A stretch of 64,000 nt of DNA from Thermoplasmata archaeon (GCA_038851035.1 JAWCLH010000003.1:47511-111510); one strand, 5' to 3'. Positions 1 to 64,000 are shown, counted from the first letter of the stretch. Notes: generated by a model from the sequence alone, not told the origin. A program made the numbers and translations.

Positions 1-878
1 AAGGCCTTTGCGTAGTCGAGGAGGTCCTCTATTGATGTCACCCTCAGAATTCCACATTGATGAAAGACAGCATCAGTGGTGATGTCGCCCTCAGCAAGAG
101 ACCCCGTATGGGAAGATATTGCCCTCGCCCCCGCCAGCGTCCGGCCTGATTTAACCGCTATAACGGGCTTCATGCGTGTCACCCTCCTAGCTATCCTCGT
201 GAACTTTCTCGGGTTGCCGAAGCTCTCGATGTACATCAGAATCATTTTAACCGTTGGGTCCTCGCCCCAGGCCTCGAGAAGGTCGTTGGCGCTCACGTCC
301 ATTTTGTTCCCCATGCTGACGAACTTGGAGAAGCCGATATGCTCCTCCCTAGCGTAGTCGAGGAGGGTGGCACAGAGAGCCCCGCTCTGGGACATGAGAC
401 CTATCGATCCCTCCAAGGGCATCGTGATGGCGAATGTGGCATTCATTCTCACATCGGGGTCTGTGTTTATCACGCCCATGCAGTTGGGGCCCACAACTCG
501 AATTCCATATTTCTTCGCAATCTGGGCGACTTCGTTCTCAAGCTCAGCGCCCTTTCCTCCGACCTCTTTGAAGCCCGCCGAGATGATGACCGCACCCTTC
601 ACTCCCTTTCTGCCACATTCTTCCATAACTTGAGGGACAACCCGCGCGGGAACTACAATGATTGCGAGGTCTACCGGATCCGGTATCGCCGAGACGCTGG
701 GGTAGCACTTCATGCTGTATATTGTGTGGGCCCTAGGGTTCACAGGGAAGACAGCACCCCTGAACTCATAGCTGATTATGTTGTGGAGAATCTCCCTCCC
801 CACCCCCCCTCTCTCCCTCGATGCCCCAATCACCGCAATTGACTGGGGGCGGAAGATCGCCTCTAGTGTCTTTGGCAT
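1..878 (-). CDS. Partial (N-terminal ~292 aa) acetyl-CoA synthetase (ADP-forming) alpha / CoA-binding-domain protein; the gene runs off the window start
   Basis: Minus-strand translation from the ATG at 876-878 reads MPKTLEAIFRPQSIAVIGASREGG...VNPRAHTIYSMKCYPSVSAIPDPVDLAIIVVPA...GPNCMGVINT, the typical CoA-binding / succinyl-CoA-synthetase-like fold of the ACD alpha subunit. It is absent from the ORF track because it has no in-window stop. Confidence 0.6.
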   Translation of the reverse strand, partial: MPKTLEAIFRPQSIAVIGASRERGGVGREILHNIISYEFRGAVFPVNPRAHTIYSMKCYPSVSAIPDPVDLAIIVVPARVVPQVMEECGRKGVKGAVIISAGFKEVGGKGAELENEVAQIAKKYGIRVVGPNCMGVINTDPDVRMNATFAITMPLEGSIGLMSQSGALCATLLDYAREEHIGFSKFVSMGNKMDVSANDLLEAWGEDPTVKMILMYIESFGNPRKFTRIARRVTRMKPVIAVKSGRTLAGARAISSHTGSLAEGDITTDAVFHQCGILRVTSIEDLLDYAKA

Positions 879-929
879 CGAATCACCCCTGCCCCCATTC
901 GCACCGGCAATATAAGCATTTACCGCGAG

Positions 930-945
930 CATATTAAATATCTGA
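930..945 (+). promoter_or_regulatory. Candidate archaeal TATA/BRE box (gcatattaaatatctg) in the divergent intergenic region between the ACD gene and the thiolase operon
   Basis: AT-rich octamer ttaaatat about 30 nt upstream of the GTG start at 975, within a 96-nt GC-rich divergent spacer. Confidence 0.3.
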
Positions 946-974
946 TTCCTAATTCAGGCCCAGGGGGGTCATGG

Positions 975-2234
975 GTGAGGAAGGTTGCGGTCGTGGGAAT
1001 CGGCAGAACAGTTCCGAGACCCTTCTCTCCAGAGGTGTCCTACAAGGAGCTCATGTACGAGGCCGCTGTTAGGGCCTACGAGGACGCTGGCCTTGACCCA
1101 CGGAAAGAAGTCGACTCTTTCATAGGCGTCTCAGAGGACTTCTGGGAGGGAACGAGCATATTCGATGAGTACATCCCCGACCAGCTCGGGGGAGCCCTAA
1201 GGCCGGTGTGCACAATTGGGAACGAGGGTCTGCACGGCGTCGCCACAGCAGCGATGCAGATAATGACGGGCCTTGTTGATGTGGTGGCGGTGGAGAGCCA
1301 CAGCAAGTTCTCTGAGGTCGAAAGGCCTTTTAGGGTCATGACCATGGCCCTCGACCCGATCCTCACTAGGCCCCTGGGCATTAACCCGCACGCAATAGCG
1401 GGTTTGGAGATGGCCGCTTTCATTGGTGAATCGCTCGCTCGACGCCGCGCCTGCGCGGAAGTGGTTACAAAAAACAGGAGGAACGCGATATCGAATCCCT
1501 GGGCCGCCTACCCATCTCGGCTTAGCCCGGATGATGTCCTTAATTCTGAAGAGCTGTTCTCTCCCCTTCGGGAGCTCGAGTTCAGCGCTCCAGCGGACGG
1601 GGCGGTCGTGGTGGTCATTGCCTCAGAGGAGAGGGCGAGGAAGCTGAGCGAGAGGCCGATATGGATAGATGGCATCGGCTGGGCCAACGAGACTCCCTCA
1701 CTAGAGTCTAGGGAGTGGGGGAAGGCTGGGTATGCCCGGCTGGCCCTAGAGCAAGCCTCCAGAATGGCTGGCTACTCCTCCGCGGATATTGACCTCTGCG
1801 AGATAGACGACACCTATGCTTACAAAGAGGTCCAGCACGCGGAGGCGCTGGGTATCTGCGAGCCGGAGAGGTACACCAACTATATTTCCCGGGGGCGAAT
1901 CGATATTAATCCATCAGGAGGGAGCCTAGGGTGCGGGCACCTGCTCGATGCCACCGGCCTCTTTAAACTCGCCGAGGCAGTGGAACAGCTAAGAGGCACG
2001 GCGGGTAGCCGGCAGGTGAAGGACGCAAGGAGGGCTCTGGTCCAGTCCTGGAGGGGCGTCCCGACGACCTCGGGCGCCGTGGTTCTGCTGTCCAACGATG
2101 AGGGAAGAGGGGAGGTGGAAAGGAGGATGAGAGTAAGTGGTAGGAAGACCGTAGCGCGGGTGGAAAAGAGCGGTGGCGGCCACCGGGGTAAGGGCGCAGG
2201 GGATGCGAGAGCGAGAGCACGGAGGAGGTGGTGA
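975..2234 (+). CDS. Thiolase-superfamily protein (SCP-x-like / acetyl-CoA acetyltransferase-like), GTG start
   Basis: N-terminus VRKVAVVGIGRTVPRPF, Cys in PVCTIGNEGLHGVATAAMQI, thiolase-like length (419 aa). Stop at 2232-2234 immediately precedes the next start. Confidence 0.7.
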   Translation: MRKVAVVGIGRTVPRPFSPEVSYKELMYEAAVRAYEDAGLDPRKEVDSFIGVSEDFWEGTSIFDEYIPDQLGGALRPVCTIGNEGLHGVATAAMQIMTGLVDVVAVESHSKFSEVERPFRVMTMALDPILTRPLGINPHAIAGLEMAAFIGESLARRRACAEVVTKNRRNAISNPWAAYPSRLSPDDVLNSEELFSPLRELEFSAPADGAVVVVIASEERARKLSERPIWIDGIGWANETPSLESREWGKAGYARLALEQASRMAGYSSADIDLCEIDDTYAYKEVQHAEALGICEPERYTNYISRGRIDINPSGGSLGCGHLLDATGLFKLAEAVEQLRGTAGSRQVKDARRALVQSWRGVPTTSGAVVLLSNDEGRGEVERRMRVSGRKTVARVEKSGGGHRGKGAGDARARARRRW

Positions 2235-2235
2235 G

Positions 2236-3399
2236 ATGAGACGGGTGGCTGTTATTGGGGCTGGAATGACCAGGTTTGTGCGGAGGGCGAAGGAAACTGG
2301 AAAGGAGCTGTCATTTGAGGCGGCGCGGATGGCTCTCGATTCCTGTGGGATGGAGTTCAAAGACATTCAAGCAGTCGCCGAGGGCACCGCCCCAGACGCG
2401 TTTGACGGCGTGCACATGAAGGGGGAGTACCTCTCCAACGGGAGCGGAGGGGTTGGCAGGCCCTACACAAGGTCCTACGTCGGCGGTGGGACAGGGGTCT
2501 TCTGCGGAATTCACGGCTGGTGGCACATTGCCTCGGGCATGTTCGATACCTGCCTTGTGGTGGGTGAAGAGAAGATGTCGTCCTGCCACCCGCACCCCCA
2601 AGGCGCGTTCCTGACCATCTTCGACAGCTTTACAGAAAGGCAACTGGGACCCAACCTGATCTGGATTTTCGCGCTCGAGATGAACAGATACATGACACGG
2701 CACCGCATCAAAAAGGAGGACATTGCGCTCGTGTCGGTGAAGAATCACAGAAATGCTCTCGACCACCCCTCTGCCCAGCTCGGCATGAAAATTACGGTGG
2801 AGGACGTACTTAACTCGGAGGTACTTGCCTACCCAGTCCAGAGGCTGGATATCAGCCCAACCAGCGACGGCGCCGCGGCTCTCGTGCTCGCCTCGGAGGA
2901 AATCGCCCGGAAGTACACCGACACGCCGGTTTTTATTGACGGCGTCGGGTGGTGCTTAGACACCGCATACTGGACCGACAGGGACCTTTACTATCCGCTC
3001 TATGTAGAAATGGCAGCGAGAATGGCATACAAGATGGCTCGTATAGATAATCCGAGGAGGGAGATCGACTTCGCCGAACCCTACGATCCCTTCGATTATA
3101 AGGAACTCCATCACATGGAGGGCCTCATGCTCTGCGGTAAGGGAGAGGCGCCAATATTAACCAGAGAGGGGGTGACTCAGCGCGACGGGGATCTCCCCAC
3201 CTGCCCTTCGGGGGGCGCGCTCGGCGTCGGAAATCCGATCGCGGCGACCGGCGTAATGAAGCTCTGCGAGCTCTTCTGGCAGCTAAGAGGCGAGGCGGGG
3301 AAGAGACAGATAAAAAAGGAGGCTAGAACCGGCGTTGCTCAGGCGTGGGGGGACCTGATGCAGGTGGGCACCGTAGTGGTTATGAGAAGGGGGGATTGA
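2236..3399 (+). CDS. Second thiolase-superfamily protein (SCP-x-type thiolase-like); start trimmed to MRRVAVIGAGMTRF
   Basis: MRRVAVIGAGMTRFV N-terminus typical of SCP-x thiolases; C-terminal GGALGVGNPIAATGV glycine-rich thiolase motif; 4 nt from the upstream stop. Confidence 0.7.
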   Translation: MRRVAVIGAGMTRFVRRAKETGKELSFEAARMALDSCGMEFKDIQAVAEGTAPDAFDGVHMKGEYLSNGSGGVGRPYTRSYVGGGTGVFCGIHGWWHIASGMFDTCLVVGEEKMSSCHPHPQGAFLTIFDSFTERQLGPNLIWIFALEMNRYMTRHRIKKEDIALVSVKNHRNALDHPSAQLGMKITVEDVLNSEVLAYPVQRLDISPTSDGAAALVLASEEIARKYTDTPVFIDGVGWCLDTAYWTDRDLYYPLYVEMAARMAYKMARIDNPRREIDFAEPYDPFDYKELHHMEGLMLCGKGEAPILTREGVTQRDGDLPTCPSGGALGVGNPIAATGVMKLCELFWQLRGEAGKRQIKKEARTGVAQAWGDLMQVGTVVVMRRGD

Positions 3400-3403
3400 G
3401 GCA

Positions 3404-4099
3404 ATGGCGAAGACCAGCACTAAACAACGTGCTCCGGCGTGTGGCCTAGGCCGCCAGAGCAGCTCGAAGCCCTCGCCTGGAGCCAAAGGACCGGAGCGGC
3501 TTCTCCAGAGAGCGACGGCGGGGCCAGAGGGCAGACCCGGAAAGGAGCTAGCGGGAACGGCATTGAGCGAGGAGGACCTGAGAGAGAGGAGAGTATTAGT
3601 GGAGGAGACCTCGGACCCAGGCCTTAGCTACTCGTGGAGCGCGGGTGTTGCGATCGGGACCTATCTAAATGGCCTCAAGGAGGGAAGAATTCTGGGTGTC
3701 CGATGCAGCTCGTGCGGGCGTATAATGGTGCCCCCGCGCATGTTCTGCGAGCAGTGCTTCATACCTCTCACCGAGTTTGTATCAGTCCGGGACCACGGCA
3801 CCGTAAATACTTTCGCAATATGCTATATAAGAACGGACGCGTCCAGGCAAAAGACTCCCCAGATACCCGCTGTGATAGAACTTGACGGCGCGTCCCCTGG
3901 CATGGGCATCCTCCACCTCCTCGGTGAGGTCGCGCCCGAGGCGGTGAGGGTGGGCATGAGGGTCCGGGCGGTCTGGAGGCCCCCTGAGGAGAGGAAGGGG
4001 GACATAACGGACATTCTCTACTTCAAACCGTTTGAGGAAGGCGCAGATTCGGGCCCAGGCAAGGCAATCACGGAGCCGCTCCGGAGGAGGGATGAGTGA
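3404..4099 (+). CDS. DUF35-family protein (rubredoxin-like Zn ribbon + OB fold, thiolase-associated); the N-terminal ~70 aa extension may be a start-calling artefact
   Basis: CSSCGRIMVPPRMFCEQC zinc ribbon followed by an OB-fold-like region, as in DUF35/BbsA-type partners of thiolases. Confidence 0.55.
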   Translation: MAKTSTKQRAPACGLGRQSSSKPSPGAKGPERLLQRATAGPEGRPGKELAGTALSEEDLRERRVLVEETSDPGLSYSWSAGVAIGTYLNGLKEGRILGVRCSSCGRIMVPPRMFCEQCFIPLTEFVSVRDHGTVNTFAICYIRTDASRQKTPQIPAVIELDGASPGMGILHLLGEVAPEAVRVGMRVRAVWRPPEERKGDITDILYFKPFEEGADSGPGKAITEPLRRRDE

Positions 4100-4578
4100 T
4101 GGGGGTTGCGAAAAAAGTGGAGAGAGCGGATAAGGTGAAAATAGTAAGGGGCAGCTTTCCGGTTAAATACATCTATACGATGCCACCCCATCTAGAACGG
4201 TTCTTTCAAAACCTCAGGGAGAACGGGGAGCTCACTGGGGCGGTATGCGAGCGCTGCGGAACCGTTTATGTTCCGCCGGTCTGGTTCTGCGAAAGGTGCT
4301 TTGTTAGGGTGAGCAAAGAGACCACTCTCCCCAGCGAAGGGGAGCTGATCGCCTTCACAGTCGCCCGTAGAGGACCGGAAGGGGAGGTTCTGGATAGGCC
4401 GGAGGTATATGGCCTTGTCCGACTCAAGGGAGCGTCCACGGTGTTACTCCACAGATTGCTCTCGGAGCCCTCCGGAATTCGTTCTGGTATACGAGTCCGA
4501 CTCAGGTTGAAGGAGAAGGTGGAGCGGCGCGGCTCGATAATGGATATTGAGGGCTTCGTGCCAGTGGAGGGGCGATGA
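4096..4578 (+). CDS. DUF35-family protein (Zn ribbon + OB fold), second copy
   Basis: CERCGTVYVPPVWFCERCF motif; 160 aa; start overlaps the upstream stop (ATGA). Confidence 0.6.
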   Translation: MMGVAKKVERADKVKIVRGSFPVKYIYTMPPHLERFFQNLRENGELTGAVCERCGTVYVPPVWFCERCFVRVSKETTLPSEGELIAFTVARRGPEGEVLDRPEVYGLVRLKGASTVLLHRLLSEPSGIRSGIRVRLRLKEKVERRGSIMDIEGFVPVEGR

Positions 4579-4928
4579 GAACGAAACAGACGGACATTTA
4601 TAGGGCAAGGAGCGGACAACTCCTCACCTCGCCGGACTCGAGGTATCTTAGGGGCCGGGTCGAGACAAAGAGACCGGGCGAGGAGACCGCAACCCATGTG
4701 ACGGAGGGTAGGGAGGAGGTGCTGATCGTCCTCGAAGGCACCGCCACGGTTGAGCTTGGCAGGTCGCGGGTGAGGAGAATCGCGATGGGTCCCGGCCGCG
4801 CCCTATTCATCCCCGAGGGTATCCCACACAATGTCCGGAACTCCGGCGGGAGCGGCCTGAGATATTTGTACGTTCGCTCGATTTCCGCGTCCGAGAAGAG
4901 GCGAAGCTTACGGCATAGCCACCACTGA
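4575..4928 (+). CDS. Cupin-domain protein
   Basis: VLIVLEGTATVELGRSRVRRIAMGPGRALFIPEGIPHNVRN is a cupin_2-like two-motif core; overlaps the upstream stop. Confidence 0.45.
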   Translation: MRTKQTDIYRARSGQLLTSPDSRYLRGRVETKRPGEETATHVTEGREEVLIVLEGTATVELGRSRVRRIAMGPGRALFIPEGIPHNVRNSGGSGLRYLYVRSISASEKRRSLRHSHH

Positions 4929-5041
4929 AATTACATTTGAGGAGAAGGTCCGGAGGCTGTTGATTTCACGCGGAGCCGGCATACGCCATGAAAAATTATT
5001 AAGTCAAACTGGCGATATGGCATATTAAAAGGTGGTTCTAA

Positions 5042-6010
5042 ATGAAGAGAATTGGTATTCTCACCTCGGGTGGGGATTCTCCAGGCATGAACGCCGCCAT
5101 CAGGGCCGCCACTAGGACTGCCTTGTCAAGAGGCGTTGAGGTCGTCGGCATCATGCGGGGTTATCAGGGCATGATAGAGGGCGATTTTGTACCCCTTGAC
5201 TCAAGGGCTGTTGCGGGCATCATAAACCGCGGCGGGACAATTCTCAAGACCGCGAGATCCAAGGATTTCATGAAGCCCTCGGGCAGACTGAAGGCTGCTG
5301 AGGCTCTGAGCGCTGCCGGGATTGAGGGCCTTGTGGTCATCGGAGGCGATGGGTCTTTCAGAGGAGCCCACAAGTTTTCAACCGAGCATAGCTTCCCAGT
5401 CTTGGGAATTCCAGGCTCAATCGACAACGACCAGATCGGGACTGACTACACGATTGGGTTCGATACGGCGGTCAACATCGCCCTCGAAGCGATAGACAGA
5501 ATAAGGGACACGGCAATATCGCACGACAGGGTTTTTTTTGTAGAGGTGATGGGGCGCTCGAGCGGCTTCATAGCGCTCCATGCTGGCCTCGTTGGCGGTG
5601 CCGAGGCGATTCTTGTCCCTGAGGTAAAGGAAAATCTTCAGGAACTCGCTAGCATGCTCAAGGAGAACCGGAAGAGGGGAAAGCTCTCGAATATCGTTGT
5701 TGTGGCCGAGGGCGAAGAATCCGGTGGCGCGTTCGCAATCGCCAACATGGTCAAGACATTGACAGGGCTCGACTACCGCGTGACGATCCTCGGCCACATT
5801 CAGCGAGGAGGAACCCCCACCGCATTCGACAGACTCTTGGCAACGCGCCTCGGTGCGGCGGCGGTTGATGCTCTGCTCGATGGAAAAAAGAACATGATGG
5901 CGGGGTTGATAAGCAACGAGGTGGTTCTAACGCCGTTCGAGCAGGTATGCAACTCAAGAAAAGAGCCGGATCTCTCCCTCCTAAAACTCGCCAAAATCCT
6001 CTCGGGGTGA
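5042..6010 (+). CDS. pfkA: ATP-dependent 6-phosphofructokinase, PfkA (bacterial-type) family
   Basis: MKRIGILTSGGDSPGMNAAIRA...GGDGS...GIPGSIDND...MGR...HIQRGG, the canonical PfkA motifs. Confidence 0.85.
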   Translation: MKRIGILTSGGDSPGMNAAIRAATRTALSRGVEVVGIMRGYQGMIEGDFVPLDSRAVAGIINRGGTILKTARSKDFMKPSGRLKAAEALSAAGIEGLVVIGGDGSFRGAHKFSTEHSFPVLGIPGSIDNDQIGTDYTIGFDTAVNIALEAIDRIRDTAISHDRVFFVEVMGRSSGFIALHAGLVGGAEAILVPEVKENLQELASMLKENRKRGKLSNIVVVAEGEESGGAFAIANMVKTLTGLDYRVTILGHIQRGGTPTAFDRLLATRLGAAAVDALLDGKKNMMAGLISNEVVLTPFEQVCNSRKEPDLSLLKLAKILSG

Positions 6011-6014
6011 TTGC

Positions 6015-7460
6015 GTGGGGAAAGCCAGAATAAAAAAGACAAAAATCGTCGCCACTCTGGGCCCCGCGACCGAAGATACTAGCGTTCTTCGGGAAATGAT
6101 ATCTGCTGGCATGGACGTTGCGAGGGTGAACTTCTCCCACGGAAGCCACGAGGAGCATCGGACCCGCATCCGGGCGGTCAGGGAGGCCGCCGAAAAGGAA
6201 GGGAGAATTGTGGCCGTGCTCGGGGACCTCGGGGGGCCGAAAATTCGGATTGGAGAATTCGCCAACGGCAGGGCTGAACTCGTGACCGGGAAGAGATTCA
6301 GACTCACGACACGCGACGTACCCGGGGACGAGACAGAGGTCTCCGTAAACTATCCTCGCCTTCCGGTCGAAGTCAAGGTCGATGAGACCATACTGCTGGC
6401 CGATGGCGCGGTAGAGCTGAGGGTTGTCGACCGAAATTCAACAGATGTCATTTGCGAAGTAGTGAGTGGCGGGGTAATTACATCACGCAAGGGAGTGAAT
6501 CTTCCCTCAAGCCGGTTGAAGACGCCTGCAGTAACCGAGAAGGATAAAGAGGATATCGCTTTTTCTGTTAAAGAGGAGCTGGACTATCTCGCAATCTCTT
6601 TCGTTCGAACGGTGAGGGATGTCAAGGAGGCTAAAGCCGTTCTGGAGACCCATGCCACCCAGATACCCTTGATAGCGAAGATAGAGAAGGCCGAAGCCCT
6701 CTCCGACCTTGAGAACATACTGACCGCTTCCGATGGCGTTATGATAGCCCGGGGGGACCTGGGAGTAGAGATACCTTTTGAGAAGATACCGATTGTGCAG
6801 AAGGAGGTTATGAAAAGAGCTAGGGGAGCGGGGAAACCGGTTATCACCGCTACACAGATGCTGAAATCAATGGTTGAATCCCCTAGACCGACTAGAGCCG
6901 AGACCACGGACGTCGCCAACGCCATTCTGGACGGCACGGACGCTGTGATGCTCTCTGAAGAAACAGCCGTCGGCAGATATCCCGTTGAGGCTGTAAAAAC
7001 CATGGCTTTGATCGCTGTTGAAACTGAAGCCTCGATGGACGAGGATTGGGAGATGAGGCCTGAGCTCTCTGAAGGAAGGAGAGACCTTCAGAACGCGATA
7101 GCAAGGGCCGTTATGGATGCAGCCACACACCCCGAGGCTTCGGTCATTGTCACGCCATCCGCTCGTGGTACGACACCAATGAGGGTTTCGCGCTTGAGGC
7201 CTCGAGTTCCCATTCTGATGCTGACTGAAAATAGGCGCATCGCGAGGAGATTTGCTTTGATTTGGGGTGTTATACCGATATGCGTTAAAATGCCGGGCGA
7301 ACTTAGTGAAGTGTTTAGGTTGGCAGGAGAGGAGGCAAAAATGCGAGGGCTTCTGGCTCCTGGTGAGCTGGCCGTCGTTACCGCAGGCTATCCGATTTTT
7401 GGCACACCAACGAATTTGATTTATATATATAAAAGGCCAAACAGCCCTGAGAAATCATAG
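6015..7460 (+). CDS. pyk: Pyruvate kinase (GTG start, 4 nt after the pfkA stop)
   Basis: KTKIVATLGPAT...ARVNFSHG...GDLGVEIP...MLSEETA, hallmark PK motifs. Confidence 0.9.
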   Translation: MGKARIKKTKIVATLGPATEDTSVLREMISAGMDVARVNFSHGSHEEHRTRIRAVREAAEKEGRIVAVLGDLGGPKIRIGEFANGRAELVTGKRFRLTTRDVPGDETEVSVNYPRLPVEVKVDETILLADGAVELRVVDRNSTDVICEVVSGGVITSRKGVNLPSSRLKTPAVTEKDKEDIAFSVKEELDYLAISFVRTVRDVKEAKAVLETHATQIPLIAKIEKAEALSDLENILTASDGVMIARGDLGVEIPFEKIPIVQKEVMKRARGAGKPVITATQMLKSMVESPRPTRAETTDVANAILDGTDAVMLSEETAVGRYPVEAVKTMALIAVETEASMDEDWEMRPELSEGRRDLQNAIARAVMDAATHPEASVIVTPSARGTTPMRVSRLRPRVPILMLTENRRIARRFALIWGVIPICVKMPGELSEVFRLAGEEAKMRGLLAPGELAVVTAGYPIFGTPTNLIYIYKRPNSPEKS

Positions 7461-7967
7461 CGAAATTCCTAGCGCTCGCCAATTATTTCTTGCTTTGAGG
7501 ATATCTGGATTCAAAAGTCCGTGCTGAATTCTCTGTAACCACGTGAATTCCCATGGAGACCTTGGGAGACTTTTTGCTAACTGTCTGAGTATATTTCTAG
7601 CTAGGTCGATGTTTTCATCATTAAGTTCTGGAATTTCAATGAAAGATAGAGCTCCAGAGGTGGAAGGATGAATGTCATAGAGGTCTATAACAAGCGGAGG
7701 TTGAGCCGTGATAATGAATCTGAAAACATATGCAAATTTTGGAATGGGGACAATAGCATAGAGTTGTGAGTAGGGTTTTTCTGAGCGTTCTCTTCTAAAG
7801 CTAAGACCCATTTCATTAAGAAGCTTTCTTAGGACAGAAGCTGTTGATTGAGCATTAAATGATATCGCGGATGACCAGTGAAGTATTTCACATTTGGATT
7901 TCTTTTTTCTTTTTTTTACCATTGAAGGCTTCTCTATACGTTCTTGCCTATTGATGGTGGATTTCAT
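7455..7967 (-). CDS. Hypothetical protein encoded in the AT-rich island (basic KKRKKKSK N-region)
   Basis: 170-aa ORF with codon usage matching the neighbouring AT-rich cdc6 gene; no family recognised. Confidence 0.35.
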   Translation of the reverse strand: MKSTINRQERIEKPSMVKKRKKKSKCEILHWSSAISFNAQSTASVLRKLLNEMGLSFRRERSEKPYSQLYAIVPIPKFAYVFRFIITAQPPLVIDLYDIHPSTSGALSFIEIPELNDENIDLARNILRQLAKSLPRSPWEFTWLQRIQHGLLNPDILKARNNWRALGISL

Positions 7968-8030
7968 GATTTGAATAATGAGTCGTATTTAAATGAACTT
8001 TTGGGTGGTTCAAAAGAGAAGGGCAGAGGG

Positions 8031-8053
8031 ACCCCTTCATTTCCTGTGGAAAT
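8031..8053 (-). promoter_or_regulatory. ORB-like origin recognition box (dyad TTCCACAGGAAAT + GAA + GGGGT, read on the minus strand)
   Basis: accccttcatttcctgtggaaat; its reverse complement TTCCACAGGAAATGAAGGGGT matches the archaeal ORB architecture (TTCC-N5-GGAA dyad followed by a G-string). It lies 180 nt upstream of cdc6. Confidence 0.45.
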
Positions 8054-8236
8054 CTAAAGAAACTTGATTGATTAGTTTTAAGATAGGAGATTCTAACGAT
8101 TTTGTAAAGAATTGTTATTATCGTCTACATGAAAACAATTTCTTGTTACAAACAGAAAAGTATTTGAAAATGGTATCCATTCCGCTTATCCCACAATAAA
8201 GAAAGGGGAGGAAGAAGGCTAGGAGGAGAAACCCAA

Positions 8237-9517
8237 ATGAGAGATGGAGAGACTGGAAAGGAAAACATAATGGATGACCACGTTACGGTCTTTGATCTCT
8301 ATCTTGATGAGAATATTCGCCCAATATTTAAAAAAGATAGATACGTTCTAAGACCTGAGTACGTACCAAATCGTCTTCCTCATAGAGATAGAGAAATTGA
8401 TCAGCTCGCTTCAATTCTCGTTACAGCTCTTAAAGGTGGCAGACCATCGAACGTTCTTATTTATGGGAAAACTGGCACAGGAAAAACTGCAGTCATAAAA
8501 TTTATTCAAAAAGAGATAGAAAAAAAAGCTTATTCACAGCTCCAGCAAATTCATTGTACTTATATAAATTGTCAGATAGTTGATACGGAATATGGCATTT
8601 TGGCTAATATAGGAAATATGTTTATTAAGGACTGGGATGAGAGAATTCCATTCACAGGATGGCCAACTGAGAAAGTTTATAATCATCTAAGAGAAAAAAT
8701 AGATAATGCCAGAGGCATTATATTAATAGTATTGGATGAAATAGATAAACTTATATTTAAGAGCGGAGATGATGTTTTATATCATCTAACTACTTTAAAT
8801 GAAGATTTAAAAAATTCAAAAATGAGTATTATAGGAATATCTAACGAATCTAAATTCACAGAATTCTTAGACCCTCGGGTCCAAACAAGATTAGGTGAAG
8901 AACGCCTTGTCTTTCCTCCATATAACGCCCATGAACTTTTTGATATACTAAAGCAGAGAGCACAATTAGCATTTGAAGATGGTGCAGTCGATGATTCTGT
9001 TATTTCTCTATGCGCAGCTCTCGCTGCTCAAGAACACGGAGATGCAAGAAGGGCACTTGATTTTCTCAGAGTAGCTGGAGAGCTTGCAGAAAGAGAGAGG
9101 TGTTCTAAAGTTACTGAAAGGCATGTATGGAAGGCAAAAGACAAAATCGAGCTTGATGTACAAATGGAACTCATAAGAACACTTCCAACTCAATCGAAGC
9201 TTCTCCTTTATGGAATAATCCTAAAATCTGAAGAGAGCATAACAATTCAAACAACTGGAGAAGTATACGATATATACAGAGAATTATGTTATAGGGCAAA
9301 TATTCAGCCTGTCAGCCAAAGAAGAATTACGGATCTCATTTCTGAGCTAGATATGCTTGGATTAATTAGCGCTCGAGTTCGTTCCTTCGGCAGGGGAGGA
9401 AGAACAAGAGAGATAACTTTGAGTGTGAATGTTCCAGATACAAAAAGAGTACTATATGAAGACGAAATAATTCGAGAGATAATGGATTTCACTTCTTCAC
9501 AACAGAAAATTATTTAG
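8237..9517 (+). CDS. cdc6: Orc1/Cdc6 replication initiator (AAA+ with C-terminal winged helix)
   Basis: Walker A GKTGTGKT, Walker B ILIVLDEID, sensor motifs, C-terminal wH; strong GGAGG SD 8 nt upstream. The gene is conspicuously AT-rich compared with its flanks. Confidence 0.9.
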   Translation: MRDGETGKENIMDDHVTVFDLYLDENIRPIFKKDRYVLRPEYVPNRLPHRDREIDQLASILVTALKGGRPSNVLIYGKTGTGKTAVIKFIQKEIEKKAYSQLQQIHCTYINCQIVDTEYGILANIGNMFIKDWDERIPFTGWPTEKVYNHLREKIDNARGIILIVLDEIDKLIFKSGDDVLYHLTTLNEDLKNSKMSIIGISNESKFTEFLDPRVQTRLGEERLVFPPYNAHELFDILKQRAQLAFEDGAVDDSVISLCAALAAQEHGDARRALDFLRVAGELAERERCSKVTERHVWKAKDKIELDVQMELIRTLPTQSKLLLYGIILKSEESITIQTTGEVYDIYRELCYRANIQPVSQRRITDLISELDMLGLISARVRSFGRGGRTREITLSVNVPDTKRVLYEDEIIREIMDFTSSQQKII

Positions 9518-10506
9518 TATTTCTTTTTTAGTTTTGCTCGTAGATCTTTTCTTTTTGTTTTTCTTTTTTTCAAAATTGAAATAATAAAATCAATACTGAT
9601 AGGAATAACTACAAGAATAACAATTGTTATAATTAATCCTCTAACACTAGTTTCTGGAAAAGTCTCAGAGCGATGACCCGTGACCCAAAGTTTGAAAAGA
9701 CCGAACCAAGGCAGTTCTCCTTCTGCTCTACCCACAATCCATTCGAGTTTAACAGGAGCTACTAAAGCTCCGTTCACTCTTAAAGATTCTTGGTCAACTT
9801 TTTGAATATTATGGTCTCCCTTTGTAAGAAAACCACTGTCTTGTTTTTGCGAAAAAATAACATTAAACGATATCGTCAAATCCTCTTTTCTATATCCTTG
9901 ATTTTTTATAGTATAAAATTTAACATTATACACATTAATATCTGGTATATCTCCTCTGATATCGTGAGTAGTCATGCATGAAGCGGTTCTATTGTACTCA
10001 ACCCATGCGATCGCGCGATGAATAACTGGAGTATCAGAGAGTCCGTTTTTTTTATATACTATCACATGACCGAAGTCTCCATAAGTCATAACACCATACT
10101 TAGGTGAAGTTCTACATGTGGCTTCTACATAAGTCACAATATCGTGTCGATTATTGATTTTTTTAACAAGAGTGAGATCCCCGGTATCAATAACGCCTAT
10201 TTGACTGTCATTTCCATGCATCATACTGCTGGATTCTATAACTACCATTGGCGGCCACACACCAGAATACATAAATAAAATGCCTAAAACAGAAAAGACT
10301 ATAATCGCAGATACAATGATATCCCTGACTAAACCATAAAAATATTCTTTATAACGAGATTTAGATTTCTTTTCTATCGTTTTATCTTCATTTAAATTAA
10401 ATAATTTTCTACGTCTTTTCTTGACGCTTTTATCATTTAATTTAGGATTAGAGCAGTGTTTAAGAAAATCATTAGATCCCCTCTTCATGCCTGCCCACTC
10501 CGCCAT
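9514..10506 (-). CDS. Signal peptidase I, archaeal/eukaryal Sec11-type (S26), with a large extra domain and a C-terminal TM
   Basis: N-terminal TM followed by VVIESSSMMHG (SGSMEP-like catalytic Ser box) and GVIDTGDLTLVKK (GDL box); 330 aa; AT-rich codon usage like cdc6. Confidence 0.6.
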   Translation of the reverse strand: MAEWAGMKRGSNDFLKHCSNPKLNDKSVKKRRRKLFNLNEDKTIEKKSKSRYKEYFYGLVRDIIVSAIIVFSVLGILFMYSGVWPPMVVIESSSMMHGNDSQIGVIDTGDLTLVKKINNRHDIVTYVEATCRTSPKYGVMTYGDFGHVIVYKKNGLSDTPVIHRAIAWVEYNRTASCMTTHDIRGDIPDINVYNVKFYTIKNQGYRKEDLTISFNVIFSQKQDSGFLTKGDHNIQKVDQESLRVNGALVAPVKLEWIVGRAEGELPWFGLFKLWVTGHRSETFPETSVRGLIITIVILVVIPISIDFIISILKKRKTKRKDLRAKLKKKY

Positions 10507-10633
10507 TCCTTCTGGACTGTTTTTTTCATCATAGACAGAGACGAGTAAGGAGGATGTTCAATATATATATCTTGGCAAAATATCAAATAAAAAAGGAGTT
10601 TTTACCCATAAGTACCTACTTATAATTTTCAAA

Positions 10634-10654
10634 TTCCATAGGAAATAAAGGGGT
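10634..10654 (+). promoter_or_regulatory. ORB-like origin recognition box (TTCCATAGGAAAT + AAA + GGGGT), inverted relative to the ORB at 8031-8053
   Basis: ttccataggaaataaaggggt in the AT-rich spacer that follows an A/T-rich DUE-like stretch at 10560-10620. Confidence 0.45.
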
Positions 10655-10771
10655 AGGAGGACTTAAAAATAGAAAAACTATTTATAATACTTTAGCTAAA
10701 ATAAGCCAAAAACTATTCTTGACCAAAAATATTATTAAGCAATACTACCATCTTGGCTTTGGTGAGAATGG

Positions 10772-11074
10772 ATGGAGCTAGAGATTGACGCTCCCGTCGT
10801 CCTTGACACCCTCCGTAACCTTTATAAAGGGGCTATTCGGGGGTCGAGAGTTCTTGACGACATTATCCGCGCCCATAAGATAACATATGAGGAGGCGGTT
10901 GAAGTTCTTCATTTTCTATTGAAAAACCAATTAATTCTCAACATAGAAAAAAATAGAATCAATGGGGACGCAGTGTACAAACTAACAAGAAGAGGAGAGG
11001 TAGTCATTGAAGAAAGACTTTCTAGCCTCTACCACTCTAACCCCAAGGCCGGGGGTGTGGGGGGAGTGATATGA
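10772..11074 (+). CDS. Small winged-helix DNA-binding protein
   Basis: 100 aa with a wHTH-like core (ITYEEAVEVLHFLLKNQLI...YKLTRRGE); GC-rich codon usage resumes here. Confidence 0.45.
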   Translation: MELEIDAPVVLDTLRNLYKGAIRGSRVLDDIIRAHKITYEEAVEVLHFLLKNQLILNIEKNRINGDAVYKLTRRGEVVIEERLSSLYHSNPKAGGVGGVI

Positions 11075-11538
11075 GCGCTGAAGAGTCAATTTCAAAGAAC
11101 CCCGAGGTTGCGATGGAGCTCCTGACCGAACTATATTATGGCCCCAAGCGCTCATCCAGACTCGTCAAAATGATCATGCAGAGACTTAAGGTCTCTGAGC
11201 CAACAGTGTATGCCACCCTCCAAGAGCTTGTTGCCAAGGGGGCTCTGGAGAAGCAGGAGAGGAGTCGTCGGAGAGTAATATACCGACTTACGGACGAGGG
11301 CCGGCGTTTAATGGATAAGGAGCATTTCGAAGTTATAAACAGTCTTCTCTCCCGCCTCGGTAATCAGGGGCGTCGTAGGGAAATAATGGTAGAGCTCCTT
11401 ATATTAGATTTGCTCGAGGAGCTGCCAGAGGAGATGAGGCGCAGCATCAAGATGGAGGCTCTTCGAAGCAGTACAGCAATTGAATTCGAGGACATGCGCA
11501 AGCGGCTAGTCAGGATGGCGAGTGCCCTCTTTATCTGA
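11071..11538 (+). CDS. PadR-like winged-helix transcriptional regulator
   Basis: PTVYATLQELVAKGALEKQE...RRVIYRLTDEGRRL is the PadR-type recognition helix/wing; overlaps the upstream stop. Confidence 0.5.
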   Translation: MSAEESISKNPEVAMELLTELYYGPKRSSRLVKMIMQRLKVSEPTVYATLQELVAKGALEKQERSRRRVIYRLTDEGRRLMDKEHFEVINSLLSRLGNQGRRREIMVELLILDLLEELPEEMRRSIKMEALRSSTAIEFEDMRKRLVRMASALFI

Positions 11539-11638
11539 GGGCTAGAGGGGTATAGAAGTGACGGAGAAGGAATGGGCGAACCGACCGGATGGCTGGAACG
11601 CAGGCCCAGATGGAATCGATAAAATAGAGGCGTGAGCG

Positions 11639-14600
11639 TTGGCGGAGATAAAAGGCTCCCGGGAGAGTAGCGCGAGAGATGCAATAGTCGAGGAGATGGA
11701 GCGGAGGCTATCGATTGGGAGGCCCACGCGCTTGGGAGAGGTTTCTAGGTCAGTGCTCGAGGCCATCGTCACTGTCTCGATAATCCCCGCCATTGCGATT
11801 ATCTGTGCGAAGTTGCCGATGCTCCAGGATCTCTGGTATGGCCATTTTGAGATATTCAACACGATGCTTCTGGTGCTCCTGCTCGCCGTGGCGGGAGCCG
11901 GTGCGTTTGTATTGCTATCCAACACGAAGCAGCTCTCGAGCAAGTGGTGGACAAGGTCGCTGGCGCTCGCCGCGGGCGGGGGATTGATAATCGGTCTCTC
12001 CCTACTACCTTCCGCCGGGTTCACCTATTTAAATGCTGTGCCATGGTGGGCACCGGCGATCCTGCTCATCGGCGCGGCCGTGGTCTGGGTGGCGAACTCT
12101 CTCATCAAAGAGAGGCTGGGCTTCTACAGCATCTGGTTCACGGGCCTTATTTTCCTGACCATAGTACCTCTTGAGGAGGCCCTCCTCAAGGGAGTCAGCG
12201 GAACCTACAGGTATGGCTCTTACGAGGGCGCTAGAATGAATATCATATTGGTGGGGCTGATATTTCTCTTCTTCGGGGTGCTTCTGTACGTTCGCGAGCG
12301 AAGGATGATCAAGAGGATAGATACCGAGCTAGCAAGAGGAGACGAGCTTGCCAAAGCGGGGAGGTATGACGAGGCCCTAAAGAGCTACGACAGGGCGATT
12401 CGGGCAGCCCACCTCCTCGCTCCGCCCTCCCATGTCGGGGAGGGCAAGAAAGCGCCCGTCGATGGCTACGAGACCCCCTGGCACGCCAAGGGGTTCGCAT
12501 TCATGAAGATGGGCCGCTACAGCGAAGCTGTCCCCTATCTCGACCTCGCGCTCGACGCCAACCCCGAGAACGAGGCGGTATGGATAAACCGTGGGAACGC
12601 CCTCTCCCGCCTTAAGCAGTTCGATAGCGCGATTCAAAGCTACACCGTGGCCCTGAAGCTCAACCCGAAGAGCGAGGCTGCATACAACAATCTAGGCTGG
12701 GCGCTCTATGCAAAGGATGATGTGGAGGGAGCTATCCGATGCTACGATGCCGCCATCGCCCTGAAGCCAGACTACTCGCAGGCGCTCTACAACAAGGGTT
12801 TGGCTCTCCTCAGGGCAAACAGGCTCGATGAGGCCGTATCAACTCTTGACAAGGCTCTCGCGGTCAAGGAGGCCCCGCTCAGCCCAGCCCAGCAGCTCGC
12901 TGCTAAACACGCCAAGGGCAACGCCCTCTACAGAATGCAGAAGCTGCCCGAGGCTGTCCAGGTCTTCGATGAGGTGCTGAGCCAGGTCCCGGACGTGTCC
13001 GTTTTTCTTCTCAAGGGCAACGCCCTGATGCTCCAGAGGAAATATTCCGAGGCCCTCACCCAGTACGAGAACGCCCTCCGCTATGACCCACGGAACGGCA
13101 GCGCCTGGAACAACCGTGGTAACGCCCTGTTGAACATGGACAAAAAGGAGGAGGCGATATACTGCTTCGACCAGGCAATAAAATTCGACCCCCAGAACGC
13201 AGAGCCTTGGAATAATAAGGGCATCGCGCTGAGCCGGCTGAACCGTCTTCCGGAAGCGCTGAAGTGCTTTGAAAAGGCTCTGGAACTCGACCCCCGGCAC
13301 CTTGATGCGATGTTGAACAAGGGCAATACCCTCTCGAAGCTTGGAAAGCACACCGAGGCCATAAAGTGCTTCGACCAGCTCCTCGCCCACGACCCAAACA
13401 ACGTGATAGCCCTGAATAACAAAGCCAACGCCTTGGCGCGCATGGGCAAGACTGAAGAGGCCCTCCAGGCTTACGACAGGGCGACAGCGCTCGCGCCGAA
13501 CTTCGAGCTCGCGCAGGTGAACAAGGGGAACACATTGATGGCCGTCGAGCGCTATGAGGAGGCCAAGAGGTGCTTCGAAAAGGCCCTGGAACTAAATCCG
13601 AAGAACGCCCACGCATGGTTCAGTCGTGGGAGCATACTGCAGAAGCTCAAAGCGTCTCCAGAAGAGGCTCTGAAAAACATAGACGCAGCCCTATCCCTCG
13701 ACCCGAAACATGTAGAAGCTTGGAACACCAGGGGCGATATACTACTTGAGGCGAAGAGGTTCGATGAGGCGATTCAGTGCTACGATACCGTCCTGAAGCT
13801 CCAGCCGGACAACGTCTCGGCCTGGTACCACAGGGGCAGTGCCCTCTCGCAGAAGGGGAACCACGCAGAGGCCATAGCCGCCCTTGACAAAGCCACCGAT
13901 CTGGACGAGGACTACATCGATGCCTGGAACCTAAAGGGGCATATCTGGCACACGCTGGGCGAGATGGAGAAGGCAATATTCAACTTCGACAAGGTTACCG
14001 AGCTAGACCCGGGACACGTCGAGGCCTGGGACAACAAGGGCGTTGCGTACTACTCAATGGGCAGAATTCACGACGCTATCAAGTGCTTCGAGAAGTGTGT
14101 GGCCATAGATCCCAGGTACGAGAAGGGCTGGTACAATATGGCTTCGGCCTACAGCTCGCAGGGCAAAGTCGAGGAGGCCCTGAAGTGCTATGAAAAGGCG
14201 ATTGAAATCAAGCCGGACTATGGGAAAGCCTGGAACAACATGGGCAACCTTCTTTATTCTATAGACAGGCTTGACGAGGCCCTCCGGTGCTTCGATCGCG
14301 CTCTCACCATCGACTCAACCTACGAGAAGGCCTGGAATAACAAAGGCAACATCCTGCTCACAAAAGGGCAGACGGAGGAGGCTCTGGCCTGCTTCAACCG
14401 CGCCCTAGAGCTCGACCCGAAGTACGTGAAGGCGTGGAACAACAAGGGGAGCGCCCTATTCAATTTGGGGAGAGTAGAGGAGTCGTTGGAGTGCTTTAGA
14501 GAGGCCTTGAAGCTGAAAAAGGACTACGACAAGGCTTGGTACAACGCCGGCGCGGCGCTGCACAAGATGGGCAAGTCGGAGGAGGCCATAGCCTGCTTCG

Positions 14601-17443
14601 ACAAGGCGATAGAGCTGAGGCCGAAGTACGACGAGGCATGGTACAACAAAGGCGCCGCCCTCTTCAAGCTCGGCCGGGTGAAGGAGGCGGTAGAGTGCTT
14701 TGAAGAAACGCTCAAGCTCAACCCTAGATTTGACGAGGCCTGGTACAATCTAGGCAATGCGAAGTACTATCTGGGCAGCACCCTGGAGGCCCTGAAGGCG
14801 CTCGACCGGGCGCTCGAGATAAACCCCGAGTATCAGGAAGCCATCCGAATTCGGACCGAGTGCCTCGAGACTTTGGAGAAGGCAGGAAGGATGTACGAGT
14901 ACTGGAGGGAGAAGGGCAACATTCTCGCGGAGGCGGGAAAGGACACGGAGGCCCTCACCTGTTACAACAAGGCTCTGGACCTAAAGAAGGACGACGACAG
15001 GACCTGGTTCTTCAAGGGGAAGCTGCAGGCTAAAATGGGGAGGCACGAGCAGGCCGTGCAGTCATTTGACAAGGTGCTGGCGATAAAACCTGACGACAGA
15101 GAGGCCTGGTACGGGAAGGCGGAGTCTCTGGTGGCCTCGGGAAGGGTGGCGGAGGCGATCATTTGCTACGACAAAGTGATCGAGCTCGACCCCCAGAACG
15201 AGCAGGCCTGGCTGAACAAAGGAATGGCGCTCATCAAGCTGGGCCGAATAGAAGACGGGATGCAGTGCTTCCAAAAGATGATCGAGCTCACGCCCGAGGA
15301 CCACCTGGGCTGGCACTACATGGGCCTCGGCCTTGCTGCGACGGGCAGAAAGGCAGACGCAGTCACCTACTTTTCCAGAGCGCTAGATCTGAACCCCAGC
15401 GCGCTCGACACGTGGTTCCAGAAGGGCCTAGCGCTCCGGGACCTAGGAAAAACTGACGAAGCGATCGCGGCTCTGAACAAGGTCGTTGAGCTGAAGCCTG
15501 AGCATTCCGAGGGCTGGACCGCTCTCGGCGAGCTGTTGATGAAAGCGGAGAAGTGGGAGGGTGCGAGCAAAGCCTTCGAGAAGGCGATCACTGCAAACGA
15601 GATGAACCCGCGGGCCTGGTTCGGAAAGGGAATGGTCCAGCTCAATCACGGCAACGCGCAGGCCGCTAGTGAGGCTCTTCAGAGGGCGCTAGAGCTGAAG
15701 CCGGACTTCGGCGAGGCCTGGAGCGGCATGGGGATGGCATACCTAAAGAGCGGGAACGCGGGGTCGGCGCTGGAGTGCTTCGAGAAGGCGGTGAAGCTTG
15801 CGCCGGGCTACGCGGAGGGCTGGTCCGGCTACGGCAGCGCGCTCTTTGCGCTAGGCCGCCTGGACGAGGCTATCAAGGCCTTTGACACCGCCATATCCAT
15901 CAACCCGAACTTCGAGAAGGCCTGGGCCAACAAGGCGACGGCATTGGTCAAAGCCGGCAAGGCTCCGATGGCTTTAATAGCACTTGACAAGGCGACTGAG
16001 ATAAAGCCGGATTATGAGAAGGCCTGGGCGGACAAGGGCAATGTGCTCCTTTCTCTGGGAAGAACGGAGGACGCCTTGGCGGCCTTCAACCGGGCGCTGA
16101 CGCTCAACCCCCGCAGCGACAAGACCTGGCTAGCGGTCGGTCAGGCCCTCCAGACTATGGGCAAGCACAAGGAGGCGGTGGCGGCCCTCGATAAGGCTAT
16201 AGGAATCAAGCCGGAGAGCGAACGAGCGTGGCTCGAGAAGGGGAACGCCCTCCAGGCGATGGGGAACCACGACGCTGCCATTCAGGCCTACAATCGAGCG
16301 CTGGAGCTGAAGCCTGACAACGCAAAGGCTTGGCTGGGGCGGGGCCTTGCCTACGCCGACCTTACGGAGTACGGGGACGCGCTCAAGAGCCTCGAGAAGG
16401 CCCTCGAGCTGAAGCCTGAGGACGACAGGGTCTGGATGGAGAGAGGAAAAGTTCTGATGGCGATGGAGCGGTATGATGAGGCCGCGACGAGCCTTGCGAA
16501 GGCAATAGAGCTGAACAGAGCAAACGCTCAGGCCTGGTTCCTGAGCGCAACGCTGCTGGCGAAGCAGGGAATGGCCGAGGATGCGATCGCCGCGCTCAAT
16601 CAGGCGCTCGAGGCTGACCCCGCCCATGCCGATGCGCTCCTGGAAAAGGCGAAGCTCGCGATGCAGCTCCGTAGGGGAGACGAGGCTCTGAAGGCCCTGT
16701 ACAGGTTCGTGGAGGTGAGGAAGGAGAGCGCCGAGGGCTGGCTTCTTCTGGGCGCAGCGCTCTACGAGAATGGGCAGAGGGAGGAGGCGCTGGGGGCGCT
16801 GGACAGGGTGGTCCAACTAGACACAAGCCATGCCCGCGCTTGGGCGCTACGTGGCAAGATACTACAGGAACTCGAGAGGAGCGAAGAGGCCCTGAAGTCC
16901 TTCGAGAGGGCTGCGGAGCTCGAGCCAGACATGGAGGAGGCATGGCTCGGCATGGCCGACATACAAACTCGGGCTGGAAAGGCTGAGGAGGCGGTCCGGA
17001 CGCTGAAGAAGGCGCTGGACAGGAACCCGAAGAGCGAAAGGGCATGGCTGGCGACCGCGGTGGCACTGAGGAAGCTGGGTCGTGTGAAGGACGCGATGAA
17101 GTGCGTAGAGCGGGTTCTCAAAATAAATCCGCGCAACGAGAGGGCTATAGAAATGAGGGAGCTGCTCGAGAGCGAGGAGGAGGAGGCTGGCGGGGCGGGG
17201 CCCGAGGCAGCTCCCACGGTGCCCGAGCCTGCGCCCACTACAAGCAAGGAGGGCCGCGAGAGGAGCGGCCCCGCGGCCCCAGAGCCATCAGGGCCTGTGG
17301 CTGCGGGGGAGGCCCAAAGGCGTGAGGGAACAGGAGCCTCGTCGCCATCGGCTGGACCTGGAGCCGTTCAGGCCGCCCCCGGCCCGCGCGGGGCCGATGT
17401 GAGAGACGATTTCGAGAGCATCGAGACTGTGGAGATGGAGTGA
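11639..17443 (+). CDS. Giant membrane-anchored TPR protein (N-terminal ~6 TM helices, ~45 TPR units, Glu/Pro/Ala-rich low-complexity C-tail), 1934 aa
   Basis: N-terminal hydrophobic helices (IIPAIAIICAKL, LLVLLLAVAGAGAFVLL, LIIGLSLLP, ILLIGAAVVWV, IFLTIVPL, IILVGLIFLFFGVLLYV). These are followed by an uninterrupted series of 34-aa W-x2-G-x2-L / A-x3-Y / A-x6-P TPR repeats. Confidence 0.85.
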   Translation: MAEIKGSRESSARDAIVEEMERRLSIGRPTRLGEVSRSVLEAIVTVSIIPAIAIICAKLPMLQDLWYGHFEIFNTMLLVLLLAVAGAGAFVLLSNTKQLSSKWWTRSLALAAGGGLIIGLSLLPSAGFTYLNAVPWWAPAILLIGAAVVWVANSLIKERLGFYSIWFTGLIFLTIVPLEEALLKGVSGTYRYGSYEGARMNIILVGLIFLFFGVLLYVRERRMIKRIDTELARGDELAKAGRYDEALKSYDRAIRAAHLLAPPSHVGEGKKAPVDGYETPWHAKGFAFMKMGRYSEAVPYLDLALDANPENEAVWINRGNALSRLKQFDSAIQSYTVALKLNPKSEAAYNNLGWALYAKDDVEGAIRCYDAAIALKPDYSQALYNKGLALLRANRLDEAVSTLDKALAVKEAPLSPAQQLAAKHAKGNALYRMQKLPEAVQVFDEVLSQVPDVSVFLLKGNALMLQRKYSEALTQYENALRYDPRNGSAWNNRGNALLNMDKKEEAIYCFDQAIKFDPQNAEPWNNKGIALSRLNRLPEALKCFEKALELDPRHLDAMLNKGNTLSKLGKHTEAIKCFDQLLAHDPNNVIALNNKANALARMGKTEEALQAYDRATALAPNFELAQVNKGNTLMAVERYEEAKRCFEKALELNPKNAHAWFSRGSILQKLKASPEEALKNIDAALSLDPKHVEAWNTRGDILLEAKRFDEAIQCYDTVLKLQPDNVSAWYHRGSALSQKGNHAEAIAALDKATDLDEDYIDAWNLKGHIWHTLGEMEKAIFNFDKVTELDPGHVEAWDNKGVAYYSMGRIHDAIKCFEKCVAIDPRYEKGWYNMASAYSSQGKVEEALKCYEKAIEIKPDYGKAWNNMGNLLYSIDRLDEALRCFDRALTIDSTYEKAWNNKGNILLTKGQTEEALACFNRALELDPKYVKAWNNKGSALFNLGRVEESLECFREALKLKKDYDKAWYNAGAALHKMGKSEEAIACFDKAIELRPKYDEAWYNKGAALFKLGRVKEAVECFEETLKLNPRFDEAWYNLGNAKYYLGSTLEALKALDRALEINPEYQEAIRIRTECLETLEKAGRMYEYWREKGNILAEAGKDTEALTCYNKALDLKKDDDRTWFFKGKLQAKMGRHEQAVQSFDKVLAIKPDDREAWYGKAESLVASGRVAEAIICYDKVIELDPQNEQAWLNKGMALIKLGRIEDGMQCFQKMIELTPEDHLGWHYMGLGLAATGRKADAVTYFSRALDLNPSALDTWFQKGLALRDLGKTDEAIAALNKVVELKPEHSEGWTALGELLMKAEKWEGASKAFEKAITANEMNPRAWFGKGMVQLNHGNAQAASEALQRALELKPDFGEAWSGMGMAYLKSGNAGSALECFEKAVKLAPGYAEGWSGYGSALFALGRLDEAIKAFDTAISINPNFEKAWANKATALVKAGKAPMALIALDKATEIKPDYEKAWADKGNVLLSLGRTEDALAAFNRALTLNPRSDKTWLAVGQALQTMGKHKEAVAALDKAIGIKPESERAWLEKGNALQAMGNHDAAIQAYNRALELKPDNAKAWLGRGLAYADLTEYGDALKSLEKALELKPEDDRVWMERGKVLMAMERYDEAATSLAKAIELNRANAQAWFLSATLLAKQGMAEDAIAALNQALEADPAHADALLEKAKLAMQLRRGDEALKALYRFVEVRKESAEGWLLLGAALYENGQREEALGALDRVVQLDTSHARAWALRGKILQELERSEEALKSFERAAELEPDMEEAWLGMADIQTRAGKAEEAVRTLKKALDRNPKSERAWLATAVALRKLGRVKDAMKCVERVLKINPRNERAIEMRELLESEEEEAGGAGPEAAPTVPEPAPTTSKEGRERSGPAAPEPSGPVAAGEAQRREGTGASSPSAGPGAVQAAPGPRGADVRDDFESIETVEME

Positions 17444-17570
17444 GGATGTGCGCTGAAAGACCGGATGTGGGCGAAGAGGGGGAAGCCGGAGGCCCCCGGG
17501 GAACCGAAGGCTTTAAAGCCCACACAGCGGTAATGGCGAATTCCCCACTAGGAACAATGGGGGAGCGCAG

Positions 17571-20500
17571 GTGAGAGGGAGACTAGTAAGGTGGTGGACA
17601 CTCGGGCTCATGCCAGTTCTGCAGGCCCAGCCCCCGGACTTTGATGGAGAGGAGCCGCCGCCCCAGAGAAGGGAGCAACCTCCTCCGGAGGGACATGACG
17701 ATTTCGAGGAGGTGCCGCCCCCTCCCCCCGGCGGGCCGGCTGAGAAGGCAACCTCTCCCCCATCTGGACCGGTACCGGCGCCCGCGGGGCCTGCAGAATT
17801 CGAGGAGGCTCCACCGCCGGCCCCCGGCCAGTCCGGAGCCCCAGCCCCGGAGAGTCCTGAAGAGTTACCGCCCTCTCCTCCTCCGCCCCAGCCGGCCGCG
17901 CCCGGGGAACCTGTGGAGTTCGAGGAAGCGCCTTCACGTCCCCCAGCGCCCGAAGCGTCCATGGAGTTCACGGAGGCTCCGGGTCCCGGTCCCTCGAGAG
18001 AAGCTCCACCACCCGAGGAGTTCGAGGAGGCCCCGGCCCCCGGACCTCCCGAGCAACCCGCAGTCCCTCCGCCGGAAGCTCCCTCCCCGGCAGTCACCCC
18101 CAGGGGCCCCGAGGAGGCTCTACCGGGCGAGCCGGAGGTATTCGAAGTGAAGGCCGAGGAGGCGCCGCCGGTTTCGCTCAGGACCGCCCCGCCGGCCGAG
18201 GCCGAGGCCCCCGAGACCAGACCGGCCGCCCGGAGGAGGGCGGGCATGGTCAATGGCCGGGGGCTCGTCAACGCCCGCGGGAGGGCCAACGGCCTCGTCA
18301 ATGGTCGGGGGCTGGTCAACGCGAGGGGCAGGACAAACGGCCTTGTCAATGGCCGTGGATTGGTCAATGCGCGCGGAGCGACGAACGGCCTCGTCAACGG
18401 CCGCAGGAGGGGGCTGGTCAACGGCGCGAGCCTCGTCAACGGCCGGAGGCGGAGGGGTCTGGTAAACGGTGGCGGCCTGATAAACGGTGAGGGTGTTATC
18501 AACGGCCGGGGGCTGGTCAACGGCAAGGGCCTGATAAACGGCCGCGGTCTGACCAACGGAAGGCAGCTCGTTGCGGCGGAGACCGTGCCCAGCCGCCCCA
18601 GGCCGCGGAAGAGGCTGATGATGGCCGCTCTCGCGGTCGCCATCGCCCTCCTGATAATCATCCCGATATTTTATATAGTGCAGGTGGAGAAGGGCATAGC
18701 GATAGACGGCATCTTCGCCGACTGGAGCGGCGTGAGCAACAAGTACAACGACGGCGGCGCCTCGCCCGTGCCATCGACGGACAACAATGTCGACATCGAC
18801 ATGTTCGGAGCGAGCGCGAGCGATACCGACCTATCCTTCTATCTGAAGGTCGCGGGACAGGTGCTGAAGGGCGCGGGCAACGGGGTTGATACACTTACTA
18901 TTTTCATAGACAAAGACCACGACGGTAACGGCTATCTGGTCAATAGCCCCGGAGGGGTCATCCACGCTGACCTGAAGCTCGAGGTCTTCGGCTGGGACGG
19001 ACTCGTCAAGTCCGCCTCATATTCGAAATTCGAGGGAGCCAACCCGAACGACTACTCCGGCTGGAAGAGCCTCGGGGCGGCGAGGGCAGCGGTCTCCGGG
19101 AGCGAGCTCGAGGCGCAGGTCTGGTTCAGGGATACGGGTATGTCCCGGAACTCCGAGGTCAGCATCCTGTTCTACCTGCGCGACTCGAACGGCGAGGAGG
19201 ACTACTCCGACTTTACGATAGGAATGAGCACCGGCGTCCTTAGCGTCAGGCAGAGGGAGCCGAGCCTTGGGGGTGGAGGAGGGAGCCTTGTTCTCGACCT
19301 GACCGCGCACGCCCGTACAATCAATGTGACATCGATAACGGTCACGCGTTTCGGGAGCGGGGGAGGGGGGATGCTCCAGCTCAGCGGGCCCGGAGGGCTT
19401 GAGAGGACGGCCTCATTCGCGGGCACGGGGAGCCTGACAGGCTTCGTCCTGACGGTCGAGAGAGACCGGACGGTCTCGGTCACGCTCTACGCGAGCGGTA
19501 TGAGCGGCGTATTTGGAATGGGCCTGGCATCGCCCACGGCGGTCACGGCCAGCACGAACGGCCGCACCGTCCACGTGTCGGTCTCGGGCTACTCAACGGC
19601 GCTCGTCAATCTCGCCGGTGGTGTGCCCGGAGGAATTATCATAGACGGGGCCTTCGAGGACTGGGACGCCACCCGCGGGAGCGCCGGGTACCGCTCCCGG
19701 CTGGACAGGAGCGACGATGTACAGCAGTCCGGGAGGGTCGGGACGCCGGGGCTCATTGACAGGGGCGGGCTGGCCTATTACCCAAACGACAACATCAACC
19801 TGCAGGAGGTGGCCGAGTACGACTCCGGAGGCGGGCCCCTCTATTTCTATGCCAGAGTCGCCGGGAAGGCGATGGCGGGCCAGCCGGTTCCGGCGACGAG
19901 GCGCGGGACGCCGGGGCCCTCCGGACCTCCATCTCCACCGAAGGAGCTGAAGCTCGTGGGCTCGGACGCTTTTTACGTTCTGATAGATGACGATGGCAAC
20001 AAAAACACCGGCTACCCGCTCTACACGGAGGACGGGGACCTCCTGATCGGAGCGAGGTACTGCGCCGTGGCGATAGGGAAGAACGGAGTGGTGCTAGAGG
20101 TCAGGACCTTCGTGTACGACGGCGGCTGGCGCGAGGGGGGCTTCTCAGCCACCGCGGCCTCGGGGGGGAAGAGGATAGAGCTCTCCGCGTCGGGCATCGC
20201 GGCCCTCGTGGCCCACAGGACCATCATAATAGCGGAGGACTGGACCTGCAACGCCGACCGGAGCGACGCGCCGCTCGTCGGCGCCGGGAGGAGCGGGGGA
20301 GAGCCGACGCTCATAGTCAACGAGGTGGATATTGCGAAGCACGTGATAAGAATCGGCTCCTCGAACAACCCGCTCTTCAGAATCGAGCTGGAGGCGCTCA
20401 ACGGAGAGGTCGAGGTCAGCGGAATCGAGCTCCAGAGGGACGGAACCGCCCCGGATGAGGATATCTGCCTCGTTCGCCTGATGCAGGACGCCGACGGCGA

Positions 20501-21314
20501 CTGGGAGCTGACGGTGGGAGACCGGGAGCTCGCGGCGACGGTATTTGTCAATGGAAGCGCTAACTTCACCCTCGCGCCGCCCGTCGTCGTCAGGCCGGGG
20601 GAGATTGTGGTCCTAATCGTGGCGATTGACGTTAGGGAGGGGGCGGGGGAGTATGGTAGATTTGGGGCGGGGATAAAGAGGGTGGAGAGCAGCGGAGTCG
20701 AAGTGGATACTATTATCGAGAGCGAGACGAGAGATGTCGTATTTGTCAAAACGAATGGAAGATGGCAATCACTGACAGCATGTGTAATTAATGAGATAAA
20801 AAAGAAAAGTAGTGGTTACGAAGTTGAATGGATTGAAATTCTTAATAAATCAGGAAATAAGATTTCAGATTGGAAAATTTCAGAATCTCTCGGATCATGG
20901 AGCATATCTATTACTTTAGAAAATGGAGAATGTAAATATTATGCAATCGGCGAAGATATTGTATATTGGAAAAAAGATTCTACTTACAATACAATTTATT
21001 TGTATGATAATAATAATAATTTGAAAGATTCAAAAACTCTTTCTGAATTAACAGAAGGTGCCTATTCAATGGCTCGTTATAGAGATGCAGATGAAAATCC
21101 CACGGATGAATGGTATGATGAGAATGAGCCTACACCTGGAAATAAAAATGATTTAATCCCCGAGTTCCAAGATATTATCTATCCACTCGCCGGCCTTATT
21201 GCTGTAATCGTCGTAATCCGCGCCGCAGGCCGGGGGCGCACCGGGGGTATGAGGCGCATGAAGAGTGGAGCGGAGAAGACGATCCGCGCGCGGAGGCGGA
21301 CCAGCGAGCTCTAA
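17571..21314 (+). CDS. Large surface protein: Pro/Glu-rich N-region with EFEEAP repeats, (G)LVNGRG tandem repeats, single TM, extracellular DG-F-DW domains, C-terminal lamin-tail-like module and hydrophobic/Arg-rich anchor (PGF-CTERM-like)
   Basis: Repeats NGLVNGRGLVNARG at 18243-18570; TM LMMAALAVAIALLIIIPIFYI; motif IIIDGAFEDWD appears twice; C-terminal PLAGLIAVIVVIRAAGRGR. It is paralogous to the gene at 35041-37512. Confidence 0.8.
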   Translation: MRGRLVRWWTLGLMPVLQAQPPDFDGEEPPPQRREQPPPEGHDDFEEVPPPPPGGPAEKATSPPSGPVPAPAGPAEFEEAPPPAPGQSGAPAPESPEELPPSPPPPQPAAPGEPVEFEEAPSRPPAPEASMEFTEAPGPGPSREAPPPEEFEEAPAPGPPEQPAVPPPEAPSPAVTPRGPEEALPGEPEVFEVKAEEAPPVSLRTAPPAEAEAPETRPAARRRAGMVNGRGLVNARGRANGLVNGRGLVNARGRTNGLVNGRGLVNARGATNGLVNGRRRGLVNGASLVNGRRRRGLVNGGGLINGEGVINGRGLVNGKGLINGRGLTNGRQLVAAETVPSRPRPRKRLMMAALAVAIALLIIIPIFYIVQVEKGIAIDGIFADWSGVSNKYNDGGASPVPSTDNNVDIDMFGASASDTDLSFYLKVAGQVLKGAGNGVDTLTIFIDKDHDGNGYLVNSPGGVIHADLKLEVFGWDGLVKSASYSKFEGANPNDYSGWKSLGAARAAVSGSELEAQVWFRDTGMSRNSEVSILFYLRDSNGEEDYSDFTIGMSTGVLSVRQREPSLGGGGGSLVLDLTAHARTINVTSITVTRFGSGGGGMLQLSGPGGLERTASFAGTGSLTGFVLTVERDRTVSVTLYASGMSGVFGMGLASPTAVTASTNGRTVHVSVSGYSTALVNLAGGVPGGIIIDGAFEDWDATRGSAGYRSRLDRSDDVQQSGRVGTPGLIDRGGLAYYPNDNINLQEVAEYDSGGGPLYFYARVAGKAMAGQPVPATRRGTPGPSGPPSPPKELKLVGSDAFYVLIDDDGNKNTGYPLYTEDGDLLIGARYCAVAIGKNGVVLEVRTFVYDGGWREGGFSATAASGGKRIELSASGIAALVAHRTIIIAEDWTCNADRSDAPLVGAGRSGGEPTLIVNEVDIAKHVIRIGSSNNPLFRIELEALNGEVEVSGIELQRDGTAPDEDICLVRLMQDADGDWELTVGDRELAATVFVNGSANFTLAPPVVVRPGEIVVLIVAIDVREGAGEYGRFGAGIKRVESSGVEVDTIIESETRDVVFVKTNGRWQSLTACVINEIKKKSSGYEVEWIEILNKSGNKISDWKISESLGSWSISITLENGECKYYAIGEDIVYWKKDSTYNTIYLYDNNNNLKDSKTLSELTEGAYSMARYRDADENPTDEWYDENEPTPGNKNDLIPEFQDIIYPLAGLIAVIVVIRAAGRGRTGGMRRMKSGAEKTIRARRRTSEL
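18243..18570 (+). repeat. Coding tandem repeat (18-nt unit, ggcctcgtcaacggccg-like) encoding (G)LVNGRG/LVNARG units
   Basis: About 18 consecutive imperfect copies of ctcgtcaacggccgnggg visible directly in the sequence. Confidence 0.8.
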
Positions 21315-21371
21315 ACCTATCATCCTTTCCCGTTTTCATAGTGGCGCCTCTTCAGCGCCTCCATAAGTGCC

Positions 21372-21755
21372 TCACGGCGCCATCTGCTCCTCAATCCAGA
21401 CGATAACTTCCTTCGCGTCCTCCATGAGGGCCTCAGCCTTTTCCTTTGTGTAGAGCTCATAGGGCGGCTCGCCGGAGGCGTCGGGGTATCTGGACAGCGT
21501 GTAGTGCGGCGTCAGCTCGCGAAGGCGCGTGTCGTGCTCGGGAGGAACGCTGGCGATGTGGCCGAGCCTTATCAGCGAGTGCTTCTCCTCCGGGGGCTCG
21601 AGGTTCTTGTGCATCAGGAGCGCCCGGAGCATCTTCTCGACCGATTGATGGCAGAGCCACGCCACGAGATAGAAGTCGCCGGCGGCGAGGGCCCTCTCGG
21701 CGCTCTCCATCTCTCGCTTCGCCTGCTTCACCCATATCAGGACGCGATCCTTCAC
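21372..21755 (-). CDS. HEPN-domain protein (orphan; no adjacent minimal nucleotidyltransferase)
   Basis: LVAWLCHQSVEKMLRALL...HSLIRL...LTPHYTLSRYPDA matches the HEPN helix/R-x4-6-H-like pattern ending in RYPD. Confidence 0.65.
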   Translation of the reverse strand: MKDRVLIWVKQAKREMESAERALAAGDFYLVAWLCHQSVEKMLRALLMHKNLEPPEEKHSLIRLGHIASVPPEHDTRLRELTPHYTLSRYPDASGEPPYELYTKEKAEALMEDAKEVIVWIEEQMAP

Positions 21756-21968
21756 CGCCCAGACCCGGACTATCTAGATGCTTAGGGGTAAATGAAGTTA
21801 TCTGGGAACAGCCCGGAGCGTCTGGAGGCAAGTCGCTGGAGTAGGAAGCAAGGAGGCAACGGTCTCTATCCATCCGGAATAATCGAAAAGGGGGATGAGT
21901 TGGGAGAAGTTTCGGAGTTCGCCGGAGGCGGTCGATGGAGCCTCCGGCAGCGGTGGCAAAATGGAAAA

Positions 21969-24900
21969 ATGAACGATAATAATATATATAATAAATCGAA
22001 TGGTTATACCGAAGGGAGCCTTGTGACGAATACGCGAGCGGTGGTGTGTGCTGTCCTCCTCGCCCTTGTCCTGCCCTGCGCCCTGCCAATCGCGCCTGAG
22101 GCCTCCGGATACGAGATAACCCGCTTCATGGACGGGGCGCTGGAGAGGGAGCTGGTTTTCACAGCGGAATCGCTATTCGCAACGGTCCAGCTGTCCATTC
22201 CGCGCGCTACAAATCTGTCCAGAGCCGAGCTTAGCATCTCCTCATCAGCCTCATCGGTCTCTGCGTTGCTGATGGAAAACACCTTCGCCTCCGGGTCTAT
22301 CCAGAACCTGACCCGCGCCAGTGAACTGCGGCTGGTCGAGAAGGACCGGTGGTGGAATACTTCATGGTCTTACAGAGCTCCCATATCGGTCAACTCCGGT
22401 TCCAAACCAAGGCGCAACATCACCGTTGTCGCCGACATCAATATTTCTCTTCTATTCACGAACCTCGGTATTCTGGGAAGGTCCCTGGATGCGAAATCAT
22501 TGAGAATCATTGAGGTAGATGCAAACGGCGACCCTGTGATCTTCAATGCCTCGATTGCCGGACCCGAAAAGTACGAGGTCCCGATGAGGTGGTCGAGGGC
22601 ACCGGGCTACAGCGCGCCCGGCAATGAAATAATAAGGCTCGAGTGGCTCCTCGCTGGCGATACCCCGCAGAATAGGGAGCGCAGGTTCCATCTATACTTC
22701 GACGACACCACCGCAACCCCTAAGCCCGAAAGCGACGCGAGGCTGGCGTTCTGGGACGATGTTCTTTTCTCCAACTGGGCCCCCTACACCAACTTCGGTC
22801 TGCTCTACAGAAACTCCAACGGGAATTTCTCCAATGTGCCGTCAGGTAGCTTCCCCACTAACGCCTCCGCGGCTGTGATTACCGGGGACTTCAACGGGGA
22901 TGGCTACCCCGACGCCGTCTTCGCCAACTGGTACAATGGCTCGTCCTACGAAATCACGAGCGACATCTTCGCCGGAGGCCCCGGGGGGCCAGACAATGTT
23001 CCCGAATGGTCCCTCCTGACCTGTGGGACTTTCGGCTGCGCCGTCGGAGACCTGAACGGCGATGGCATCGACGACATCGCCTTCCCCGGCCTCAGAGTCG
23101 GCTCTAACTATAGCATCGGGAGCAGGGTTTATCTGGGGAACGTGGCGGGCCCGTCGAATGACTCTGCGATTCTTTTCTATACAGAAGGCGCCACGGACGC
23201 GGCGATTGCCGATTTCAACCGCGATGGGCTTAACGACATCGTTTTCTCCAACGCCTACAACGGAAGCTCCGGAAACATTTATAGCTTCATATACTACAAT
23301 AGCGCGGGCGGAATCAACCCTGTGCCGGATGTCCGACTCCCGAGCCAGAATGCCTATGCAGTTGAGGCCGCGGACCTGAACAGGGACGGCTGGGTGGACA
23401 TCGTCATCGCCAACCGCAAGAACACGAGCCTCTCGGGCTCCGCGCAGTACAACATCAACAGCTTTGTATACTACGGGGGGCCGGGGGGATTCAACTCCAC
23501 CCCCGACGTCCTCCTTCCTACATACGGCGCCCTCGACGCCAAAATCGCGGACCTGAACATGGACGGTTGGCTTGACATAATTTTTGCGAACTACAACGAC
23601 GGCGCAACCTATAACACGATGAGCCATGCCTACTTCGGCGGCCCCTCGGGCTTCTCGACCACGCCCGGCGCCTACTTCCAGACATCGTGGGCCTACGGCG
23701 TCTCCGTGGGCGATGTGAACAATGATGGAATTCCGGATGTGGCCTTCGCGAACTACTACAATGGCGTTTCGACCGACATCAACAGCACGATATTCCTGGG
23801 GCCATGTATCGGGCTCCAGCAGCCTGACATATTCCTCCCGACGCACGGTGCGAATGACGTCCACATCGTGGACGTGGACAGGTACGACATGTCCAGGGAC
23901 CTGAGCCCTCCCATCGTCCACCCTGGCGTCCCCGAGGGGCGCTACGTTCCCTCCGGGAGCTACGTATCTGCAGAGCTCGTCGAGGACGAGCGAATTCTCT
24001 CCGCCTCCGCGACCTGGAACGCCACCGTCCCCGCCCAGCCCTCCGGCTGCTACGTGACCGTTGCGCTCTCCGGCGACGGCGGCGCGAGCTGGATCGAGGT
24101 CTCAAAGGGCGAGAGGCTCGATTTCACAACCCCGACGAAATCGCTGAGGTACCGCGTTGCCCTCCACTCAGACCCAAGGGCAGTCGAGACGCCTGTCTTC
24201 AAAGACATCACGATATTTTATGAAAAGGAGAGCTACCCCCACAACGTGACGCTGGACGTCGGGGAAGACGGCACGGTTGACTGGCGCTGGCCCGGCAAAT
24301 TCCCAGAGAGCGTCACGGTCAATGAGAGCACCCCGGGCGTCGCTGGGAAGGGCTTTGTGACGCTCCTCATGGAGCTCGTGCCTCGCGTCGGCATAGGGAA
24401 CCAGACCGTGCCCCTTAGGCTCGCGTCGGAGAGGCCCGGCGTCCTGAGGCTGCGCGGCCTTAGCATCGCCGGCAACTACGCCCCCGAGGCCTTCCTCCCG
24501 ATTCCGGACTTCCTGATGCTCGAGGACACCACAATAGAGAATGTGCTCAACTTCAACAACTTCTTCAGGGACCTCGACGGCGACCCCCTGCAGTTCACGC
24601 TTACGGGCGGACGGAACGTGAACGTCATTATCGCGACCAACGGCAGCGCGAGCTTCTCGCCCGCGCGCAACTGGTTCGGCACCGAGCGCCTTACGGTCAG
24701 GGCCGCGGACCCTTCGGGCGAGAAGGCCGAGCTCTCCTTCGCTGTCGAGGTCAGGTCGGTCGAGGACCCGCCCTTCTTCACCGCCCCCCTGCCAGACGTG
24801 AGTGTTCCGGAGGGAGAGAGCGCGCCCCAGCTCTTCAACCTGCTGGACTATATTGAAGACGAGGATACGGTGAAGACCGCGCTAATATTCTCGGTCGTCG

Positions 24901-26348
24901 AGGTCTCGAACAGAAACGTCTCCGTTCTCATCGATTCGAGCCGCAATGTGGAGGTATCATCGAGACTCGGCTGGAACGGCACCGCTGTGGCGAGAATCAA
25001 GGTCTTCGACGGCGAGCTCAGCGCCTTCGCCCAGCTCAACATCACGGTAGAGAGGGCGAACAGGCCCCCGGTTGTTTCGGCCCTGCCAAGCATCAGCCTC
25101 CAGCAGGGCAGTGTGATGGAGAGAGCATTCAACCTGCGCAACTACACCTCCGACCCCGACACACCCATCGAGAATCTTGTCTTCGCTATAGAAAGCAACA
25201 ACGAGCCCTCCTCGGGCGTCTCCATCGACACAGAAGGCTGGGTCCATGTACGGCCAGCATCTGAGTGGAAGGGGACGGCGCTCGTCGTCGTCAACGTAAC
25301 AGACGGCCAGTGGACCGTCAGGGCATCTTTCACCGTCACCGTTCTGGAGAAGCCCGCGACCCCCCCTCCGACGCCAGCCCCAGTCGAGGACAGGACCCTC
25401 GACTACATCCTGATCGCCCTCCTCATCGTCCTCGTGGTCGCTGTGATTGTCGATGTGGGCCTCAGGGTGAGAAAGCCGCCCCCGACTCCCCCCCAAGCAG
25501 GAGCGGTCGAAAGGAAGGAGGAGGTAGGGGCTCCGCCGGAGGCACCGGAGTCGAGGGTGGAGCCGAGGCCACCGGGTGAAGGCGCGGTAACCCCCGCTCC
25601 TGAGGAAGGCGGTGTGCTGCCGCCCGTGCCGCCGACCGGCGAGGGCGCGCCGGAGAGTGTCCCTGGAGGCGGTGAGGTCCCGGCTCCCGGCGAGACCGCC
25701 GGGCCGCGCGCGCCAGAGGCACTGATTGAAGAGCGCGAGGTGCCGCCGGAGGGCCCCGCGCCACCCACCCCCAAGGAGGAAACGGGCTTCGAGGTCGTTT
25801 CGGTCGAGGAGATGCCGGGGGCCGGGGTTGCGGCTCTGCCAGAGGGGGGAGCCGAGGTACCTCAGGTCCCCGAGAGCGTTCCTGACGTGACGCCGCCGGA
25901 GGCCGGAGCAGAGCCGACACAGGAAGCCCCCCACACGGAGGGAGAGGCCGGGGCCGCGGCCGGAGCCGGTTTCGAGGAGCTCCCGGCGCCGGCCGCTCCA
26001 GGAGTTGAGGAGCGGCCCGCCGGCGGCGTGCCGGAAGAGAGGCCCGCCGCGCCCATGGGCACTAAGAGCGCCGCAGAGCTGCTTGCAGCACTGGAGGGAA
26101 GAGCCCCAGCGGAGGCAGCTCCTCAACCCTCCCCTCCACTGCCTCAGGAGCCCCCGGCCCCCGGCCCAGCACCCGCGCCGGGCCCGATAGGCGAGGAAGG
26201 CCCACCCGGAGAGGTCGAACAGCAACCGCCCAAACCCGTCACGAAGGTCAGGTGCGCGGGCTGCAGGGCTGCCATCCCCGTTTTCAGCACCCAGAGGCCG
26301 CTCGTCGTCACCTGCCCCCACTGCGGGAGAATGGGTATGCTGAAGTAG
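21969..26348 (+). CDS. Very large surface protein with FG-GAP/VCBS-type beta-propeller repeats, cadherin-like/He_PIG Ig-like domains, C-terminal TM, Pro/Glu/Ala-rich cytoplasmic tail and a terminal CxxC...CxxC zinc ribbon
   Basis: Signal/TM AVVCAVLLALVLPCALPIAP; repeated DxNxDGxxD calcium-binding-like FG-GAP motifs (DFNGDGYPDAVFAN, DLNGDGIDDIAF, DFNRDGLNDIVFSN, DLNRDGWVDIVIAN, DLNMDGWLDIIFAN, DVNNDGIPDVAFAN); TM LIALLIVLVVAVIV; C-terminal VRCAGCRA...CPHCGRMGMLK. The start was trimmed from the 21792 ORF to the AT-rich MNDNNIYNK. Confidence 0.8.
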   Translation: MNDNNIYNKSNGYTEGSLVTNTRAVVCAVLLALVLPCALPIAPEASGYEITRFMDGALERELVFTAESLFATVQLSIPRATNLSRAELSISSSASSVSALLMENTFASGSIQNLTRASELRLVEKDRWWNTSWSYRAPISVNSGSKPRRNITVVADINISLLFTNLGILGRSLDAKSLRIIEVDANGDPVIFNASIAGPEKYEVPMRWSRAPGYSAPGNEIIRLEWLLAGDTPQNRERRFHLYFDDTTATPKPESDARLAFWDDVLFSNWAPYTNFGLLYRNSNGNFSNVPSGSFPTNASAAVITGDFNGDGYPDAVFANWYNGSSYEITSDIFAGGPGGPDNVPEWSLLTCGTFGCAVGDLNGDGIDDIAFPGLRVGSNYSIGSRVYLGNVAGPSNDSAILFYTEGATDAAIADFNRDGLNDIVFSNAYNGSSGNIYSFIYYNSAGGINPVPDVRLPSQNAYAVEAADLNRDGWVDIVIANRKNTSLSGSAQYNINSFVYYGGPGGFNSTPDVLLPTYGALDAKIADLNMDGWLDIIFANYNDGATYNTMSHAYFGGPSGFSTTPGAYFQTSWAYGVSVGDVNNDGIPDVAFANYYNGVSTDINSTIFLGPCIGLQQPDIFLPTHGANDVHIVDVDRYDMSRDLSPPIVHPGVPEGRYVPSGSYVSAELVEDERILSASATWNATVPAQPSGCYVTVALSGDGGASWIEVSKGERLDFTTPTKSLRYRVALHSDPRAVETPVFKDITIFYEKESYPHNVTLDVGEDGTVDWRWPGKFPESVTVNESTPGVAGKGFVTLLMELVPRVGIGNQTVPLRLASERPGVLRLRGLSIAGNYAPEAFLPIPDFLMLEDTTIENVLNFNNFFRDLDGDPLQFTLTGGRNVNVIIATNGSASFSPARNWFGTERLTVRAADPSGEKAELSFAVEVRSVEDPPFFTAPLPDVSVPEGESAPQLFNLLDYIEDEDTVKTALIFSVVEVSNRNVSVLIDSSRNVEVSSRLGWNGTAVARIKVFDGELSAFAQLNITVERANRPPVVSALPSISLQQGSVMERAFNLRNYTSDPDTPIENLVFAIESNNEPSSGVSIDTEGWVHVRPASEWKGTALVVVNVTDGQWTVRASFTVTVLEKPATPPPTPAPVEDRTLDYILIALLIVLVVAVIVDVGLRVRKPPPTPPQAGAVERKEEVGAPPEAPESRVEPRPPGEGAVTPAPEEGGVLPPVPPTGEGAPESVPGGGEVPAPGETAGPRAPEALIEEREVPPEGPAPPTPKEETGFEVVSVEEMPGAGVAALPEGGAEVPQVPESVPDVTPPEAGAEPTQEAPHTEGEAGAAAGAGFEELPAPAAPGVEERPAGGVPEERPAAPMGTKSAAELLAALEGRAPAEAAPQPSPPLPQEPPAPGPAPAPGPIGEEGPPGEVEQQPPKPVTKVRCAGCRAAIPVFSTQRPLVVTCPHCGRMGMLK

Positions 26349-26420
26349 GCCTGCTCGTAGTGCATCTGCGCTGAGGGGTGGCTGGGGGACAATGGAGTGG
26401 GGGGCACCCCGCGCCTTTCC

Positions 26421-27824
26421 TCAGGCGATATCCTGTCCCGACAGACTCGGGGTCTTCCGCTTTCCGGACGCAGATGGCGGTCTGGAGGCGCCGGGGTCCG
26501 GGCCCGGCAGACCGTGGTCATCTACGTTTACTCCCCGAAACCCTTCCCCACCTCTGCTGAGGGGCTGCCCAACCGGCTGGAGTTCGAGCGGAATCGCCAC
26601 CATTTGAACGAAGGAGAGACCCTTCCAGCGGAGCCGCGAGAGTAAGAGTTCTGCGATGCGGTACTGTCCGCCGGAGGTCATCAGCCGGCACCGGAGACGA
26701 CGCCTCTCGCCCTTCATCACACCTCCGATACAGGCGAGGAGGCTCTTCAGGTCCTCGGGATGGGCCTCGAGAACCACTCTCCCTCTGGCCACATCCTCCC
26801 TCCTGAAGCCTGTCATCTCTTCGAATCGATTGTTGATGAATATGCAGCGGAGCCTCCGGTCCACAATGCACACCCCCGCTGGCATGCTCCAGAGCATCTC
26901 GTCGCAGAACTCGCTCTCGGACCTTCTCGCCTCCTCCACGGCCTTCAGATCAGTTATGTCGACGCGAACGCCGGCTATCCCCGCTCGCTCACCTGTCGAG
27001 TCGGGGACTGGAGAAGCGCAGTCGAGCACCCAGCGGTAGACGCCGTCGGCGCGGAGCCACCGATAAACCAACCGGGCGGCGTCCCCTGAAGCCAGCTCCC
27101 GGAGAGCGCGCAGCACTCTCCTCTGGTCCTCGGGGTGGATGCGTGTCTTCCACAGGGCGGGGCGCTCGATGAACTCCGAGGGGCTGAAGCCCGTGAGCTC
27201 CTTCACCTTCCCTCCGACCCAGCTCGACGCAGCCGAGCCGCTGGTCGAAAGAAAATAGACGAAAACGGGAAGAGCTTCAGGAGATGGAATGACTGGGAGT
27301 GTGCCGCAGGCCTTTCTCTTTTCCTTCTCATCCCCTCCCTCGCCCGCCGCCGGTGGCATGGGGAGCACTGTGAGCTGGATGGACCCGTCCGGACCGCTTA
27401 GCTCCACAATCTGCCCGGAGCCCGTCTGGCCCACTGTTTTCAGAATTCTACGCAACTTCTGCCTTTCCTCTTCTCCGCAGAGCGATTTGAGGCTTTCGAA
27501 GAGACTCATAGCCTCATCATTGAGTCTGAGAATCTCGCCATCCGAGCTCGCCAGAAAAAGAGGTAGCGGGGTTCCTCCAGGGTCCTCGAGCAGCCCAGCT
27601 ATATCCTCCTGTCCAGTAACTGGCCTGGTTCTGAGCAGTCGGGGGTGAGGGGCACCACCAGTCACCCGGCCGCCCGCTGTTCCACCATCTACAAGGGCTG
27701 GACGGGGCGGCGATGGCCGAGGGATGGTGCGTACTCCCAGAGGAATCAGGGGAAGATCCCCGCCGGCCTTAAGGTGGGGGCATGCGGCTACCTCTTTCAG
27801 GAGACCTCCCATCCCGGTCCTCAA
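26421..27824 (-). CDS. Multi-PAS-domain sensor protein without a recognisable catalytic output domain
   Basis: Three PAS-like blocks (e.g. ILRLNDEAMSLFES, YRWLRADGVYRWVLDCASPVPD, MLWSMPAGVCIVDRRLRCIFINNRFEEMTGF...RLRCRLMTSGGQYRIAELLLSRL); the start is probably downstream of the called M. Confidence 0.65.
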   Translation of the reverse strand: MRTGMGGLLKEVAACPHLKAGGDLPLIPLGVRTIPRPSPPRPALVDGGTAGGRVTGGAPHPRLLRTRPVTGQEDIAGLLEDPGGTPLPLFLASSDGEILRLNDEAMSLFESLKSLCGEEERQKLRRILKTVGQTGSGQIVELSGPDGSIQLTVLPMPPAAGEGGDEKEKRKACGTLPVIPSPEALPVFVYFLSTSGSAASSWVGGKVKELTGFSPSEFIERPALWKTRIHPEDQRRVLRALRELASGDAARLVYRWLRADGVYRWVLDCASPVPDSTGERAGIAGVRVDITDLKAVEEARRSESEFCDEMLWSMPAGVCIVDRRLRCIFINNRFEEMTGFRREDVARGRVVLEAHPEDLKSLLACIGGVMKGERRRLRCRLMTSGGQYRIAELLLSRLRWKGLSFVQMVAIPLELQPVGQPLSRGGEGFRGVNVDDHGLPGPDPGASRPPSASGKRKTPSLSGQDIA

Positions 27825-27919
27825 CCGCTCATATCTATTACAACTCGTGATATAAATACCTTGCTGGAAAAATTAACAGCAAAGCCTAAATACTTAAAAC
27901 TCCGCCACCGACGGTAGAA

Positions 27920-29023
27920 TCAACACAGGGGCAGCACGCCGAACTGAAGGATTTCCATCCTCTCCTCGGGGGTCAGGAGGCTCGAGCTCAGGAGAATCGT
28001 GGCCCCGGTGTTTCTGGCGACCCGGACGAGGTCCCTGACGAGGTCGAGGGCGGCGAAGTATCCCGCGTTCGTGACGATGTAGTCCAGATTCTCGATGAGG
28101 ACCACAGACCTCTCCGACTGCTCGATGTAGTCCCGCACGGTGTGGAGGAGAACATCGCACTCCGAGGGAGGCAGCGCCCTCTCGTAGACCGATTGGGCCA
28201 TCCATATCACGGGCACCCTCCTGAGGCCCGTCGCCGCCCTCAGCGAGACGGGGTGGGTGCGCGTGACGACGAGGCCGGGTATCCCGGCGCGCGCCGCGGC
28301 CAAGAGCGCCTCCCTTGCCCCGGCGACCCCGCCCTCTCCGGCCAGGTATACCCCGGGCCCGGGTCCCGTCCAGCCCTCACCGCTGCCGGGTCCCTCGGCT
28401 GCGGGGGCCGGGCTGAATGCCTTGTACCTGAGGACGAGGAGGGTAAGAATCGCCGAGGCCCCCGCGGACGCGTAGGGAAAAATCGCAATGGAGACGCCGA
28501 GGAAAGGCAACAGGGCGTCGCAGACGGGGCCAGCGACGAAGAGCACGGTCAGGGCCGAGGCAATCATCTCTGGCTCCCTCTCGGATAGAACGGCCTCCGA
28601 GCGGCCGGCGTATAAAAAGAACGAGGCGAGGAGATAGAAGAACGCGCCGTGTAGCAGGTAGGCTGGATGGGGTGGGCTCCAGCCGTAACTCACGCCAGCC
28701 GCGAGTAAGAGTAGAGCGGGAATGAATAAGAGCGGCCCCCGAATGATTCCCCGCCCCGAGAGGTGCTTTCCTGATGTGTAGCCGAGGGTGAATAGGGCGA
28801 CGAGAGGGGCCTCCGCAATGGAGAGAGCGAGGGACGCTGTCGGATCGCTCGGCCAGAGATAGGTCAGGTCGTGGATTGAGAATGTGCCGATGAGGACCGC
28901 AAGAAGTGTGGCGACGCGGCCGCGGGCAGACCGAACGAGCAGTAGAAGAAGGCCGACGTGGAGGAATAGGGGAAGGAGGAGCCACTGGTCCAGGAGCCGA
29001 GTGAGCGGGGAGACCTCCCTCAT
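27920..29023 (-). CDS. 7-TM membrane protein with a C-terminal degenerate (P-loop-less) KaiC/RecA-like domain (DUF835-like architecture). Start trimmed to MREVSPLTRLL; the upstream 185 codons of the track ORF overlap the real ASCH gene in another frame
   Basis: About 7 hydrophobic helices, then GIPGLVVTRTHPVSLRAATG...SVVLIENLDYIVTNAGYFAALDLVRDLVRVARNTGATILLSS. This aligns block by block with the soluble DRPH paralogs at 29.9-34.4 kb and with the intact KaiC-like gene at 31931. Confidence 0.65.
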   Translation of the reverse strand: MREVSPLTRLLDQWLLLPLFLHVGLLLLLVRSARGRVATLLAVLIGTFSIHDLTYLWPSDPTASLALSIAEAPLVALFTLGYTSGKHLSGRGIIRGPLLFIPALLLLAAGVSYGWSPPHPAYLLHGAFFYLLASFFLYAGRSEAVLSEREPEMIASALTVLFVAGPVCDALLPFLGVSIAIFPYASAGASAILTLLVLRYKAFSPAPAAEGPGSGEGWTGPGPGVYLAGEGGVAGAREALLAAARAGIPGLVVTRTHPVSLRAATGLRRVPVIWMAQSVYERALPPSECDVLLHTVRDYIEQSERSVVLIENLDYIVTNAGYFAALDLVRDLVRVARNTGATILLSSSLLTPEERMEILQFGVLPLC

Positions 29024-29025
29024 CT

Positions 29026-29571
29026 TCAGCCCCCTCTCAGGGTCCTCAGGGGCCTGAACTCGATCACCCTGACGATCTCGAATGGGTTCCAGCGGTGGTA
29101 GGCCGCCTCCCACTTGCGCCTGAACTCCTCGAGCGAGCCGGACCCATCGGCTATTGCGTCCTCCTCGGTCAGGTCCGCGAGCCTTTTCCGGTAGACATCG
29201 GTGATTAGGAGCTGGGCAAAGGAGCTCCCGGATGCAACCCTGAGCTTTGCGTCGTAGACGCTCCCCGCCCTCATCCTCGTCCTCCTCAGCGGGCGAATTG
29301 TGAGAGTCTTGGAGCCGTATTGGATAAGCCTCACCTCTTCCGGCCGGAAAACGAGGGCGCCCGCGGAGCGCCTCCCGATAGAGGTGTTCCCCCCGGCCCA
29401 GAAGATAACCTTCAGGAAGGCGAAGGTGACGAGGCCGCCGATGAGGACGAGGGGGAGCTGGCCAAGCTTGTAGAACTCCGCGTGACCCCAGAAACCTATG
29501 ACGAGCAGCATCGAGACCAGGAGAAGCACCGCGTTCCGGACAGCGGAGGATTGCAGGCGTTTCTCGGTCAC
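29026..29571 (-). CDS. Membrane-anchored ASCH-domain protein (2 N-terminal TM helices + ASCH)
   Basis: VLLLVSMLLVIGFW and LVLIGGLVTFAFLKVIFWA, then FRPEEVRLIQYGSKTLTIRP...LLITDVYRKRLADLTEEDAIADGSGSLEEFRRKWEAAYHRW...IVRVIEF (ASCH beta-barrel signature). Its stop abuts the start of the 27920-29023 gene. Confidence 0.6.
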   Translation of the reverse strand: MTEKRLQSSAVRNAVLLLVSMLLVIGFWGHAEFYKLGQLPLVLIGGLVTFAFLKVIFWAGGNTSIGRRSAGALVFRPEEVRLIQYGSKTLTIRPLRRTRMRAGSVYDAKLRVASGSSFAQLLITDVYRKRLADLTEEDAIADGSGSLEEFRRKWEAAYHRWNPFEIVRVIEFRPLRTLRGG

Positions 29572-29915
29572 GAGACATTATTGAGCTGAGGGGAGATATC
29601 CGTTTCGGAGTGGGGCGGCACCGGGGAGCTGCGCGGCCGGCCTATGGGCTGAACGAACGGGCGGGGCCGTTGGCCCGAGGGGCGCCGGCCCCTTTCAGAA
29701 ATCGCGCGCCCGCGTTCAAGAAAAGGACAGCCGGAGGGGCCGCTGCGGGAAATTGCGGGTCACTTGAAAAATAAGGCTCGGGTCACCTGTATTTCCGTCG
29801 GAGCACCGAGAGCGGGCAGGGATGCCAGCGAGGGAAATTGGCTGCACGGGGGGGCTGGGGGGCGCGATTTCCTGCCCGACCCGGAGAGAATTTCAAACGA
29901 TTCGAAACCACACCG

Positions 29916-29931
29916 GAATTTTTAAATAACA
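29916..29931 (+). promoter_or_regulatory. Candidate TATA/BRE box (ggaatttttaaataac) for the pseudo-KaiC operon
   Basis: The only AT-rich hexamer in a 420-nt GC-rich divergent spacer; 60-75 nt upstream of candidate starts 29994/30003. Confidence 0.3.
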
Positions 29932-29993
29932 CACCACTGCAATTATCTCACAACGCCTCAGGAGGGCGGCGGAACCAAGGTCGGAAACAAAGG

Positions 29994-30725
29994 ATGCGGT
30001 GCATGGGTCGCGGCGGAGGTGCGGGTTGTATGGACGGCGGCGGTCTGAAAGAGCCAGAACCGGCATCATCCGTTGCCCCGGCCATCCCGGGGCTCGTGAG
30101 GCCCAACGGGGGACAGCCGGCCTATCTCTCCCCCCTGGAAGAAATTCTTGCGGGCCACCTCTCCCACTCACGGCCGGGTAGCAGGCTCCTCCTGACCTGT
30201 CCTTACACAAGAATTCTTAAAGTGGATATGGCCGTGCTCCGCGTTCTCCTCGGCCGGAGGAGGGAGAGAGGCATATACGTCTCCATAGACAGGCCCCACA
30301 GCTTCGTCCAGACCGCACTGAGAAAGATGGGTGTTCCTCTCGATGGCCTGATATTTATTGACGCCGTTTCAAAGCTGACGGGCATGAGGGCTGAGGGCTC
30401 CATGGTCAGGTTCCTGTCCAGCGGCTACTCCCTCCCCCTCCTCGACGACCTCTTCAGCAGGGCCTACCTGCCGGAGGGCATCCAGATGCACTTCGTCAGG
30501 CTGGAGGACCTGAGTTTCGTCCTTCTGGATAATATCGTGGTCATGCTGCAGTACACCACGCTCGAGAAGGTCAGGAGGACGGTCACCCTGCTGGGGGAGG
30601 CGGTTAAAAAGTTCACGGACATGAGAGCGCTCATCACACTCGACCCATCCGTCAGTCCGGAGCTCTACTCGATTGTGAAAGGCACCTGCGACCGAGAGAT
30701 TTCCCTGCTGGAGGCCGGGCTTTGA
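29994..30725 (+). CDS. Degenerate KaiC/RecA-like paralog 1 (no Walker A; SIDRPH motif); start uncertain (29994, 30003 or 30033)
   Basis: RVLLGRRRERGIYVSIDRPHSFVQTALRKMGVPLDGLIFIDAVS ... FVLLDNIVVMLQYTTLEKVRRTVTLLGEAVKK...ALITLD. These are the same blocks as the KaiC gene at 31931 (GEQGIFFTTLSEP / RIVIDPVSVI) but with the P-loop replaced. Confidence 0.6.
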   Translation: MRCMGRGGGAGCMDGGGLKEPEPASSVAPAIPGLVRPNGGQPAYLSPLEEILAGHLSHSRPGSRLLLTCPYTRILKVDMAVLRVLLGRRRERGIYVSIDRPHSFVQTALRKMGVPLDGLIFIDAVSKLTGMRAEGSMVRFLSSGYSLPLLDDLFSRAYLPEGIQMHFVRLEDLSFVLLDNIVVMLQYTTLEKVRRTVTLLGEAVKKFTDMRALITLDPSVSPELYSIVKGTCDREISLLEAGL

Positions 30726-31285
30726 GTGAGACTCCTGCCTCAGCCGAACACGGGGCTCTTCTTGAAGGTGAGGGCTTCGTTGTCTGCCCTGTCAGGTTCC
30801 CGATGATATCAAAAGTCATGATTGGAATTCTGGACAAGCTCCTGAGACGGACGCAAGGCATAGGGGCGGTACTCTCCCTCGACAGGCCGCACAGCTACAT
30901 CAGCCGTCTTGTGGAGAAGAACGGAATTCCCCAGGACAGAATTCTCTATATAGACGCAGTGATGGGGATCTCGGGAGAGAGCCCAGAGCCGGACGGGGGA
31001 GCGGAGATGCTGCCCGCGCCCTTCTGCATCAACATTCTATCGGACTTCATCAACGTCTGTGGGCCTAGGTTCAGCGAGAAGAGACCGGGCTTCCTGCTGA
31101 TTGACAACCTCAGCGCTCTCACGTCGTACGTTTCCGAGGAGTGCCTCAAGAGATTCCTGGAAAGCCTCCTCGTCCTGAGTAGGCAGACGCCCGGGCTGAG
31201 GTGCGTTTTTGTTCTGGACAAAGACGCTCATCCAAGAATTTACGAAATGGTTAGGGCGATGGGTGCGAGGGAGGTGAGCCCTTGA
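30722..31285 (+). CDS. Degenerate KaiC/RecA-like paralog 2 (SLDRPH motif)
   Basis: LRRTQGIGAVLSLDRPHSYISRLVEKNGIPQDRILYIDAV...FLLIDNLSALTSYVSEECLKRFLESLLVLSRQTPGLRCVFVLD; overlaps the upstream stop by 4 nt. Confidence 0.6.
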   Translation: MSETPASAEHGALLEGEGFVVCPVRFPMISKVMIGILDKLLRRTQGIGAVLSLDRPHSYISRLVEKNGIPQDRILYIDAVMGISGESPEPDGGAEMLPAPFCINILSDFINVCGPRFSEKRPGFLLIDNLSALTSYVSEECLKRFLESLLVLSRQTPGLRCVFVLDKDAHPRIYEMVRAMGAREVSP

Positions 31286-31926
31286 ATGCTGGCCCCAGGC
31301 CTGCCGCCCCATGGGAAAGCGCCCGAACGGACCAGGCAGTGGCGAGCGGGGAGCGCCCCAGGCCCCGTCTCCCCACGTCGGGCTCAAGCCTTCTCCCGGC
31401 GGACAGGTGGGCCTGCCTTGTCAGAGAACTAAGCACCGGGAGGAAACTGCTCGTAACCACCTCCCCACGCCTTCTGAATCTAGTGAGCCTGTACGTGGTC
31501 TGTTATCTCCAGAAGCATCCCGGAAGCGTTCTGTTCATCTCCGTGGACCGACCCAAAGGATACATGTCAAAAATGGTAGAGAGGTACTGCCCTGCAAGCG
31601 GGAAAGTGGTCTGGAGGGACTATACGATGATAAATCAAGCGAGGGTTTCCCATGTTGCCGGTCTCTTCGCCCCCAAGCTACTTCTAGATGCCCTCGACCA
31701 CCTTTCCCGAGTAGAAGGCGGAGAGACCTCGGTCGTGGTTTCGAACGTCTCCGCGCTGAGCTACTACAACAGCAATGACCGCGTCCGAGAATTTCTTGCA
31801 GCCCTAAGCAGAGAAGTCGACGAGGGACGAATAAAGAAGATTGCGATAATAATGGACGGTCAGGGGCAATATATATATAACGAAGCAAAAATATTTACTG
31901 AAAAATCGGTCGACATCGGGTGGTGA
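31282..31926 (+). CDS. Degenerate KaiC/RecA-like paralog 3 (SVDRPKGYM motif)
   Basis: VVCYLQKHPGSVLFISVDRPKGYMSKMVERY...SVVVSNVSALSYYNSNDRVREFLAALSREVDEGRIKKIAIIMD; 4-nt overlap with the upstream gene. Confidence 0.6.
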   Translation: MNAGPRPAAPWESARTDQAVASGERPRPRLPTSGSSLLPADRWACLVRELSTGRKLLVTTSPRLLNLVSLYVVCYLQKHPGSVLFISVDRPKGYMSKMVERYCPASGKVVWRDYTMINQARVSHVAGLFAPKLLLDALDHLSRVEGGETSVVVSNVSALSYYNSNDRVREFLAALSREVDEGRIKKIAIIMDGQGQYIYNEAKIFTEKSVDIGW

Positions 31927-31930
31927 GGGA

Positions 31931-32620
31931 ATGGGCGAGATCGGTCTGATAAGAATCAAGTCTGGGATCCACGGGCTCGATGAGATGATGGAGGGCGGGT
32001 TCGCCTTCCCTTCTACAGTGCTCGTTGCCGGAAGCGCTGGAACGGGGAAGACTACGTTCGCCCTCCAGTTCCTAAGCCAGGGCGCGAGGGAGGGAGAGCA
32101 GGGAATCTTTTTCACCACTTTGAGCGAGCCCACGCAATGGATGCTGAGGTTCGTCTCTCGATTCAGCTTTTTGGACAAAGACACCTTCGGCAAGCAGATA
32201 AAGTACGTCGACCTCGGACCGTTCCTCAGGGAGCAGAGGGACCCCGCGGCTATGCTCAAGTTCATAGACGACCAGATCGCCGAGCACATGCCCCAGAGAA
32301 TCGTTATCGACCCCGTCTCAGTCATAGGAGGAATGATCAAGGGGGACTACAGGATGTTCCTATACGACCTGACCACCCACCTGAAGAACTGGCAGGCCGT
32401 GTCCATACTGACGGGTGAGGTCCTGCCCAACGAGCCCTACCCGGTCGAGATATCGTACATCGTGGACACGGTCATCATCCTGAGTCTCGGCCTCACCCCC
32501 GAGGGTGCGCGCAGGAAGTACTGCGAGATTCTCAAGATGCGCGGCACCACTCACGCGACGGGCCAGCACCTGATGGACATATCGAGAGACGGAATAACGG
32601 TCACGATGGGGCTGAAGTAG
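31931..32620 (+). CDS. Single-domain KaiC/RecA-like ATPase with intact Walker A and B
   Basis: GIHGLDEMMEGGFAFPSTVLVAGSAGTGKTTFALQFL (Walker A at ~32030-32053), RIVIDPVSVI (Walker B), ILKMRGTTH; 229 aa. Confidence 0.8.
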   Translation: MGEIGLIRIKSGIHGLDEMMEGGFAFPSTVLVAGSAGTGKTTFALQFLSQGAREGEQGIFFTTLSEPTQWMLRFVSRFSFLDKDTFGKQIKYVDLGPFLREQRDPAAMLKFIDDQIAEHMPQRIVIDPVSVIGGMIKGDYRMFLYDLTTHLKNWQAVSILTGEVLPNEPYPVEISYIVDTVIILSLGLTPEGARRKYCEILKMRGTTHATGQHLMDISRDGITVTMGLK

Positions 32621-32643
32621 GGCTCATTCGAGACGGAGCCGCC

Positions 32644-33237
32644 ATGTCCTACAGGTCTGAGCTGATTTTTCAGGAGCTGCGGAGGGCTCTGGAGCGGCCG
32701 GGGGCGGGCGGTGTTCTTGTCACGGTAAGGGCCACGTCGGTCACAAGAATCAATCTGTCGGTCCTCAGGGTTCTTCTTACAGAGAGGGGGGAGCGAGGAA
32801 TATTTCTCTCCCTCGACAGGCCGGACAGGCACATGCTGGAGCTTCTGGAGAGGCACAACCTCGCCGCCCCTGGCGAGGCATCTTCCTCGCAGGAGACGAG
32901 GCCAAAGAAAATAGTCGTGGCCGCGGGCGTCATCAGCCCCGTGGAGTTCTTAGACGAGGTCCTCGCCCGCCTCTCGGACAGGGAGAGGGCCCCTGCGCTC
33001 GAGGAGGACCTGAGGTCCTTCCAATTCATAATGGTTGACAACCTCTCATCTATGGCTCTTTATAGCGGCCCTCGCAATCTAGAGCGATTCTTTAGGGGCA
33101 TGGAGGAGCTCCTCCTGCGCTTCCCAAACCTAAGATGCGTCTTCGTCACGGCAAGAGGGGCGCCTCCGGAGGTCATGGCACTTGCCAGGAGAGTATGTCC
33201 CGTCGAGGTGGACATAAAGGACGAGTGGCTGATTTGA
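32644..33237 (+). CDS. Degenerate KaiC/RecA-like paralog 4 (SLDRPDRHM motif)
   Basis: RVLLTERGERGIFLSLDRPDRHMLELLERHNL...FIMVDNLSSMALYSGPRNLERFFRGMEELLLRFPNLRCVFVTA. Confidence 0.6.
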   Translation: MSYRSELIFQELRRALERPGAGGVLVTVRATSVTRINLSVLRVLLTERGERGIFLSLDRPDRHMLELLERHNLAAPGEASSSQETRPKKIVVAAGVISPVEFLDEVLARLSDRERAPALEEDLRSFQFIMVDNLSSMALYSGPRNLERFFRGMEELLLRFPNLRCVFVTARGAPPEVMALARRVCPVEVDIKDEWLI

Positions 33238-33306
33238 GCGCTGAGGGGAGCACTAAGTGGGAAGCACCCCGGAGCTTCAAGAGCCAGTGGAAGGGGGGAA
33301 ACCCTT

Positions 33307-34362
33307 TTGCAGCCCGCGCTACATCCTGACGAATCACTCCTGGAGGTCGCGGAGCTCGCGGCCCGGGGCAGGAGGTGGGAGGAGGCTCTCTCGCTCCTCG
33401 ACAGGGTTCTTGAGGCTGCACCTGCGCTGGAGCGCGCCCACATCCTTCGATGCGGAATTCTAAGGGCCCTCGACCGCCGGAGCGAGGCCGTCGCCTCGGC
33501 CGAGGCCTTCGCTTCCGCGCTCCCCGGCTCGGCGAGAGCCCACCACGAGCTGGGGGTGTGCCTGAGCGCCGCGGGCAGGTATGAGGAGAGCGTGGAAGCC
33601 TTCAGGAGGGCACTGGAGCTTGACCCGAAACTGCTCGAGGCCTGGAAATGGATGGGAATCGCTCTGGGTAGGATGGGAAGGCTCGAGGAGGCCTTCCGGT
33701 GCTACGAGCGGGCCAGTGGCAGGGCGCCGGAGCTGAGCGTTCCCGTGCCGTCCGGGCCCGCGCCATCCGGGCTCGAGACAAGAATTCACGAGCTGATGAC
33801 CGGAATGATGGAAAAGGGCGGCGGTTGCGTGCGGGTCGAGACAGACCCCGCACTCACCTTTAGGACTAGCGTCCTTCTTCTCTCGATTCTTCTCAGGGAC
33901 TGGGACATGGACGGCGTCCTGGTTTCGCTTGGCAGGCCCGCGGACGTCTACCGGAGAGCGCTTGCCGCTAGGGTTCACACCCGCCACCCCCCACACTTCG
34001 TCGAGGTGGTGGCGGGCGGACCCTCGCCCGAGGCCGAGGGGGCACGGGAGTGGGTCACAAGCCTCTCCGCCTTCGAGCCCGATAGGATAGACGCCGCAGT
34101 CAGGGCGGGGCTCCAGAAGGTCGCGGAGATGTACGGCGGGGAGGAGCACTTCGTCATCATAGACGATATAACAGCGATGGAATTCTACAACGGGCGCGAG
34201 GTCGTGAGGAGGTTCGTCGCGGGCTTCTTGGGGGAGCTGTCGTTGCTCAACATCTTCTGCTTCGTAGTTGTTCCCACGAGAAGAGCGCTGGAGCTGCTTG
34301 GGCTCCTTCCCTTTTTCTGTCGAGAGAGAATTTGCGTGAGGGCGGAGTGGCTTCGCGAGTGA
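33307..34362 (+). CDS. TPR-repeat N-domain fused to degenerate KaiC/RecA-like paralog 5
   Basis: N-terminal TPR units (ALSLLDRVLEAAPALERAHILRCGIL..., AHHELGVCLSAAGRYEESVEAFRRALELDPKLLEAWKWMGIALGRMGRLEEAFRCYERA), then LLLSILLRDWDMDGVLVSLGRPADVYRRAL...FVIIDDITAMEFYNGREVVRRFVAGFLGELSLLNIFCFVVVPT. Confidence 0.6.
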   Translation: MQPALHPDESLLEVAELAARGRRWEEALSLLDRVLEAAPALERAHILRCGILRALDRRSEAVASAEAFASALPGSARAHHELGVCLSAAGRYEESVEAFRRALELDPKLLEAWKWMGIALGRMGRLEEAFRCYERASGRAPELSVPVPSGPAPSGLETRIHELMTGMMEKGGGCVRVETDPALTFRTSVLLLSILLRDWDMDGVLVSLGRPADVYRRALAARVHTRHPPHFVEVVAGGPSPEAEGAREWVTSLSAFEPDRIDAAVRAGLQKVAEMYGGEEHFVIIDDITAMEFYNGREVVRRFVAGFLGELSLLNIFCFVVVPTRRALELLGLLPFFCRERICVRAEWLRE

Positions 34363-34449
34363 CCCGTGAAGGGTTTCCGGGCCGGCGCCCCCCTGAGTCA
34401 GAGCAAAACCTAAATACTCGGGCATATAAAGAATTCCTATAGAGTAAAA

Positions 34450-34698
34450 ATGATGGAGCCCACACCTGTAAATATGCTGGGTCGTCCCGTGAGAGATGCA
34501 GAGGGCCGGAGGATCGGTGTCATAAAGGGCCTCCACCAGCGCTTCTGCCCCGGCGGCTTCGAAGAGGTCTCGATTGTGAACTGCAACGGCGTGATTATTG
34601 CAAGGGTGGAGGAGCTCGTGCCGGCGGGGCAGGAGTTCCTTCTTATAGCAAACAGGGAGCGAAGGGAAGAGGGGCAGAAAAGTTCCGGAGATGGCTAG
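34450..34698 (+). CDS. Small PRC-barrel-like protein (tentative)
   Basis: 82 aa, LGRPVRDAEGRRIGVIKGL...VIIARVEELVP pattern resembling PRC-barrel proteins; weak. Confidence 0.3.
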   Translation: MMEPTPVNMLGRPVRDAEGRRIGVIKGLHQRFCPGGFEEVSIVNCNGVIIARVEELVPAGQEFLLIANRERREEGQKSSGDG

Positions 34699-35040
34699 GC
34701 GCATAGACGGGCGGCGGTCCTCTTGGAGAGGGAGCGGCAGTCGTGAGGCTTTCCTCCTTCCACGGTTAAGTTGCGTCGTATGTAAAGGGTGCGAAGCGGC
34801 GGGCAATGCCAGGTCACTTGGCCATGTCACTTCGAATTTACTATCGGTGCTGGATAATTTTCCAGGCTGGTGCCCCGGGCCACGGTCGAGTAGAATATGG
34901 CTCAACCGCGCAATGTGTTTCGCGAACTCACAAAATCAATATATATCGGCTGTTAATCATAGCAATGGCCAGTAAATATATCTAGTCGACGTTGGGCGAT
35001 CTGCAATGTCGAAACGGGCAATGCCGAGTGTGGTGGTCGC

Positions 35041-37512
35041 ATGGTCGGAGAGAGAGGCGAGGAGAAATTGGGTGATAGGGAGGAAGATGGGCTGGAGGGG
35101 AGAGCCGGAGGAGAAGAGGATGCGACCACTGATGGGTGTCCGGGGGAACAGGAGAGCGTCCTGAGGCCCGTGCCCCCTCCTGAGAGAATTCAGGAGATTG
35201 AGATGGAGGAAGCGGAGGCCGTGGAGGTGGAAGAGGACATTGCAGAGGTCGAGCAGGCGAAGGGTGAGGAGGCCTTTAGGAAGAGCGAGGGGGCGATGGA
35301 GACAGGTGCCGGCTCCCCCGGAACACCCTTGGGTGGGGCTGAAGGACCGGTTGAGATTCCGGGCGACAGGAGGGGTGAGAGGGGCCGGAGCAATGGGCTT
35401 CTGAACAGGAGGGCCCTGACCAACGGTCGGAGCATAGTCAACGGCAACGGCCTAGTCAACGGCGCCAAAACGGGTTTAATAAACGGTGGAAAAAGGGGCG
35501 CAATCAACGGCCGAGGCATCGTCAATGACAAGGGAATCACTAACGGGAGCGATACAGGAGTGGTCGAGGCCCCGCCCCGCAGGCTCACTAAGAAGGGGCC
35601 CTTAGCCGCACTGGCCATCATCGTTGCCTTGGTTCTCATCACCGTCTCATATTACGCCCTCCTCTCGACCGAGAGAGGAGTAAGGGTCGACGGCGGGTTC
35701 TCGGACTGGACCCCCTTCCTCAAGTACCACGACGAGGCCGGCGACCAGCGGAATGCTGACATCGACATCACACAACTCGCGCTGGCCGTGGAGGACTCAT
35801 CGGTCTCGCTCTATGTACGAGTTGGGGGGAGGGTCCTGGCTGGAAGGGACGGCGGTGTGGACATGTTCTGCTTCTTTTTCGACACGGACAGGAACCCAGC
35901 CACGGGATATCCCGCGCCAAGCGTCGGGGCGGAGTATGTTCTCGTCGTGGACGGATACGATGGACGCGTCTCGGCCTGCGGGCTTTACAGGTTCGGGGGG
36001 GCGGGGCGGTCCATTAGCGACTGGAACTCGAGGACCCCCGTCGGTTCCGCAAGAGCGGCCGCCTCCGGGGCCGAACTCGAGGCCCAAGTCGCTCTCTCGG
36101 ACCTCGGGCTCCGACCTGGCTCCGGGCCGAACGTCCAGACCCTAGCGCGGCACAGCGGGGGCGGGGAGGACATCGGGCCGGTCGTCGGGACGGGGCGGGC
36201 CGCGCTTACGGCGGTCTGGGCCCGCGTCGGTCCCGTCTCCGTCCCTCCTGGCAAGGCGGGTGTGCCTCTGCTCAGGGTGGAGCTCAGGGCTCAAGGGGGC
36301 TCCGTGAGGGTCTCATCGCTACGGGTGTCCGTGAACGAGGGAACAGGGGCGCGCGACATCAGCCGGCTCTCGCTGATGACCGCCTCTGGTGCGGAGGTGC
36401 CCGGGGCATCGGCCCCAATTGCAAATGGGTCGGCGCTGCTCGCCCCTGGGAGCCCCTTGGAGCTCAGGCGCGGCGAGTCGATGAACCTCACAGTGGTGGC
36501 CTGGATAGCCTTTGAGGCGGAGAGGGGTCGGGCGGTCGGGCTCTCGCTCGAAGGGCCGCAGAGCATCATCTCCAGCGCGGACACCGTGATGGTGGAGGGC
36601 CGCGGGGGGAATCTGACGCAAATCGGAGAGCAGGCGCAGCCCGGTCGAATCATCATTGATGGAGCGTTTCAGGACTGGGAGGGCATCCCGGGCCACCCAG
36701 ACCCCATCGGCGACGCGACCAACCCTTCCGTGGACCTCAGGGACTTCAGGGTGACCAACGACTCAGCCTCACTCTTTCTCTACGCCGCTGTTGACGGAGA
36801 GATAATGGCGGGCGCGTGGGTGCCGGAGACGAAGCAGAGGCCACAGCCAGGAGGCGGGGGCGGTGGCGGCGTGCCCGCGCCCCTCCCCGAGCTGACGGGA
36901 GAGGACGCCCTCTTTGTGTTCCTCGACATCGATGGTCTCTCTGAGACAGGCTACGCAGGCGAGGGGGCTCCGCCGGGAGCGGATTATCTGGTCAAAATAA
37001 CTGGTCGGGGTGGGAAAATAACATCCCACCTCGTTATGCCCTTCACGGGTGGGGCGGACCGGAGCCAGTGGAGCTGGGGCAGGGGGACGGAGCTCCCCGC
37101 CGCGGCGGGCGGGACCGGAATCGAGCTAGCCGTGGCATTGGAAACCATCGAGAGCCCAGTGGGAGTGGTCTCCCTGTTCTATTACATGACCGGCTGGGGC
37201 CAGAGCCGGGATGCCGGGACGGAAATCGAGTACAGCCTTAGCGGCGGGGGATGGGGGAGGGGAGCCGGCGCCGGCGACCCGCCGGGGGCCGGGCCGGGCC
37301 TTGGGTCGCCAGAGGGTTCGGGCGATGAGCCCCTTCACGCCCCTGAGTTCGGTGAGCTTCTCCTGCCTATAGCAGGAGTCATCGGCATATTCGCAGGAGC
37401 CAGAGGAGCGAGACGGAGGAACGCGCGCGTCCGAAGGGGAGAAAAAAGGAATGATGGAGCGGTGACCGTGGCGTTCTCCGTTGAGGGGGCGTTGAGGGAA
37501 TGGTCTGGCTGA
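35041..37512 (+). CDS. Surface protein, paralog of 17571-21314: acidic N-region, (G)LVNG/INGRG repeats, TM, extracellular DG-F-DW domains, C-terminal hydrophobic + Arg-rich anchor
   Basis: GLLNRRALTNGRSIVNGNGLVNGAKTGLINGGKRGAINGRGIVNDKGITNG; TM LAALAIIVALVLITVSYYALL; RVDGGFSDWTP and IIIDGAFQDWEG; C-terminal LLLPIAGVIGIFAGARGARRRN. Confidence 0.75.
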   Translation: MVGERGEEKLGDREEDGLEGRAGGEEDATTDGCPGEQESVLRPVPPPERIQEIEMEEAEAVEVEEDIAEVEQAKGEEAFRKSEGAMETGAGSPGTPLGGAEGPVEIPGDRRGERGRSNGLLNRRALTNGRSIVNGNGLVNGAKTGLINGGKRGAINGRGIVNDKGITNGSDTGVVEAPPRRLTKKGPLAALAIIVALVLITVSYYALLSTERGVRVDGGFSDWTPFLKYHDEAGDQRNADIDITQLALAVEDSSVSLYVRVGGRVLAGRDGGVDMFCFFFDTDRNPATGYPAPSVGAEYVLVVDGYDGRVSACGLYRFGGAGRSISDWNSRTPVGSARAAASGAELEAQVALSDLGLRPGSGPNVQTLARHSGGGEDIGPVVGTGRAALTAVWARVGPVSVPPGKAGVPLLRVELRAQGGSVRVSSLRVSVNEGTGARDISRLSLMTASGAEVPGASAPIANGSALLAPGSPLELRRGESMNLTVVAWIAFEAERGRAVGLSLEGPQSIISSADTVMVEGRGGNLTQIGEQAQPGRIIIDGAFQDWEGIPGHPDPIGDATNPSVDLRDFRVTNDSASLFLYAAVDGEIMAGAWVPETKQRPQPGGGGGGGVPAPLPELTGEDALFVFLDIDGLSETGYAGEGAPPGADYLVKITGRGGKITSHLVMPFTGGADRSQWSWGRGTELPAAAGGTGIELAVALETIESPVGVVSLFYYMTGWGQSRDAGTEIEYSLSGGGWGRGAGAGDPPGAGPGLGSPEGSGDEPLHAPEFGELLLPIAGVIGIFAGARGARRRNARVRRGEKRNDGAVTVAFSVEGALREWSG

Positions 37513-37742
37513 GTGCGCGGACGCTCTTCTGGACGGCCCTTGCACTGTCGGCCCTCGGCCTTGCAGGGTTCACGCTAGGTCTCCTCTGGGACTCGTTCTG
37601 GGGTCGCGGCCTCGGGACTGGGGCCATTGGGCCACTCCAGCTCTCAGTGGTCATTGGTGGCCTTGTCTCCTGCGGGGTCGGAATCGCGATTTTTTTGATT
37701 CCTTTGCGCAAGGTCGGGGCGAGTGCGGAGGAAGAAGAATGA
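37500..37742 (+). CDS. Small 2-TM membrane protein (tentative)
   Basis: 80 aa with two hydrophobic helices; overlaps the upstream stop; weak. Confidence 0.3.
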   Translation: MVWLSARTLFWTALALSALGLAGFTLGLLWDSFWGRGLGTGAIGPLQLSVVIGGLVSCGVGIAIFLIPLRKVGASAEEEE

Positions 37743-37815
37743 AAGGTACGGAGGCCCATTGCGGAACTTTAGAAGCCACCGGTAACCGGTATGGAAAGAG
37801 GAGGTTGGAAAGACG

Positions 37816-39423
37816 ATGAGTGAGCGGGAATGGGGCGAGGCGGACATCCGGACCCTGCTCTCCATCCTCCCGGTCGGGGTGTTCGCGGCGGACTCCGAGG
37901 GCCTCTACACGTATGTTAACCTTCGCTGGTCCGAGATAACTGGAATCTCGATGGAGGCGGCGAGGGGCAGGGGCTGGGAAGAGGGGTTGCATCCGGAAGA
38001 TAGGGCTACGACGGTCAGAGACTGGTACGCTGCCGTGAAGAGGGGCGCTATATGGAAGAGCCGGCACAGGCTCCGGAGCCGGATGGGGAAGGAGGTGTGG
38101 GTGTTGGAGCAGGCGGTCCCGCTCCGGGGCAGGGAGGGAAGAGTCCAGGGCTATATCGGCACCCAGCTGGACATAACTCTCCAGATGGAGGAGGAAAGGA
38201 GGAAAAAAAGGGAATTGGAGGTTGTCGAGAGGGTCACCCAGCTCCTCGGTGCGGGTCTCGCTTTAATATCAAAAAAATCACGGGTAATCTGGGCCAACAG
38301 CGTGCTAAAAAGGCGCTATGGAGAAATAGAGGGGACTATATGCCCTCTCGCGCATGGCCGCGGGCGGGCCCTGTGCCCAAAGTGCGCTGTTATGGAGGTC
38401 TTCCTCACCGGAAGGGATGCGGTCGTCAAGGAACAGAAGAGCGTAGAGAGGGATGGTGAGGTACGATGGAACCAGATAATGGCCTCTCCGATCAGAGGCG
38501 AGGGCGGCGGGATCGAGGCCGTTCTGGAGCTCGTCGTTCCAATAACTGAAAGAAAAATATCGGAGCAGACGCTTAGGGAGAGCGAGGAGAGGTTCCGAAG
38601 GCTTGCCGGGGCAGCTTTTGAGGGAATAGTGATTCACGGCCCGGAGGGAATTATCGACTGCAACCTCAGGTTCGCAGAGATGGTCGGGAGGGAGCCGGCC
38701 GAGCTCGTCGGGACCGATCTCTGCGAACTGATATCACAGGAGCAGAGGGCTCTAGCGAGGGAGTGCTTTTCCCAAGGCCTCAGCTGGCCCCACGAGTTCC
38801 TTCTGCTCAGGAAGGGCGGCGAGCCCCTGCCCGTTGAGGTCGTAGGGCGGGAGATTCCATACGAAGGCAGACGTCTCTTCGTTTCTTCGTTTAGGGACAT
38901 CAGCGAGAGAAAGGAGGTCGAAAGGCTCAGGAGGGAGAGGGAGAGGTCCGAGCTCTACGGCCTCGTGGTCAGCGCCCTCCCTCTGATTGTGCCCGGACCC
39001 TACCAGGAGATCCGGATGGATCTTCTCAAGACCTTCGCCGAGCGCTTCGAGGCCTACTTCAGGCCCAGATACGAAAAAGAAATGGAGGCGGAGGGTGAGG
39101 CGTCAGAAAGCGGGGCCGCGAAGAGAAATGGACGCGCAGTTACCATGGACAAATACGTTCACTGGTGTGCGGAGCTCTTCAGGAGCTTCGGCCTCACTGT
39201 CAGCTCGGGTTCAGAGGCCGGCTCTGGCCATCTGGAGTTCCACAGCTGCCCCTGGATAGAATACTCGAAGAACAACCCCGTGTTCTGCATCTTGTGCAGG
39301 ACGATGGTCTCACGGAGCTTCTCATGGGCCTGCCCGGGCGGGGCTGTGGGCGTGAAGAGCACAATCGCCGGCGGCGGGAAGTGCTGCAGGTTCGAGTTCA
39401 GACAGCTCCGCGGAAAAAGGTGA
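37816..39423 (+). CDS. Multi-PAS sensor protein with a Cys-rich C-terminal putative ligand/metal-binding output domain (V4R-like?)
   Basis: PAS blocks (LLSILPVGVFAADSEGLYTYVNLRWSEITG..., ALISKKSRVIWANSV..., IVIHGPEGIIDCNLRFAEMVGREPAELVG...). The C-terminal 150 aa carry HWC, HSCPW, CILC, WACPGG, GKCCRFEF cysteines. Confidence 0.7.
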   Translation: MSEREWGEADIRTLLSILPVGVFAADSEGLYTYVNLRWSEITGISMEAARGRGWEEGLHPEDRATTVRDWYAAVKRGAIWKSRHRLRSRMGKEVWVLEQAVPLRGREGRVQGYIGTQLDITLQMEEERRKKRELEVVERVTQLLGAGLALISKKSRVIWANSVLKRRYGEIEGTICPLAHGRGRALCPKCAVMEVFLTGRDAVVKEQKSVERDGEVRWNQIMASPIRGEGGGIEAVLELVVPITERKISEQTLRESEERFRRLAGAAFEGIVIHGPEGIIDCNLRFAEMVGREPAELVGTDLCELISQEQRALARECFSQGLSWPHEFLLLRKGGEPLPVEVVGREIPYEGRRLFVSSFRDISERKEVERLRRERERSELYGLVVSALPLIVPGPYQEIRMDLLKTFAERFEAYFRPRYEKEMEAEGEASESGAAKRNGRAVTMDKYVHWCAELFRSFGLTVSSGSEAGSGHLEFHSCPWIEYSKNNPVFCILCRTMVSRSFSWACPGGAVGVKSTIAGGGKCCRFEFRQLRGKR

Positions 39424-39527
39424 GAGCGAGGCTCGTGCGTGTCTCTGGCCGGGGCCGAGGGTTGAGAGATAAATATTAATCTTCTCTAAGCATTACAGAG
39501 AAGCGAAAGCAACTGGAGGCTGCTGGC

Positions 39528-40637
39528 GTGAAGTCGATAATCACGGACGCGCTCTCCCGACGGGGAGCCGAGGGAATGCCGCTGGCGCTGGCCCAGCCGT
39601 CCGCCCCGGCGGAGCCTGGCGCCGACGACCGAGAGCTCGAGGAGATTCTTCAGGGGATGAAGGTCAGGATCAAGGTCTTCGGCTGCGGGGGCGGCGGCTC
39701 GAACACGATAAACCGGCTCGTCGAAGCGGGAGTGCTCGGGGCGGAGCTCTTTGCGCTCAACACCGACGCCAAGCACCTCCTGACGGTCCACGCCCAGAGG
39801 AAATTTTTGCTGGGCAAGAGGTTGACGAGGGGCCTCGGCGCAGGCGCGATACCGCAAGTCGGGGAGGAGGCTGCGAGGGAGGCCGAGGAGGAGATAAAGC
39901 CCGTGATGGCGAACACCGACATCGCATTCATCACCTGCGGCATGGGCGGTGGAACTGGAACGGGTGCTGCGCCCGTCATTGCGAAGATGGCGAAGGACGC
40001 CGGCGCGCTGGTAATCGGGGTCGTGACGATGCCCTTCCACGCCGAGGGCGCGATGAGGATGCAGAATGCGCTCGAGGGACTTGAGAGGCTTGAGAAGGTC
40101 GCTGACACAGTGATCGTGGTTCCCAACGACAAGCTGCTTCAGCTCGTCCCCCGGCTCCCCCTAGACCAGGCCTTCAAGGTCGCAGACGAGGTGCTGATGC
40201 TCGCGATAAAGGGAATAACCGAGGTCGTAACTAAGCCCGGGCTGGTCAACCTGGACTTCAGCGACCTGAAGACCATAATGAAGGGCGGCGGGGTGGCGAT
40301 GATAGGTATGGGCGAGGGCGAGGGCGACGAGAAGGCCAACGACGCCATCCAGGAGGCCCTGAACTCACCGCTCCTCGATGTGGACATATCGGAGGCCACG
40401 GGAGCGCTGATCAGCGTGACCGGGGGCCCGGACATGACCGTGGCAGAGGCGGAGAAGATGGCCGAAATCGTCGGGAGCAGAATCAACCCGATGGCAAGAA
40501 TCATCTGGGGCTGCTCCGTGGACCCCAGCCTCGAGCACGGCATGAAGGTGCTTCTTGTCGTGACCGGCGTGAAGAGCCGGTACCAGCTTTCGGAGATATC
40601 GCACCGGGCGGAGAAGGGGCTCGAGTTCCTCAGGTAG
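39528..40637 (+). CDS. ftsZ: Cell division GTPase FtsZ (paralog A)
   Basis: GCGGGGSNTINRL, tubulin signature GMGGGTGTGAAPVIA, NTDAKHL, VPNDKL. Confidence 0.9.
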   Translation: MKSIITDALSRRGAEGMPLALAQPSAPAEPGADDRELEEILQGMKVRIKVFGCGGGGSNTINRLVEAGVLGAELFALNTDAKHLLTVHAQRKFLLGKRLTRGLGAGAIPQVGEEAAREAEEEIKPVMANTDIAFITCGMGGGTGTGAAPVIAKMAKDAGALVIGVVTMPFHAEGAMRMQNALEGLERLEKVADTVIVVPNDKLLQLVPRLPLDQAFKVADEVLMLAIKGITEVVTKPGLVNLDFSDLKTIMKGGGVAMIGMGEGEGDEKANDAIQEALNSPLLDVDISEATGALISVTGGPDMTVAEAEKMAEIVGSRINPMARIIWGCSVDPSLEHGMKVLLVVTGVKSRYQLSEISHRAEKGLEFLR

Positions 40638-40772
40638 GTCAGGGACAAACCGAAACGTATTAAAATATAAACCCCGTTAGGACCCAGCGAGCCCGCCGGC
40701 AGGGCGCGCCTCAGAGATAGATTAGTCCGGTCTATCCCAGCGCGGCTGGCCCGCGGGAGGGAAGGGACCGAA

Positions 40773-41900
40773 ATGAAGTCAATCGTCCGAGACATGCTCT
40801 CCAGGCCCGCGAGCGAGCGGCCGAGCCTGGCCCCCACCGGCACCCCGCCGCCCCAGCCCGGGCCCGCCGGGGCGGACGACGAGGAGCTGGAGAAGGTGCT
40901 CCAGGGTCTTAAGACCCGGATAAAAATAATCGGTTGCGGGGGCGGGGGCTGCAATACGATAAATAGAATCGTTGAGGCTGGAATTCCGGGGGTGGAGTTA
41001 TTTGCCGCCAACACAGACGCCCAGCACCTTCTGGCGATTCATGCCCCCCGGAAGATTCTCTTGGGAAGGAGGACAACCAGGGGCTTGGGCGCCGGCGCGA
41101 TACCCCATGTCGGCGAGGAGGCGGCGAGGGAGTCGGAGGAGGAGCTCAAAGCGGCCCTGAACGGGGCAGACATATGCTTCATCACCTGCGGCCTGGGCGG
41201 GGGCACAGGCACGGGGTCTGTCTCTGTGGTAGCTAAAATCGCCAAGGATCTGGGGGCACTGACCATCGGCGTCGTCACCCTGCCGTTCAAGGCGGAGGGC
41301 ATCGTGAGGATGGAAAATGCCGAGTGGGGCCTCGAGCAGCTTAGGAGGAACGCCGACACAGTCATAGTGATACCCAACGACAAGCTTCTGGAGCTCGTCC
41401 CCCGGCTCTCGCTCAACGCAGCCTTCAAGGTCGCGGACGAGGTCCTGATGCGCTCGATAATCGGAATATCGGAGATAATCACCAAGCCCGGCCTCGTGAA
41501 TCTGGACTTCAGCGACCTTAAGACGATAATGAAGGGCGGGGGGGTGGCGATGATTGGTCTCGGGGAGGCCTCCGAGGACAACAGGGCCCTCGAGGCGGTG
41601 AACGAGGCCCTCAACTCGCCCCTGCTCGAGGTGGACATATCAGACGCCAACGGGGCCCTAGTAAACGTCACGGGCGGCCCGGACATGACGATAGCCGAGG
41701 CGGGCAGGGTGGTTGAGGAGGTCCACAACCGCATCAATCCCGGAGCCAGAATCATCTGGGGGGCGGCGGTAGACCCCGCGCTCGAGCGCACTTTGAGAGT
41801 GATGATAGTGGTCACAGGAGTGAAGAGCCGGCAGATACTGGGGCCAACCTCCCGGCCGGTCTACTCACAGCTGCACGGAATAGATTTCGTAAGGAGATAG
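40773..41900 (+). CDS. ftsZ: Cell division GTPase FtsZ (paralog B)
   Basis: [35 protein letters not shown]; about 60% identical to the upstream copy. Confidence 0.9.
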
Positions 41901-41903
41901 GAA

Positions 41904-42143
41904 ATGGATATCATAGAGCGCTCTTGGAGAATTCAGAACCGATTCGACGAAAAGCTCAAGCAGTTCGGGAAGGGGAAGTATGGCCGGGTGCTCAAGATGG
42001 CCAAGAAGCCCGAGCCGGAGGAGTACAAGAAAACCCTTCAGATAACCAGCGCCGGCTGCGTGCTGATCGGCGGCCTAGGTTTTCTCATATACCTGATATG
42101 GAATTACGGTCCCGGTATCTTCCGCAGCGCTCTGGGGATTTGA
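41904..42143 (+). CDS. secE: Protein translocase subunit SecE/Sec61-gamma
   Basis: 79 aa, basic N-region then a single TM (ITSAGCVLIGGLGFLIYLIW); conserved position between ftsZ and spt5. Confidence 0.7.
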   Translation: MDIIERSWRIQNRFDEKLKQFGKGKYGRVLKMAKKPEPEEYKKTLQITSAGCVLIGGLGFLIYLIWNYGPGIFRSALGI

Positions 42144-42156
42144 GCGGAATCGCGGG

Positions 42157-42708
42157 GTGAGCGGGTTGGAAGAGGGTATAAAGGGGACGGACTCTCAAAG
42201 GGAGGCGGTGGAGAAGGGCGTCGGGCACGGGCAGGAGGAGGAGGCTCCCTCGAAGCCCCAGATAGTCGTTGTGAAGACCTCAATAGGGCATGAGAAGATC
42301 GTGGCCGACGCCATAGCGGGGCGGGTGAAGCGGAGGGGAGCGAAGGTGTTCTCGATTCTCTCCCCCTCCAATCTACGCGGGTACCTCTTAGTCGAGACCT
42401 TGGACAAGGACGAGTTCAAGAACCTCGTTAAGGGAATTCCAAGGGTAAGGGGAATGGTCGAGGGCAGCACGATAATGGGGGAGATATCTCACTTTCTCAC
42501 GCCAAAGCCTCTAGTCTCGGGTATTGTCGAGGGCGACATCGTCGAGCTCGTCAGCGGACCTTTCAAGGGCGAGAAGGCGCGGGTCCAGCAGATAGACGAG
42601 GCCAAGGAGGAGATAACCGTCGAGCTGTTCGAGGCCCTGATATCGATTCCGGTCACGGTCAAGGGCGACTGCGTTCGTGTGATAGAGAAAGAGGAGGAGG
42701 AGAAGTAG
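42157..42708 (+). CDS. spt5: Transcription elongation factor Spt5 (NusG homolog; NGN + KOW)
   Basis: [18 protein letters not shown] (NGN) and [18 protein letters not shown] (KOW); the start may be downstream of the called GTG. Confidence 0.8.
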
Positions 42709-42736
42709 CGCCGCTTACCGCTCGCGCTCACGGAAG

Positions 42737-43222
42737 GTGCATCGGATGGCTGAGAAAATCGAGGTTCTGGTGGAGGGCGGAAAGGCCACCCCGGGCCCCC
42801 CCCTAGGCCCAGTGCTGGGGCCTTTGGGGGTGAATGTCGTCCAAGTGGTCGCGAAGATAAACGAGAAGACGAAAGCCTTCACGGGCATGAAGGTTCCCGT
42901 GAAAGTGATTGTTGAAAAGGACAGGAGCTTCACCATTGAGGTGGGCTCCCCGCCAACCTCCGCCCTGATAATGAAGGAGCTCGGGCTCGAGAAGGGGTCG
43001 GGAAACCCGAAGGCGAGTAAGGTCGGAAACCTCAGCCTCGAGCAAGCGAAGAAGATCGCGAAAATGAAGGAGGAGTCGATGCTCGGCAGGGATCTCAAGA
43101 AGGCGGTCAAGGAGGTCGTGGGTACCTGCGTCTCGATGGGCGTCACGGTGGAGGGCAGGGACCCGCGAGAGGTCCAGAAGGAGATCGACGAGGGGAAGCA
43201 CGACCGGCTCCTCTCTGGCTGA
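42737..43222 (+). CDS. rpl11: 50S ribosomal protein L11
   Basis: [23 protein letters not shown]...PVKVIV signature. Confidence 0.9.
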
Positions 43223-43357
43223 CGGCCCGTGGCCAGTCAGAAACTTTGATATACCTCCACCGCTCTGTGCCCCCCCACCGGAAGTCCAAGTAACGGCCCT
43301 GTAGGAGAGGGAGACCCCTCGACCAAGGTCTTCAAATGGCACTACAGGGGTGATGAG

Positions 43358-43996
43358 ATGGCTGAGGAAAAGATAGTTGAAGCGGTCCGGAAGGCTCTCC
43401 AGGCAGGCAAGCCGAGGAAGTTCCTGGAGAGCGTGGAGATAAGTATCAACCTCAAAGACGTCGACCTCTCCCTGCCGAAGAACAGAATAGATGAGGAGAT
43501 ACCGCTCCCAAAGGGCCGCGGGAAGCCCGTGAAGGTCGCAGTCTTCGGAACTGGAGAGCTGGCATTCAGGGCGAAGAGCGTGGCAGACCGTGTGCTGACG
43601 CCCGAGGAGATGGAAAAGCTAGCCGAAAACAAGCGGGAGAGCAGAAAGCTCGCCTCCACTTACAACTACTTCATCGCCGAAGCTCCCCTGATGCCGTCCA
43701 TAGGCAAGAAGCTCGGCAGAATTCTCGCTCCCCGGGGAAAGATGCCCCGGCCCATACCACCCCAAGCCGACCCTGTTCCAATAATAAACGCCGCCCGGAA
43801 CTCGGTAAGGGTGAGGAGCAAGGACCGCAGGACCTTCCACGCCACGGTGGGCACACGCGAAATGTCCCCCGAGGACCTGGCCGACAATATCGAGGCGGTT
43901 CTGAAGAGGGTGACCTCGAAGCTGGAAAGGGGGGAGGGAAACATCCAGTCGGTCTTCGTGAAGACCACAATGGGGCCCGCGGTCAGGATAATGTGA
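43358..43996 (+). CDS. rpl1: 50S ribosomal protein L1
   Basis: LESVEISINLKDVD...PKGRGK...VAVF pattern of L1. Confidence 0.9.
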   Translation: MAEEKIVEAVRKALQAGKPRKFLESVEISINLKDVDLSLPKNRIDEEIPLPKGRGKPVKVAVFGTGELAFRAKSVADRVLTPEEMEKLAENKRESRKLASTYNYFIAEAPLMPSIGKKLGRILAPRGKMPRPIPPQADPVPIINAARNSVRVRSKDRRTFHATVGTREMSPEDLADNIEAVLKRVTSKLERGEGNIQSVFVKTTMGPAVRIM

Positions 43997-43997
43997 G

Positions 43998-44867
43998 GTG
44001 AGGGGAATGGCGAAGAGGGAAGCTCATGTGGCTCCGCAGAAGAAGGAGACAGTGAGGCGAATCTCGGAGCTAATCCAGAGATACCCAGTCATAGGAGTTG
44101 CCAGCGTCGCCGGCGTCCCCGGCCCCCAGCTCCAAGCCATCCGGAGGCGGCTGAGGGGAAAGGCGGAGATTCTGGTTTCCAAGAACAACCTCTTCGAGAT
44201 AGCATTCAGGGAAGGCGAACAGCTCAAGCCAGGCATCGGGGGGCTCTCGGAGGGGGTTAGCGGCCAGACCGCACTTGTTGCCACGGGCCTCAGCCCGTTC
44301 CTCATGTATAAGGAGCTAGAAGCGACCAAACAGAGGTCGCCGGCTAGGGGAGGGGAGACCGCCCCGGAGGACATCATAGTCCCGGCAGGCGAGACCTCTT
44401 TTAAGCCGGGCCCCATCGTCGGGGAACTCCAGAAGGCGGGGATACCGGCGGGCATCGAGGGTGGCAAGGTGGTCATAAAGAAAGACAAGCTTCTCGTGAA
44501 AAAGGGTGAGAAGATACCACGAGAGCTCGCCCCGATGCTGACCAAGCTCGAGATACTCCCTCTGACCGTCGGTCTCGACCTGCGACTCGCTTGGGAAGCG
44601 GGCACGGTCTATCCGGCGAGCATGCTGGCAATAGACGAGCAGAAGACGGCCGCAGAGTTGGCCGCCGCGGCCCTCTATGCTTTCAATTTGGCGGTCTTCG
44701 CCGCATATCCGACCGCTGCTACCATCCAGCCCCTCATTCGGAGGGCCAGACTGGAGGCCCTATCGCTCGCACTAGAGGCCGGCGTCGCCAACAGAGACAC
44801 AATCGAGCTCCTGCTCGGTGCTGCCCATGCACGGGCGGCCGCGCTTTCGGCAACAATAGGACTGTGA
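43998..44867 (+). CDS. rplP0: 50S ribosomal stalk protein L10/P0 (appears to lack the usual acidic C-terminal tail)
   Basis: AHVAPQKKETVRRISELIQRYPVIGVASVAGVPGPQLQAIRRRLRG N-domain typical of P0; ends ...SATIGL without a P1-like tail. Confidence 0.8.
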   Translation: MRGMAKREAHVAPQKKETVRRISELIQRYPVIGVASVAGVPGPQLQAIRRRLRGKAEILVSKNNLFEIAFREGEQLKPGIGGLSEGVSGQTALVATGLSPFLMYKELEATKQRSPARGGETAPEDIIVPAGETSFKPGPIVGELQKAGIPAGIEGGKVVIKKDKLLVKKGEKIPRELAPMLTKLEILPLTVGLDLRLAWEAGTVYPASMLAIDEQKTAAELAAAALYAFNLAVFAAYPTAATIQPLIRRARLEALSLALEAGVANRDTIELLLGAAHARAAALSATIGL

Positions 44868-44935
44868 GGTATTCCAGAATTATGATCACAATAAATAATG
44901 GGAAGGACCGTGGACTAAAAAGGAGGATGTGAGAG

Positions 44936-45244
44936 ATGGAGTATGTGTACGGTGCGCTCCTCCTGCACTCCGCAGGAAAGCCCATAACCGAGGAGAGTCT
45001 GAGCAATGTGCTGAAGGCCGCGGGCGTGGCCGTGGACGCCACCCGCGCCAAGGCGCTTGTCGCAGCCCTCCAGGGAGTTGATATCGCCAAGGCGATAGCG
45101 ACGGCGGCCGCGGCACCAGTGGTGGCGGCGCCGGCCCCCGAAGCGAAAAAAGAGGAGAAGAAGGAGGAGAAGAAGGAGAAGAAGGAGGAGAAGACAGTAA
45201 CGGAGGAGGAGGCCGCGGCAGGCCTCAGCGCCCTCTTCGGCTGA
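44936..45244 (+). CDS. rpl12: 50S ribosomal stalk protein L12/P1
   Basis: [31 protein letters not shown]...[16 protein letters not shown]...GLSALFG. Confidence 0.85.
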
Positions 45245-45455
45245 ATTCTCTTAGTCCCCTCCCTCAGGCACTTGGGAAAAAATGGAGCGGTTCGGGCTCC
45301 CGAGGCGTCAGCACCGCGTGGTTCGGACCGGAGGGCCCGGGCACATCCCCCGGTCGCCATGCCACAGGTTCCGCGAGCGCCTCGAGCCGAACGCCGGAAC
45401 CCCCCGGAGCGGTGGAAAGTCCAAGACCCTCCCTAGCAGCTCCCTCACTGACTTT

Positions 45456-45809
45456 TTAAAGTCCTCTAGCTAGAATCTCCCGTAGCTCCTTCTCAAACAT
45501 TGCCATGAGCTCCTTGGAAACGTCCTTTTTCAATGCTGGGGGGAGGAGCTCGAGCCCCAGTCTGGCCCCGGCCACCCCGAGCTTGAGCGCGGCGAAGACC
45601 TGGCGGCCCCGGGCCTCAAGGTACATCGATATTGCCTCTTTGATTTCGTCCCTCAGTGCGGGATTCTCCTCGAGTTTGGCTCGGATAACTCTCTTGATTT
45701 CATCCCTGACAAGATCCCTGGTCGCTTCGAGCAGGAGATCCTCTGCTCCGATGACATCGGAAAGGGCTGATTTTATAAGGGGAGCAATATTCTTCTCCTC
45801 ATTATTCAT
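45456..45809 (-). CDS. Hypothetical all-helical protein
   Basis: 117-aa ORF, coherent amphipathic composition, convergent with rpl12; no family recognised. Confidence 0.4.
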   Translation of the reverse strand: MNNEEKNIAPLIKSALSDVIGAEDLLLEATRDLVRDEIKRVIRAKLEENPALRDEIKEAISMYLEARGRQVFAALKLGVAGARLGLELLPPALKKDVSKELMAMFEKELREILARGL

Positions 45810-46176
45810 CTACAGCACCCAGATACCTGATGCCGCTTTGAGTATTAATAATTTAAATGATAGCTTAAACGGAGTTAAATTGAGAACAGGACGAGGCCAA
45901 ATGGGGCTCAAAAGCGGACGCAAAAAGGCGGCCAAATAAAAAGCAGCGGGCCTGACGAGCGGTCTGGGAGCCCCTCCCGGGGGATGACCGAGAGCCATTT
46001 GCGGGAGGGTGGGTGCCCGCGGCCCGCCGCTTTTACGAGAATTCTGTTCAGTCGTAATGGGTGTCGCAGCCGTAGCTGCTGTATACTTCCTCCCAGCTGC
46101 AGTCCTCGTCCTCAGGCATCCCCTCTGCCTCTTTCATTCTGGAATGTAAATTGGAACCGCTTCTTTATATACCCGC

Positions 46177-46239
46177 GGAGGGGGGGTGGGTGAAAGTTGG
46201 GGATGGGGGGGGGGAGAGCGGGGTTAGGGGCAGGTAGGG
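46177..46239 (+). other. G-quadruplex-prone G-run cluster in a ~580-nt stretch without convincing ORFs
   Basis: ggagggggggtgggtg...ttggggatgggggggggg...gcggggttaggggcaggtaggg gives at least 6 G3+ tracts within 63 nt. Confidence 0.4.
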
Positions 46240-46386
46240 AAACAGAAGTTGCGAGAATTGCTCGGGGTGGGGAGGCTCAAGTTGCCCGACGAAGCATGAT
46301 GAAGCTGCCAAGGCGGGCGAAAGCGCTCACTGAATGGGGCGTGGGTTTGGCTGGTTGGGATGGTGCTCACGGGAGGGAACCGGGGC

Positions 46387-47220
46387 TCAGAGCCCCAGAT
46401 GTCTTATATAGTGAAAGAGGTACTGCTGGGCGTAGCCCGCGAAGGGACCGTAGCGATTCATGCCCCATTCTCTAACATTATTCTCTGTGAGCTCTTTCCC
46501 GTTGAAAAAAAGCCGCTCGACCGCCCTTCTTACCCACCTGTCCACGGGGAAGACCTCGAGCCTGCCCAGAGAAAAAAGGAGGACACAGTCGGCGACCTTG
46601 GGCCCGACACCCGCGAGGGCCATCAGCTCCTCCCTAGCTTTCCCTGAGGATAGCTTGCTGAGCTCGTCAAAATCCAGCTGGCCGTTTTGGACAGCCTTCG
46701 CCGCGGAGCAGAGATAGCGCGCCCGGAAGCCCAGCCCCAGTCTCCTTAGAGCTCGAGGCCCCGCGCGAGCAAGGGCACCGGGAGATGGGAAGGAGTGCGT
46801 CTCCCATGCCTCAAGCTGGAGTCTGTTCCCATATCTCTCCGATATTCTCTCAATTGTCGCGGATATCCTCGGGATGTTCGAGGCTATGGAGATGATATAT
46901 GAAGCCAAGCACTCCCATGGCTGCTGGCGCAGGAGCCTCAAACCCCGGTACCTCCGTATTGCAACACGAATATGGTCGTCCACGGCGATGCTGTCGTAGA
47001 TCTCGTCGAGGTCGTCTTCGAGGCGGAAATAGGAGCTGAGCTGGCCAGGCGACAGCGGGGAATTCGAGCGAGCCTCAAGAGTCCTCCCCTTGACCCGGAC
47101 CTTCAGGGCAAAGCCCCCCACGGTGCCGAGGTACCAGTCCCCCTCTTGCCTCCACCTGAATGCTTGGCCGCACCCAAGCGTGTGCGATAGGTTGAGAGGC
47201 CCTTCGAAGGGTATGAACAT
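46387..47220 (-). CDS. ogg: 8-oxoguanine DNA glycosylase/AP lyase, Ogg1 type (HhH-GPD)
   Basis: N-terminal LGCGQAFRWRQ (Ogg1 GQSFRW motif); HhH-GPD LMALAGVGPKVADCVLLF with catalytic Lys and VDRWV Asp. Confidence 0.75.
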   Translation of the reverse strand: MFIPFEGPLNLSHTLGCGQAFRWRQEGDWYLGTVGGFALKVRVKGRTLEARSNSPLSPGQLSSYFRLEDDLDEIYDSIAVDDHIRVAIRRYRGLRLLRQQPWECLASYIISIASNIPRISATIERISERYGNRLQLEAWETHSFPSPGALARAGPRALRRLGLGFRARYLCSAAKAVQNGQLDFDELSKLSSGKAREELMALAGVGPKVADCVLLFSLGRLEVFPVDRWVRRAVERLFFNGKELTENNVREWGMNRYGPFAGYAQQYLFHYIRHLGL

Positions 47221-47747
47221 CAGCTCGAATCTCCCGAATCGGCGCCTAGAGTTGTTCCGAGGATGTAGGGCAGTTGGCCGGAACCAACGCCGTATATTGC
47301 GCTCAGAAACTCTCCTATGGATGTGTTTCTGAGAAAGAAAAGGTGGGCCGGGCAGCCACAGTCGCTGCTCCCGAAGCCCTTAACGCCCACCACGCCGGGA
47401 ATGAAGGAGACCGCCTCTGCCAGCGCGCACTCGAGCCTATCCGTGGATGGAAAGATCGTCGCGCCATCGAGCTTCGCACTCTCCAGAAGATAGTCTATGT
47501 GCCACCGCTTGTTCCTCCTTTTTGTGAAGTGACGGGAGAGGCGCGCGCTGAGGCCGCCCATGGCCGAGCCAACGTAAGCGTAGCTCCCGAGGGCGAAACT
47601 AATTTTCCCGAGTGCCCCCACTCGCACCCTGAGGGGCCGCGGGACACGGATGAGGAGGATGTAGCAACCCCTCGTACACTCACCTCCGTCTGGGTCGAAT
47701 TCTCCCTTCGAAGGGCTCGTCGTACCTTCCGTCCGACTTCGGTCCAA
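47220..47747 (-). CDS. DUF123 (GIY-YIG-like nuclease superfamily) protein, glycosylase-associated; the true start is probably internal/alternative
   Basis: GCYILLIRVPRPLRVRVGALGKISFALGSYAYVGSAMGGLSARLSRHFTKRRNKRWHIDYL resembles DUF123, a family recurrently linked to HhH-GPD glycosylases. Confidence 0.5.
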   Translation of the reverse strand: MDRSRTEGTTSPSKGEFDPDGGECTRGCYILLIRVPRPLRVRVGALGKISFALGSYAYVGSAMGGLSARLSRHFTKRRNKRWHIDYLLESAKLDGATIFPSTDRLECALAEAVSFIPGVVGVKGFGSSDCGCPAHLFFLRNTSIGEFLSAIYGVGSGQLPYILGTTLGADSGDSS

Positions 47748-47958
47748 CGCGCCTCATGCCATAACCAAGGGAGCGGGTGCCCTTGAACCAATGGCATTTG
47801 GGACAGAGCAGACCCCTGTAGTTCCTCTCCTTCACATCGGCACCGTCGAACTTCTCCATAGGGGTATGGCAGCGGGGGCAGAGGGCAACGGGGCTGCGGG
47901 ACCACGCGTCAGGCACATCCGTATCGTTCCTTGGTTCCATGGGAATCATCCCGTCCAT
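47680..47958 (-). CDS. Small Zn-ribbon protein (CPRCH...CPKCH)
   Basis: 92 aa with two CxxC pairs; overlaps the 5' end of the DUF123 ORF in another frame. Confidence 0.35.
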   Translation of the reverse strand: MDGMIPMEPRNDTDVPDAWSRSPVALCPRCHTPMEKFDGADVKERNYRGLLCPKCHWFKGTRSLGYGMRRVGPKSDGRYDEPFEGRIRPRRR

Positions 47959-48505
47959 TGCTCTCGGGATACTTAAATCAGCTGGGAACCTTATTAAATC
48001 AATATTGCAATTTACTCACAGGATAGCAGCGGCTTTCGCAATAACCACCCGGAGGCGGATAGCGATGAGAATCCGAGGAATTGCTGTTGATGGCGAGGAG
48101 GGCTTCTCGGCCATTCTGGCGGAGGACCGGGTGGTGATCAGAAAGGGCGAGAGGCGAGTTGAGATGCCGAGGTCCTCTCCTCCATCAATGAAATGGTGCA
48201 AAAGGTACCGGTACGGCAGGGCGATTCTGGCGATGGGCGCCATCCTTATTCCCGTTTTCGGCCTCGGGGTAGTTCTTCTCGCGCTGTATTATCTGTCGAG
48301 CGATAAGGCTTTAGTCCTGCGATACCGGGAAAAGGAGTATATTCTAACCGGCGGGGAGGGGAATCTGACCAGAATAAAGAACCATATCTCTGGGTGGAGT
48401 ACAGAAGGTGTGGAGGAAGAAGAGGAGGAATGAACTCGCAGACCGCTAGATAAAGAACTCACTTTGCCGTACATTCTGCAGAAAAATCGCCTCATCCCCC
48501 AGTGA

Positions 48506-49708
48506 CTAGTAGGGGAAAATACCACACCCGCTACCTCGTCCATTACTAATAGGGTCGGATTTGGCTGCCCTCCCGCGCGCCTCGGAGATCACGATGCGTC
48601 TCTCCCGGACCATCCTAAAAAAATCACCAGCTGGTACACAGAGCTCCTGAGGCACGGCTCCCTTTTTCTTGATTCGGCCGGTGCCGAGCATCCAGGCGAC
48701 CACAGAAGCGGGGAAGGCCGTGGTCTTCATCATCGCGCTGATTCCTCTCCCCGGCATCCCCTCATCCACCATCTGATATGTCAGTCGAATGGAGCCTTTT
48801 CCAGCGGTCACCCTCAGGAGAACCACGTCCCTTCCCCCATCTCCAAGGCTTCTCCGGAGGAGCTCGTGGAGCAGCTCTCTGGGTACGAACTTCGACTCCC
48901 CGACCCTCACGGGCAGCGTCGAGCCTAGGCCGATGGAGAATATAGCTCTCATCATTGCGCAATGGCCCGGGTAGCGGATGGTCTTGTAGTCCAGATTTCG
49001 CACTCTCCCGAGCATGGTCCAGGGGAGGGTCGAGGCGCCTCCGGAGGTCGCGAAGGCCTCCAGCCTCCCGAAAGGCTCCGGGAACTCGATATCCTCGAGT
49101 TCAGTCAGGGACTCGAGCTCCACGATTCTTCCTTCCCGAATCGCGACCGCTCTCTCAAGATACTCATTGGTCAGCCCCTCTGGCGAGAAGACGAGCTTGT
49201 AGTTCAGGGGAGGCCTCGGGTGGAGGGGCAGGCCACCCACGCGAATTCGAACCTCGTCGGCGCTCCCCCCCAGTCTCTTAACGGCGTGCGCGGCGAGGAT
49301 TGTTGCGAGGCCGGGCGCGAGGCCACAGTCGGGAATAATACTCACACCGGCCTCTCTTGCCCGCTCGTGCAGCCCGAGCTCCCTCCTCACGACCTCATTG
49401 TTGCCGCCGAGGTCGCAGAAATTCACCCCCGCCCATATGGCCGCCCTTGCGAGCGCGTGGTTGAACCGGTAGGAGACCGCCCCGACAGCAACGTCGAAGT
49501 TGTGTCTCATCAACACCCGGACATCCCTCTCCTTGCTTACGTCTACCCTGATGGGCCTCACCCTCCTGCTCCGGCACCAGCGCGCGGCCTCGCGAGCTAC
49601 TTTCAGCGAGATATCCCCGAGAGTCACCTCTTCGACTTCCTCCGACCTGCAGAGGTCGTAGGCGATTGCCCTGCCCATCATTCCGGCGCCGAGCACGAGA
49701 GCGCGCAT
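48506..49708 (-). CDS. Saccharopine dehydrogenase-family NAD(P) oxidoreductase
   Basis: MRALVLGAGMMGRAIAYDL Rossmann N-terminus and Sacchrp_dh-like length/pattern. Confidence 0.7.
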   Translation of the reverse strand: MRALVLGAGMMGRAIAYDLCRSEEVEEVTLGDISLKVAREAARWCRSRRVRPIRVDVSKERDVRVLMRHNFDVAVGAVSYRFNHALARAAIWAGVNFCDLGGNNEVVRRELGLHERAREAGVSIIPDCGLAPGLATILAAHAVKRLGGSADEVRIRVGGLPLHPRPPLNYKLVFSPEGLTNEYLERAVAIREGRIVELESLTELEDIEFPEPFGRLEAFATSGGASTLPWTMLGRVRNLDYKTIRYPGHCAMMRAIFSIGLGSTLPVRVGESKFVPRELLHELLRRSLGDGGRDVVLLRVTAGKGSIRLTYQMVDEGMPGRGISAMMKTTAFPASVVAWMLGTGRIKKKGAVPQELCVPAGDFFRMVRERRIVISEARGRAAKSDPISNGRGSGCGIFPY

Positions 49709-49841
49709 CCTTTATCGCCCTCCACAGATTTCATTCCGGATATATCCAACTTTCACTCTCCCATCCTCCACCCGAAACCCACGAGCACTTTCACAGACCA
49801 CCCCGGAAGATTGATAGACCGCTGCCCCCTCCTCAATTCCC

Positions 49842-50303
49842 GTGGTCTACGACGACCTGAAGCGGCACGGGGACCGCGTTTACACCGGCATGCCCGTCGG
49901 GGGGAGACACGTATGGGAATACCCCAACGGCCTGTGGAAGGAGCGCAAGGTCGCCCCCGACAGGTGGGAGTTCACGTTTTCATCAATAAAGAGAAGGGCG
50001 ACGGGCGCCCCGGAGGGCTCCGGCGCCCCGCCCGGAACGCAGTTCCACTGGTTCATAATGGCGCACCAGAGGGTGCGGAAGCTGGATGCGGACACTTATG
50101 AGACGTTTATGGAGGGAGTGAAGCATAAGGTGGCGCACAAGAGGCCCCACTGGCGGGGCTGGAGCACGGACTACCCGGACCACCCCACAGAGAGGGAGGT
50201 TCTTATTGATATACTGGAAAAGGCGCTCTCTGAACTAAAGGAGGATTTGAATGGGCAATTGAGGACCTGGGACGGAGCCCCGGCTGAATTAAAAGCGCTT
50301 TGA
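49842..50303 (+). CDS. Hypothetical protein
   Basis: 153-aa ORF with host-like codon usage; no family recognised. Confidence 0.3.
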   Translation: MVYDDLKRHGDRVYTGMPVGGRHVWEYPNGLWKERKVAPDRWEFTFSSIKRRATGAPEGSGAPPGTQFHWFIMAHQRVRKLDADTYETFMEGVKHKVAHKRPHWRGWSTDYPDHPTEREVLIDILEKALSELKEDLNGQLRTWDGAPAELKAL

Positions 50304-50331
50304 GGCGAATTCTGAAAACGCAACATACCTT

Positions 50332-51495
50332 TTGGGGAGGACAGAATCCTTATCTGCTGACCGTGGATACAGCTTTTCGGGGTTGCCTCCACCCTTGAGA
50401 AAAATACCTGGTCTCGGAGAGAGCGCTCACATCGTCCTGGGCGTTGTATTCCTTCTGCTCTTCTGCCTGGGGCTTGTCTCCGGAGCGATGTATCTGGTGC
50501 AGGGTGATACGGCCAGCGCTGGTTATGTTCTCGGGGTTTGCGCCTTCTCCGGCCTTCTACCCGCTATAATTTTCTTCCATTTCGCGGTCCGGCTCGCGAA
50601 GGAGCGAATGGAGCTGGAGCGGCTCGGTCTCTATCTGGCGAAAAAGGGCCGCGCCAGTGTTTCCGGGGTGGCCTTTGAGTTCAAATGGACAGAGGCCAAG
50701 GCCGAGGAGCGCATAGTCGCCGCCATATCAGAGAACAAGGTCGCTGGAAATCTCGACCGCGTTACGAGGGAGTTTTTTACAGACGCGAGCCTGGAGAGCA
50801 TGGAGTTCGTCCCGAGGTGCGGGTCCTGCGGCGCCATAATCTCGGCGTGGGTCTCAAAGAGGGAACCGGCGAAATGCCCTTACTGCAACTCCGAGCCAAG
50901 GCCAAACTTCGTTTCGCCTCCCCAGCACGGAGTTCATGTGCCATTGATTTACGCTCCTCCACGGGGAGCACCGGCCCAGTATCGGGCAGCGCCCCCCGGT
51001 CCTCCGTCGGAGTATGCGGGCAAGGCTCCCGGTGCGCGCGCAGTCCCGCCCTCGCAGCCTTCGGCCCTTCCGATACCGGGCACGGGGGGAGGGACCGTTC
51101 TATCCTATCCCGCGGGCGCACCACCCGCTCCACCTGTGATGCCCAGACGGAAAAGAAGGGTCAGGTTCCTTCTCTTTTCGATGAAATCGGGAACAATGAA
51201 GGCCGTCGGTTTTTCACTTTTCATTCTGGGTCTTATAGCTCTCGCAGCCGCAATATATATCAGCGACTCCTCTCTGGGTCGGAGCCTGGTCCTTCGTCTT
51301 GATTTCGAGCTTGTCGATGGCTACCTCACCCCCGACGAGAGCGAGTTTGTAGTCAGCCTACGGCCGGAGGACGTGAGGTCGGTGAGGGTCTGCCCTATTT
51401 GCCACAGCCCGAACATAAACATTCAGGTAATAAGGGGCGGGAGCGAGAAGTGTCCCTACTGCAGCGGGCTGATATATTTCCCGGAGGTGAGCTGA
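50332..51495 (+). CDS. Membrane protein with two repeated modules (2 TM + linker + CxxC...KCPYC zinc ribbon) separated by a Pro-rich spacer
   Basis: PRCGSCGAIISAWVSKREPAKCPYCNS and CPICHSPNINIQVIRGGSEKCPYCSG; hydrophobic pairs at 35-85 and 290-320. Confidence 0.5.
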   Translation: MGRTESLSADRGYSFSGLPPPLRKIPGLGESAHIVLGVVFLLLFCLGLVSGAMYLVQGDTASAGYVLGVCAFSGLLPAIIFFHFAVRLAKERMELERLGLYLAKKGRASVSGVAFEFKWTEAKAEERIVAAISENKVAGNLDRVTREFFTDASLESMEFVPRCGSCGAIISAWVSKREPAKCPYCNSEPRPNFVSPPQHGVHVPLIYAPPRGAPAQYRAAPPGPPSEYAGKAPGARAVPPSQPSALPIPGTGGGTVLSYPAGAPPAPPVMPRRKRRVRFLLFSMKSGTMKAVGFSLFILGLIALAAAIYISDSSLGRSLVLRLDFELVDGYLTPDESEFVVSLRPEDVRSVRVCPICHSPNINIQVIRGGSEKCPYCSGLIYFPEVS

Positions 51496-51592
51496 GACTG
51501 GCTTCCTTTTCAACATCCGAGAAGCCACCTGCAAGTGGCTAGGCATCCTGTCCATCGCCTTCGGACTGGGGCTGGCGGCGTTCGCTTGGGAC

Positions 51593-52021
51593 ATGATGAG
51601 AAACCAGGAAACCGCCCACTTCGGCTACGAGGCTTTCGGAGTCTGTCTGCCACTCGCGCTGATACTTGGAATTCTGCTCCTGCACATTGGCCTGAAAGCC
51701 AAGCGTGAAGTGAGCGACTTCAAGAAGTTCGCGGCCTATTTCAAGGCCTACCGGAGAATAAAAATACCTGCCCTAGCCTCGAAGATGAAGCTCAGCGAGT
51801 ACGAGACCGAGAGGCGCATAATCAGGTGCGTGAGGCTGCGGCTGCTCACGGGCTATATCGACAGGGCCTCGGACGAATTCTTCAACCCCCCAGGAATGGA
51901 TGGGAGGGTTCTCATCAGCTGCCCCCGGTGCGGTGGACCGGTTGAACAGATGCTCATGAAGGGCGAGACGGGGAAGTGCCCCTACTGTGGGAGTCCGCTC
52001 ACCGCCGACAGCAACAGGTGA
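51593..52021 (+). CDS. Membrane protein (2 TM + zinc ribbon), paralogous to the modules of the upstream gene
   Basis: FGVCLPLALILGILLLHIGL...CPRCGGPVEQMLMKGETGKCPYCGS. Confidence 0.5.
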   Translation: MMRNQETAHFGYEAFGVCLPLALILGILLLHIGLKAKREVSDFKKFAAYFKAYRRIKIPALASKMKLSEYETERRIIRCVRLRLLTGYIDRASDEFFNPPGMDGRVLISCPRCGGPVEQMLMKGETGKCPYCGSPLTADSNR

Positions 52022-52204
52022 GTCTCAGCTAATGAGTGCGCTTCAGGGTTCGCAATTCAACCCTCCAAATCGCATCCATGTGCAAACACAGGATACGGCT
52101 CACATACGCTCCCGTATCCTGTGGCTTCAGAAGAGCCGCTTCTCTGCCGCGGAAGTGGCTCTTCCTCGCATCAGACTTTCTGTGCGCTCAATATAAAGTC
52201 TGAT

Positions 52205-52279
52205 GCTCCCGCCGGGATTTGAACCCGGGTGACCAGCTCGAAAGGCTGGCATGATTGACCGGACTACACTACGGGAGCA
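52205..52279 (-). tRNA. tRNA-Glu (anticodon UUC)
   Basis: Reverse complement GCTCCCGTAGTGTAGTCCGGTCAATCATGCCAGCCTTTCGAGCTGGTCACCCGGGTTCAAATCCCGGCGGGAGCA folds with a 7-bp acceptor, CCAGC/GCTGG anticodon stem, loop CTTTCGA and TTCAAAT T-loop. CCA is not encoded. Confidence 0.8.
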
Positions 52280-52467
52280 TTGAGGCGGCGCCTGCGGGCA
52301 TCGACACCTTCAGGCCCCGCGCAACCGTTCAGCGAACGGAACACGCGGGTATTTAGCCTTTCCCACCACCACCCCGGGGACGCACCAGCCCCCCACGAAG
52401 GGGTCCTGGGAGCAAAGCCCCTTGATAATAGGCAAATGTTATCACCGCGTAGGCCAATCAACGCCCG

Positions 52468-52677
52468 GTGACGCCGATGCCCAGAACCTGCACCCAGGAG
52501 AGAAACCTCCAGAAATGTACCTGCACCTACCCGACCTGCTCGAGGAAGGGGCTGTGCTGCGAGTGCATAGCCCACCATCGCGCCCACGGGGAGCTCCCCG
52601 GTTGCCTCTTCCCAAAGGACATTGAAAAGACCTACGACCGCAGCATCGAGGCCTTTGTCCGGGCCTACAGCAGATGA
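52468..52677 (+). CDS. Small Cys-rich protein (tentative)
   Basis: 69 aa, [30 protein letters not shown]; host-like codon usage; weak. Confidence 0.25.
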
Positions 52678-52775
52678 GGTAAGGGCAGAGGCTCGAAGAA
52701 TTAGGGAGTTCCCTGCGCCGTCACCAAGATCACCCGCCTGGGCATTCAGCCATTCTCCAGGACGCTCCGGCTCCT

Positions 52776-54107
52776 CTATGCCCTGACCGCCCTTTTAATT
52801 GCTCCGTCAAGAATATCAACGGCCGTTTCTATCTGCTCTTCGGTTACTATCAGAGGCGGAATGTACCTTATCGTGCTCCGGCCGCAGCCCAGCAGAATCA
52901 GGCCCTTCTTGAGCGCCTCGAGCTCTATCCTGTCGCGCAGCTCCGGCGCGGGCTCCTTCGTCTTTCTGCTCTTCACAAACTCCGTCGCCTGCATCAGCCC
53001 CTTCCCCCTGACATCACCGATGCATTCGTGCCTCTCCTGAAGCTCGAGGAGCCTCTTGTGAAGATGCGCCCCGACTCTAGCCGCGTTCTCCAAGAGCCTC
53101 TCTTTCTCGATCACCTCGATTGTCGCCAGCGAGGCTGCACAGCCAACGGGGTTGCCCCCATAGGTATTAGAGTGGGCGCCCTTGACGCTCCAGTCCAGCT
53201 CCCTCCTGAAGACTATCGCCCCGATTGGGAACCCGGAGCCCATGCCCTTCGCCATCGCGATGATGTCGGGGGCGACGCTGTAGTGCTCCGCGCAGAACCA
53301 CTTCCCAGTCCTCCCGAAGCCCGCCTGGACCTCGTCGTCAATGAAAAGGACCCCGTGCTTTTCAGCGACTCTCTTCAGCGCCGGGAAGAAGTCATCGGGA
53401 GGGACCATATAGCCCCCCTCGCCCTGAATCGGCTCGACCACGATCGCCGCGACCTCGTCTGGCGGCACGAGGGTCTGGAAGTAGAGTTCTTCCAGTATCT
53501 TCGCGCACCAGAGGTCGCAGCCCGGATACTCCAGCTTATATGGGCATCTGTAGCAGTAAGCGTAGGGAAGGTGGGTGACGCCGGGCATGGTCGGAAAGTA
53601 CCTCGCCCGGTGAACGAGCTTGCTTGCGGTAAACGAGAGAGCGCCCATCGTTCTGCCATGAAACGCGCCTATGAAGCCGATGAAAAGGGGCCTGCGGGTC
53701 GTCCACCGCGCCAGCTTGACGGCGGCCTCGACAGACTCGGCCCCGCTGTTGGTGAAGAAGACCCTCTTCGGGAATTTCCCAGGCGTTATCCCCACGAGCC
53801 TCTCGGCTAGCCTAACCTGAACGTCGTAGTAGAAGTCTGTGCCGGCGAAGTGCAGCAGCTCTGCGGCCTGCCTCTGAATCGCCTCGACGACCGTCGGGTG
53901 GCAGTGGCCGGTGTTTGTCACGCCCGCGCCGCAGGTGAAGTCCATGAAAACGTTTCCATCAACGTCCTCAATATAAATCCCCCTACCCCGCGCCGCCACT
54001 ACGGGCGCAGCCTTTGTGGATGTGGCCAGCAACTCACTATCCTTAGCAACTATCTCCTTTCCCCGCTGTCCCGGCAGCTTTCCCCTTACGAAAGGCCTCT
54101 GCTCCAT
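52776..54107 (-). CDS. Class-III PLP-dependent aminotransferase (GABA/ornithine/lysine aminotransferase-like)
   Basis: FHGRTMGALS, DEVQAGFGRTGKWF (PLP-lysine region), class-III length (443 aa). Confidence 0.85.
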   Translation of the reverse strand: MEQRPFVRGKLPGQRGKEIVAKDSELLATSTKAAPVVAARGRGIYIEDVDGNVFMDFTCGAGVTNTGHCHPTVVEAIQRQAAELLHFAGTDFYYDVQVRLAERLVGITPGKFPKRVFFTNSGAESVEAAVKLARWTTRRPLFIGFIGAFHGRTMGALSFTASKLVHRARYFPTMPGVTHLPYAYCYRCPYKLEYPGCDLWCAKILEELYFQTLVPPDEVAAIVVEPIQGEGGYMVPPDDFFPALKRVAEKHGVLFIDDEVQAGFGRTGKWFCAEHYSVAPDIIAMAKGMGSGFPIGAIVFRRELDWSVKGAHSNTYGGNPVGCAASLATIEVIEKERLLENAARVGAHLHKRLLELQERHECIGDVRGKGLMQATEFVKSRKTKEPAPELRDRIELEALKKGLILLGCGRSTIRYIPPLIVTEEQIETAVDILDGAIKRAVRA

Positions 54108-54146
54108 CCCGCTCGACCTCCTGTGAGTGATGGAGACCGCGTATAA

Positions 54147-55508
54147 TTACTTTGTGCGATTGGACTCGTCCCGGAATTCCATTCCCGAGGCCCCGCTCCT
54201 CTCGACGGTCTTAATTCCCAGCCCCTCCAGCTCCTTCAGAACGGGCTCGTATATTTCTGGTATCACGGGCACCTGAACCCCGCGGGCAGTAATCTTTCCC
54301 TCCAGAATCAGCCGGACGGCTATCGCCGCAGGATAGCTCACGGTCCGCGCCACGGCCGTGTCTCCGCCCGGTACGCCGAAGTCCACGAGTGTGGAGGTCA
54401 GGTACCTCGTCGCGCCGTCTCCCATCCTCGCCACAAACTCATGGTGGAGCACGACCATGTCCCTCTCGCGATCGCCGTAGCTGAGCTTCCGGAGCATCAG
54501 CGCTGTGAGGGCGTCCAGAACGCTTTTTTCCGCAGGTACTCTCTCATCGGCAAGCAGGCCCAGCCACTCAAGCCGCTTAATGACGGTGGAGCCAACAGGG
54601 ACTTTAAGTCTTCTGGCTAGGGCGGACTTTATGTCGCCGGAGCCGCAGCCCAGCTTTTCGGCCATCAATCCGGCCCAGGTGAGGTTCTCGAGGCCGCCCC
54701 TCTCTGTGTCGTCCAGCAGGCCAAGCTCCGCGATCTTTCTCATCGTCTCGCACCAGCCGATGTTCCGGAGGGTGGCCCTGTACATTGTCCTCGCGCTCCG
54801 GATGCCGTAGGTGTCAAGATAGGGAATGGAGTCGCGGTTGGGGTACTCCTCGAACCAGCCGACCCCCGGGACTTCCTTGAAGGTGTAGTTTTCAAAGAGC
54901 TCGTTTCCGGGAATATCGACCACTTTCCCATCCTTGAGGAAGCGGGCGGCGTTGCGGGAGGCGAGGAGGACGCCCCTCGGGCTCCAGGAGAATTTGTAGC
55001 CGAAGGGGTTGAGGGCGGCCTCGGGGGCGGGCAGGGCGCCACAGTATGAGCTGAATGCCTCTATCTCCCCTCCCTCCCTCTTTACGCTGTCAATCACCCT
55101 CATTGCCGACATGTGGTCTATGCCGGGGTCGAGACCGATTTCGTTGAGGCTGATGAGGCCAGCGCTCTTAAAATCTGGATCTAGGGCCCTCATTGCAGGG
55201 CTCACATAAGATGTGGTGACTAGGTGCTTCCCATGCTTCAGACATATACGGGCCACCATTGGATGGTGTACATAAGGAAGTAGACTGACGACAAGCTCCG
55301 CGTCTCTGACCAGCGGCTCGAGGACATCAGCCTTTGTGGCATCAACCTCCTTTGCCTCACCTCGCGGGTGGCCACCGAGAATTCTCCGGACCTTGCTGAT
55401 TGTTCTGCTAGCGACGACCACGGGGTACTTCGTATGGTCCAGAAGGTAACTGACCATAGGCCTCGATATCATTCCCGCGCCTAGAACAAGCACGCCGCCC
55501 ATTGTCAT
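54147..55508 (-). CDS. Saccharopine dehydrogenase-family oxidoreductase (second copy)
   Basis: MTMGGVLVLGAGMISRPMVSYLL Rossmann start, Sacchrp_dh-like C-terminal region. Confidence 0.7.
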   Translation of the reverse strand: MTMGGVLVLGAGMISRPMVSYLLDHTKYPVVVASRTISKVRRILGGHPRGEAKEVDATKADVLEPLVRDAELVVSLLPYVHHPMVARICLKHGKHLVTTSYVSPAMRALDPDFKSAGLISLNEIGLDPGIDHMSAMRVIDSVKREGGEIEAFSSYCGALPAPEAALNPFGYKFSWSPRGVLLASRNAARFLKDGKVVDIPGNELFENYTFKEVPGVGWFEEYPNRDSIPYLDTYGIRSARTMYRATLRNIGWCETMRKIAELGLLDDTERGGLENLTWAGLMAEKLGCGSGDIKSALARRLKVPVGSTVIKRLEWLGLLADERVPAEKSVLDALTALMLRKLSYGDRERDMVVLHHEFVARMGDGATRYLTSTLVDFGVPGGDTAVARTVSYPAAIAVRLILEGKITARGVQVPVIPEIYEPVLKELEGLGIKTVERSGASGMEFRDESNRTK

Positions 55509-55517
55509 GCCTCCGCT

Positions 55518-56672
55518 CTATCGTTTCTCCAAGAATTTAACAATGTATCGGTATGGAGGTGTAAGTTCTCCCTTGTGAAGTATCATTGCGTTCTTCAGGG
55601 TCGGTTGGAGAGCTATTCGCTCGAAGCTGGCTGAATAGTCAGCTTTCGCAATCTCTGGGACGAAGGGCCTGAGAGCAGCGCTGAAGCTCTCAGACGATTC
55701 TTTTGGAAATTCGCATGGGAGGTTGTAGACGGCCATTACAACAACCCCATTCCCCTCGACCCCGTCTCTGATAGTGTCGCTCTCCGGGTCGTAGACAAAG
55801 ACGGGGCTGTCTGGCTCCGTAGCTTTATAAGTGAATTCAATAGAGCCCCGGATGTCGCAGCTGATGTCCCCAACGACCCTGAGGCGGTGCTGGCCCTCCC
55901 TCCTAAGGTACTCCCTGGTCACAAGTCTCGGGTATCTTGCGTCCCAATATATGCAATTCAGGAGCACCGTCAAGTGGGGAAGATACCTTTCGAAGCGCGG
56001 TCTGTACTTCTCCGGATGCTGATAGTAATCCTGCAACTCGAACTTTCTGCCCGGTTCAACCGGCTCCACCATGTGCTCCTCTTTGAAGGTAACTGCATAG
56101 ATCAAGTGCCTGGACGGCGCCTTTAGCCCTTCTTCTATCTCGTCGGGTGAGAGCTCCTTAACGGGCAGCTCCCTGAGCATCTCCCAGACCCCGCCCGCCA
56201 CGTTCCCGTAGCCAGTGACACCGATGATGAGAGGGGAGAGGCTCTCTGGAAGACCGTCCCTCGAGACCAGATTGCCAAGCTCGCGCAGGGCCCTCTTCGC
56301 CGCCGTGAGGTTATCGTAATCGAACGCGTGCCTTAGGTTGAGGAATGGGGTGGCGAGGCCCTCCCACCTGAGCCTCTGGCCGAGGGCCCAGAGCGTCTCT
56401 ATAACTCCGGCGAGACCGGCGTGTCGGCCGAAGAAGATCAGCCGCCGCCCGCGATCGTCAACTATTCTCTCATAGTCTATTAATTGGCATTTCAGGTCCA
56501 TGAGCCTTCTGAGCATGGGCATGTTATGCTCCTGGCCCTTGATGACGTGTGCGAAAAAAATGTAGGTTTTTCCTTCCTCGAGCTCGCTCACGGGAATTTC
56601 TTTAATCGCAAATATCACAGGGCACTCTTTAAGACTCTTCTCCACCCTTGCGCCGGCTCTCACGTATTCCAC
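55518..56672 (-). CDS. LOR/SDH (lysine-oxoglutarate reductase / alanine-dehydrogenase-like) family protein
   Basis: VIFAIKEIPVSELEEGKTYIFFAHVIKGQEHNMPMLRRL...IIGVTGYGNVAGG resembles the AlaDH/PNT-like LKR domain. Confidence 0.55.
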   Translation of the reverse strand: MEYVRAGARVEKSLKECPVIFAIKEIPVSELEEGKTYIFFAHVIKGQEHNMPMLRRLMDLKCQLIDYERIVDDRGRRLIFFGRHAGLAGVIETLWALGQRLRWEGLATPFLNLRHAFDYDNLTAAKRALRELGNLVSRDGLPESLSPLIIGVTGYGNVAGGVWEMLRELPVKELSPDEIEEGLKAPSRHLIYAVTFKEEHMVEPVEPGRKFELQDYYQHPEKYRPRFERYLPHLTVLLNCIYWDARYPRLVTREYLRREGQHRLRVVGDISCDIRGSIEFTYKATEPDSPVFVYDPESDTIRDGVEGNGVVVMAVYNLPCEFPKESSESFSAALRPFVPEIAKADYSASFERIALQPTLKNAMILHKGELTPPYRYIVKFLEKR

Positions 56673-57109
56673 GTTCGTGTAGACCCTCAGGCTTGAGTCT
56701 TCAACAATGACCTCGAGCCCGTGCTCAGAAATCAGCCACCGGACGTCTTGTGGGGTGAGAGGGGCCCTCCGCTCCCGGCGGTTGATATCCTCCCGGCGAA
56801 TGCCTATCCTCGCTACCAGTGCTCTACCCCCATGGGCAATCGAGATTAGGTTAGATAATCTTTATTGGACATACGCTATCACGGGGGGGTTGTTGAATGG
56901 GACACCCGGAGTTCCATTAAGGGCCACTCGAAGCGCTCCTGCACATTCGGAGGTCCTCGGTGCCCACCTAAACATACGGTGCGAAAATGTTATCCTTTGA
57001 AAATACCACAAAATTGAATAGTCGTGAAGGGCAATAGCATTGGGGAGGGATAGGGACGCGCGGTGCCGATGACAGAAATATCGAGACTGTTACCGCTATC
57101 TCTAAGCTT

Positions 57110-57352
57110 GTGGGCGGGATCGGGGTGCTCTTCGGCTTGGTGGGTATCGGCTTGCTTTATTATTATATATATGAAGCTTTCCCGGACGCACCCACGCGCA
57201 TAGGATGGTGGGCGACTATCTCAATCGGCTTATGCATAATATTTTTCATAGTATATTTCATCTTAAAAGATACCCTCCAGAGCATGGAGCTGGAACGCCG
57301 GAGGAAGGTCGAGAGAAACCTCGGTTCTGGAGAAAAAGGGGAAAAAATCTAG
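57110..57352 (+). CDS. Small 2-TM membrane protein (tentative)
   Basis: 80 aa, two hydrophobic helices, Lys/Arg/Glu-rich tail. Confidence 0.3.
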   Translation: MGGIGVLFGLVGIGLLYYYIYEAFPDAPTRIGWWATISIGLCIIFFIVYFILKDTLQSMELERRRKVERNLGSGEKGEKI

Positions 57353-57536
57353 CGCCGCGTTGCTGGGGGTGCACAGGCCCTGCCGGGAAATGGTGAAGTG
57401 GGGGTGCGGGGATTTTCCCTTCGGGCAACAACTAACGGCTCGCTAGGCTCCTGTTAATTGTTGATTTGGGCCCCTTCCTCTCTACCGTATCGGAAGGTCC
57501 CCCTCTCAAATCCGACGCCCTCCAATAAAGTTGAAG

Positions 57537-57610
57537 TGCGGGCGTCGGGATTTGAACCCGAGTTCTGAGCTTGGCAAGCTCAAGTGATAACCAGTCTACA
57601 CTACACCCGC
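57537..57610 (-). tRNA. tRNA-Gly (anticodon GCC)
   Basis: Reverse complement GCGGGTGTAGTGTAGACTGGTTATCACTTGAGCTTGCCAAGCTCAGAACTCGGGTTCAAATCCCGACGCCCGCA; anticodon loop TTGCCAA. Confidence 0.8.
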
Positions 57611-57874
57611 ACCGGCCAGCGTGTATCATCTTGCCCCTTTTAAAGGTTTTACTGGTCCTCTCCGGGCATAAGGATTGCCCCGGGGTTTTCAGAAAAAGGA
57701 TCGCGCGGGGTTTTCCAAATTCTATACAGGGGCAATCGGAGGGGATCCTACTCTTCTGCAGGGCATCACGCCGTACCACTGCATCCGGCCCTTTTCCTAC
57801 ATCTGACTGGGATGGGGAATCGAGTGGAGTACGACCGGAAGCAATTATTAGCTCCAGCCATATTCCCTGCCCAA

Positions 57875-57947
57875 GGGCCCGTGGGGTAGCTTGGTATCCT
57901 AGGAGCTTTGGGAGCTTCAGACTCCGGTTCAAATCCGGACGGGCCCA
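57875..57947 (+). tRNA. tRNA-Pro (anticodon UGG); its 3' 17-20 nt are duplicated at 62262-62281
   Basis: GGGCCCGTGGGGTAGCTTGGTATCCTAGGAGCTTTGGGAGCTTCAGACTCCGGTTCAAATCCGGACGGGCCCA; anticodon loop TTTGGGA; closely resembles archaeal tRNA-Pro. Confidence 0.85.
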
Positions 57948-58027
57948 TTTTCACCCCCTTTTACCGATAGTGAATGAAGGTCCAGAAGGGGATAAGCTTT
58001 CTCTTCCGGGGACTGGGGAGCTGTCGG

Positions 58028-58840
58028 TCAATCTTGACTTTCCTCCTTCTTTATAGGGCCTGGAATTGGCCCTGGCCTTGTTTTTCTTTCCGAGGGGGCA
58101 TCAGCCTGGCCCGGGACAGACTGCATTTCCTGAGGGGTTTCTGGGGGTCCTGGAGGGCATTCCTGTGGGGGGTGCTGGCCCGAGGCCTCCGGTTTAATCC
58201 TGGCCGGAATAGAGCGCGTCTCCGGTGCTGCGGGTGTCTGAGCCTCCGAAAGGATGCTGCCAGGCCAGGGACACTCGCCCGGCTTCTCCTCCCCTATCAG
58301 AATTCTGCCCATTCTCTCCATAATCCATTCGCCGTCCTGAAGTTCGGCATCACGCTGCCGGTATCCCTGCATAAACGCTTTTTTGAGCCGCGGCTCACCT
58401 AGGAAAACCGGGCCATCTTCCTGTTCTTTTGCTCCGGCACCAAGAGACCTTGCTTTCAACTGGGTTTCCAAGACACGCCGTATCTGCTCCGTCAGGGCCA
58501 AAAGGACCTGAACCGGAGCATGGCCGCCAGAGGCCAAATCGGCTTCGAGCCCCTTGAGTCGGTCAAGATACCTGGCAAGTTCCCAGCCAACATCGATTTC
58601 TGAACTTGTGACATCTGAAGAAGTGTGACATCCGTTCTTCCGGGCTATTCGGTCCTCTGCCACCAATATGGGTTGTGTGACATTCACTATGACGCTTGCG
58701 GGCTTATGGAGCCTGTGCCCGAGCTGGCGGACATTTGCTGGCGTTGTGGAATACTTCCGGGCCAGTACAGTGGCGGGCTGGTCTCCTTTAAGGATATCTG
58801 CTTTGAGGCTCAGGCGGGCCTCAGGGGACATCCTGGTCAA
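58028..58840 (-). CDS. Hypothetical protein with an N-terminal HTH-like region (element-encoded)
   Basis: 270 aa; ATVLARKYSTTPANVRQLGHRL HTH-like segment; Pro/Glu-rich C-terminus. Confidence 0.4.
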   Translation of the reverse strand: MTRMSPEARLSLKADILKGDQPATVLARKYSTTPANVRQLGHRLHKPASVIVNVTQPILVAEDRIARKNGCHTSSDVTSSEIDVGWELARYLDRLKGLEADLASGGHAPVQVLLALTEQIRRVLETQLKARSLGAGAKEQEDGPVFLGEPRLKKAFMQGYRQRDAELQDGEWIMERMGRILIGEEKPGECPWPGSILSEAQTPAAPETRSIPARIKPEASGQHPPQECPPGPPETPQEMQSVPGQADAPSERKTRPGPIPGPIKKEESQD

Positions 58841-58994
58841 GAGAGACCCCTCTGCCCATGCTGCCGGGGTACAGGGCCTGAACCCTGCTGCCTGCCAGGT
58901 CCGGCTTCGGCTCTGTTCCGTATGACTGTTACCTCTAACACAGGGGAATTTGGTATTGGGGTATATCTCGCCCCCATGTTAACATTTGAATTCA

Positions 58995-60098
58995 TTAGCA
59001 GACCCCCCGCGCAACCGGAATGGCCGGTGGGGATGGTGGGTCTGGTTTGGCCCTTATACTGCCGGTTGCACCGCTTGCGCCGGTTGCACCATAGATATCC
59101 GGTTGTACCTTTTTTCCGGTTGCGCTCTTTTTCCTCAGGATTCTTTGAGGACTCGGATACTTCCTTGGGATAATAGGTTTCGGTCTGGGGGTCATAGTCA
59201 AGAATCTTCTTGTCGCCGCGTCGGATTTTTTCCCCAGTCTGACCTTCCAAAAAGTAAACTGTCTGCTGTTTTGTTCATCGGGGGTCTTCGGCCTAGAATT
59301 ACCTCGCGCGTCTCTTGGTTGTGCCGTCTCCTCAAACAGGATATTGGTAGTGGCCAAATCCTTATATATAGAGGGACCACGAATGTCATCAGCATCCGTG
59401 TCCATTATTCGCCCGTTGCTCCTGAATTTTTTACGAAGGTGATGGATTAAAACGAAAAAGACCTTCTCCTTTTGTGATATTTGTTTTATGCTGTCAATGA
59501 ACCGCTTGGCGTCGCCAGGGTCGTCCGGATTTCCGGCGACTGCCAGCTGAAGATTGTCAAGAATCACCAACTCTGCACCTTTTATCAATCTCCGGAAATC
59601 CTGCTCCCTGGTGGGCAGACGCAAAGGGTCCAAATGCTGACATCGAATATAGTCTCTAGCGGTTGGATACATCCTCTCCAGTTTTTCCGTCCGCTGAACC
59701 AAATCATACTGGGAAGATTCCAGGTCAAGATAAGCAACCACAGTCCGTCGAGTCTTTAACCCGAGAAATAGTTCTCCGCTGGCCACAGCGTAAGCCATCT
59801 GCAAAGCAAATTGGGTTTTCCCCGTGCCTTCTCTTCCGCCGATAATAATGTATCCGGGCTCGATGGGGTCCGGTATCAGGTCCTCAATAATAAATGGCGG
59901 TCGAGGTTTCTCCAAGCACTGCCTGCGGTATTCCCTGGCTGAGGGGATGAGGCAATGAATTATCCCCCCACATTTATCTGGAATAACCCCGGCAGTTTTC
60001 TCCTTCCAAGCATTGGGGTCCTTGCCGCCTTGCTGCTGCGGCTCCGAGCCCTGCTGTTCCTGGACCTGATGGTCCTGGCCTCTCAGGTCCTCGGTCAT
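58995..60098 (-). CDS. RepA-like RecA-superfamily ATPase (AAA_25 / primase-helicase C-terminal type) typical of archaeal plasmids and integrated elements
   Basis: Walker A GGREGTGKTQFALQMAYA, Walker B VILDNLQLAV, VFFVLIHHLRKK; Gln-rich N-terminus. Confidence 0.6.
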   Translation of the reverse strand: MTEDLRGQDHQVQEQQGSEPQQQGGKDPNAWKEKTAGVIPDKCGGIIHCLIPSAREYRRQCLEKPRPPFIIEDLIPDPIEPGYIIIGGREGTGKTQFALQMAYAVASGELFLGLKTRRTVVAYLDLESSQYDLVQRTEKLERMYPTARDYIRCQHLDPLRLPTREQDFRRLIKGAELVILDNLQLAVAGNPDDPGDAKRFIDSIKQISQKEKVFFVLIHHLRKKFRSNGRIMDTDADDIRGPSIYKDLATTNILFEETAQPRDARGNSRPKTPDEQNSRQFTFWKVRLGKKSDAATRRFLTMTPRPKPIIPRKYPSPQRILRKKSATGKKVQPDIYGATGASGATGSIRAKPDPPSPPAIPVARGVC

Positions 60099-61027
60099 GA
60101 ATGCACCTCCTCGATTTTCAGAACTGCTGAGCGGTTGAACCGAATCCGCGTATTATCACGGCGGACCAAGACCAGAAACTGAGGGTCATCCTCAATAAGC
60201 TGGATCCCTCTGCATCGCCGCACACCCTCGTCCGGGTCGCGATAAACAACTGAAATATCCCCCGTGCCCTCACCCCCTATATTTGGCTATTTTATAATAT
60301 ATTTAATAAGGGTAATATGCGTTGCGTGGTGTAGGAATAGAATCCTACAATAGGTGATGGGCATGGGAGATAATCGCAGGGCAGGGAAGCGGAAAAGGTT
60401 TGTTGGCCTCTCATATCTTCAATATGAGATATATCAACTCGTTTAATACTCCGGACCTTATTCAATCCCGCATATTATGGAACTTCTTCATCTTCCGAAA
60501 TCATCCCGGCCCGATGTTTATGATGGATCCAACAACTTGTCAAATTCGGTTATCTAAAAAAGCAGCGGACACACTTGGAGAAAATTGGACGCGAATATGG
60601 GGAGCGAGATAAGGGAAAAGACCCTGCTCACTACATTTTTAACCAAGGAAAAATGGGTCCTGGAAGGGGGCCCACTTATGTCTATGTTGACAATCGTCCT
60701 GTCGAAAAAATAATTAATGAAATCAATGACCTCGATAAATCTCTCGGAAGAGGGGGGCTCTCAGGAGATGAGACAAAAAGAATCAATGAAATGAGGTTCG
60801 GGTTATTGAGAAAGCTTCTCTATATCGGACCGAATCTGAAGCCTTCGTGACATTTCGCCATCCGGGAATTGAACATTTTTCAGAAAGTGCTATTCCCCCT
60901 TTTGATGAGTCAGTTTTTCCGTATGGAGCTTTCAGGATAATCTTTAATATCCCGTCCGTATATTATTTTGTCCGCCCGGGGGGCGCTCTGGGACTGCCGA
61001 TACTGCCAGGCATCGAGGGTGGAGACC

Positions 61028-61702
61028 ATGAGGGTGAGAACGATATTGGCGGTGCTTACGCTATTGTGTTTATTGACACCTGTGGATATTATCTCAGCGA
61101 AGACGAATGTCAAGAATGAGACGGTAAATGAAAATGATCATTACTCCGATTGGCTCTTTGGAGTCTCCAAGGGTGACAAGATAGACATTGATGTTACATC
61201 AACGGGCAACATCGATATTTACATCATATCCAACAATCAATATTGGAGCGGTTATCTCGGCATCTATTCGAATTTCACGCCCACCTTTCAGATGCTCAAT
61301 GTCACAACAGCGCATTTCTCCTGGACAAAACCCGATGACCAATCTTACTGCTTGGTGATTGATAATAGAGTCAATGATATCGAAGGCAGCGCGAATCCTG
61401 TCGGTCCGGTGACTATTTCTCTCACTCGTAGCGACCCTTTCTCAGAGAATGTACAAGCAGCTGGTGAAGCACTCAGTTTCTTCTGTCTCGCGGTCATAGT
61501 GATTCTCATAGTGATTGTGGTCCTTATTATTGTTGGAATTGTAATCTATGTAAAGAGAAAATCCCAGAAAACTCCACCGCTGCAGCCCTACCCGCAACAG
61601 CAATATTATCAGCAACAGCCTCAATATGTCCCTGTTCAATATCCGCCTCAGTATCCACAACAGCCTCCCCAACCGCCATATTATCCACCTCAAGGGCGAT
61701 AG
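61028..61702 (+). CDS. Secreted/membrane-anchored protein with signal peptide, C-terminal TM and a Pro/Gln/Tyr-rich tail (start trimmed to MRVRTILAVL)
   Basis: MRVRTILAVLTLLCLLTPVDIISA signal; TM FFCLAVIVILIVIVVLIIVGIVIYV; tail PPLQPYPQQQYYQQQPQYVPVQYPPQYPQQPPQPPYYPPQ; AT-richer codon usage than the host. Confidence 0.45.
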   Translation: MRVRTILAVLTLLCLLTPVDIISAKTNVKNETVNENDHYSDWLFGVSKGDKIDIDVTSTGNIDIYIISNNQYWSGYLGIYSNFTPTFQMLNVTTAHFSWTKPDDQSYCLVIDNRVNDIEGSANPVGPVTISLTRSDPFSENVQAAGEALSFFCLAVIVILIVIVVLIIVGIVIYVKRKSQKTPPLQPYPQQQYYQQQPQYVPVQYPPQYPQQPPQPPYYPPQGR

Positions 61703-62261
61703 TCTGCCGGTCTGCTGCCGGTGACCTGGGGCCTGCTCATAGCCTGCTGACGGACATTCTTGGTATCATAGAACCGGTAACAAGATACCGTCTTCCGTCC
61801 AATAACACGGGTTATTGGACACTCAACGAGCGCGTATTTAAAGTCAACAAGCCTCCAATGCTTATTCATATGCTCGCATTCTGATGCTGTGAAAAACATG
61901 CTTCATTATGCCCGGAACTGAACTGTATTGCGAGTTCTTCTACCATCAAGCCTCTCCCCAACTATCCTCTGTCCTGGGCCTGTCACAGAGCCCAGAAATG
62001 GCCTTTTAGGCAAATGCAAATCGATTTATGGCCAAACCGTGAATCAGCTGTGAAAAATTCTATAACCTGGGTTGAATCATTGAAAAAAGAAAAAACCCCC
62101 GGCCCCGTTTCTAGGACCAGGGGAGAACAGGACACAGGGCGGTTCTGGAATTCCCCGGAATGCTATCCGGGGGCCATTGAGACCGGGTTTTTCGTGCATG
62201 GCCCAGAGGTTCAATACTTGCCTGATTGAAAATGGGTCCACCGATAGTAAAAAAGGCGATT

Positions 62262-62281
62262 TTTAAATCCGGACGGGCCCA
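62262..62281 (+). repeat. Direct repeat of the tRNA-Pro 3' end (putative attR); immediately followed by a 10-bp perfect inverted repeat (62271-62280 / 62297-62306)
   Basis: tttaaatccggacgggccca matches ttcaaatccggacgggccca of the tRNA; ggacgggccc...gggcccgtcc hairpin with a 16-nt loop. Confidence 0.6.
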
Positions 62282-62468
62282 CTACGCAGTTGGTTAGGGC
62301 CCGTCCTTACCTTAAGCAGTCATTTCAGTTGGGGTCATGCGCTTTTGCAATTCGTACGGGTTGGAAGGACGGGAAAATAGGCGTTTGCATGTAAAATAGA
62401 AATTAATAAATGATTTAGAAGATAGCAAGGGAAGATATAAATTCTCCTTTTCTGTATTGTAATTGATT

Positions 62469-64000
62469 ATGACCCATGGGGCACCCTTTAAAAGGGCGGC
62501 GGTCGGGCTGCTGGCGCTTGGCCTAGCTCTTGGATGGTCAGTACTTCCGACCTCCAAGGCCTCGGTCTATCAGCTCAGCGTCTCCTCCCTTGCTCCTGAA
62601 TGGGTCAAGCCCCTCTCCGGGCCGGTTGCGATATTTGGAGTCAATATGTACCAGGACGGGGGCGAGCTCCTGACGGCCGTGGCGGTAAACTTCACGGACG
62701 CCAGCGGGGCTGGCCACTTCGATACATCCGACCTCGCGCCCCTCTCAACGAGTTCCTCGAGCGGTGTGGCTATTTATATTGACAACAAGACGAAGGGCAC
62801 AACAGGGCTCTTCGACCAGTACGACCAGCCTGCGCCACTCTCGGAGGTCCCCGCCTGGACCGTCGTCGGCAACACCTTCAGGACCGTCCTCAAGATGAGC
62901 GGCCTTCAAATCCCTCCCAGCGACCTCGCCAATTATTCAGGACCGGATTTCTTCATTGTCATCAGAACAAGTGCCCTAGCCTCTAACGGTGACAATTTCA
63001 CCGCCTCGCTAGCCTCGGGAGACGTATGGGTTGATGGCGTCCCCTTGGTTTTCTCGTCGGTGGGGACTGGGGTGATCACTGTTGATGCTATCGAGCCGCG
63101 CGCCTGCGCCGGCGATGACTTTACCGCAGAGGAGGGGGAGGAGTGCACATTTTACGGGGGCCTCTCAACGGACAATGTTGGGATTGCGCGATTTATATGG
63201 TCCTTTGGGGACTTTGGGTCCGATGGCGTGGCCAGCGGCTCCTTTGTTTCCCACACCTACAAAGCCCCTGGGCGCTACACCGTTGTGCTGAACGTCACCG
63301 ATCCGGCCGGCAACTCTGATGAAGACACCCTGGTTGTGACCGTCTTGAACATCAACCAGCCCCCAGAGATTATCTCCATCCCTCCGAGCGCGGGGGTCCA
63401 GGGTAGGGACTACACATATTTAATGAGAGCCATAGACCCCGACGGCGACACCCTCACCTTCCTTAAACTCGAGGGCCCGGACGGAATGATTGTGGATTCT
63501 AGCTCCGGCCTTGTTTCCTGGAAACCGGGCGTCACAGACGCAAACCGTACTTTCAGGGTGGTTCTTGGCGTCACGGACGGCATAGCTTCACCGGCCAGCC
63601 AGTCCTATTTCCTCACCGTTCAGAACATCAACGACCCACCGTATTTTAAGAGCCTCCCGGTGCTCATCGCCCTTCAGGGGCGGCCCTATTTTTATCAAGC
63701 CGAGGCCGAGGACCCGGACCACGACGCCCAGCTTGTGTTCTCAATTGTGGCGGGGCCTCGCGGAATGTCCATCGAGGCATTCACGGGTCTCGTCAGCTGG
63801 ACCCCGACCAATGAGCAGGTAGGGCTGAACCGTATTGTGCTGGCCGTCTCAGACGGCGAGTTCACGGCTTACCAGAGCTTCGAGGTGAATGTAACCAATG
63901 CCAACGACCCCCCGCAGATTCACTCCCTTCCTCCGACCATCGCCCAGCAGGGTGTGCTATATGAGTACCAGATTCGGGCTTACGACCCGGACGGCGACGA
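62469..64000 (+). CDS. Partial (N-terminal 510 aa) secreted protein with PKD and repeated cadherin-like/He_PIG Ig-like domains; runs off the window end
   Basis: Signal MTHGAPFKRAAVGLLALGLALGWSVLPTSKA; PKD core FVSHTYKAPGRYTVVLNVTDPAGN; repeats of NxNxPPxxxSxP...Y.Y...A.DPDGDTLTF...GP.GM.VDSSSGLVSW. The frame is open from 62469 to 64000 with host codon usage; it is absent from the track because it lacks a stop. Confidence 0.75.
   Translation, partial: MTHGAPFKRAAVGLLALGLALGWSVLPTSKASVYQLSVSSLAPEWVKPLSGPVAIFGVNMYQDGGELLTAVAVNFTDASGAGHFDTSDLAPLSTSSSSGVAIYIDNKTKGTTGLFDQYDQPAPLSEVPAWTVVGNTFRTVLKMSGLQIPPSDLANYSGPDFFIVIRTSALASNGDNFTASLASGDVWVDGVPLVFSSVGTGVITVDAIEPRACAGDDFTAEEGEECTFYGGLSTDNVGIARFIWSFGDFGSDGVASGSFVSHTYKAPGRYTVVLNVTDPAGNSDEDTLVVTVLNINQPPEIISIPPSAGVQGRDYTYLMRAIDPDGDTLTFLKLEGPDGMIVDSSSGLVSWKPGVTDANRTFRVVLGVTDGIASPASQSYFLTVQNINDPPYFKSLPVLIALQGRPYFYQAEAEDPDHDAQLVFSIVAGPRGMSIEAFTGLVSWTPTNEQVGLNRIVLAVSDGEFTAYQSFEVNVTNANDPPQIHSLPPTIAQQGVLYEYQIRAYDPDGD

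Follow-up and report, generated by a model that had tools for sequence, protein, structure and literature searches.

The tRNA-Pro locus and its terminal repeats

The locus lies in a 64-kb window (the whole stretch of DNA that was analysed) from the genome of a Thermoplasmata archaeon, and comprises a segment of 4,334 bp, 57948-62281, located between a tRNA-Pro gene and a PKD gene. The features of the segment and its borders are as follows.

57875-57947, plus strand: tRNA-Pro(UGG), 73 nt, without encoded CCA, the proposed integration target (ARAGORN, TGG; Rfam RF00005, 56 bits)
57931-57947, plus strand: attL core, an exact 17-mer with only two copies
57963-57971, plus strand: left copy of the 9-mer ACCGATAGT, 15 nt from the core, a candidate arm or accessory site
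58028-58840, minus strand: 270-aa orphan protein with an N-terminal three-helix HTH, long helices and a disordered Pro-rich tail
58995-60098, minus strand: repA, 367 aa, AAA_25 or RepA-DnaB-type ATPase of RecA fold (Pfam)
59012-59122, minus strand: iteron-like array inside the 3' end of repA, with CAACCGG four times in direct and once in inverted orientation, then GCGCGGGGGGTCTG
60224-60574, no strand: AT-rich intergenic region separating the two divergent gene modules
60575-60850, plus strand: 91-aa orphan protein with a disordered N-terminus and a helical hairpin, annotated in MAGs
61028-61702, plus strand: 224-aa type I membrane protein (from its translation; NCBI gene call with start at 61028)
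61703-62264, no strand: non-coding right arm with a variable hairpin (61797-61820) and the right copy of ACCGATAGT
62240-62248: right copy of the 9-mer ACCGATAGT, inside the non-coding right arm
62265-62281, plus strand: attR core, a partial tRNA-Pro 3' end and the second exact 17-mer
62271-62306, plus strand: perfect 10-bp inverted repeat on the host side, taken to be the hairpin of the native tRNA-Pro 3' trailer

A previous reading of this DNA, made from the sequence only, had noted that the last 17 nt of tRNA-Pro are repeated downstream in the same orientation. This proved to be exact: AAATCCGGACGGGCCCA has two plus-strand copies in the window, 57931-57947 and 62265-62281, where 0.04 would be expected from shuffled sequence. 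The possibility that the 17-mer also recurs elsewhere, raised in the same reading, was not borne out, with no further copy in the window at up to two mismatches and no third copy in the 5.9 kb past its right end. Lengthened to 20 nt the repeat matches at 19 of 20 positions, with the one mismatch that had been reported. The attL core comprises three nucleotides of the T-loop, the 3' strands of the T-stem and of the acceptor stem, and the discriminator base, and it is at this base, the 3' terminus of the tRNA, that identity between attL and attR breaks off. The segment is bounded by direct repeats, one of which closes an intact tRNA gene at its 3' end; at the other, ARAGORN calls no tRNA, and a Rfam search over 57000-62700 returned only two tRNAs above threshold. 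A tandem of two elements joined through a degenerate internal att site was rejected, the best candidate having at least four mismatches, which is the background level.

Of the three exact copies of ACCGATAGT in the 64 kb, two belong to this locus; they share one orientation, lie at a distance of 15-16 nt from the core, and in the reconstructed attP bracket it symmetrically. The arrangement consists of two copies only (p roughly 0.01, an estimate), and these 9-mers may serve as arm or accessory sites for an integrase.

The perfect 10-bp inverted repeat that had been described beside the distal core is present (GGACGGGCCC-N16-GGGCCCGTCC, 62271-62306), one of five such inverted-repeat loci in the 64 kb against about 1.9 expected; we read it as the trailer of the host tRNA and not as part of the element. 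The inverted match between tRNA tail and trailer is 10 nt at attR versus 4 nt, a background value, at attL. In the same window tRNA-Gly has an inverted copy of its own 3' end (9 perfect, 14 with a bulge), as does a tRNA-Leu in another Thermoplasmatales MAG, L084 (16). Since tRNA-Gly nearby shares this feature, the hairpin 3' of attR looks like a native tRNA-Pro trailer, and the attR end would therefore correspond to the original 3' flank of the tRNA.

Gene content and composition of the segment

The repA product matches AAA_25 at 1.1e-22 (81.1 bits against a gathering cut-off of 27) and DnaB_C at 3.4e-6 in Pfam, and contains the motifs GREGTGKT (residues 88-95), VILDNLQ (178-184) and HHLRKK (219-224), with Walker A (GREGTGKT) and Walker B (VILDN) both present in a conserved core of about residues 49-294. 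The RepA-like AAA_25 ATPase that had been proposed on the minus strand, including all three of its motifs, is confirmed by this result. From its sequence it is predicted to be a helicase-type ATPase of the RSF1010 RepA-like, DnaB-C-related class, to which a hexameric 5'-3' helicase activity is ascribed; its PHROG matches are primase/helicase families, and tblastn retrieves the plasmid 'helicase RepA family protein'. There are 2,729 relatives at E<=1e-3 and only 2 at E<=1e-30, and the RepA profile gave no match in IMG/VR. The surroundings of the distant relatives are those of small mobile elements: an HTH_17 gene lies immediately upstream, and there are recombinases close by. The nearest of these are serine recombinases, which would not produce a 17-bp direct repeat. 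Outside the core, the N- and C-terminal extensions of RepA are of low complexity and show little conservation in the homologue; what looks like conservation at the C-terminus coincides with the iterons in the DNA. At least one of the fetched MAG assemblies, like the Logan contigs, has an intact open reading frame with its motifs; in one MAG 1 nt is deleted from the 5' region of repA.

The direct copies of CAACCGG in the array are spaced by 18, 19 and 17 nt, and 5 of the 15 copies of CCGGTTG in the window fall within its 110 nt. The same 4+1 array, together with a conserved DNA block, is present on a homologue contig (L002) whose RepA shares 55% protein identity, with 5 copies there against 0.18 expected. 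Iteron replicons have at least three direct repeats with a regular spacing of about two helical turns beside a rep gene; the four direct copies here agree with this, and the array is iteron-like, a candidate set of iterons for the replication module.

The 270-aa protein, encoded 80 bp from attL, is the HTH protein that had been placed on the minus strand, and its three-helix N-terminus is recovered in an AF2 model (residues 1-45, pLDDT 74-92). It has no sequence match in Pfam, PHROGs, NCBIfam or the PDB, and a search of 5.8 billion proteins returned only self-hits, with no homologue outside the same population. The AF2 models were made from single sequences and this one is of low confidence outside the HTH; it is all-alpha, with no strands and about 90 disordered residues, and Foldseek against the PDB gave nothing at E below 1, the weak matches being HTH regulators. 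On this model the protein does not appear to have a recombinase fold, and it may be an initiator or regulator that binds the iterons or an operator.

On the other side of the intergenic region the 91-aa protein is modelled with helices at residues 41-58 and 64-87 (pLDDT 85-91), and no family match was found in Pfam, PHROGs or NCBIfam. In the 224-aa protein a signal peptide is followed by an ectodomain of ~130 aa and a single transmembrane helix, with the PQY-rich tail on the cytoplasmic side; the only matches of this protein are sub-threshold and driven by the transmembrane helix. It had been described as a secreted protein with a PQY-rich tail; the signal peptide and the tail hold, but with the transmembrane helix it is better taken as a type I membrane protein.

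Alongside the hallmark RepA/AAA_25 gene the segment is of foreign composition, with GC3 of its genes at 0.41-0.57 versus a host mean of about 0.71 (sd 0.11) and overall GC of 0.50 versus 0.58 outside. As had been noticed, the right-hand part is the AT-richer (0.456 over 2 kb versus 0.58 outside); the left half, with the 270-aa gene at GC 0.57, is near host GC, GC3 is depressed in all of the genes, and GC is back at host level directly past 62400. The region 60224-60574 (GC 0.41-0.44) has no annotated gene in any MAG and probably holds divergent promoters. The right arm has six clustered SNPs between MAGs and no Pfam match in any frame, and the DNA of the whole element has no match among PLSDB plasmids or INPHARED phages.

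Search for a recombinase and for an empty site

No recombinase, transposase or Xis domain was detected in a six-frame Pfam search of 57900-62400, nor with PHROGs or NCBIfam, in agreement with the earlier statement that no tyrosine or serine recombinase is recognisable in the segment; profile searches of the 270-aa protein and the small ORFs for integrase or Xis likewise gave no match. The element contains no recognisable integrase gene, and the models of its unassigned ORFs (270 and 91 aa) are helical. Conjugation and relaxase domains were also absent from its ORFs in Pfam, PHROGs and NCBIfam. When the element is circularised, the longest ORFs spanning the junction are only 54, 57 and 32 aa. 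With junction ORFs of no more than 57 aa and no integrase match, a split integrase of the SSV type is excluded. Beyond the element, all that Pfam recognised among the larger ORFs of the window was housekeeping genes, with no integrase, and there was none among the called genes in the 6 kb past its right end, so that no candidate helper integrase was seen in 64 kb plus about 6 kb of genome. A 330-aa ORF from the AT-rich island at 9.5-10.5 kb was weighed as a possible integrase acting in trans, but its sequence suggests a signal peptidase or membrane protein.

Both junctions were reproduced in independent assemblies, two fetched NCBI MAGs and two Logan runs. Assemblies were looked up by exact protein (RepA, the 270-aa protein, an 80-aa neighbour and a 99%-identical AlaDH variant), and in all sampled assemblies of the population either the element is at the same site or the contig ends before tRNA-Pro. 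Neither an empty site (attB) nor a circular attP junction was found among them. The adjacent AlaDH-like gene, compared with 185,579 species genomes, has best relatives that are at most 58% identical, none with tRNA-Pro nearby; a degenerate 25-mer for the four att junction types gave one chance match in JGI metagenomes, inside a transposase gene, and the 17-mer had none in IMG/VR. Because no attB or attP junction was recovered, it is from the footprint in the sequence alone that integration is deduced. The presence of the element at the same place in every sampled genome would also be expected of an old, vertically inherited segment.

Two strains differ at 11 positions over 6.7 kb, and all 11 fall inside the element. 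In a 98%-identical strain there is a break at the 3' end of the neighbouring tRNA-Gly, a hint of active tRNA-targeting integration in the population that may instead be an assembly loop.

A probable integrated element lacking a recognisable recombinase

From the repeats, the tRNA, the protein domains, the composition, the conserved iterons and the lack of a detectable recombinase, we consider it likely that 57948-62281 is a plasmid-derived element integrated site-specifically into the 3' end of tRNA-Pro(UGG), which has lost its integrase or never had one and either cannot move or needs a recombinase provided in trans. The overall interpretation of the sequence-only reading is supported. According to this model, a circular form of 4,334 bp would have carried an attP with a 17-bp core equal to the tRNA 3' terminus, flanked by the two copies of ACCGATAGT. 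An integrase of the tyrosine-recombinase type would have exchanged strands within the 17-bp core, giving attL, at which the tRNA is kept intact, and attR, followed by the original tRNA trailer hairpin. The element would have retained a replication module (the RepA/AAA_25 ATPase, the CAACCGG array and the downstream HTH protein) and an AT-richer cargo module of two small proteins with no assigned function, and may have been fixed in place after loss of an integrase module or been served by the integrase of another element. As it encodes no recombinase it would be a cis-element, and since its att sites and replication module are intact and only its own recombinase is missing, it would amount to an ordinary cryptic integrated element minus one part.

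Less likely, though possible, is that the element is complete and still mobile, excising and reintegrating through the tyrosine integrase of a virus, plasmid or integrated element that shares its host and also targets tRNA-Pro; it would then be an archaeal analogue of cis-/trans-mobilisable elements. In favour of this, the two 17-bp cores do not differ in sequence and the two 9-mers are intact, the repA frame and motifs and the iterons are preserved, and the confinement of all 11 strain differences to the element could reflect exchange with extrachromosomal copies; the tRNA-Gly break would also fit, unless it is an assembly loop. Against this, the helper integrase was not seen, no assembly has an attB or attP junction contig, and one MAG has the 1-nt deletion in the 5' region of repA. 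Rather doubtful is the proposal of a functional integrase-free integrative plasmid of Thermoplasmata, representing an undescribed family, that would keep a helicase and an iteron origin of its own and move as a 4.3-kb circle into and out of tRNA-Pro using an integrase of the host or of another element, which would make it the archaeal counterpart of bacterial satellites or CIME.

Very unlikely, in our judgement, is a history with no integration at all, in which the distal 17-mer and hairpin were left behind when the tRNA-Pro 3' end was locally duplicated or rearranged, and the genes in between are native but atypical. An empty site was not found and the segment is in all sampled genomes; moreover, inverted copies of tRNA 3' ends adjoin other tRNAs in the lineage, and fragments of tRNA ends are therefore not unique to the borders of mobile elements. 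The copy here is, however, direct and not inverted and stops exactly at the tRNA terminus, and what it encloses is a plasmid- or phage-type RepA with iterons, whose relatives sit in mobile-element contexts, and orphan genes of foreign GC3. It is similarly improbable that the segment is the inner part of a larger composite island, the copy at 62265 being an internal att site from tandem accretion and the integrase lying further right, past the PKD, ThiF and 3,145-aa genes and outside the window. At tRNA sites, tandem arrays that include decayed elements are frequent (PMC5704250), and the downstream genes for a PKD surface protein, ThiF and a giant 3,145-aa protein are island-like, but the lack of any further 17-mer over the 5.9 kb past the window, the host-level GC right after 62400, the native-looking hairpin directly after 62281 and the absence of an integrase among the called genes to the right all argue otherwise.

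Of the three options offered by the sequence-only reading, a decayed element and one mobilised in trans both stand, and a non-canonical integrase inside the element is unlikely on the structural models: the 270-aa orphan has a DNA-binding domain and lies close to attL, but its helices and disorder include no alpha/beta catalytic domain and no Foldseek match at E<1, the RepA extensions are poorly conserved and low in complexity with C-terminal conservation attributable to the iterons, no six-frame profile match to a recombinase, transposase or Xis exists, and we give scarcely any credence to a recombinase residing in either protein or in a small ORF.

Among the closest known systems are the archaeal cryptic integrated elements (CIE) catalogued in Thaumarchaeota, which range from 2.6 to 98 kb with a median att of 17 bp (Krupovic et al., 2019, PMC6563490). 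Like them this element is small, has short att repeats at a tRNA or other target, and encodes replication, (w)HTH and hypothetical proteins without virion or conjugation genes. It differs in that the integrase is the defining conserved gene of CIE (PMC6563490) and none is detectable here, in its Thermoplasmata host, and in its stand-alone AAA_25 RepA-type ATPase, where that study describes primase-helicase or MCM replication proteins and rolling-circle endonucleases. Cis-mobilizable elements (CIME) of Firmicutes are decayed ICE/IME derivatives (PMC5704250); as in these, attL and attR are kept at a tRNA 3' end while integration and transfer genes are absent, and by definition movement would occur only if a recombinase or an accreting element were supplied (PMC5704250). 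CIME are, however, bacterial and of conjugative or mobilisable origin, whereas this element is archaeal with a plasmid-type replication module, and the analogy extends to att and gene content, an origin by deletion and cis-mobilisation being putative.

The SSV-type elements (SSV1, pT26-2/TKV-like) share the archaeal host, the tRNA 3' end as target and the tRNA-restoring direct repeat, but their attP lies inside int, leaving int(N) and int(C) at the borders, whereas no junction ORF exceeds 57 aa here. Their att core is about 40-50 bp, and the core of this element is shorter at 17 bp. IMEX, which use host Xer, target the chromosomal dif site and carry a dif-like attP, differ in target, which here is the tRNA-Pro 3' end. 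In the IncQ/RSF1010 replication module a RepA helicase is paired with the iteron-binding initiator RepC. As in this module, an AAA_25 RepA, a direct-repeat array and a downstream gene for a putative DNA-binding protein occur together, an arrangement that would operate as an iteron replicon equipped with its own helicase; the 270-aa protein has no detectable similarity to RepC, there is no primase gene, the iterons lie within the repA coding sequence, and the host is archaeal.

Very little is known of the mobile elements of uncultured Thermoplasmata, to which this element adds a small and cleanly delimited example. Should it prove no more than decayed, it records a routine capture of a plasmid at a tRNA gene. 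With a RepA-type helicase, conserved iterons and defined att sites, it could, if a matching integrase were found, serve as a minimal replicon or integration scaffold, and if it moves by means of a borrowed integrase, it would be a documented case of one archaeal mobile element parasitising another in the manner of a satellite.

The tRNA-Pro gene and the attachment sites

The sequence-only reading had proposed that a plasmid-like element is integrated at the 3' end of a tRNA-Pro gene, on the strength of an exact 17-nt repeat of the tRNA end that becomes a 20-nt repeat with one mismatch. The observation was confirmed (17 of 17 positions and, with the repeat lengthened by 3 nt leftward, 19 of 20 identical) and the interpretation is supported by our analysis. 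The features concerned are as follows.

57500-57513: trailer of the neighbouring tRNA-Gly
57875-57947, plus strand: tRNA-Pro(UGG), 73 nt, no encoded CCA (ARAGORN and Rfam)
57931-57947 and 62265-62281, both plus strand: exact copies of AAATCCGGACGGGCCCA, the last 17 nt of tRNA-Pro (attL and attR)
57963-57971 and 62240-62248, same orientation: 9-mer ACCGATAGT, on the element side of both cores
62271-62306: perfect 10-bp inverted repeat, directly after the distal 17-mer

The window holds exactly two copies of AAATCCGGACGGGCCCA in its 64 kb and no further copy at up to 2 mismatches, with 0.04 expected from shuffles. The identity between the repeats ends at the discriminator base, the final nucleotide of tRNA-Pro. 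Running from three T-loop nucleotides through the 3' strands of the T-stem and acceptor stem to the discriminator, the 17-nt core is the kind of attB classically used by integrases that target tRNA genes. The predicted junctions are ...CTCCGGTTCAAATCCGGACGGGCCCACTACGCAGTTGGTTAGGGCCCGTCC for attB and ...ACCGATAGTAAAAAAGGCGATTTTTAAATCCGGACGGGCCCATTTTCACCCCCTTTTACCGATAGTG for attP. In the reconstructed attP, ACCGATAGT lies 16 nt to the left and 15 nt to the right of the core; the 9-mer has three exact copies in the whole window, we estimate the chance of such a placement around the core at roughly 0.01, and both flanking copies may serve as arm or accessory sites. The sole metagenome match of a degenerate att 25-mer, inside a transposase-like ORF on an unrelated high-GC contig (L085, 1403-1427), is neither a tRNA nor an att site and was set aside as a chance match.

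The inverted repeat that had been described after the distal copy is real, and pairs the 3' strand of the tRNA with its downstream complement. A like feature follows tRNA-Gly (TCAAATCCCGACGCC ... GGCGTCGGATTTGA, 9 nt perfect, 14 nt with one bulge), a tRNA-Leu from an unrelated Thermoplasmatales MAG (L084, 3460-3545) has a 16-nt inverted partner, and a 12-bp hairpin abuts the end of tRNA-Glu (window 52168-52207). At attL the tRNA tail has a 4-nt partner only, which is background. From the hairpin partner at attR, these three parallels and the lack of a counterpart at attL, the DNA rightward of 62281 looks like the original tRNA-Pro trailer, shifted by 4.3 kb through the insertion, an argument that is supportive rather than decisive given the small sample of tRNAs.

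Among the 6 tRNAs examined, an inverted copy of the gene's own 3' end, or an abutting hairpin, was seen 15-40 nt downstream of Thermoplasmata tRNA genes; these features may act in termination or processing.

Assemblies and chromosomal setting

Comparison over 15 kb showed 2 mismatches between the window and contig JAWCPG010000001.1 (141.8 kb) of the Thermoplasmata archaeon MAG GCA_038870335.1. The same arrangement, as attL or as both junctions, is present in MAG GCA_038848995.1 at 99.8% identity and in Logan assemblies of the separate runs SRR27730043 and SRR27730040, and a further MAG appears, from protein accessions of the cluster listing, to encode the element proteins as well. Because independent MAGs and Logan runs reproduce the arrangement, the junctions are not an assembly chimera. 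The chromosomal neighbourhood is ordinary, with genes for ribosomal proteins L1 and L10, Spt5, two FtsZ, PFK, pyruvate kinase and saccharopine dehydrogenases.

Several other features of the region were recorded. In a strain 97-98% identical (GCA_038894075.1, JAWAQE010000005.1, 1-277, corresponding to the window from 57550 onward) homology stops within the 3' part of tRNA-Gly, and the contig ends in 3.4 copies of an 82-nt tandem repeat, every unit of which includes the terminal 14-15 nt of tRNA-Gly. Either an assembly loop or a second insertion at a tRNA gene of this population could account for the pattern. The tRNA-Pro locus of that strain lies on a different contig; in another MAG, a 49-kb contig encodes a 70%-identical AlaDH (MGQ9582158.1). 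An AT-rich island at about 7500-11000 of the window (GC 0.35-0.44 vs 0.58) carries an Orc1/Cdc6 gene (8237-9517, GC 0.36, GC3 0.25), beside which lie a 170-aa ORF and, on the minus strand at 9514-10506, a gene for a 330-aa membrane protein that is signal-peptidase-like by sequence; the island could be a second remnant of a foreign replicon or else an origin region of unusual type. To the right of attR a 969-aa PKD/He_PIG surface protein starts at 62469, followed past the right end of the window (L086, 1-4821) by a ThiF-family E1-like gene and then by one for a 3,145-aa protein that matches Prok-RING_1 faintly, the genes possibly forming a ubiquitin-like or defence-type module.

Genes of the element and a candidate iteron array

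The interior of the element (57948-62264) consists of two divergent modules on either side of an AT-rich intergenic region (60224-60574).

58028-58840, minus strand: 270-aa gene, an orphan
58995-60098, minus strand: repA (Pfam AAA_25, E-value 1.1e-22; bit score 81, with the family cut-off at 27)
59012-59122, inside the 3' end of repA: CAACCGG array, four direct copies and one inverted, then GCGCGGGGGGTCTG
60575-60850, plus strand: 91-aa gene
61028-61702, plus strand: 224-aa gene

All four genes have a GC3 of 0.41-0.57, against a mean of 0.71 (sd 0.11) in 25 host genes; GC is 0.50 in the whole element and 0.58 outside it, and the right half, at 0.456, is indeed AT-richer than the host, as had been claimed. 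The assignment of a RepA-like AAA_25 ATPase also holds, with Walker A GREGTGKT (88-95), Walker B VILDN and HHLRKK all present in addition to the Pfam match; there is a weaker DnaB_C match, PHROG matches are to primase/helicase and DnaB-like families, and tblastn matched a 'helicase RepA family protein' on a 4.8-kb plasmid. The 270-aa protein has no relatives outside its own population among 5.8 billion proteins, and no profile match in Pfam, PHROGs or NCBIfam and no PDB match. The 224-aa product, previously taken for a secreted protein with a PQY-rich tail, is better described as a putative type-I membrane protein, since in its sequence a signal peptide and an ectodomain are followed by a single transmembrane helix and a cytoplasmic tail rich in PQY.

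The direct CAACCGG copies are spaced by 18, 19 and 17 nt, and 5 of the 15 copies of the heptamer in the window are packed into these 110 nt. The only non-trivial homologue of RepA, P0002, is 55% identical and is encoded on 1.3-1.6-kb metagenome contigs; its gene has the same 4+1 CAACCGG arrangement in the same place (L002, 1343-1441; 5 copies vs 0.18 expected), and the block CACCGG.CAT.CCGGTTGCGCGGGGG is conserved between the two genes. Outside the array they align by blastn over just 132 nt, at 69%. That the DNA itself is conserved while the gene has diverged points to a cis-acting site, which is probably also why the C-terminal tail of RepA seems conserved. The repeats are probably iterons and would form an origin or operator. 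Their most likely binding partner would be the downstream 270-aa HTH protein, if the RepA/RepC pair of IncQ plasmids is a fair model.

Recombinase search and the state of the element

The statement that no recombinase is recognisable in the segment withstood every search. When 57900-62400 was translated in all six frames, nothing matched a recombinase, transposase or excisionase at E<=0.05, and PHROGs and NCBIfam gave no recombinase match among the element ORFs. AlphaFold2 predicted for the 270-aa protein a three-helix domain at the N-terminus, modelled with confidence (pLDDT 74-92) and followed by long low-confidence helices, about 90 disordered Pro-rich residues and no beta strands; Foldseek against the PDB returned nothing at E<1 for this protein, the weak N-terminal matches being HTH regulators, and the 91-aa protein was modelled as a helical hairpin. 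Elsewhere in the window, ORFs with a minimum length of 110-180 aa likewise included no integrase, and none is among the called genes in the 6 kb past the window's right end.

Of two readings that both fit the data, a fixed remnant is somewhat more probable than an active element dependent on an integrase supplied in trans. In favour of decay or fixation, neither an element-free genome nor a circular junction was found among the assemblies retrieved, the tRNA-Pro site being occupied in every one, and in GCA_038848995.1 a 1-nt deletion at 59987 splits repA, in its poorly conserved N-terminus, into 45 + 306 aa. Continued function is favoured by the identity of both 17-nt cores, the intact 9-mers and repA motifs and the conservation of the iterons. 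Over 57305-64000 (6.7 kb), 11 differences separate the window from GCA_038848995.1, every one inside the element, within 58732-61828; they include the deletion at 59987, and six are non-compensatory SNPs in the hairpin GTCCAATAAC-N4-GTTATTGGAC (61797-61820); because the differences are clustered, their confinement is not statistically compelling, and it is ambiguous as to function or decay. An SSV-type integrase gene split on integration is excluded, since no ORF longer than 57 aa spans the junction of the circularised element.

The element works like the cryptic integrated elements of other archaea, which range from 2.6 to 98 kb and whose att sites have a median length of 17 bp (PMC6563490), but the integrase that defines them is absent here. 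Retention of att sites with absence of integration genes also fits the bacterial definition of a CIME (PMC5704250); the element may have arisen by deletion and may be mobilised in cis. The element differs from SSV-type elements in having no split integrase, and it is not an IMEX because its target is a tRNA end rather than dif.

As for replication, the module looks like that of an iteron replicon equipped with a RepA helicase. When 1.84 billion representatives were scanned in full with HMMER, 2,729 relatives of RepA scored at E<=1e-3 and only two at E<=1e-30; the next tier is 30-36% identical and mostly stand-alone (255-300 aa), and some members carry a longer N-terminal region as a fusion. 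In the contigs that show gene context, distant relatives lie in small mobile-element-like gene sets, with an HTH_17 gene directly upstream that overlaps the repA start in three contigs (L095-L097), and with serine recombinases nearby in both contigs long enough to show them (L091 and L099, the latter additionally encoding an OLD-family nuclease). A serine recombinase would not leave a 17-bp direct repeat. Since its relatives occur in such gene sets, the RepA protein family is mobile-element associated and its members travel with recombinases, which fits the loss of such a module from the element described here.
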